Positions 1 to 5,756 of a stretch of DNA of 5,756 nt are shown here, in pieces. The stretch lies in the IMG/VR virus record IMGVR_UViG_3300045988_017492; one strand, written 5' to 3'. The position numbers and the translations under genes are program-made. Every line of letters begins with the position of its first letter. Positions within the stretch are counted from its first letter, which is position 1. The notes beneath the pieces were generated by a model. It ran no database searches. It was not told the DNA's origin and was given only the letters and a program-made list of their open reading frames with translations. This DNA is from a virus.

Positions 1-99
1 ATTTTTTTTGTGACGTATCCTGCAACATATCTGTAAGTTTCCGGTACTGCTTGTGCTATTTGTATTTGACCCATGCCCCATAGGTCTTCTAGCCATTTA
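1..99. repeat. Terminal redundancy, copy 1 (identical to 5658..5756); signature of a circular assembly, not a biological repeat
   Basis: The string attttttttgtgacgtatcctgcaacatatctgtaagtttccggtactgcttgtgctatttgtatttgacccatgccccataggtcttctagccattta was read at both ends with 99/99 identity. Confidence 0.95.
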
Positions 100-662
100 C
101 TTGTGAAGTATCCGTTGTGTTTTACCTTGTATAGGTGTTCTAGGTCTGTTGGTCTCCATCCATATAGAATCATATGGTAATGCGGTCTTGCTGTCTGTTC
201 TCCATACTCTCCTGCCACAAAATAGCGTAATTTGCCCCTGTAAGCCTTTCTGAGGCGTTTTAAGAATTTTTGAATGTCAGTATACAGTAACGTTTGTACG
301 CTCTCTGGCCGCTTCTCTCCCGGTTTCCAGACGTATTGTACTTTTCGCATGATTTCGCCTGTATTTACAATCATTCCTGGTACATGGTCATCGTCATATG
401 TTAGTGTGATGAACCACACTTCTTCTTTCGGATAGTCTCGTGCTTCTAATTCTATTCGTGTTGTCCAGTCCTCTCTTTGTCTTATTCTGCATCCGATGCA
501 CTGTCCGCATGGTATTAACATGACATCTTTTCTGTACATCAAATCTTCATATTTGAGCTGTTTTCCCGATATTTCAGAAAAGCGGGCAAGTGAATACACC
601 CGCCCGCTTATGTCTTTGTTTTCCGGGTTGTACAGCCGTATTAACGGTTTGTAACAACTCAT
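1..662 (-). CDS. VP4: Replication initiation protein VP4 (HUH rolling-circle endonuclease), N-terminal 220 codons; the gene continues across the circular junction into 5756..5300
   Basis: The ORF is absent from the track because it runs off the window edge. Hand translation from ATG 662..660 gives MSCYKPLIRLYNPENKDISGRVYSLARFSEISGKQLKYEDLMYRKDVMLIPCGQCIGCRIRQREDWTTRIELEARDYPKEEVWFITLTYDDDHVPG...LRYFVAGEYGEQTARPHYHMILYGWRPTDLEHLYKVKHNGYFTSKWLEDLWGMGQIQIAQAVPETYRYVAGYVTKK. An in-frame TAA lies at 668..666. Visible motifs are CGQCIGCR, RCR motif I FITLTY (413..396), HUH motif HYH (182..174), and the two-tyrosine motif YVAGYVTK (29..6), which parallels YVAKYVNK of phiX174 protein A. The start overlaps the VP2 stop as ATGA (662..659). 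A GGTGA SD-like element sits 8 nt upstream. Confidence 0.9.
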   Translation of the reverse strand, partial: MSCYKPLIRLYNPENKDISGRVYSLARFSEISGKQLKYEDLMYRKDVMLIPCGQCIGCRIRQREDWTTRIELEARDYPKEEVWFITLTYDDDHVPGMIVNTGEIMRKVQYVWKPGEKRPESVQTLLYTDIQKFLKRLRKAYRGKLRYFVAGEYGEQTARPHYHMILYGWRPTDLEHLYKVKHNGYFTSKWLEDLWGMGQIQIAQAVPETYRYVAGYVTKK

Positions 663-1504
663 TTTTTAATATCACCGCCTTTGCCGCCGTGTGTTGTTCC
701 GCTTTTGCTTGTATGCGTCTTTGGTGCATCCGGTACGGTTTTTTCCGTCTTTTGCATTTGCCTGTAGGTTTTGAGCAGGTCTTCTGTAAGTTGCTTTGGG
801 CTGCTGTAACTTGTGCTCATTTGGCTGCCTACGGCTTCTGCGAGCTGATACCATTGGCTTTGGCTTTGCGATTTGCTGTAATAGCTTGTTGGTACGTTTC
901 CGCTCATTGTCGATACGCCTAGTGCGCTCGATGATGGCATTCCCATGCTTGCGCCTGTAATTGTTGCTCCAGATCCTCCCGGTGTGCTTGCTCCTCCGTT
1001 AGCAAATGCTAAAATAGGGTTCAGTCCAGCTTTTTTCATATCTTCTACGGCGCGTTGATAGCTAGTGCTGCTCATGCGCTCTTGGAATTCTCTGTTTGCC
1101 AGTGCTTCGGCACTGTTGTAATTCATTGCGGCATTTTGCTCGATGTGGTTATAGATTCCTTGCTGAATCGCTCCTAGTGTGTTGTACCCCATCTGCATTA
1201 ACATGTTTTGACGGTTTGTTTTGCTCTGGAATGCGTTTTGTCCACCTTGCCAGCCATAGAAGCGGTCTAGATAGTCCATAATCTGTTTATCGTTTGTGCC
1301 GCCTTCACTGCTTGAGCTGCTTGCTCCTCCCCCTTGGCTTTGGCTTTGGTTGTATCCTTGGCTTTGGCTTTGGCTTTGCTGCCCGTATAGTCCTTGAAGG
1401 CCTTTTCCTGCTAGTGTCATTGCTCCTGTGACTAGCTGCGGGTTTTGCGCTGCCCATTGTAAGCCTTTTGCTGCTATTCCACCGATTGCTGATAAAAAGC
1501 TCAT
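659..1504 (-). CDS. VP2: VP2 minor capsid / DNA pilot protein (H-like), 281 aa
   Basis: ORF-track entry with an ATG start at 1504..1502. It has a Gly/Gln/Ser-rich N-terminal half and the conserved gokushovirus VP2 block SSTSYQRAVEDMKKAGLNPILAF. It lies directly downstream of VP1. Confidence 0.85.
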   Translation of the reverse strand: MSFLSAIGGIAAKGLQWAAQNPQLVTGAMTLAGKGLQGLYGQQSQSQSQGYNQSQSQGGGASSSSSEGGTNDKQIMDYLDRFYGWQGGQNAFQSKTNRQNMLMQMGYNTLGAIQQGIYNHIEQNAAMNYNSAEALANREFQERMSSTSYQRAVEDMKKAGLNPILAFANGGASTPGGSGATITGASMGMPSSSALGVSTMSGNVPTSYYSKSQSQSQWYQLAEAVGSQMSTSYSSPKQLTEDLLKTYRQMQKTEKTVPDAPKTHTSKSGTTHGGKGGDIKK

Positions 1505-1505
1505 C

Positions 1506-1532
1506 TAAAAATAGCCCGGATTTCTCCGGGCT
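1506..1532 (-). terminator. Stem-loop plus T5 tract between the VP1 stop and the VP2 start: putative partial intrinsic terminator/attenuator that also bridges a distant Shine-Dalgarno to the VP2 ATG
   Basis: The minus strand reads TAA-gAAAGGAGGa-AGCCCGGA-gaaa-TCCGGGCT-aTTTTTag-ATG. The stem is 8 bp (1532..1525 with 1520..1513; 6 G:C pairs) with a GAAA tetraloop, followed by a run of five T (1511..1507). Confidence 0.5.
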
Positions 1533-1542
1533 TCCTCCTTTC

Positions 1543-3219
1543 TTACAGTTTGTACAATCCCGGTACACTGTACAAGGGCATTCTTCTTACGGTCTTGTTT
1601 GCTACTCGGATTGCGCCAAAGAACTGGTCTTCTTCCTGTTCAATGAGTGTTCTTGCAATTTCGTTTTTTCCTTCTGCCATCCACTCCTGCGACAGTGTTG
1701 GCACTTTATCGTAGTTGTCTGCGTAGTGCCAGAAATCCAATGTGCCTGTTGCGTTGCTTCTCATGAGGCCGCTTACGCGGTTTGGCTTCATTCTGTAGTC
1801 CGCCCATGCCTCTTGGTAGCCGAACGTCTCTTCATCTCTTGGTGTGCCGGTCAGCATGATTTCCTTTTTCTTTACGGGCTGTTCGCCTAGATTTGCAAAC
1901 TGCGGTACATAGTAGTCCAAGCGGTCCCTTCTGCCCCAGAATCGCTCAAGTCCCTGTTGGTACGTTCTGTTGTGACGTACGCACATTACACCGATTACAA
2001 ATCCGTGCTCCTCAAAGCTCTTTGTAAAGGAACTTTCATTGATAGGCGTTACCGACATTGCACCAGTTTCGCCAATAGGTGTATCGTTTGCGCCTTGCTG
2101 TCCGCTTGTCTGCACGATTTGGTTCATGTTGACGTGATAGCGTCCACCGCCGAGATATTCCGGAATCTGCACCGTTTTGTCGCTGATGGTTACATCCCAC
2201 AGTGCCTGTACCTGTTCACGGTATCTGCTACCACCTCGTGCCATCGCTTCATAGTACTGCTGCACTGCAACTGCGTTTCGCAGTTCGTTGATTGTTGTTG
2301 CGGTTACGCTGCTAAGGTCTGCTTTAAGGTATGCATCTGCAACGTAGTTATTTCCATCCAGTGTGCCTTTTCCTGTCAGTTTTCCTCCTTTTTCCGTGTT
2401 TTCAAAATTCGTTGTGCCGTTTGCTGGCCACGGCTGGTTTAAGATTATTTTATCTGTTACTTTGGCGCTTTCTTGGATGGTGTTATATCCAAATACCGGT
2501 GCGTTTCCAGCCATTGGTACGGTCACTTCCGGCCCACGCTGCGGATAAGGCAAGCAGCTTGAAAAGTAGTCGTGAAAACGGTTGACCGGAAGACATCTTC
2601 CGCCCCTGTATGCTTCTTTTAGTGTCGTTTCTGCATTTTCTTTTGTAGTTGGTGCTTGGTCTGAGTATATTACACTTTCATCGTCATCTGCTTCTACAGC
2701 TGCATTTCCTACGTTTTGGTCTCTGAAAAACTCGTTCCAGATTTTTACGTAAGCTCTTATGGGCAGTGCATTGATTTCGAATTTTTCATTTTTGGATTTT
2801 ACTACTTTTGTCGGTACGCCCATGTAGTCTAGGATGCTTTTTTCATATGGCATTGCGTCCGGGTTTGGTGTTTCGATTTTGATAGTCGGAATCCTGTACT
2901 CTTTTGTCGGCATCCATGGTGTACTTTCCACTTCTCCCATGAACCTTTTGAAGTTTTTCCACAGGATTCGGTTTGGACAATAGAAGTAATAAAAATCAAT
3001 AAACGCATCATCCATGACCGGGAATTTCGGTGTGGTCATTCGGATAATTGCGCTTGTATCCACCTCGAAAGTGTCTCCCGGCAGCACCTCGTCTACAAAG
3101 AATGGAATGAGTTTGCCACTGTCGAACGTGGTCAGGATTGTCTGGTCACGGTTAAACTTTGTTCGGCTTGTGTGCACCTGTGGTACTTGTAAGAAGTGGT
3201 TTTCATTGTTTCTGTTCAT
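1543..3219 (-). CDS. VP1: VP1 major capsid protein (F-like jelly-roll), 558 aa
   Basis: ORF-track entry. The N-terminus FLQVPQVHTSRTKFNRDQTILTTFDSGKLIPFFVDEVLPGDTF, plus FYCPNRILWKNFKRFMGE and TINELRNAVAVQQYYEAMARGGSRYREQVQALWDV, are hallmark gokushovirus VP1 blocks. The ATG at 3219..3217 overlaps the VP3 stop (ATGA). A GGGAG lies upstream. Confidence 0.95.
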   Translation of the reverse strand: MNRNNENHFLQVPQVHTSRTKFNRDQTILTTFDSGKLIPFFVDEVLPGDTFEVDTSAIIRMTTPKFPVMDDAFIDFYYFYCPNRILWKNFKRFMGEVESTPWMPTKEYRIPTIKIETPNPDAMPYEKSILDYMGVPTKVVKSKNEKFEINALPIRAYVKIWNEFFRDQNVGNAAVEADDDESVIYSDQAPTTKENAETTLKEAYRGGRCLPVNRFHDYFSSCLPYPQRGPEVTVPMAGNAPVFGYNTIQESAKVTDKIILNQPWPANGTTNFENTEKGGKLTGKGTLDGNNYVADAYLKADLSSVTATTINELRNAVAVQQYYEAMARGGSRYREQVQALWDVTISDKTVQIPEYLGGGRYHVNMNQIVQTSGQQGANDTPIGETGAMSVTPINESSFTKSFEEHGFVIGVMCVRHNRTYQQGLERFWGRRDRLDYYVPQFANLGEQPVKKKEIMLTGTPRDEETFGYQEAWADYRMKPNRVSGLMRSNATGTLDFWHYADNYDKVPTLSQEWMAEGKNEIARTLIEQEEDQFFGAIRVANKTVRRMPLYSVPGLYKL

Positions 3220-3614
3220 TCTGCCGTTTTACTCCCTTCTTCTGGTTCTTTTTTCTGTGCTTTGCTCTGCTCTTCCAGCTCTCTGAGCTTCATTGCGTTT
3301 ACTTGCGCAGTTGCAAGCAGCTGGTGATACTCGTGGATGTTTCGTGGCCATTCTGTTATGTCCATTTCTATGCCATCCATAACGCCTTTTTGAAGGCTTT
3401 CCAGAAACTCCGGGTCAAAGCTTGCCTTTCTGACGATGTTTTTAATATTGCATTCGTCTGAATAGCTTTCGATCTCCTGCTGGATGTCGATTGGTTCGGT
3501 TTCCTTCAGCTCTTTTTGGTTTTCTTCGTTCTTTGTCCAGACGTATTGTCTCCGCAGTTTTTCGCCCGGATTCGAAAAGAAGGGCTTTCGCCCTTCCTCG
3601 TATCGTTTATTCAT
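3216..3614 (-). CDS. VP3: VP3 internal scaffolding protein, 132 aa from ATG 3614 (the ORF track extends it to ATG 3677, 153 aa)
   Basis: The size, acidic composition and position immediately upstream of VP1 fit gokushovirus VP3, as does the block DECNIKNIVRKA. ATG 3614..3612 is preceded by GGGAGGG (3628..3622) with a 7-nt spacer and overlaps the stop of the upstream ORF (aaATGAATAA). ATG 3677 has no SD and would overlap that ORF by 71 nt. Confidence 0.8.
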   Translation of the reverse strand: MNKRYEEGRKPFFSNPGEKLRRQYVWTKNEENQKELKETEPIDIQQEIESYSDECNIKNIVRKASFDPEFLESLQKGVMDGIEMDITEWPRNIHEYHQLLATAQVNAMKLRELEEQSKAQKKEPEEGSKTAE

Positions 3615-3852
3615 TTGGTTTACCCTCCCATACTTTGTACTGTCCTTCACCCATGACAAAACATCCGTCTTCGTCATTGAAGTCTGCCAGTTTGTGCCCT
3701 GTGTAGTCCTCCGGACTCTGTCCGATAAAGGTTTTTTCGTCCTTTGCCATTACATTGCACATTCTTGCAAAAGTTGCGTCGTTCTTACTTTCTCCTACCC
3801 ATGCGTAGCACTTTGCCACTTTGTCCCAGATGCCATAATATTTGTGTTCCAT
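3607..3852 (-). CDS. Small conserved-looking Microviridae accessory ('nonstructural') protein, 81 aa; function unknown
   Basis: ATG 3852..3850 is preceded by AAGGAG with an 8-nt spacer. The pattern YYGIWDKV...NDATFARMC...SPEDYTGHKLADFNDEDG matches my memory of an ~80-aa family annotated as nonstructural/hypothetical in metagenomic gokushoviruses (Y-x-I-x-D ... ND-x-x-A-x-R ... PEDY ... FD-x-x-G). This is unverified. Confidence 0.7.
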   Translation of the reverse strand: MEHKYYGIWDKVAKCYAWVGESKNDATFARMCNVMAKDEKTFIGQSPEDYTGHKLADFNDEDGCFVMGEGQYKVWEGKPNE

Positions 3853-3865
3853 TGTTTTTCTCCTT

Positions 3866-3967
3866 TTACAGTCGGATGCCGCCCCTCATGGGCTTTTGGC
3901 TGAGGTTAATTGTTTTGGTCTTGCGTGCCGTCACGTTGAACATTCGGCGATCTTTTGCGCCGTTCAT
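3866..3967 (-). CDS. 33-aa highly basic peptide, ORF8/J-like putative DNA-binding (packaging) protein; not in the ORF track
   Basis: Hand translation of the minus strand gives ATG(3967..3965) MNGAKDRRMFNVTARKTKTINLSQKPMRGGIRL TAA(3868..3866). Nine of 33 residues are K/R. The C-terminal RGGIRL and the F-x-x-TA-x-KT-x-x-IN core resemble the small basic ORF8 proteins of gokushoviruses (compare the SpV4 ORF8 ending ...PRGGRRF, recalled from memory). The ATG lies 4 nt after the stop of the 74-aa ORF (TAAgaagATG), suggesting coupled reinitiation. Confidence 0.7.
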   Translation of the reverse strand: MNGAKDRRMFNVTARKTKTINLSQKPMRGGIRL

Positions 3968-3971
3968 CTTC

Positions 3972-4196
3972 TTACGATGCTGTGCCATTGCTGTACTCCC
4001 TTCTGATTAGTTCCATTTCGATTGCGTTTGCAAAACTTTTCATCCGCCATATTTCGTCAAGCATTTTTTTTGCGTCTTCGACGTTGGATATTTTGCGAAG
4101 CATTTTGTATTCGCCATCGATTTCTTTGTATTTTCGAGTTAGCAGCTTCTCAAGCACTTCTTTGGTCTGGTCTCTTACGTTCCATGTTTTGTGCAT
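3972..4196 (-). CDS. Hypothetical protein, 74 aa, predicted all-helical and charged; no family recognised
   Basis: ATG 4196..4194 is preceded by AAGGAG with a 9-nt spacer. That SD is embedded in the last codons of the upstream 40-aa ORF. The ORF fills the gap in the same-strand array exactly. Confidence 0.6.
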   Translation of the reverse strand: MHKTWNVRDQTKEVLEKLLTRKYKEIDGEYKMLRKISNVEDAKKMLDEIWRMKSFANAIEMELIRREYSNGTAS

Positions 4197-4202
4197 TACG
4201 GT

Positions 4203-4325
4203 TTACTCCTTTTCTTTTTCGTTGATGCTGTCATGCAGTGCATGATAGATTTCGTCAAGCTTTTCCAAAATCTGCATCATGAGACGGATTGCCTGCTTGA
4301 CGTCCTTGATGGAAATAAGTGCCAT
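4203..4325 (-). CDS. Hypothetical protein, 40 aa (MALISIKDVKQAIRLMMQILEKLDEIYHALHDSINEKEKE); amphipathic helix, no family recognised
   Basis: The track's 66-aa version starts at a TTG (4403) inside the peptidase gene. The internal ATG 4325..4323 lies 1 nt after the peptidase TAA (4329..4327) and is preceded by AAGGGGG with a 6-nt spacer, so it is the more plausible start. Confidence 0.5.
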   Translation of the reverse strand: MALISIKDVKQAIRLMMQILEKLDEIYHALHDSINEKEKE

Positions 4326-4326
4326 G

Positions 4327-4719
4327 TTACACCCCCTTTCTGTATTTGTTGGGTCGTGTATCAACGTGCACCCAACTTGCGTAGACGATGATGCCGCAGC
4401 CAAATGGAATGATTTTGTTTAGTTTGTTGGCGATTTCCTTTGCGGTCATGCCTTCAATCCGGATGTCTGCTGCCATTCCTCGCATGTGATATGAGTACTT
4501 AGCACCGCCTACTTTTTTATTCCTTGCCGGTGTTCTGTATCCGCTGGTTATGTATACCGGCTTTCCGACTTGGTTTCTGAGAATATCCAAAATAGATACC
4601 AGATAGTCATCCACAAAAACTACCTGTGAACCATCCTGGCACGCAAATTCCCGCACTTTGAAGTGCTGCCCTATTTTTTCGTTTGCGTCTGTGTCCATGA
4701 TATAGCATTTGATTGCCAT
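4327..4719 (-). CDS. Zinc D,D-/L,D-peptidase of the M15 (LAS) superfamily, Peptidase_M15_3/YcbK-like; putative peptidoglycan hydrolase (endolysin), 130 aa
   Basis: The sequence contains ...FKVREFACQDGS...ITSGYRTPARNKKVGGAKYSYHMRGMAADI...WVHVD. It shows the SGYR-x-x-x-x-N-x-x-VGG block, an H-x6-D zinc-ligand pair (SYHMRGMAAD) and the distal VHVD histidine typical of M15A-type peptidases. The track start at 4728 is a GTG inside the SD. ATG 4719..4717 is preceded by GAGAGGTGA with a 5-nt spacer. No N-terminal signal peptide or TM segment is visible. Confidence 0.8.
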   Translation of the reverse strand: MAIKCYIMDTDANEKIGQHFKVREFACQDGSQVVFVDDYLVSILDILRNQVGKPVYITSGYRTPARNKKVGGAKYSYHMRGMAADIRIEGMTAKEIANKLNKIIPFGCGIIVYASWVHVDTRPNKYRKGV

Positions 4720-4743
4720 GGCGTTCACCTCTCTTCATTTTGG

Positions 4744-4772
4744 ATTTTACCATTTTTCTTGTCGCTTGTCAA
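4744..4772 (-). promoter_or_regulatory. Strong sigma-70/sigma-A-type promoter driving the whole gene array
   Basis: The minus strand reads ccaaaaaacaa-TTGACA-agcgacaagaaaaatgg-TAAAAT. The -35 element is a perfect TTGACA (4772..4767) and the spacer is exactly 17 nt. The -10 is TAAAAT (4749..4744) with an extended -10 TG (TGgTAAAAT). An A-rich UP-like tract lies upstream. The predicted TSS is near 4737, about 18 nt before the peptidase ATG. Confidence 0.7.
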
Positions 4773-4863
4773 TTGTTTTTTGGTTTGAATGGCGCTTTAG
4801 CGCCTTGCCGTGTGGAGCGCAGCGGAACTCGGCTTAATCCATTCATTTTTAGCGCTGTGCGCG

Positions 4864-5038
4864 TTTTCAACACTTTCAACATTTTCAACAGGTTTTCAAC
4901 ATAAAGTTGCACAATGATTTTCGTCATTTTGACGGACTTTCAACAATTCAACATTTTTTCCACAATTCTTTCAACAGTGTTTTTCGCTTGTTTTTAACGT
5001 TTTATCGTTATAAATTTATACTTTTCAACTTTTCCACA
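4864..5038. repeat. Array of ten same-orientation 9-mers, consensus yTTTCAACA (plus strand) = TGTTGAAAr (minus strand); iteron-like / DnaA-box-like
   Basis: Plus-strand copies are: 4864 TTTTCAACA, 4873 CTTTCAACA, 4882 TTTTCAACA, 4893 TTTTCAACA, 4937 CTTTCAACA, 4945 AATTCAACA, 4956 TTTTCCACA, 4968 CTTTCAACA, 5022 TTTTCAACT, 5030 TTTTCCACA. The first four are contiguous at 9/9/11-nt phasing. The two TTTTCCACA copies satisfy the relaxed DnaA-box consensus TTWTNCACA. Confidence 0.85.
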
Positions 5039-5072
5039 TACTCTACTACTACGTCTACAACAAGTTAATATA

Positions 5073-5119
5073 ATATACGCGCGCATGCGTGCGCGCTACG
5101 CGCGCGCGTGCGTGCGTAC
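5073..5119. repeat. 47-nt alternating purine-pyrimidine tract (CG/TG/CA-rich), Z-DNA-prone and hairpin-prone
   Basis: The tract atatacgcgcgcatgcgtgcgcgc|tacgcgcgcgcgtgcgtgcgtac alternates perfectly over 5073..5096 and 5097..5119, with one phase slip at 5096/5097. It contains a 7-bp hairpin (gcgcgca 5079..5085 with tgcgcgc 5090..5096), the 12-nt palindrome acgcgcgcgcgt (5098..5109), and an alternative 9-bp stem 5097..5105 with 5110..5118. Confidence 0.85.
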
Positions 5120-5124
5120 CGGCA

Positions 5125-5142
5125 GCCCCCTTGCTAGGGGGC
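5125..5142. other. Hairpin A1: GCCCCC-ttgcta-GGGGGC
   Basis: A 6-bp all-G:C stem (5125..5130 with 5137..5142) and a 6-nt loop. Confidence 0.75.
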
Positions 5143-5150
5143 GCTGACGG

Positions 5151-5183
5151 AAGGGGGTAGGCCGATAGGCCTACCCCCTTTTT
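5151..5183. other. Hairpin A2: 13-bp perfect stem AAGGGGGTAGGCC-gata-GGCCTACCCCCTT followed by T-run on the plus strand
   Basis: 5151..5163 pairs perfectly with 5168..5180 around the tetraloop gata. TTTTT at 5179..5183 follows on the plus strand only. Confidence 0.8.
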
Positions 5184-5226
5184 CGCTGATAACTGATTTA
5201 CATGGAGCTTTGAAGTCTATTTTCAT

Positions 5227-5243
5227 CCCCCCTTCTAGGGGGG
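5227..5243. other. Hairpin B1: CCCCCC-ttcta-GGGGGG (paralogue of A1)
   Basis: A 6-bp all-G:C stem (5227..5232 with 5238..5243). The loop ttcta compares with ttgcta in A1. Confidence 0.75.
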
Positions 5244-5256
5244 ATAATAGAGGGGT

Positions 5257-5289
5257 TAGCCCAGTGCTTACTTGATAGGTACTGGGCTA
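5257..5289. other. Hairpin B2: TAGCCCAGT ... ACTGGGCTA, 9-bp perfect stem extendable inward; starts 11 nt downstream of the Rep stop codon on the minus strand
   Basis: 5257..5265 pairs with 5281..5289. An inner extension (5267:5279, 5269:5277, 5270:5276) adds pairs, with two G:T pairs on the plus strand that become C:A mismatches on the minus strand. The lead-in GGGGTTAGCCC parallels GGGGGTAGGCC of A2. Confidence 0.75.
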
Positions 5290-5299
5290 GGTGACACCG

Positions 5300-5756
5300 T
5301 TAGAGCGTCCCCTTCTTCTTCGTTTGCTTTTTGATGACTCTTTCTTTTGTTTCGCATTGCTCTGCAAAGTCTGTGTTTTCATACTTTAGCCGGTTTTCTG
5401 CTATGGCTGCTGCCTGTCTGTTTTGTTTAATTCTCCACAATCTTTGTGGGTTTTCGGCTTCCATCATTTTTTCATAATAACGTGGAATTTGTGCGTGTTT
5501 TCCGTTTGTGCATTGGATGTATCCTTGTCTCCAGATTTCTGCTTTGTGTTCTTGATAATAGTTGTCTCCTAGTCCCGGTTTTAGGCTCATGCATGCGAAT
5601 GGTTTTTGTTGACCTAACTCGTAGTATTGGTTTGCTTTCTTTCCGTCTATTTCGTACATTTTTTTTGTGACGTATCCTGCAACATATCTGTAAGTTTCCG
5701 GTACTGCTTGTGCTATTTGTATTTGACCCATGCCCCATAGGTCTTCTAGCCATTTA
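5300..5756 (-). CDS. VP4: Replication initiation protein VP4, C-terminal part (stop TAA-equivalent codon at 5302..5300); same gene as 1..662 joined across the circle, 339 aa total
   Basis: The track ORF 5300..5731 begins at an internal Met (residue 197 of the full protein). The frame stays open to the window end and is in phase with 662..1 (5300-5657 = -357, divisible by 3). It contains YRYVAGYVTKK (5686..5661). Confidence 0.9.
   Translation of the reverse strand, partial: KWLEDLWGMGQIQIAQAVPETYRYVAGYVTKKMYEIDGKKANQYYELGQQKPFACMSLKPGLGDNYYQEHKAEIWRQGYIQCTNGKHAQIPRYYEKMMEAENPQRLWRIKQNRQAAAIAENRLKYENTDFAEQCETKERVIKKQTKKKGTL
5658..5756. repeat. Terminal redundancy, copy 2 (identical to 1..99)
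   Basis: See copy 1. Confidence 0.95.

Follow-up and report, generated by a model that had tools for sequence, protein, structure and literature searches.

The 5,756-nt stretch of viral DNA analysed here (IMG/VR record IMGVR_UViG_3300045988_017492, hereafter called the window) is a complete gokushovirus genome, and the M15 peptidase encoded on its minus strand at 4327-4719 is probably an accessory endolysin, captured from the lysis cassette of a Clostridia tailed phage without its holin.

Genome organization

Positions 1-99 and 5658-5756 of the window constitute an identical terminal repeat of 99 nt (assembly overlap), indicating a circular genome of 5,657 nt. All recognisable genes are located on the minus strand, and VP1, VP2, VP3, VP4, VP5 and VP8 are found together on that one strand of a circle within the ~4.5-6 kb range of the Gokushovirinae. 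The structural and Rep genes are recognised by Pfam (Phage_F with E 5e-135, Chlamy_scaf and Phage_ORF5) and by PHROGs (pilot, Rep and VP8-like). The closest GenBank records to the window are gut gokushoviruses, and few phages of the mammalian gut are as abundant as gokushoviruses. The features are the following.

4744..4772, minus strand: predicted sigma-70-type promoter, TTGACA, 17 nt, TG-n-TAAAAT (extended -10)
4725..4733, minus strand: Shine-Dalgarno sequence GAGAGGTGA, read directly from the sequence
4327..4719, minus strand: M15 peptidase CDS, 130 aa plus stop, pI 9.5, single catalytic domain
4203..4325, minus strand: o40, 40 aa, acidic amphipathic helix, backbone gene
3972..4196, minus strand: o74, 74 aa, soluble helical hairpin, backbone gene
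3988-3866, minus strand: VP8-like basic protein (PHROG)
3852-3607, minus strand: VP5 (Phage_ORF5)
3677-3216, minus strand: VP3 scaffold (Chlamy_scaf)
3219-1543, minus strand: VP1 capsid protein (Phage_F)
1504-659, minus strand: VP2 pilot protein (PHROG)
662..1, then 5657..5300 of the circle, minus strand: VP4/Rep, 339 aa, spanning the window junction

A terminator-like hairpin, AGCCCGGAGAAATCCGGGCT followed by ATTTTT, is located in the intergenic region that separates VP1 from VP2, at 1513-1532 on the minus strand.

The peptidase and its active site

The first-pass annotation had named the product of 4327-4719 an M15/LAS-type zinc peptidase on account of the motifs SGYR, VGG, SYHMRGMAAD and VHVD, all of which are present in the translation, and the profile searches that it had proposed bear this out. 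Peptidase_M15_3 (PF08291) matches over profile positions 2-108 of 108 with E 4.5e-23 and a score of 81.9 bits (cut-off 23.2), Peptidase_M15_2 matches with 37.9 bits against a cut-off of 27, and there is a match to PHROG 894, "endolysin", with E 1e-44. In an alignment with 25 representatives showing 39-60% identity (26 sequences), residues R62, H78, D85, H118 and D120 are invariant, and in 1LBU the positions aligned with H78 and D85 are 154 and 161, both zinc ligands of that enzyme. Judged from the alignment, the H-x6-D...H zinc site, the catalytic Asp and the substrate Arg are intact, and the zinc triad, H78, D85 and H118, is conserved throughout. AlphaFold2 run on the alignment of relatives gives a model with pLDDT 97.4 and pTM 0.90, in which the whole chain is one compact domain and no wall-binding domain is present. 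Its Foldseek neighbours are 1LBU (E 9.5e-5), hedgehog N-domains, VanXYc, ChiX, Ply500, LysB4 and the T5 endolysin (EndoT5), and peptidases of tailed phages match it at a TM-score of 0.93-0.96. Since sequence, residues and fold concur, membership of the M15/LAS family, MEROPS M15 in clan MD, is established.

The pN/pS of the peptidase is 0.19 at a pS of 0.56 among 57 relatives, indicating purifying selection. A HMMER search gave 15,272 clusters at 50% identity with E 1e-3 or better. Orthology to MepK (NF053624, an L,D-endopeptidase equivalog) was rejected, the score being 53.3 bits against a cut-off of 185, and only the domain is related.

Start codon, promoter and upstream region

In the mechanical ORF list the gene is given as 4327..4728 on the minus strand, with 133 aa from a GTG at 4728. 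This GTG falls within the Shine-Dalgarno sequence GAGAGGTGA (4733-4725), which is separated from ATG 4719 by 5 nt, and the N-termini of the homologues read MIKCYIM or MAIKCYIM. By this context the true start is ATG 4719, the one used by the homologues and given in the first-pass annotation. Variants of AAGAGAGGTGA are among the commonest 16-mers 5' of the start codon in the relatives (8 of 81 loci). The gene takes up 393 of the 5,657 nt, or 6.9% of the genome when the 99-nt duplication is removed, in agreement with the earlier estimate of 7%.

The promoter, TTGACA-17-TGgTAAAAT at 4772-4744 on the minus strand, has 11 of 12 matches and is the sole near-consensus promoter in the window; the remaining sites have 9 of 12 each, which is the chance level. 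The end of its -10 hexamer is located 24 nt from the start codon of the peptidase, which is the predicted first cistron behind it, and the earlier description of the peptidase as the first gene after the only strong promoter is thus correct for the window. Strict matches at an equal distance (22-25 nt) occur in no more than about a quarter of the related genomes (~22 of 81), so this position cannot be generalised.

The region between the peptidase start codon and the Rep stop (4720-5299) contains no real genes. Two ORFs were considered and rejected, 4769-4927 (52 aa) with a pN/pS of 1.0 and 4994-5086 (30 aa) with a pN/pS of 0.77, both at low pS, indicating that it is the DNA itself that is conserved and that the region is non-coding. 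Six exact copies of TGTTGAAA are found at 4865-4976 on the minus strand, with 0.30 expected, and shuffled sequences never gave six. Degenerate copies are also present, the repeat cluster is located 100-230 nt upstream of the promoter, and the DNA around the repeats is conserved as DNA and not as protein (pN/pS ~1 at pS 0.11). The cluster is iteron-like, and the repeats could be candidate binding sites for Rep or for a host factor. Just past the Rep stop there are GC-rich hairpins or palindromes at 5078-5093, 5151-5180, 5225-5245 and 5257-5289, one of them with a perfect 13-bp stem, AAGGGGGTAGGCC / GGCCTACCCCCTT; these are candidates for an origin, for structures priming the complementary strand, or for a terminator. 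No RNA family of Rfam matched credibly.

Distribution and origin of the gene

More than 1,300 clusters at 90% identity match the peptidase, and the best 120 of these show at least 79% identity, many of them on contigs of ~5.6 kb. An identical protein is already public (P0001 and L001). Among the IMG/VR relatives nearest by VP1, every complete genome has the peptidase, and it is absent only from three truncated contigs; the gene is fixed in this gokushovirus clade. Gokushoviruses that lack it (MG945157, KT264798, MG945391 and MT135258) show ~45% identity in VP1 and have genomes of 5.26-5.48 kb, ~0.3-0.4 kb shorter. They keep o40, an o74-like gene and VP8, and in the slot after the non-coding region they have other small, non-hydrophobic ORFs. 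As these sisters retain the backbone and carry other ORFs at that place, the peptidase is regarded as an insertion in a variable accessory slot. Seven genomes with 70-73% identity in VP1 (L107, L108, L112, L122, L125, L130 and L135) also have a peptidase at this precise place, and its C-terminus likewise reads ...YRKGV, yet its identity to the enzyme of the window is just 43-49%; this suggests either recombinational replacement of the allele or very fast divergence.

The nearest homologues outside the microviruses are the 137-aa endolysins of the Faecalibacterium phages FP_Toutatis and Lelie, with 46-47% identity. In bacterial genomes a scan with the peptidase alignment found homologues, with 34-47% identity, only in Clostridia, in Oscillibacter and Faecalibacterium MAGs and in one MAG labelled as an archaeon; none of the contigs found was microviral, and a VP1 scan of 185,579 species genomes gave no relative. 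In a viral-tagging study of F. prausnitzii microviruses are mentioned once, as background, and do not figure among the findings. The affinity to endolysins of Faecalibacterium and Oscillospirales phages adds to the indirect case for monoderm Clostridia as hosts of some gokushoviruses.

Two longer contigs were considered as integration sites and rejected, both being chimeric assemblies. L137 (8,781 nt) has a microvirus joined to portal, head-morphogenesis and terminase genes of a tailed phage at 6286-8675, and L133 (10,711 nt) consists of two different microviruses joined together.

Search for a route across the membrane

Transmembrane (TM) segments were sought by Kyte-Doolittle hydropathy with a 19-residue window (KD19) in stop-to-stop frames, in all three coding-strand frames of the circular genome. 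No coding-strand frame in the window reaches a KD19 of 1.6. The highest value, 1.31, belongs to the beta-strand catalytic core of the peptidase itself, which carries H118, and the N-terminus of VP2 has 1.01. The positive controls gave 2.79 for phiX174 E and 1.61 for lambda S; as the method recovers lambda S and E as well as the holin-like proteins of the Faecalibacterium phages, it detects holins where they are present, with lambda S as a borderline case. The first-pass annotation had seen no holin-like TM protein on the coding strand and no signal peptide, and both observations are upheld. By hydropathy there is no TM holin encoded with the endolysin as in a canonical holin-endolysin cassette, and no overprinted TM lysis protein of the phiX174 E type in the three coding-strand frames.

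The peptidase shows no signal h-region within its 35 N-terminal residues, where KD(11) is 0.6 as against 2.4-2.7 in the secreted family members P0185 and P0232, and has no feature of a Sec- or SAR-exported endolysin. In the AlphaFold model one beta strand of the folded domain is made up of residues 3-7, and in the longer database versions of the N-terminus the extra residues are hydrophilic only.

The same scan was applied to the relatives, 80 IMG/VR genomes with a peptidase 70-100% identical, giving 81 genomes in all. No recurring hydrophobic frame adjoins the peptidase in these 81 genomes, and 58 of them are without any coding-strand frame with a KD19 of at least 1.5. In the other 23 the matches are scattered and belong to other genes or to the flank of a chimeric contig, namely to VP2 N-termini, to an alternate frame close to where VP3 meets VP1, whose counterpart in the window is not hydrophobic, and to the chimeric flank. 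The genomes with the 43-49% identical allele likewise have no hydrophobic frame beside the peptidase. Taken over the window and ~125 related genomes, the hydropathy scan found no signal peptide, no SAR domain and no recurrent TM-bearing ORF on the coding strand.

The small neighbouring genes

The ATG of o40 is located 1 nt past the peptidase stop in the window (TAAcATG) and 1-2 nt past it in most relatives, a spacing that suggests translational coupling between the two genes. It is found in all 80 of the peptidase-bearing loci with a median identity of 92% and a pN/pS of 0.17, and is the best conserved of the small proteins. Its hydrophobic moment is 0.70, its net charge -2.3 and its mean hydrophobicity ~0. 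Nearly all GenBank records leave o40 unannotated. As o40 also occurs in sister gokushoviruses without peptidase (L081-L084), it was rejected as a partner specific to the enzyme.

The o74 gene is present in 68 of the 80 loci with a pN/pS of 0.29, and its only matches are microviral orthologues. With a KD19 of 0.19 it is not membrane-spanning, and AlphaFold from the single sequence (pLDDT 89.5) predicts a soluble hairpin of two helices, residues 7-33 and 39-69. A weakly similar gene is found in the peptidase-less lineage (L081, 1617-1844), there upstream of o40 and not downstream, indicating that the gene order has apparently been swapped. Since the peptidase-less gokushoviruses have both, o40 and o74 should be considered backbone genes that were not acquired together with the enzyme.

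Role of the peptidase

In the reading that we favour, the donor would have been a tailed phage infecting Clostridia (Oscillospirales, for example Faecalibacterium), from whose lysis cassette an ancestor of the clade would have taken the gene but not the holin. The gene would have been inserted in the variable accessory slot, which is flanked by the conserved, promoter-bearing non-coding region on one side and by o40, o74 and VP8 on the other. The peptidase would be made as the first cistron of the main transcript and, as a presumably active enzyme, might accumulate in folded form in the cytoplasm of a Clostridia host, cutting the peptide stems or cross-links of the wall only after damage to the cytoplasmic membrane. 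In lambda-type systems lysis by an endolysin requires a membrane lesion, and the model therefore depends on a further membrane-breaching factor. The breach probably comes from a backbone function or from the host, because the peptidase-less sisters share the small genes, have no TM protein and must lyse all the same. A lysis mechanism of the gokushovirus backbone, also used by these sisters, would thus open the membrane, and the enzyme would speed or complete wall breakdown and progeny release. We know of no gokushovirus lysis gene that has been identified. Since the clade keeps a tailed-phage endolysin without a holin, the membrane must be opened by another component of the 5.7-kb genome or by the host, and the genome, with some ten genes, offers few candidates.

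The enzyme might instead serve in entry, which we consider unlikely but keep as a rival, because tailed phages have M15A domains in virion-associated tail and baseplate proteins of large size, 650-1,200 aa, and because the microviral peptidoglycan hydrolase Gp7 of phage Ebor was detected in virions in trace amounts by LC-MS/MS (PMC11980548). Placed on or in the virion or released together with it, the peptidase would open the thick monoderm wall locally for the T=1 particle or for the VP2 pilot tube; with a Clostridia host a tail-less virus would face such a wall, and an enzyme acting from the outside needs no export route. However, the proteins most closely related to it are stand-alone endolysins of equal length, encoded in cassettes beside TM proteins, and the single compact domain (pLDDT 97) is predicted to have no N- or C-terminal extension for docking to the capsid. 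The gene is also located outside the VP5-VP3-VP1-VP2 structural module, and sister gokushoviruses enter cells without it. A non-lytic role, either remodelling of the wall (superinfection exclusion or chronic release) or that of a nearly neutral passenger, would fit with the missing holin and with a gene that is accessory and missing in the sister lineage, but it is very improbable: the strong purifying selection and the presence in every complete genome of the clade, despite a cost of 7% of a size-limited genome, speak against a passenger, and wall remodelling by a cytoplasmic enzyme needs export just as lysis does.

Two further alternatives place the missing function in the virus itself. A complete lysis pair of a non-canonical kind, in which a viral membrane-active factor without a classical TM helix (o40 or the Gly-rich hydrophobic N-terminus of VP2) lets the peptidase pass, is in our view rather improbable. 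In its favour are the close spacing and strong purifying selection of o40, whose hydrophobic moment exceeds that of magainin and melittin in the same computation, and the VP2 N-termini of some relatives, with a KD19 of 1.6-1.73. Yet o40 is acidic with hardly any mean hydrophobicity, soluble coiled coils typically have amphipathic heptad helices as well, o40 was not acquired together with the enzyme, and the VP2 N-terminus falls well below those values in the window. Should the clade nevertheless lyse by an endolysin that crosses the membrane without a TM holin, helped by o40, o74 or newly made VP2 inserting from the inside, which we doubt, this would constitute a holin-independent lysis strategy of ssDNA phages and identify the long-missing lysis function of the gokushoviruses. 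A conventional holin or E-like protein hidden in an overprinted frame or on the complementary strand is highly unlikely. The complementary strand is rich in hydrophobic ORFs, with KD19 values up to 2.6; a 48-aa hydrophobic ORF at 5331-5474 on the plus strand, antisense to the Rep C-terminus, is open even at ~45% Rep identity, and a complementary-strand ORF has been noted beside one microviral peptidase (PMC3394797). However, the plus strand is T-rich (AT skew -0.25 to -0.48) and thus gives hydrophobic, stop-poor frames from composition alone. Most of the antisense ORFs are open in less than 35% of the relatives and no plus-strand promoter is above chance, and they were rejected as holins; the ORF at 5331-5474 likely stays open as the complement of a purine-rich stretch coding for Lys, Glu and Gln. 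Among the overprinted frames, 3011-2832 on the minus strand, within VP1, opens with an 11-residue hydrophobic stretch but has a KD19 of 0.82 and is open in 32% of the relatives, and 2596-2486, also within VP1, and 4753-4610, overprinted on the peptidase gene, are too weakly hydrophobic and poorly retained in the relatives; all three were rejected. The absence of a recurrent hydrophobic frame next to the peptidase in the 81 genomes, most of which have no strongly hydrophobic coding-strand frame at all, points the same way.

Comparison with known systems

The captured accessory endolysin that we favour has counterparts at several levels. The fold and the H-x6-D...H site are shared with the Streptomyces albus G zinc D-Ala-D-Ala carboxypeptidase (1LBU, M15A), Ply500, the T5 endolysin, ChiX and VanXY, whereas identity to 1LBU and the LAS enzymes is at most 24% and 1LBU has an extra N-terminal wall-binding domain. 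PhiX174 E, a TM protein, acts by inhibiting MraY and is not itself muralytic. As with E and other amurins, a small ssDNA phage must here lyse its host without a holin-endolysin-spanin cassette, but the window has what is by family a muralytic enzyme, and no TM protein. The endolysins of FP_Toutatis (AUV56799) and Lelie (XAI97673) are similar single domains of ~135 aa without signal peptide; their genes are directly followed by those of two TM holin-like proteins (KD19 2.59 and 1.91), whereas in the microvirus the enzyme stands alone.

The first-pass annotation, sound as to the identity of the enzyme, its zinc site, its position behind the promoter and the lack of an export signal or TM partner, had presented such peptidases as rarely noted in Microviridae and knew of no experimental work on them; this part has to be given up. 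Cultured roseophage microviruses and the 4.2-kb vB_RpoMi-Mini carry M15 peptidases (PMC11499846, PMC9865509), and Rhizobium microviruses carry an endolysin gene. Gp7 of Ebor (Tainavirinae) is active in zymograms (mBio 2025, PMC11980548) and is, like the peptidase of the window, an accessory wall hydrolase of a microvirus (~146 aa) that is absent from smaller relatives. It is probably of a different enzyme family, as 6SSC, the best HHpred match of Gp7, is absent from the 50 structural neighbours listed for our model. Ebor also differs in having an alphaproteobacterium as host and in encoding a 45-aa predicted membrane protein, Gp1, which has no counterpart in the window genome.

The closest parallel is found within the gokushoviruses themselves. 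Roux et al. 2012 (PLoS One, PMC3394797) described M15_3 peptidases in 11 Microviridae associated with humans. Five of the 11 were gokushoviruses, and four of these five group with Faecalibacterium and Anaerofustis. The bacterial homologues adjoin holins, several horizontal acquisitions were inferred, and a role as endolysin was proposed, in contrast to phiX174 E (PMC3394797). GenBank records in the clade are annotated as "peptidase M15" or "similar to peptidase". With this analysis, the annotation and the identical public protein, the presence of an M15 peptidase in gokushoviruses must be regarded as already known, and the question of how the enzyme crosses the membrane, and whether it acts in lysis or at entry, is generic to the class and not peculiar to the window. 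The genomes of Roux et al., the GenBank "Human gut gokushovirus" records KX513868, KX513876 and KX513877, and the MG945xxx Microviridae from pig faeces carry a peptidase of the same protein family and belong to the same gokushovirus clade as the window; the gokushovirus records listed have peptidases with 61-87% amino acid identity to that of the window, and the three KX5138xx records 62-87%. Compared with the gokushovirus clade of Roux et al. the window shows no essential difference: its affinity to Faecalibacterium and Clostridia and the endolysin role proposed for its peptidase are shared. It is of value as a clean and typical case, and for the comparative finding that places o40 and o74 in the backbone.

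Follow-up and report, generated by a model that had tools for sequence, protein, structure and literature searches.

Members of the Microviridae are the textbook case of rolling-circle replication started by a Rep nick, with the origin located inside the Rep gene. In phiX174 and G4, the 30-bp viral-strand origin is found in gene A and the complementary-strand origins are intergenic hairpins. A DnaA-box or trio module is, to our knowledge, not known for phiX-type phages, and full-text searches returned no paper in which DnaA boxes or trios are connected with Microviridae or gokushoviruses. The rules for a bacterial oriC basal unwinding system (BUS: a box, a second box, a gap, NAN trios and an AT-rich run), along with the orientation of the trios, were set out by Pelliciari 2021.

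The phage genome described here is from the same family as phiX174 and G4 and encodes an HUH Rep with two tyrosines (YVAGYVTKK). It differs from both in that its origin-like elements are outside Rep, as an earlier note on this DNA had pointed out, and the phiX174 viral-strand origin, CAACTTG^ATATTAATAAC, has no match at ≤3 mismatches. Its intergenic hairpins could play a role equivalent to the complementary-strand origins of phiX174/G4. On balance, the large non-coding block of the genome is probably a composite replication-control region, the conserved core of which (4863-5075) appears to mimic the origin-unwinding module of the host chromosome.

The non-coding block and its conservation

The window, that is the whole 5,756-nt stretch of DNA that was analysed, holds a circular 5,657-nt gokushovirus-type genome and a 99-nt terminal overlap. 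All genes are on the - strand, and the sole large non-coding block lies between the Rep stop (5300) and the peptidase-M15 gene. Its length is 580 nt if the gene starts at the ATG at 4719 and 571 nt if it starts at the GTG at 4728, ~10% of the genome. Re-reading of the sequence recovered the 580-nt block and every element that the earlier note had listed in it, and the combination of repeats, AT-rich element and hairpins is like that of a replication-control region, as had been proposed. The features are collected in Table 1. The sole initiator encoded is an intact HUH Rep of family PF23343. With an intact rolling-circle Rep, the phage has no evident need for a second origin of the theta type.

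Table 1. Features of the non-coding block, listed from the Rep stop towards the peptidase-M15 gene
Feature	Position	Strand	Details
Hairpin H1 (B2 of the earlier note)	5257..5298	-	Directly after Rep stop; invariant upstream GGTGTCAC, loop 5'-CTATCAAG
Three G5/C5-type hairpins (B1, A2, A1)	5122..5251	-	Optional; -10 to -16 kcal/mol, z -3.2 to -6.7
Alternating Pu-Py (CG/CA)n tract, possible Z-DNA	5073..5119		47 nt
Invertible oriC-like module	4863..5075	either strand	Two distal 4-box clusters, proximal box pair, trio tract, AT-rich end
AT-rich element past trios, candidate DNA unwinding element	5061..5077		Read from sequence; TATATTATATTAACTTG on - strand
Predicted DnaA-trio tract	5043..5064	-	5'-CTTGTTG TAG ACG TAG TAG TAG-3'; 3'-GAT-5' trios counted from box; + strand CTACTACTACGTCTACAACAAG
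Proximal putative DnaA box TTTTCCACA	5030..5038	+	TTWTNCACA match 9/9
Upstream tandem box TTTTCAACT	5022..5030	+	8 nt start-to-start from proximal box
Distal box cluster I	4938..4976	+	TTTCAACA, ATTCAACA, TTTCCACA, TTTCAACA
Distal box cluster II	4865..4901	+	4 exact TTTCAACA, spacing 9, 9, 11 nt; includes 'box-ggt-box'
GC-rich three-hairpin segment	4791..4862	-	Hairpins 4852-4862, 4807-4833, 4791-4804
Sigma-70-type promoter TTGACA-17-TAAAAT + upstream TG	4772..4744	-	11/12 positions match

The block was present in every complete relative examined. It is not an assembly chimera, because it is kept in 53 GenBank gokushovirus records and >116 IMG/VR genomes, which are independent assemblies (most of the IMG/VR relatives come from one dataset). 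Two records at first seemed to lack it: KX513876 carries the block between VP2 and Rep, and MG945219 is a partial record which ends inside the trio tract. Searches of the block with Rfam gave sub-threshold chance matches only (the highest at 28 bits, where the gathering score is 100) and none for the GC-rich segment, and ARAGORN reported no tRNA or tmRNA. A 52-aa ORF at 4927..4769 was rejected as coding because the indels of the relatives are not multiples of 3.

Orientation of the central module

The module at 4863-5075 is 213 nt long with 17-37% GC, set between neighbouring blocks of 67-77% GC, and is bracketed by an 8-9-nt inverted repeat (4856-4864 and 5077-5085). It is inverted relative to the genes in 27/116 genomes. 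Three of these (L017, L066 and L101) are clean in-place inversions, in which the module aligns inverted while both flanks are collinear, and in ~24 other genomes it is located between VP2 and Rep. The G5/C5 hairpins, the Pu-Py tract and the GC-rich segment are each missing from many relatives. The earlier note had described a strictly ordered architecture fused to the promoter. Comparison of the relatives upholds the conservation of the block. The order of its elements is not obligatory: in some genomes the central module is turned round or found elsewhere, and several of the other elements may be missing altogether. A fusion to the promoter is likewise too strong a description.

As it is found in both orientations, the module most likely acts as double-stranded DNA, in a strand-neutral manner. 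Nicking by Rep inside the module is probably absent, since the module occurs either way round relative to the genes. A resemblance to AACTTG was dropped as a nick site for the related reason that the module lies on either strand.

Putative DnaA-box arrays

The ten TGTTGAAA repeats of the earlier note consist of six exact and four one-mismatch copies, all co-oriented and all within 4865-5038. Six exact copies compare with 0.28 expected, and 0/200 shuffles reach six. Read on the + strand the repeats are TTTCAACA/TTTCCACA, a variant of the DnaA box. Their density is 16.2/kb in a 450-nt region against 0.08/kb in the rest of the genome, with boxes of the opposite orientation at 0.5/kb inside that region. 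In the alignment of relatives the box columns are conserved at ≥90% and the spacers at 40-70%. Position 4 of the box is T in 713, G in 134 and C in 0 of 849 boxes, and the variants TGTGGATAA and TGTTGATAA take equivalent box positions in one relative (L012). TTTCAACA deviates from the classical DnaA box at the conserved C6, and its assignment as an Oscillospiraceae DnaA box is putative, with position and context as its basis. The repeats are named here as putative DnaA boxes, not as Rep iterons.

Trio tract and AT-rich end

The GTAG tract of the earlier note, GTAGACGTAGTAGTAG on the - strand at 5043-5058, is a predicted DnaA-trio array, with canonical gap and orientation, and adjoins the tandem box pair. 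The region 5022-5077 agrees with the BUS rules of Pelliciari 2021 in each sequence element. The first box, TTTTCCACA, has one mismatch to TTATCCACA (limit 2), and the second, TTTTCAACT, is co-oriented with three mismatches (limits: 4 mismatches, 3 bp away). For the trios, the rule is a spacer of ~4 bp past the proximal box, ≤16 in all, and then an unbroken row of ≥3 NAN trios, read in the 3'→5' direction away from that box; here GAT GAT GAT comes directly after the gap TACT. The AT-rich region is TTAATATAATATA at 5065-5077, with 27% GC over the 30 nt from 5045 to 5074. The site lies between Rep and the peptidase gene, in place of the chromosome-origin location (dnaA/dnaN-adjacent in Firmicutes), and this phage location makes the module a presumed mimic or captured copy and not a chromosomal oriC.

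The window has a single match to TTWTNCACA-N4-CTACTACTA, a pattern seen in 0/200 shuffles. Among the relatives, the gap between box and trios is 4 nt in 91/117 genomes and 3 nt in 20/117, and the start-to-start distance of the box pair is 8 nt in 83/117 and 9 nt in 25/117, hence 8 or 9 in 108. At least three consecutive NAN trios (range 3-6) follow in all genomes with a locatable proximal box (112/116). The window itself has three uninterrupted trios only, which is the required minimum, and the fourth trio is degenerate across the family. The 33 nt past the trios average 68% AT, compared with 54% genome-wide. A dif/XerCD site (two 11-bp arms, inner ATAA-N6-TTAT-type dyad) was considered near the AT-rich core and rejected, with 0/116 genomes carrying the dyad there.

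Match to host chromosomal origins

Figures from the large scans cover the first 120 matches of each. A scan of bacterial genomes for triple-box arrays of TTTCAACA placed 16 of the 120 loci listed directly downstream of dnaA and co-oriented with it; among these 120 matches, 14 of the 16 dnaA-adjacent arrays were from Clostridia, mostly Oscillospiraceae. Pfam identified DnaA and DnaN on either side of the arrays in three loci (L155, L170, L186). Host arrays end, for example, in TTTCAACAgTTTCAACAccccCTACTACTACTACTA followed by an AT-rich run. The spacing modes of the phage arrays and of host oriC agree (9 and 11 nt), as does the GGT spacer, and the boxes of the host origins are 111 forward and 28 reverse. 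That the same arrays, with the same ending, occur between dnaA and dnaN speaks for the DnaA reading and is a pointer to the host. Contamination of the bacterial matches by microvirus contigs was dismissed, as the 120 loci listed contain no VP1 homologue.

Judged by sequence, the closest analogue of the module is the bacterial chromosomal oriC unwinding module. Since the core resembles an origin of gut Clostridia in its ten boxes, trios and AT-rich stretch, the phage probably relies on DnaA, the initiator of its host. Long alignable homology to host oriC was not found by BLAST, which gave matches of ≤29 nt; these motif-length matches lend no support to direct capture of a host oriC, and the likeness may stem from capture or from convergence. 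The Oscillospiraceae isolate Pusillibacter faecalis carries a related microvirus prophage, and the ribosome-binding site and promoter of the window are Firmicute-like. A plasmid database search placed the module on no plasmid. The canonical-box BUS (TTATCCACA plus trios) had 79 matches in IMG/VR, of which just one was a microvirus, and that one has a different design.

Flanking elements

The elements on both sides of the module are separate parts which keep their orientation. Folded as - strand ssDNA, the hairpins have energies of -8.3 (B2, 5257-5289), -11.9 (B1, 5216-5251), -16.3 (A2, 5151-5180) and -10.2 kcal/mol (A1, 5122-5144), with z-scores of -2.5 to -6.7 against shuffles. H1 is found in 100/128 genomes and its stem has compensatory changes in 4/9 pairs; a hairpin resembling H1 is found a short way upstream of Rep in L033-type genomes. 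The G5/C5 hairpins are present in only 25/128 relatives.

The Pu-Py tract consists of two strictly alternating runs, 5073-5096 and 5097-5119 (24 + 23 = 47 nt), with one phase slip between them, and its orientation is unchanged when the module flips. It folds at -25.3 kcal/mol on the + strand (z -3.5) and at -18.7 kcal/mol on the - strand, the latter on par with shuffles (z = -0.2), and so a viral-strand hairpin was rejected. In the GC-rich segment, the two GCGCTAAA copies and the GGCGC-ttta-GCGCC hairpin (4791-4804) noted previously were confirmed. The central hairpin has three pairs with compensatory changes and none broken across 20 sequences. The segment invariably runs in the direction of the genes and lies upstream of the promoter, downstream of which are a ribosome-binding site, GAGAGGTGA, and then the ATG at 4719.

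Proposed mechanism and alternatives

In the mechanism we infer, host DnaA-ATP would bind the double-stranded replicative form at the ten co-oriented boxes of Oscillospiraceae TTTCAACA/TTTCCACA type, eight of them distal (in two clusters) and two proximal in tandem. DnaA would oligomerise from the proximal pair across the 4-nt gap onto the TAG (3'-GAT-5') trios, and the adjacent AT-rich element, clamped by the GC-rich flanks, would melt. The opened site would most likely load the host helicase, so that the replicative form is copied as an oriC-type replicon, and the intact HUH Rep would make the single strands. Of the flanking parts, H1 beside Rep is the strongest candidate for the site that Rep recognises or nicks. 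The complementary-strand origin may be the GC-rich segment with its three hairpins, and the gene block would be driven by the sigma-70-type promoter. A point against this scheme is that oriC-type firing is ordinarily tied to the cell cycle, an odd constraint for a lytic phage.

A further reading can be put forward only tentatively. The replicative form may be an oriC-type minichromosome, fired by host DnaA at the same time as the chromosome and passed on in Oscillospiraceae as a plasmid would be, in a non-integrative lysogeny or carrier state with Rep kept for virion DNA.

It is rather unlikely that DnaA instead assists rolling-circle initiation, whereby the module melts, the neighbouring duplex is destabilised, H1 extrudes and Rep nicks the viral strand with no helicase loading. 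HUH Reps need a single-stranded substrate, which counts for such a scheme, as do the AT-rich end facing H1 in 113/116 genomes (abutting it in L018-type and L033-type genomes) and H1 itself, with its covarying stem, invariant loop and invariant upstream GTGTCA, which always travels with the Rep gene. However, in the three in-place inversions the AT-rich end points away from H1 and is ~270 nt off, and in the window 160 nt of DNA with 73-77% GC separates the two. The Pusillibacter prophage carries its H1-like element on the non-coding strand, which also puts H1 as the nick site in question.

An array that titrates or senses DnaA without starting replication, either to shut down host initiation (like datA or DnaA-box clusters) or to couple phage transcription to the DnaA status of the host, is improbable. 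DnaA also acts as a transcription factor, and regulation by box clusters is known; ten boxes per genome would be multiplied by the copy number of the replicative form, and the arrays in the window are ~90 nt upstream of the promoter. A sink would have no use for the trio tract, the fixed 4-nt gap or the AT-rich end, although conservation is highest in just these features. Neither the location of the array nor its direction with respect to the promoter is constant among the relatives.

The earlier note likened the block to an origin of plasmid or CRESS type with iterons; on this view the phage Rep would bind the repeats. Direct repeats, an AT-rich element and hairpins do occur together beside the Rep gene. 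A CRESS-DNA virus origin has a stem-loop with a conserved nick motif in the loop and Rep iterons beside the stem; H1 has a covarying stem and a conserved loop, and no repeats adjoin it. The likeness to iterons is very doubtful. The repeat unit is 8-9 nt and not the 17-22 bp of an iteron origin with its own initiator, boxes identical to these and with the same spacing grammar fill Oscillospiraceae dnaA-dnaN origins that have no phage Rep, the Rep is of the rolling-circle family given above and the module is present in either orientation relative to the viral strand. Binding of another host regulator such as Spo0A is scarcely credible: TGTTGAA is one base from the 0A box TGTCGAA, and 0A boxes are used by phage phi29 and overlap DnaA boxes at B. 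subtilis oriC, but C is never seen at position 4 of the 849 boxes, where G, the DnaA-type base, occurs in 134, the block contains no 0A box, and the adjacent trio tract and gap are specific to DnaA.

Significance

If the proposed mechanism is true, these phages recruit the master initiator of the host through an oriC look-alike, and the module would be a natural, minimal and portable unwinding module of ~210 nt, of use for studies of DnaA mechanism and for vectors in gut Clostridia that are hard to transform. The module would also hint, from sequence, at the host (Oscillospiraceae) of those very abundant gut gokushoviruses for which no host has been cultured. A testable explanation is also offered for the long-term persistence of these gokushoviruses in the gut. 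Should the minichromosome reading be true, the box dialect would reveal the hosts of uncultured microviruses.

Comparison with known systems

Loci of the datA type, at which DnaA is titrated, are similar to the phage array in being dense DnaA-box clusters away from oriC. Unlike the module, they are without a fixed-gap trio tract or an AT-rich unwinding end. The plasmid and phage-plasmid origins P1 oriR, F oriS, pSC101 and RK2 oriV resemble the module in that host DnaA boxes adjoin an AT-rich region on a replicon outside the chromosome, and they depend on long iterons bound by the plasmid Rep. We know of no trio tract described for these four origins. The phage, in contrast, encodes no iteron-binding initiator and has a trio tract.

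The dnaA-dnaN origins of Oscillospiraceae/Ruminococcaceae (L155, L161, L170, L186, L204, L234, L250 and others) use the same box variants as the phage. Both end alike, with box-box-(g/c)ccc-CTACTACTA and then an AT-rich run, and L204 and the commonest phage variant have CTACTACTACGACTA in common. The host origins differ in having more boxes, some in opposite orientation, and the two are without alignable homology beyond the motifs.

The BUS of B. subtilis (incC boxes 6/7; Richardson 2016/2019, Pelliciari 2021) resembles the module in its co-oriented box pair 8 nt start-to-start, a gap of ~4 nt, ≥3 3'-GAT-5' trios whose strand relative to the boxes is the same, an AT-rich run past these trios and extra distal boxes. 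The module differs in being part of a 5.7-kb ssDNA phage instead of dnaA/dnaN-adjacent and in having mostly TTTCAACA boxes, a degenerate fourth trio and an added invariant CTTGTTG beside the trios, which was not found in host origins either. It is also invertible, and lies beside the gene for a rolling-circle Rep.

Organization of the genome and its non-coding block

The window genome is a gokushovirus-type microvirus. A 99-nt repeat shared by the window ends indicates that the genome is circular, with a length of 5,657 nt, and the coding strand of every gene is the - strand. The closest GenBank records are gut gokushoviruses of human, pig and monkey, with ~77-84% identity across the coding parts. 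A highly basic 40-aa ORF (MAQHRKKMNGAKDRRMFNVTARKTKTINLSQKPMRGGIRL), for which no Pfam match was found, resembles the small packaging peptide with which microviruses bind DNA (J/VP8-like).

Genes and sequence features of the window, with coordinates where assigned
Feature	Coordinates	Strand	Remarks
Peptidase M15	4728/4719..4327	-	
Small ORFs		-	one ORF5-like protein among them
Scaffold protein VP3		-	
Capsid F protein VP1		-	
VP2		-	
Rep		-	339 aa; crosses window junction; family PF23343; HUH motif; YVAGYVTKK two-tyrosine motif
Highly basic ORF	3866-3988	-	
GC-rich segment	4791-4862		three hairpins
oriC-like module	4863-5075		
Inverted repeat of the module	4856-4864 and 5077-5085		
Spacer between distal box clusters	4902-4937		
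DnaA box TTTTCCACA	5030-5038	+	
CTTGTTG	5058-5064	-	
Pu-Py tract	5073-5119		

The earlier note had described a single large non-coding block with strictly ordered elements, and this layout holds for the window. The block lies between the Rep stop (5300) and the ATG at 4719, covering 580 nt or ~10% of the genome. On the coding (-) strand, read from Rep, it contains four hairpins with fold energies far under those of shuffles, the Pu-Py tract (alternating runs of 24 and 23 nt), the AT-rich core TATATTATATTAACTTG, the GTAGACGTAGTAGTAG tract, ten TGTTGAAA-type repeats in a single orientation (six exact, four with one mismatch), the GC-rich segment carrying two GCGCTAAA copies and a GGCGC-ttta-GCGCC hairpin, and the promoter TTGACA-17-TAAAAT with a TG extension. 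Exact TGTTGAAA copies number six against 0.28 expected (0/200 shuffles). An assembly chimera, raised in the same note, is refuted by BLAST with the block alone, which matches 53 phage records. The same blocks follow in the same order in 12 GenBank relatives, and two relatives apparently without the block were found to contain it on inspection. A pattern search of IMG/VR for the GTAG tract, the DnaA-trio tract of the block, retrieved at least 120 loci; 116 of the matches listed are 4-6-kb microvirus genomes, and these relatives come largely from a single dataset.

Probable DnaA boxes and DnaA-trios

On the + strand the repeats are TTTCAACA or TTTCCACA, and TTTTCCACA matches 9/9 positions of TTWTNCACA, a relaxed consensus for the DnaA box. 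Origin unwinding modules are given 3'->5' in Table S1 of Pelliciari et al. 2021 (PMC8287927), in the order box, second box, ~4-nt gap, GAT trios and AT-rich DNA, the B. subtilis module being AATAGGTGT TTAGGTGT CCGG GATGATAATGAAGATGAT AAAAAATAT. The + strand at 5022-5077 reads TTTTCAAC-TTTTCCACA-TACT-CTA CTA CTA CGT CTA CAA CAA G-TTAATATAATATA. It agrees with the B. subtilis module in how its elements are ordered and oriented to one another, in the box spacing (8 nt) and in the gap (4 nt). The strict box-gap-trio pattern has one copy in the window and none in 200 shuffles.

Among the matches listed, 91 of 117 genomes have a 4-nt gap between box and trios and 20 have a 3-nt gap, the box pair is spaced by 8 or 9 nt in 108/117, and 3-6 uninterrupted trios occur in all 112 genomes with a locatable proximal box. 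Among these same listed matches, box columns are conserved at 90% or more and spacers at 40-70%; box density is 16.2 per kb within 450 nt beside the trios against 0.08 per kb elsewhere, with boxes of opposite orientation at 0.5 per kb. Spo0A-type TGTCGAA boxes were excluded because C does not occur at position 4 of the box among the matches listed, where the base is T or G. The boxes of one relative, L012, are TGTGGATAA and TGTTGATAA, the canonical box sequence.

Two further conserved stretches were observed. CTTGTTG, which separates the trios from the AT-rich run, keeps the 3-nt phase of the trios (TTG TTG TAG) and is present in 11 of 12 BLAST-retrieved relatives, the exception being L012 (TTTGTTG); it was not found in the host origins examined. 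The spacer between the distal box clusters (CGTCAAAATGACG ... ATTGTGCAAC) includes a small palindrome missing from some relatives, and could be an architectural-protein site by analogy with the IHF or HU sites of oriC.

Orientation of the module and proposed mechanism

The TAG-trio strand is coding in 89 genomes (window included) and non-coding in 27, among the matches listed. Alignment of L017, L066 and L101 places the module inverted between collinear flanks, and in ~24 other genomes among the matches listed it lies between VP2 and Rep. Precisely flanking the 213-nt module is an 8-9-nt inverted repeat (TGTGCGCGT / ACGCGCGCA), a plausible substrate of the in-place inversion in these three genomes. 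The module thus most likely acts as a separable double-strand element. The coding-sense strand is the one packaged in microvirus virions; since the module is found on either strand, it is unlikely to be a viral ssDNA element or an RNA, to contain the site nicked by Rep, or to serve as a promoter element fixed in an upstream position.

As at oriC, host DnaA would bind the arrays and then open the AT-rich end via the trios, and this is the best-supported step of the mechanism. We infer, as the favoured outcome, that the opened module would load helicase and that the replicative form would be copied in a theta-type mode. In a close rival reading, DnaA would help to expose H1, the hairpin directly after Rep, to Rep: the AT-rich end is toward H1 in 113 of 116 genomes among the matches listed, the three in-place inversions being the exceptions. 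The conserved trio geometry is left unexplained by a pure DnaA sink.

Flanking elements

H1 is the strongest candidate for the site that Rep recognises or nicks because its stem covaries, parts of it are invariant and it travels with Rep. It lies directly 3' of Rep in 100/128 genomes among the matches listed, with an invariant GTGTCA upstream, the loop 5'-CTATCAAG and compensatory changes in 4/9 stem pairs; in genomes with relocated Rep, an H1-like hairpin is immediately upstream of Rep. Caution is needed, as a prophage of Pusillibacter carries an H1-like hairpin (GGTGTCA, stem, ATCAAG loop) on the non-coding strand, and this flipped element raises a question over H1 as the nick site.

The other three hairpins (G5/C5) occur in only 25/128 genomes and the Pu-Py tract in 84/128, among the matches listed. 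The tract is no true palindrome, each arm being (CG/CA)n on the coding strand, where A exceeds T in 88/90 genomes among the matches listed. Because of this excess, it is the complementary strand alone that folds into a good hairpin, via G.T wobbles; the hairpin is more stable there in 89/90 genomes among the matches listed (mean -21.7 vs -15.7 kcal/mol for the coding strand). The tract could, for instance, be a clamp that forms Z-DNA and is selected against folding on the packaged strand.

The GC-rich segment, which matched no Rfam family, always keeps its gene orientation and its place upstream of the promoter, and in its central hairpin three pairs show compensatory change and no pair is broken. 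It is a candidate complementary-strand origin. When L008-L012 are compared with window 4779-4866, the structured segment upstream of the promoter has at least three unrelated versions (GCGCACAGCGC type, GTCTGACGGA/GCGCCTGCGGGCGGGAG type and TCGTACGGCGCACC type), which suggests interchangeable cassettes with one common job.

Comparison with bacterial origins

The bacterial scan covered one representative genome per species, with three co-oriented TTTCAACA boxes as query and the trio tract excluded. None of the 120 bacterial loci among the matches listed has a microvirus capsid gene. In 16 of them the array directly follows dnaA and points the same way (chance ~0.06); 14 of these 16 are Clostridia, mostly Oscillospiraceae or Ruminococcaceae. 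Three loci have DnaA upstream and DnaN downstream by Pfam. Chromosomal origins intermix TTTCAACA and TTTCCACA, and have in common with the phage the spacings of 9 and 11 nt and the GGT spacer. Just before dnaN the chromosomal arrays read box-box-(g/c)ccc-CTACTACTACTA, then AT-rich DNA; the gccc gap recurs in several phage relatives, and CTACTACTACGACTA is found both in L204 (Anaerofilum) and in the commonest phage variant. Since the dnaA-adjacent arrays share boxes, spacing and ending, TTTCAACA is, judged by position and context, the origin-box dialect of these Clostridia, and the phage module follows the same grammar.

The DnaA domain IV signature at the TTTCAACA-array loci (L133-L250) is RDH-S-T(I/V) in 12/12 regex matches, with NYSTV, NHATV or DHSTM at L167, L219, L225 and L229. 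In E. coli and B. subtilis it is RDH-T-T-V. The Thr-to-Ser change at a base-contacting residue might be paired with the C6-to-A box variant.

The evidence for an Oscillospiraceae-type Clostridium as the likely host consists of the origin grammar, the expression signals and a single distant prophage. The promoter and ribosome-binding site are Firmicute-like, in agreement with such a host, as is the presence of a related microvirus prophage in Pusillibacter faecalis, a cultured species of Oscillospiraceae. This prophage (NZ_AP023421.1, ~3790-8900) lies beside xerC, has a VP1 42% identical and is without box array or trio tract.

Full-text searches, incomplete in coverage, found no paper linking Microviridae to the DnaA box or gokushoviruses to DnaA, and none on oriC-like DnaA boxes in a bacteriophage; nor, going by titles and abstracts, is a phage-borne DnaA-trio module the subject of any listed paper that names DnaA-trio and phage. 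In a distant microvirus (IMGVR_UViG_3300010049_000390; VP1 38% identical), a hairpin stem at 566-591 (TTATCCACAGGGC...GCCCTGTGG) contains a perfect TTATCCACA box. This structure resembles a DnaA-box hairpin used in priming on ssDNA, and would represent a different mode of DnaA use. The phage element described here appears to be a member-like copy of the oriC unwinding module, in an unexpected context.

Follow-up and report, generated by a model that had tools for sequence, protein, structure and literature searches.

The repeat array and its surroundings

The DNA analysed here (the window, 5,756 nt) is a circular gokushovirus genome of 5657 nt with a 99-nt overlap at its termini. All genes are carried on the − strand, and the region between VP4 and the peptidase M15 gene contains a repeat array, a promoter-like site and a GC-rich hairpin. 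The promoter for which a first-pass annotation, made from the sequence alone, had given a −35 element at 4772 corresponds to a real promoter-like site on the gene-bearing strand. This sigma-70-type promoter-like site of the peptidase M15 gene (4744..4772) consists of TTGACA at 4772..4767, a 17-nt spacer and TG-TAAAAT ending at 4744 (11 of 12 matches), and is followed by GAGAGGTGA and then by an ATG at 4719. The hairpin, TAGCCCAGTgcTTACTTGATAGGTACTGGGCTA (5257..5289, + strand), displays ACTTGAT in its loop, with the loop motif on the non-coding strand, and is a candidate nick site for the phage Rep protein VP4 (compare phiX174, CAACTTG/ATA). Both elements lie outside the invertible cassette described below.

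The repeat itself, TTTTCMACA, is present in ten + strand copies between 4864 and 5038, with starts at 4864, 4873, 4882, 4893, 4937, 4945, 4956, 4968, 5022 and 5030. The array of ten direct copies within 175 nt, divided into three groups, is therefore real and the original observation is confirmed. The mismatches to the relaxed DnaA-box consensus TTWTNCACA are, in order, 1, 2, 1, 1, 2, 3, 0, 2, 2 and 0; as the annotation had stated, the two TTTTCCACA copies (4956, 5030) fit the consensus exactly and seven of the other eight deviate at one or two positions, with AATTCAACA at 4945 having three mismatches. Position 6 is A, rather than the C of the E. coli consensus, in eight of the ten boxes. The genome-wide count against shuffled controls that had been proposed as a check gave six copies of the exact 8-mer TTTCAACA, every one inside 4865-4976, against an expectation of 0.28, a count reached in none of 200 shuffles. 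The pattern TTTCMACW matched 11 times in the window (1.19 expected), and 9 of these matches were within the array. Box copies were all but absent from the opposite strand of the element in the genomes scanned (mean 0.04 per element). A literature search for the 8-mer returned primer sequences only.

The array forms the upstream portion of a 212-nt cassette (4864-5075) bounded by two inverted-repeat arms, TGTGCGCG on the left (4856..4863) and CGCGCGCA on the right (5078..5085), as supported by inversion breakpoints. The right arm opens a 41-nt, hairpin-capable tract of alternating CG/CA (5076-5116). Box cluster 1 (4864..4901, + strand) comprises TTTTCAACA, CTTTCAACA, TTTTCAACA and TTTTCAACA at the start-to-start spacing of 9/9/11 nt that had been claimed for copies 1-4, and its sequence TTTTCAACAGGTTTTCAACA is similar to TTTTCAACAGGTTTTTCAACA of the Ruminococcus albus-type oriC. 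It is followed by a conserved AGTTGCACAA (4905..4914, + strand; 70-99% per column) and by a small palindrome or hairpin, TCGTCA-TTT-TGACGG (4921..4935), which separates the clusters and displays compensatory CG<->TA changes at 4922/4934 and 4925/4931. Cluster 2 (4937..4976, + strand) comprises CTTTCAACA, AATTCAACA, TTTTCCACA and CTTTCAACA at 8/11/12-nt spacing, and in 23 of 145 related elements its third box matches TTATCCACA perfectly. Beyond it lies an AT-rich spacer (4994..5011) with a second small palindrome, consensus TTAACGT-TTTA-ACGTTAA, in which compensatory changes occur at 4997/5008 and 5000/5005. The counts of G:T versus A:C pairs are balanced in both palindromes and uninformative as to which strand folds.

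The cassette ends with the abutting pair TTTTCAAC-TTTTCCACA, which a spacer of 4 nt separates from CTACTACTAC and the AT-rich tract beyond. The tandem boxes (5022..5038, + strand) are offset by 8 nt start to start, and the spacer (5039..5042) is TACT, for which the consensus and other clades have GTCC or GGCC. The following tract (5043..5064) reads CTA CTA CTA CGT CTA CAA CAA G on the + strand, and hence on the − strand, 3' to 5', GAT GAT GAT GCA GAT GTT GTT, a tract of putative DnaA-trios of which only three or four triplets are canonical in the window. It sits in the most conserved block of the element, each column of which is at least 90% identical in the 145 elements; read from the − strand, this block also gives AACTTGTTGTAG, which includes ACTTGTTGTA. 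The 13-nt tract TTAATATAATATA (5065..5077), the presumed unwinding element, adjoins the trios and runs into GC-rich DNA; in other clades it is ∼ 20 nt long.

The element differs between genomes by single-base indels and has no conserved open frame, and is thus non-coding. A hidden small gene was considered, as the T-rich repeats keep one frame open in about half of the elements; the indels, and open stretches that can be as short as 14 codons, speak against it. An Rfam scan for known RNA families gave two sub-threshold chance matches.

Conservation and inversion of the cassette

The search of related genomes that had been suggested as a further check revealed the element in 75 of 80 VP1-related IMG/VR genomes, with both motif and phasing preserved. 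Two genomes without the element, L076 and L090, are truncated or chimeric assemblies and are uninformative. In 145 distinct copies the boxes lie at offsets of -190, -181, -172, -161, -117, -109, -98, -86, -32 and -24 from the conserved block, those of cluster 1 (-190 to -161) being constant in all 145, and the box positions hold across ∼ 150 related gut gokushovirus genomes. Position 6 of the box varies solely between A and C in the 145 elements, a variation that remains inside the DnaA-box family.

The position of the cassette relative to the genes is, in contrast, variable. Among 154 genomes it is opposite to the genes in 115 and in the same orientation in 39, and it occupies either the VP4-M15 or, in one clade, the VP2-VP4 intergenic region. 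Between close relatives the inversion is precise, with a breakpoint at 5071-5075. The VP4 proteins of the carriers range from 37% to 99.7% identity with no change in motif or phasing. In the clade whose VP4 is ∼ 37% identical the orientation is uniform, and no spacer separates box and trios; other clades have the arrangements TTATCAACA-G-TTTAAACA-GGCC-CTA... and TTTTCAACA-G-TATCAACA-GGCC-CTA.... The promoter-like site is not linked to the cassette in other genomes.

The same layout was also found in a siphovirus contig, where ∼ 14 boxes are followed by GCCC, CTACTACTA and an AT-rich tract of ∼ 35 nt, beside a RelE-like toxin gene. Of the other arrays of TTTCAACA in large viral contigs, some are, to judge by their sequence context, probably coding 9-nt repeats, and others are spaced by 11 nt and lack trios. 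With a prophage or attP site in mind, a collection of 185,579 species-representative genomes was scanned with the conserved block. Integrated copies were absent from it: the scan retrieved only a phage contig that had been binned with a Bacteroides MAG and, as the sole large contig, a coding sequence matched by chance. The search for plasmid relatives yielded just 39-nt chance matches to Acinetobacter plasmids.

Register with the basal unwinding system of bacterial origins

In B. subtilis and Clostridia, the DNA between dnaA and dnaN contains a basal unwinding system (BUS) composed of DnaA-box 6/7, a GC cluster, DnaA-trios and AT-rich DNA (Richardson/Murray; PMC6669920, PMC8287927, PMC7561715). 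The genome was scanned by the published rule, under which the proximal box has no more than two mismatches to TTATCCACA, or to the box of the species concerned (PMC8287927); a second, usually weaker, box lies in tandem directly upstream (four mismatches allowed); a GC-rich spacer of ∼ 4 bp leads to the first trio; and at least three NAN trios, preferably 3'-GAT-5', follow downstream of the box on the strand complementary to 5'-TTATCCACA. Trio orientation was verified against B. subtilis oligonucleotides. The top candidate in the genome was the TTTTCCACA box at 5030 followed by 4 nt and CTACTACTA. This box has one mismatch to TTATCCACA and none to TTWTNCACA; the tandem upstream box, TTTTCAACT at 5022, has three mismatches and the 8-nt offset; the − strand provides GAT GAT GAT (GCA) GAT, the complement of CTACTACTAC being 3'-GAT-5' trios; and beyond the trios comes AT-rich DNA (5065-5077). 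The spacer has the length of 4 nt in the window and in the main clade, and the TACT of the window is not GC-rich. None of 60 random genomes had three CTA trios in its best candidate, and the strict Firmicutes pattern (a box, a second box at +8, a 4-nt spacer and three CTA triplets) occurred once in the window and in none of 300 random genomes. The cassette lies between the phage VP4 and peptidase genes rather than at dnaA/dnaN, and is therefore to be described as a BUS-like module and not as a chromosomal oriC.

When compared with the defined B. subtilis unwinding substrate, 5'-ACTTATCCACAAATCCACAGGCCC/TACTATTACTTCTACTA, the cassette aligns in register. The 5022..5038 pair is the counterpart of DnaA-box 6/7 (TTATCCAC/AAATCCACA) and the spacer is the counterpart of the GC cluster, for which B. 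subtilis has GGCC and the bacterial oriCs of this analysis have CACA or GCCC. Indeed, the window, two other gokushovirus clades, the siphovirus, two bacterial oriCs and the B. subtilis sequence can be placed in a single-register alignment. A matching arrangement is present in C. acetobutylicum, C. botulinum, [C.] saccharolyticum and C. difficile, the boxes of the first two species being of the CAACA type.

The box type itself also recurs at chromosomal origins. The R. albus oriC contains TTTTCAACA-GGT-TTTTCAACA, and the same sequence stands immediately after dnaA in four metagenomic loci, one of which (L247) is flanked by DnaA (TIGR00362, 406 bits) and DnaN (TIGR00663, 269 bits). All four regions end in box, box and 4 nt, continuing with CTA repeats in three and with CTAATAATAATA in the fourth, L229, and then with AT-rich DNA; boxes in reverse orientation are absent from three of the regions and number two in L229. 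As judged from origin predictions and from its location beside dnaA, the TTTTCAACA/TTTTCCACA type is a DnaA box of the chromosomal origins of certain gut Clostridia (Ruminococcus-like bacteria). A DnaA-box cluster calls for three or more boxes, no more than 100 bp from one another, of the type used at the origin of the host; the cassette packs ten boxes into 175 nt, and its TTTTCAACA box also occurs in real dnaA-dnaN regions, which are not necessarily those of the phage's host. A profile of the phage element gave no extended homology to the bacterial origins found, with weak matches to boxes and the box-trio core alone. A recent capture from these origins was rejected on the same weak matches, and what is shared is therefore a layout and not a demonstrated capture.

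Proposed function of the cassette and its relation to known systems

Of the three options that the first-pass annotation had left side by side, the DnaA-recruiting array is favoured here, in a more specific form than was proposed, since trios and an AT-rich tract follow the boxes at Firmicutes oriC spacing and the same TTTTCAACA box occurs at dnaA-dnaN; the Rep-iteron and operator options are disfavoured, and the detail of a primosome site does not fit. We consider it probable that the repeats are DnaA boxes within a cassette that reproduces a Firmicutes dnaA-dnaN origin, at which host DnaA would open the replicative form. The layout, the register with defined and real origins, the conservation and the independence of orientation, position and Rep lineage are direct observations; that DnaA binds and unwinds the cassette, and what the opening is for, we infer from them. 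In the proposed mechanism, host DnaA-ATP would fill the ∼ eight distal and two abutting proximal boxes on the double-stranded replicative form, and would then oligomerise from the proximal pair along the trio strand, so that the adjoining AT-rich DNA would melt as it does at oriC. The likeliest use of such an opening would be the loading of host helicase and replisome on the replicative form, an aid to VP4 at the nick-type hairpin, or both. Titration of DnaA by the multicopy replicative form would be a by-product. Microviridae replicate, by the textbook account, through the phage Rep and host primosome factors without DnaA, and for the rolling-circle members we know of no DnaA requirement (phiX174 replication). 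The literature searched contained no paper connecting Microviridae to DnaA boxes or trios.

Every carrier genome also possesses a separate hairpin with the loop ACTTG(A/T) in a fixed orientation, 30-370 nt beyond the AT-rich end of the cassette. The hairpin at 5257-5289 appears a likelier Rep nick site than the conserved block of the cassette. A look-alike of the phiX174 origin was sought, and its 18-mer was unmatched with up to three mismatches. The idea that the cassette sets the packaged strand was likewise rejected, as composition at four-fold degenerate sites does not flip with orientation (A 0.49/T 0.12 in the 115 genomes, A 0.48/T 0.12 in the 39). Because both the nick motif of the hairpin and the T-rich composition are found on the strand without genes, it may be the antisense strand that is packaged, unlike in every characterised member of the Microviridae. 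Tentatively, the intergenic region could be imagined to hold two replication systems, a Rep nick hairpin and a DnaA-driven oriC-type module through which the replicative form would be opened, and perhaps copied or kept as a minichromosome, in a plasmid-like carrier state coupled to the initiation potential of the host, with packaged DNA that is perhaps antisense; we regard this fuller picture as possible, though doubtful.

A composite rolling-circle origin, in which VP4 would bind the repeats as iterons and nick AACTTG/TTGTAG on the − strand of the block, the likeness to oriC being coincidental or secondary, was judged unlikely. Direct repeats lie near the nick region at the bind and nic loci of pMV158 and in the iterons of CRESS viruses, and the cassette likewise sets direct repeats beside a highly conserved, non-palindromic block. 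The conservation of that block goes beyond the need of the trios alone, and the uniform orientation in the clade with VP4 ∼ 37% identical would also suit a Rep-specific element. In addition, ACTTGTTGTA matches the loop of the phiMH2K hairpin at 10 of 10 positions and is close to the SpV4 loop, so that a Rep-nicking role for the block is conceivable. However, the array is absent from Chp2, phiMH2K and SpV4, whose Reps are homologous, and the siphovirus has the same layout; motif and phasing stay constant from 37% to 99.7% VP4 identity, so that the repeat neither co-varies with Rep lineage nor is specific to the family; the separate hairpin offers every carrier a better nick candidate; and the cassette inverts among close relatives without a change in strand composition. 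Since the cassette is independent of orientation, region and Rep lineage, Rep iterons and promoter operators are both disfavoured.

The second of these, operators for a phage or host transcription factor other than DnaA at the peptidase and late-gene promoter at 4772, is very improbable. The array does lie near this strong promoter-like site, and its − strand repeats, TGTTGAAA, include a −35-like TTGAAA and are one base off the Spo0A consensus TGTCGAA. Position 6, however, is never the base that a Spo0A box needs, the trio block is left unexplained, and the relation between cassette and promoter is not conserved, because the cassette can face either way (it is inverted in 39 of 154 genomes) and can also lie in another intergenic region. 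The same lack of a conserved relation to the promoter weighs against a DnaA sensor that tunes phage transcription, for which it can be said that the region has a single strong promoter-like site and that the boxes lie ∼ 90-270 nt upstream of it. A DnaA sink that stops host initiation, comparable to datA or the B. subtilis clusters, would be indifferent to orientation and position, as the cassette is, and ten boxes on each multicopy replicative form would titrate DnaA. Boxes would suffice for a sink, yet conservation is strongest in the trios, the spacer of 4 nt, the box offset of 8 nt and the AT-rich tract, which points to selection for unwinding; sink and sensor together are considered quite unlikely. 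A Xer/dif-like site for multimer resolution or integration, with AGTTAATATAA-TATACG as its core and, in the manner of cer or psi, an accessory region of ∼ 190 bp, is scarcely credible. The inversion breakpoint at 5071-5075 and the size of the accessory-like region would fit it, as would AGTTAATATAA, which resembles the XerD arm of the Firmicutes and E. coli dif sites. Against this, there is a single arm-like half with no recognisable XerC arm, where such a site would have a pair of inverted 11-bp arms flanking a centre of 6 bp; the genome collection scanned yielded no integrated copy; and the origin model accounts for the full layout. Finally, the suggestion that DnaA-box hairpins nucleate an ABC primosome on single-stranded DNA does not fit the array, because without inverted copies a single strand cannot form a double-stranded box, and neither small palindrome contains one.

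If the cassette is indeed opened by DnaA, small ssDNA phages would recruit the master initiator of the host, and replication or persistence of the replicative form would be tied to the cell cycle. It would then be a conserved and portable origin-opening module, shared by ∼ 150 genomes of gut gokushoviruses with at least one phage of the tailed kind. The DnaA-box type would provide a new sequence clue to the hosts of abundant gut phages, pointing to Ruminococcus-like Clostridia, and studies of origin unwinding could use the 40-nt box-trio segment, of which many variants exist, as a minimal natural substrate. Origin-prediction tools could, moreover, reveal hijacked origin modules in viromes.

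Among known systems, the phiX174-type origin corresponds to the hairpin, which lies outside the array. The hairpin loop, TTACTTGATAGG, resembles those of Chp2, SpV4 and phiMH2K, although in the array-carrying clade the loop motif and the genes are on opposite strands; the array is without counterpart in phiX174 or the classical gokushoviruses. Like the iterons of rolling-circle plasmids (pMV158 bind) and CRESS viruses, the array consists of short in-phase direct repeats near a presumed nick site. Such iterons number two to four beside the nick hairpin, whereas the array has ten in three groups over 175 nt, shows no co-variation with Rep and is found also in bacterial origins and a tailed phage. 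The datA locus of E. coli and the DnaA-box clusters of B. subtilis are, like the cassette, dense boxes away from the chromosomal origin, but lack a trio and unwinding module.

In theta origins such as P1 oriR, F, pSC101 and RK2 oriV, clustered DnaA boxes beside an unwinding region recruit the host initiator, and the cassette likewise clusters its boxes next to a presumed unwinding region. These origins require their own iteron-binding initiator with DnaA as helper, whereas the phage has an HUH Rep only and no theta-type initiator gene; no complete box-spacer-trio module was found for the four in the literature searched. The BUS is close to the cassette in layout. The cassette differs from it in being carried by a 5.7-kb rolling-circle ssDNA phage without a dnaA neighbour, in its short AT-rich tract, in having all ten boxes in one orientation and tightly packed, in its inverted-repeat bounds and occurrence in either orientation, and in the invariant post-trio block CTACAACAAGTTA, which is more conserved than bacterial trios. 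It shares with the BUS the orientation of box to trios, the pair with an 8-nt offset, the spacer length of 4 nt (in the window and the main clade), three or more GAT trios next to the box, AT-rich DNA past the trios, additional boxes upstream and a total length of ∼ 200 bp.

Anatomy and conservation of the intergenic element

A 99-nt terminal direct repeat (window 1-99 and 5658-5756) indicates a circular contig, the 5756-base window comprising a circular 5657-nt genome plus a 99-nt assembly overlap. The contig is cut within the VP4 gene, which explains why VP4 (true length 339 aa) is split in ORF lists. The whole gene set lies on the - strand: VP4/Rep (662..1, then 5756..5300), with HUH and YxxxY motifs and a PF23343 match, VP2 (659-1504), VP1 (1543-3219), the VP3 scaffold (3216-3677), ORF5 (3607-3852), a 74-aa ORF (3972-4196) and a peptidase M15 (4327-4719). 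The SQSQSQ low-complexity stretches of VP2 stem from hexamer tandem repeats (TTGGCT, + strand) at 1334-1378 and 854-868. The window's relatives are gut gokushoviruses of humans, pigs, monkeys and mink.

The first-pass annotation had described ten same-strand 9-mers in what proves to be the 571 nt of intergenic DNA that separate the VP4 stop from the peptidase gene. That description was right in every detail: the repeats, every one of them on the + strand, start at 4864, 4873, 4882, 4893, 4937, 4945, 4956, 4968, 5022 and 5030, a recount agreed with the spacing and mismatch counts, and the promoter-like site at 4772 was confirmed, on the - strand. The window has six exact copies of the 8-mer TTTCAACA (0.28 expected) and 11 of the looser TTTCMACW (1.19 expected).

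The 212-nt element (4864-5075) begins with four + strand boxes (4864-4901), followed by a conserved AGTTGCACAA (4905-4914, + strand), a small palindrome, CGTCA-TTT-TGACG (4921-4935), and four further + strand boxes (4937-4976). An AT-rich spacer then holds a second small palindrome, AACGT-N4-ACGTT (4994-5011); both palindromes show compensatory changes across genomes. Next come two abutting + strand boxes, TTTTCAAC|TTTTCCACA (5022-5038), a 4-base spacer and the + strand block CTACTACTACnnCTACAACAAGTTA, which has the highest conservation in the element (90% or more per column). Beyond the block lie an AT-rich tract and then GC-rich DNA.

When the intergenic region was used as query in a sensitive blastn search, 50 GenBank gokushovirus records matched it at 70-90% identity over roughly 4863-5113 of the window; elsewhere, many of the genomes are too divergent for alignment. 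Moreover, a profile search found the element in 75 of 80 IMG/VR genomes picked by VP1 similarity only. A search of relatives for the same array, proposed in the first-pass annotation, showed that the box offsets from the conserved block (-190, -181, -172, -161, -117, -109, -98, -86, -32 and -24) are fixed in 145 distinct copies. Boxes on the opposite strand are nearly absent (mean 0.04 per element), free variation inside boxes is confined to position 6 (only A or C), and a perfect TTATCCACA stands at one box position in 23 of the 145 elements. The element is non-coding: genomes differ in it by single-base indels, and no reading frame persists among them. No Rfam family matches it.

The stretch from the cassette to the VP4 stop holds a 41-nt tract of alternating CG/CA (5076-5116), which is hairpin- or Z-DNA-prone, and three more GC-rich hairpins (5126-5141, 5151-5180 and 5225-5245). 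Compared with shuffles, this region is far better folded as ssDNA (z = -7.8). A T-run follows the 5151-5180 hairpin on the + strand, antisense to the genes.

Inversion and portability

In four IMG/VR genomes whose VP4 is 84-96% identical to that of the window, the element is inverted but lies in the same intergenic region. By blastn the inverted segment runs precisely from window 4863/4866 to 5071/5075, and its edges carry an inverted repeat, TGTGCGCG / CGCGCGCA. The inversion is an old variant, and no fresh flip, because identity is only 77-79% within it, against 83-93% in the collinear flanks. In a clade with VP4 about 37-40% identical, the cassette is turned the other way and sits between VP2 and VP4. 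Overall, boxes and genes lie on opposite strands in 115 genomes and on one strand in 39. Such orientation independence fits an origin-type or double-stranded DNA function, not a role needing one packaged strand.

At four-fold degenerate sites of the large genes, the coding strand is about 48-55% A and 10-12% T (window and L012-L197), making the non-coding strand very T-rich. The same sites are T-rich on the coding strand of Chp2 (50% T) and SpV4 (65% T), and A-rich in phiMH2K (47%). Across cassette carriers, this skew is unchanged by cassette orientation. Two window-related IMG/VR contigs lack the cassette: L090, a chimera of microvirus, portal and terminase genes and bacterial genes, and L076, in which a truncated VP4 is followed by 2.7 kb nearly free of ORFs (one of 118 aa, on the opposite strand).

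A like array also occurs in a 39-kb siphovirus contig, L131 (IMGVR_UViG_3300045988_134603), which has tape-measure, Dit and minor-tail genes and whose nearest relatives are phages of Butyrivibrio, Ruminococcus, Acutalibacter and Bifidobacterium. At ~1780-1990 (- strand), with the tail genes on one side and a RelE-like toxin gene on the other, about 14 TTTCAACA boxes are followed by GCCC, CTACTACTA and a 35-nt AT tract. Among phages, blastn matched L131 to a single one, a microvirus, and did so in the box-trio core. That an addiction gene adjoins an origin-like module suggests that this phage lives as an episome (phage-plasmid). Other large viral or environmental contigs have TTTCAACA or TTTTCAACAGGTTTTTCAACA in arrays with 11- or 24-nt spacing and without an obvious trio block (L134, L137, L141, L147 and L112 from IMG/VR; L204, L213, L251, L253, L269 and L273 from metagenomes), some just upstream of a gene.

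A neighbouring hairpin and alternative readings of the array

Just after the VP4 stop, CTTGATA (5271) lies in the loop of a strong GC-rich hairpin (5257-5289, + strand). The phiX174 nick site is CAACTTG/ATA, which the gokushovirus loop motif (T)ACTTG(A/T)(T/C) recalls. Such a hairpin is present in 149/149 cassette-carrying gut gokushovirus genomes examined, with a conserved loop and stems that differ among clades, at a median of 156 nt (main clade) or 31 nt (other clade) beyond the AT-rich end of the cassette. In Chp2 (~2899-2945), SpV4 (~3295-3345) and phiMH2K (~505-545), a single GC-rich hairpin carries TACTTG(A/T)T in its loop, in each case on the coding strand, whereas in all 149 gut genomes the motif is on the non-coding strand, irrespective of cassette orientation. 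These gut gokushoviruses would package DNA antisense to their genes, provided that the loop marks the strand that is nicked (packaged).

The hairpin at 5257-5289 is a better candidate Rep nick site than the array, which would be a separate DnaA-type element beside it. The first-pass annotation had also offered the repeats as Rep iterons; these would be expected to track Rep lineages, yet neither motif nor phasing changes over VP4 identities of 37% to 99.7%, and both are found outside a microvirus context too. The invariant block may nevertheless have a second Rep-related role, because on the - strand it contains ACTTGTTGTA, identical to the phiMH2K loop. Promoter operators, likewise suggested, should keep a fixed relation to the promoter, and the array-promoter relation varies among genomes. 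The idea of a DnaA box in an ssDNA hairpin, as in the ABC primosome, requires an inverted box copy, of which the element has none. A Xer/dif-type site was considered because AGTTAATATAA, at which the inversion breakpoint falls, resembles a XerD arm; a second arm is lacking, however, and 185,579 representative genomes yielded no integrated copy.

Likeness to bacterial origins

The DnaA-recruiting option of the first-pass annotation fared better, as the end of the element has the layout of the basal unwinding system (BUS) of bacterial origins. There, a DnaA box, in most cases with another, weaker one upstream of it, is followed by a short GC-rich spacer, at least three DnaA-trios (3'-GAT-5' being their consensus, best match nearest the box) and AT-rich DNA (PMC6669920, PMC8287927, PMC7561715). 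The B. subtilis experimental substrate, 5'-ACTTATCCACAAATCCACAGGCCC|TACTATTACTTCTACTA, and its window counterpart, TTTTCAAC TTTTCCACA TACT CTACTACTACGTCTACAACAAG, share box orientation, a box-to-box offset of 8 nt and a spacer length of 4 nt, and the - strand of the window reads GAT GAT GAT (GCA) GAT. Unlike the BUS spacer, that of the window is not GC-rich, and its AT tract beyond the trios is short. When the genome was scanned with the published rules this site ranked first; a stricter Firmicutes pattern had a single match in the window and none in 300 random genomes. Nothing comparable is present in Chp2, phiMH2K or SpV4.

Boxes of the type TTTTCAACA are found in bacterial origins. The predicted Ruminococcus albus 7 origin contains TTTTCAACA-GGT-TTTTCAACA (supplement of PMC8287927), and TTTTCAACA is used as the species-specific box for one Chlamydophila origin (PMC8287927). 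A metagenome scan with the R. albus 21-mer returned 104 loci, in four of which the 21-mer directly follows a gene with DnaA motifs; one of these, L247, is flanked by DnaA (TIGR00362, 406 bits, cut-off 344) and DnaN (TIGR00663, 269 bits, cut-off 138). About nine TTTTCAACA-type boxes occupy these dnaA-dnaN regions, uniform in direction in three of the four loci, L229 having two reverse-orientation boxes as well. One box of these origins, AATTCAACA, is a variant found in phage too. The regions end in TTTCCAACA TTTTCAACA CACA CTACTACTAATACTACAAATATAT (L247) and ...AAATCAACA CACA CTACTACTACTACTACAAATATAT (L279 and L255).

We infer that, on the double-stranded replicative form, the boxes would be occupied by DnaA-ATP, which would extend from the proximal box pair onto the - strand GAT trios and open the AT-rich DNA. 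The opening might serve helicase and replisome loading on that form, help VP4 at the nearby hairpin, or both, with titration of DnaA as a side effect. CTACAACAAGTTA is conserved to an extreme degree that this origin model alone does not account for. The model also leaves AGTTGCACAA and the two small palindromes unaccounted for; these may be sites of another protein, or small hairpins.

A weak point of the model is that most boxes have A where E. coli DnaA prefers C. In the phage, strong Shine-Dalgarno sites, a TTGACA/TAAAAT promoter and Clostridia-type DnaA boxes point to a Gram-positive host, not Bacteroides. A complete 5739-nt gokushovirus with the cassette (L197, CAVKUS010000079.1) was assigned to a MAG that bears the name Bacteroides sp. 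CAG:545, a placement that is probably co-abundance binning.

In the paper library searched, no text ties DnaA boxes, DnaA-trios or iterons to Microviridae or gokushoviruses. Predicted Clostridia origins have the same layout with CAACA-type boxes, in top-strand terms TTATCAACA AATCCACA CTCC CTACTACTA... in C. acetobutylicum and TATCAACA in C. botulinum. Other phage clades retain the layout, as TTATCAACA-G-TTTAAACA-GGCC-CTACGACTACTACTA... and TTTTCAACA-G-TATCAACA-GGCC-CTACTACTACTC..., with variation like that among bacterial origins. The window, two other gokushovirus clades, the siphovirus, two metagenomic origins and B. subtilis align in a single register (alignment A2). Because the phage profile gives only weak matches to these bacterial origins, the two appear to have the layout in common, not recent common descent. 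What is new here would be that an already known origin module of bacteria occurs in a replicon where it was not expected, and does so in the form of an invertible cassette.

Follow-up and report, generated by a model that had tools for sequence, protein, structure and literature searches.

A probable viral-strand origin on the non-coding strand of a gut gokushovirus genome, accompanied by accessory hairpins

To our knowledge, the viral-strand origin of replication has been experimentally defined only for the phiX174-like phages among the microviruses, and we know of no description of the Microviridae other than as uniformly positive-sense. Origins in which the nick motif of an HUH-type Rep is displayed in the loop of a hairpin are familiar from the nonanucleotide stem-loop of CRESS-DNA viruses and from the double-strand origins of pT181 and pMV158, while the hairpins of the minus-strand origin of filamentous phages are placed immediately 5' of the hairpin in which the plus strand is nicked. 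In phiX174 itself, ori(+) comprises 30 nt, and protein A cleaves and religates it at G4305/A4306 by means of Tyr343 and Tyr347 (10.64898/2026.07.25.740675). In the phiX174 record, viral-strand synthesis is annotated as originating at A4306, where the sequence reads CAACTTG^ATATTAATAACACTATAGACCACC with the caret marking the cleavage site. For very small microviruses, Olo Ndela et al. 2022 (PMC9865509) describe hairpins in intergenic positions beside Rep whose loops are identical and whose stems differ by compensatory changes; the function of these hairpins is left open there, with minus-strand initiation as the only role considered. Neither origins nor hairpins are treated in a large survey of microviruses (PMC9239249).

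The stretch of DNA analysed here (the window, 5,756 nucleotides) represents a 5657-nt circle, the first 99 bases of which are repeated at 5658–5756. All genes recognised in this circle are encoded on the minus strand, namely an M15 peptidase (4728–4327), ORF5 (3852–3607), the VP3 scaffold protein (3677–3216), the capsid protein VP1 (3219–1543; Pfam Phage_F, E 5e-135), VP2 (1504–659) and the replication protein VP4 (Rep), which starts at 662, crosses the junction of the circle (where position 1 = 5658) and has its stop codon at 5300–5302, with its 3' part at 5300–5756. In GenBank, the closest records come from the faeces of pigs, humans and monkeys and are gut gokushoviruses, as is the virus of the window. 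Its sole long non-coding region (4729–5299) contains a strong sigma-70-type promoter on the minus strand (4772–4744) at the start of the operon and, at its far end and immediately past the VP4 stop codon, a cluster of hairpins. Judged from its sequence, the real content of this cluster is probably a viral-strand origin on the non-coding strand together with a set of accessory hairpins.

Four hairpins had been described at this locus in an earlier note, and all four proved to be real upon an inverted-repeat search (A2 and B2), direct reading (A1 and B1) and folding as ssDNA, in which each of them was stable with z-scores between −3.2 and −7.2 against dinucleotide shuffles. Hairpin A1 (5119–5150) consists of the core CCCCC-ttgcta-GGGGG (5126–5141) and an outer imperfect stem (−11.6 kcal/mol, z −3.2). 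It is followed by A2 (5151–5180), a perfect 13-bp stem AAGGGGGTAGGCC/GGCCTACCCCCTT with its arms at 5151–5163 and 5168–5180 and the loop GATA (−16.8 kcal/mol, z −7.2), behind which a T run (T5, to 5185) is found on the plus strand. The block CTGATAACTGATTTACATGGAG (5186–5207, plus strand) separates A2 from B1 (5216–5251), whose core CCCCCC-ttcta-GGGGGG (5227–5243) is prolonged by a TCTATT/AATAGA extension with a 3-nt bulge (−12.2 kcal/mol, z −5.0). B2 on the plus strand (5257–5289) has inverted-repeat arms at 5257–5270 and 5276–5289 and folds with −9.9 kcal/mol as ssDNA (z −4.0). In the fully extended fold its loop is reduced to CTTGA, while in the form of an origin stem-loop it presents the 5' arm at 5257–5267, the 10-nt loop TTACTTGATA at 5268–5277 and the 3' arm at 5278–5289. 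The 201-nt region as a whole folds with −52.9 kcal/mol as ssDNA compared to −27.8 ± 3.2 kcal/mol for shuffled sequences (z = −7.8; 0/200 shuffles).

The earlier note had read the cluster as a diverged tandem duplication of a two-hairpin module, and this holds for one half of the module only. A1 and B1 align with a score of 11 (shuffles −6.8 ± 3.5, p<0.0005), whereas the alignment of A2 with B2 is no better than that of shuffled sequences (p=0.26). All relatives have B2, be it with or without A1, A2 and B1, so that it is not a copy of A2. The word GGGG(G)TAG(G/C)CC that had been taken as shared between the modules is a composite, its TAGCCC portion belonging to the conserved stem of B2 and its GGGGT portion to the cassette.

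B2 is also set apart by its distribution. The whole cluster is common to only one GenBank record (MG945694.1); its last 44 bases (5257–5300) recur with 85–95 % identity in dozens of very different microviruses, including genomes of 4.1–4.8 kb from sea squirt, honeybees and rodents. Among these copies the stem varies in sequence with its pairing kept, while the loop TTACTTGATA and the box AGGTGACACC are invariant. This box (5289–5298, plus strand) begins at the final base of the B2 3' arm and adjoins the VP4 stop codon, and loop and box each occur in the window as a single exact copy. At least 119 microvirus-sized contigs in IMG/VR carry the exact loop-N11-box pattern. In 28 diverse copies, 8 of the 12 stem pairs show compensatory double changes, a value reached in 0/500 shuffles, and 85.5 % of the stem cells are paired compared to 23–42 % in slid controls.

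A covariance model built from the B2 copies (R1) scores 64.9 bits on the plus strand of the window (E 6e-17), with a weak match on the minus strand at the same position. It matches most of about 215 genomes that were collected by VP1 homology alone and thus represent a motif-blind sample. For distant genomes, R1 was combined with a relaxed pattern and a stem check, as a fixed-spacing motif (≤5 mismatches) was too strict. The broader consensus consists of a stem ..CAGTT.., the loop (C/T)TACTTGAT(A/G), the second half of the stem and then ..TGACACC. Cultured representatives also carry it: Chlamydia phage Chp2 has the element on the coding strand between VP3 and ORF8, and SpV4 and phiMH2K have an TACTTGTT variant in a comparable hairpin. 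From these comparisons, B2 and its box are to be regarded as an ancient element that occurs across the sampled non-phiX174 microviruses.

The most telling feature of B2 is its loop, in which 8/8 contiguous bases (ACTTG^ATA) are identical to the phiX174 cut site; over the complete decamer, 8/10 positions agree with the CAACTTG^ATA site. The similarity extends to the arrangement, as the box AGGTGACACC lies 11 nt past the 10-nt loop and the phiX174 sequence ATAGACCACC is equally 11 nt away from the ACTTGATA core, with both boxes ending in CACC but a modest similarity between them (5/10 positions identical). The phiX174/Bullavirinae ori(+) and B2 have in common the 8-nt core and its arrangement with an 11-nt spacer and a 10-nt box, about 30 nt overall, and both occur once per genome. 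On the protein side, VP4 matches Pfam REP_ORF2-G2P (E 1e-18), its HUH region can be aligned with phiX174 protein A, and its segment RYVAGYVTKK corresponds to FYVAKYVNKK, the site of Tyr343/Tyr347, both enzymes combining HUH with Y-V-A-x-Y-V-x-K-K motifs. VP4 is therefore expected to be an HUH nickase of the phiX174 A type with the two-tyrosine motif YVAGY and is predicted to act on B2. Three features of a phiX174-type origin, namely a conserved single-copy cis element, the sequence of the cleavage site and a cognate HUH nickase with two catalytic tyrosines, are thus found in B2, its loop and VP4, respectively.

There are also differences to phiX174. The core of B2 is located in the loop of a covarying hairpin of 11–12 bp with the 3' arm acting as spacer, whereas the phiX174 spacer is AT-rich and unpaired; B2 resides in a non-coding region instead of inside the Rep gene (gene A); and in the clade of the window the origin is on the strand opposite to the genes. 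With its nick motif in the loop, a variable stem whose pairing is kept and an adjacent putative Rep-binding sequence, B2 in these respects resembles the CRESS, pT181 and pMV158 origins, although loop motif and Rep lineage are different, no iterons were identified beside B2, and some CRESS viruses are ambisense while all genes of the window oppose the origin strand. The hairpins of PMC9865509 can be likened to B2 by description, the text of that study, as searched, drawing no link to the phiX174 nick core and containing no analysis of orientation. We file the B2 element as a putative homologue of phiX174 ori(+).

Taken together, it is highly probable that B2 is the nick site of VP4 and as such a candidate viral-strand origin. 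By analogy to phiX174 we infer that the cut would fall between G5274 and A5275 on the plus strand of the window and that the box AGGTGACACC would be the Rep recognition sequence. VP4 may then recognise the box and the 3' arm of B2 in the supercoiled replicative form, where extrusion of the stem-loop would expose TTACTTG^ATA. After cleavage by VP4, the free 3'-OH would prime synthesis, while the plus strand would be displaced, recircularised and packaged. Since all genes are on the minus strand and the origin is on the plus strand, the origin would be inverted relative to the genes and the virion would carry the antisense strand. Comparison of the sequences makes it probable, if less so than the nick site as such, that B2 and its box (5257–5298, plus strand) are a viral-strand rolling-circle origin in this inverted arrangement.

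The earlier note had instead proposed the cluster as a complementary-strand origin, and its view that the locus concerns the replication of an ssDNA phage is retained here. According to that proposal, the entire cluster including B2 would be recognised in the packaged ssDNA by host primase, PriA or RNA polymerase, which would then begin the second strand. Four stable hairpins are indeed clustered in the only large non-coding region, as stable intergenic hairpins are in the ssDNA phages with the G4 primase hairpins, the phiX174 PriA n' site and the M13 RNA-polymerase hairpins, and on the coding strand a U-tract follows none of them. With its GC hairpin 5' of B2, the cluster moreover resembles the layout of filamentous phages; in M13, hairpins are located just 5' of the plus-strand nick hairpin in the way A1, A2 and B1 are located 5' of B2. 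These resemblances are in layout, and unlike in G4, phiX174 and M13 the cassette is missing from most close relatives and B2 holds a cleavage-site motif. The B2 loop equals the phiX174 gene A cleavage core and not a known priming signal, and it belongs to a family-wide element with a covarying stem. An Rfam scan of 4600–5400, too, gave no family match; even at a permissive threshold, all that it listed were miRNA and snoRNA models at chance level, with scores well short of their gathering cut-offs. Orientation alone does not separate the two types of origin, because a complementary-strand origin would be equally tied to the packaged strand and an ssi signal would also hold a fixed orientation on it, compatible with the correlation of orientation and skew described below; it is the match to the phiX174 cleavage site together with the type of enzyme that leads us to read B2 as ori(+). 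Inverting a minus-strand origin alone would, however, leave the packaged strand and the skew unchanged. B2 is hence much better explained as a Rep nick site and plus-strand origin than as a complementary-strand origin, and we consider it quite unlikely that the whole cluster is the latter.

With B2 read as a viral-strand origin, its orientation becomes informative about the packaged strand. In the window, the element is on the plus strand and all genes are on the minus strand, and neither an ACTTGAT-like site with box nor a second copy of the element was found on the window's coding strand. Pattern-selected loci are antisense to VP1 and VP4 in 106/106 close relatives and sense in 17/17 distant microviruses, and in the motif-blind samples the element is sense in 124 genomes. 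On a VP1 tree (a rough neighbour-joining tree), the antisense element appears in three separate places, and loop and box of the inverted lineages are conserved as the exact reverse complement of the coding-strand sequence found in sense lineages.

The three lineages were compared by their T−A skew, calculated at 4-fold degenerate sites of the coding strand. For the large gut clade (the window, L137, L033/044/086 and L144–L153) it amounts to −0.46 to −0.70, and the nearest sense genomes, L154 and L155, have +0.58 and +0.51. The second lineage, L173 with L279 and L280 (contigs from other samples), ranges from −0.54 to −0.57, its nearest relatives sharing 63–69 % VP1 identity and being all sense with mostly positive skew. 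The third is a single contig (L166) at −0.76 with relatives of ≤67 % identity in which all detected matches are sense; this is a standard gokushovirus whose Rep, VP1, VP2 and VP3 genes are tiled along a single strand. The antisense lineages thus cover −0.46 to −0.76 with positive values in their nearest sense relatives, and sense genomes show a median of +0.33 (range −0.55 to +0.82).

A T-rich packaged strand with NNT codons is characteristic of ssDNA phages, and packaged ssDNA undergoes C-to-T deamination (PMC3278643). The coding, i.e. viral, strand of phiX174 follows this pattern at 4-fold sites (T.522, C.202, G.163, A.113), and the coding strands of Chp2 and SpV4 are T-rich at these sites as well. 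In the window, the coding strand has A.515, G.207, C.172 and T.105 and thereby displays the complement of the phiX174 pattern. The relation of skew and orientation also had predictive value: ten genomes (L144–L153) without a model match were flagged by their negative skew alone, and 10/10 were then found to have an antisense copy, diverged to …TCTTGATG… …TGACACA on the antisense strand, so that the predicted inversion was borne out.

Skew and orientation are linked statistically and not without exception. A counter-example is L243, whose element is genuinely sense at a skew of −0.55, and the group of L160, L172, L182 and L185 as well as the cultured phiMH2K are sense with −0.31 to −0.39. The G-versus-C skew does not flip cleanly with orientation, and for the recent substitution spectrum of the coding strand (G>A versus C>T) rare 4-fold variants in VP4 and VP1 of the clade provided only about 10–26 usable sites, too few to polarise it, synonymous sites being saturated. 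With L243, phiMH2K and the L160 group as exceptions, it is the element-bearing strand that is rich in T at 4-fold sites in the three inverted and most sense lineages. From orientation and skew combined we infer that this strand is the one existing as ssDNA and that the inverted lineages would package the antisense strand. For the clade of the window, sequence and composition make it rather likely that the plus strand of the window, and so the antisense strand, is packaged, and the earlier note, which took the reverse complement of the window for the viral strand, is probably wrong in this, since orientation of the element and composition skew favour the plus strand.

Alternatively, B2 could be a Rep-binding origin in a clade that still packages its coding strand. 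VP4 may cut the strand opposite the TTACTTGATA loop, or the element may serve RF-to-RF replication only, and the skew may stem from something other than packaging, for instance the codon usage of the host or purine loading of mRNA. The A-rich coding strands of some sense genomes (L243, −0.55; phiMH2K, −0.31; L160 group, −0.39) speak for such a case, as does the palindromic stem, which allows a hairpin on both strands, as seen in the weak minus-strand match of R1. The three independent inversions nevertheless have the most negative skews of the sample next to sister taxa with positive ones, the conservation of loop and box as an exact reverse complement implies that the same DNA strand sequence is recognised, and the coding strand of the window offers no comparable site with box, for which reasons this alternative appears unlikely to us. 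Returning to the inverted origin, we lean, by a small measure, towards the wider proposition that the dominant mammalian-gut gokushovirus clade and at least two other lineages independently flipped the origin and would thus encapsidate the antisense strand, the TTACTTGAT stem-loop with its TGACACC box being the viral-strand origin of non-phiX174 microviruses.

Our literature search revealed no account of a gokushovirus origin, of the motif in microviruses or of a microvirus with inverted polarity; older subscription journals were outside its scope, and a prior description is possible. If the reading is true, the inverted lineages would be negative-sense Microviridae, and genome polarity could switch repeatedly inside one ssDNA virus family, a possible reason being that the hairpin signals are palindromic and therefore available on both strands. 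Virion strand and mRNA strand could then no longer be taken to be the same in the most abundant microviruses of the gut, which would bear on probe and primer design, on the reading of strand-specific ssDNA viromes, on analyses of mutation spectra and codon usage and on models of replication-transcription conflict. The stem-loop and box could furthermore serve to orient thousands of metagenomic genomes and to annotate them, and a common non-phiX174 origin would provide a natural zero point for genome numbering, a handle for synthetic replicons and a direct assay with VP4 and oligonucleotides.

In contrast to B2, the hairpins A1, A2 and B1 are accessory, and most relatives replicate without them. 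They are situated in a spacer that is hypervariable within the clade and is bordered by a conserved block (…TTTTCAACTTTTCCACA…CTACAACAAGTTA…) followed by a conserved CG-rich hairpin of 20 bp on the one side and by the origin on the other. Among 101 distinct clade versions of this spacer, classed by conserved anchor, 85 have no GC hairpin, 8 contain A1 and A2 without B1, 7 contain A1, A2 and B1 as in the window, and a single one has an A2-like hairpin alone. A1 and A2 almost always occur together (15/101), and the inner stem of A2 exists in five compensated versions (TAGGCC/GGCCTA, TAGACC/GGTCTA, TTGACTT/AAGTCAA, CTGACTT/AGGTCAG and GAGACC/GGTCTC), from which it follows that the cassette is kept for its structure; we propose that A1 and A2 constitute a mobile two-hairpin cassette. 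The block between A2 and B1 recurs in the clade as well: an CTGATACATGGAG-like form is present in 55/101 variants, 49 of which lack any GC hairpin, the window's own copy having an extra T and being uncounted by the substitution-only pattern.

These counts also decide against A1, A2 and B1 as the clade's general complementary-strand origin, because 85/101 variants do without a GC hairpin. Stable hairpins in the non-coding region of the packaged strand, as expected of an ssi signal, are there, and they form on either strand, but retention in close relatives, expected likewise, is seen for A1/A2 in only 15/101 and for B1 in 7/101 variants. The combination of B1 and B2, on the other hand, represents a common microvirus layout in which the nick hairpin is directly preceded on its 5' side by a GC hairpin: of 111 sense genomes, 66 % have a GC-rich hairpin on that side at a distance of ≤40 nt, compared to 8.5 % of random windows and to 4 % on the 3' side. 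Our best guess is that A1, A2 and B1 are auxiliary and may aid priming on ssDNA, aid folding or termination at the origin or stabilise the 3'-UTR.

The last of these roles leads to the notion that the hairpins act in RNA and either terminate the polycistronic mRNA, of which VP4 is the last gene, or stabilise its 3' end. Along the transcript they come immediately after the VP4 stop codon, the RNA fold of the region is very stable (−91.9 kcal/mol, z −5.9), the A2 stem is maintained through the compensatory changes listed above, and in sense microviruses the GC hairpin follows a gene end. A terminator scan and direct reading, however, found no U-tract past A1, A2, B1 or B2 on the coding (minus) strand, in agreement with the earlier judgement that they would terminate the phage transcript poorly. 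Further downstream, the CG hairpin offers a conserved terminator-like site. A1, A2 and B1 are absent from most relatives, and for B2 a role in RNA is not conservable, given that sense and antisense lineages would transcribe complementary loops. A2 could also be imagined as a plus-strand terminator of a small transcript, but no convincing plus-strand promoter was found upstream of it, and the T run behind A2 is not kept in all cassette variants. That the cluster works at the RNA level is hence improbable; such a role is possible for A1, A2 and B1 only and is compatible with B2 as an origin.

Two smaller observations concern the remainder of the non-coding region. DnaA-box matches amount to 16 over the whole window compared to 12.7 expected, an enrichment that is not significant, and the matches are clustered at 4864–5038. 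Closer to the hairpins, AGTTAATATAATATAC (about 5063–5078) may be read as a dif/XerCD-like site.

Among the hairpins in the non-coding region, the CG hairpin at 5077-5119 is a better candidate for a universal signal than the accessory GC-rich hairpins A1 (5119-5150), A2 (5151-5180) and B1 (5216-5251). It consists of an alternating purine-pyrimidine CG tract whose arms (5077-5096 and 5100-5119) pair over 20 bp around a TAC loop, and two-unit CG tracts of this kind were found throughout the window's large clade of gut gokushoviruses. Read along the - strand, the tract leads into GTATATTATATTAAC, and the terminator scan marked this tract as terminator-like. Candidate roles for the hairpin are that of an operon terminator, a complementary-strand origin, or a former of Z-DNA or a cruciform. 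The shape of an intrinsic terminator also occurs on the opposite, non-coding strand, where A2 is followed by TTTTT (5151-5185, + strand); a promoter scan of the window found no convincing + strand promoter upstream of A2, and the T-run is missing from some variants of the A1+A2 cassette.

Flanked by the CG hairpin and a conserved CTACAACAAG block lies the AT-rich word AGTTAATATAATATAC (5063-5078), which we take to resemble the XerD arm plus spacer of Firmicutes dif sites. Integration at dif-like sites occurs in some gokushoviruses (PMC7062461).

Within 4864-5038, a non-coding stretch that is kept even in gokushoviruses having little else in common with the window, the word TTTTCAACA / TTTTCCACA recurs about ten times, always on the + strand. 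These repeats are similar to DnaA boxes (TTWTNCACA); when the DnaA consensus was sought across the whole window, its enrichment was not significant.

The coding (-) strand of the window is extremely asymmetric in composition: A makes up 37% and T 18% of the whole strand, and at 4-fold sites the figures are 51.5% and 10.5%. In this respect phiX174 is its mirror image. With regard to the strand of the origin hairpin and the T-A skew at 4-fold sites of the coding strand, three of the compared genomes are exceptions or variants. L243 carries a genuine origin hairpin on the sense strand (474-512) while its coding strand is strongly A-rich (skew -0.55), and the cultured phiMH2K (L199 3295-3334; skew -0.31) and SpV4 (L198 511-543) carry the variant loop core TACTTGTT, likewise on the sense strand.

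Two further contigs, both exceeding one genome unit, contain the origin hairpin twice, with upstream flanks that differ between the copies. In L173 these lie at 597-644 and 5243-5290 and share one orientation relative to their neighbouring genes, while those of L279 (2057-2103 and 6765-6812) are both on the - strand. Both contigs could have arisen in assembly, as concatemers or chimeras of related genomes.

A near-consensus sigma-70 promoter (4744-4772, - strand; TTGACA, 17 nt, TG-n-TAAAAT; 11/12 matches) directly precedes the window's first gene, which encodes an M15 peptidase. The extended -10 element of this promoter would fit a Firmicutes-like or Proteobacteria-like host better than one from the Bacteroidetes. 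Finally, the repeat search detected short TTGGCTTTGGCTTTG repeats within the VP2 gene (849-868 and 1325-1378; families D2 and D9), which implies that the pilot protein contains a simple peptide repeat.
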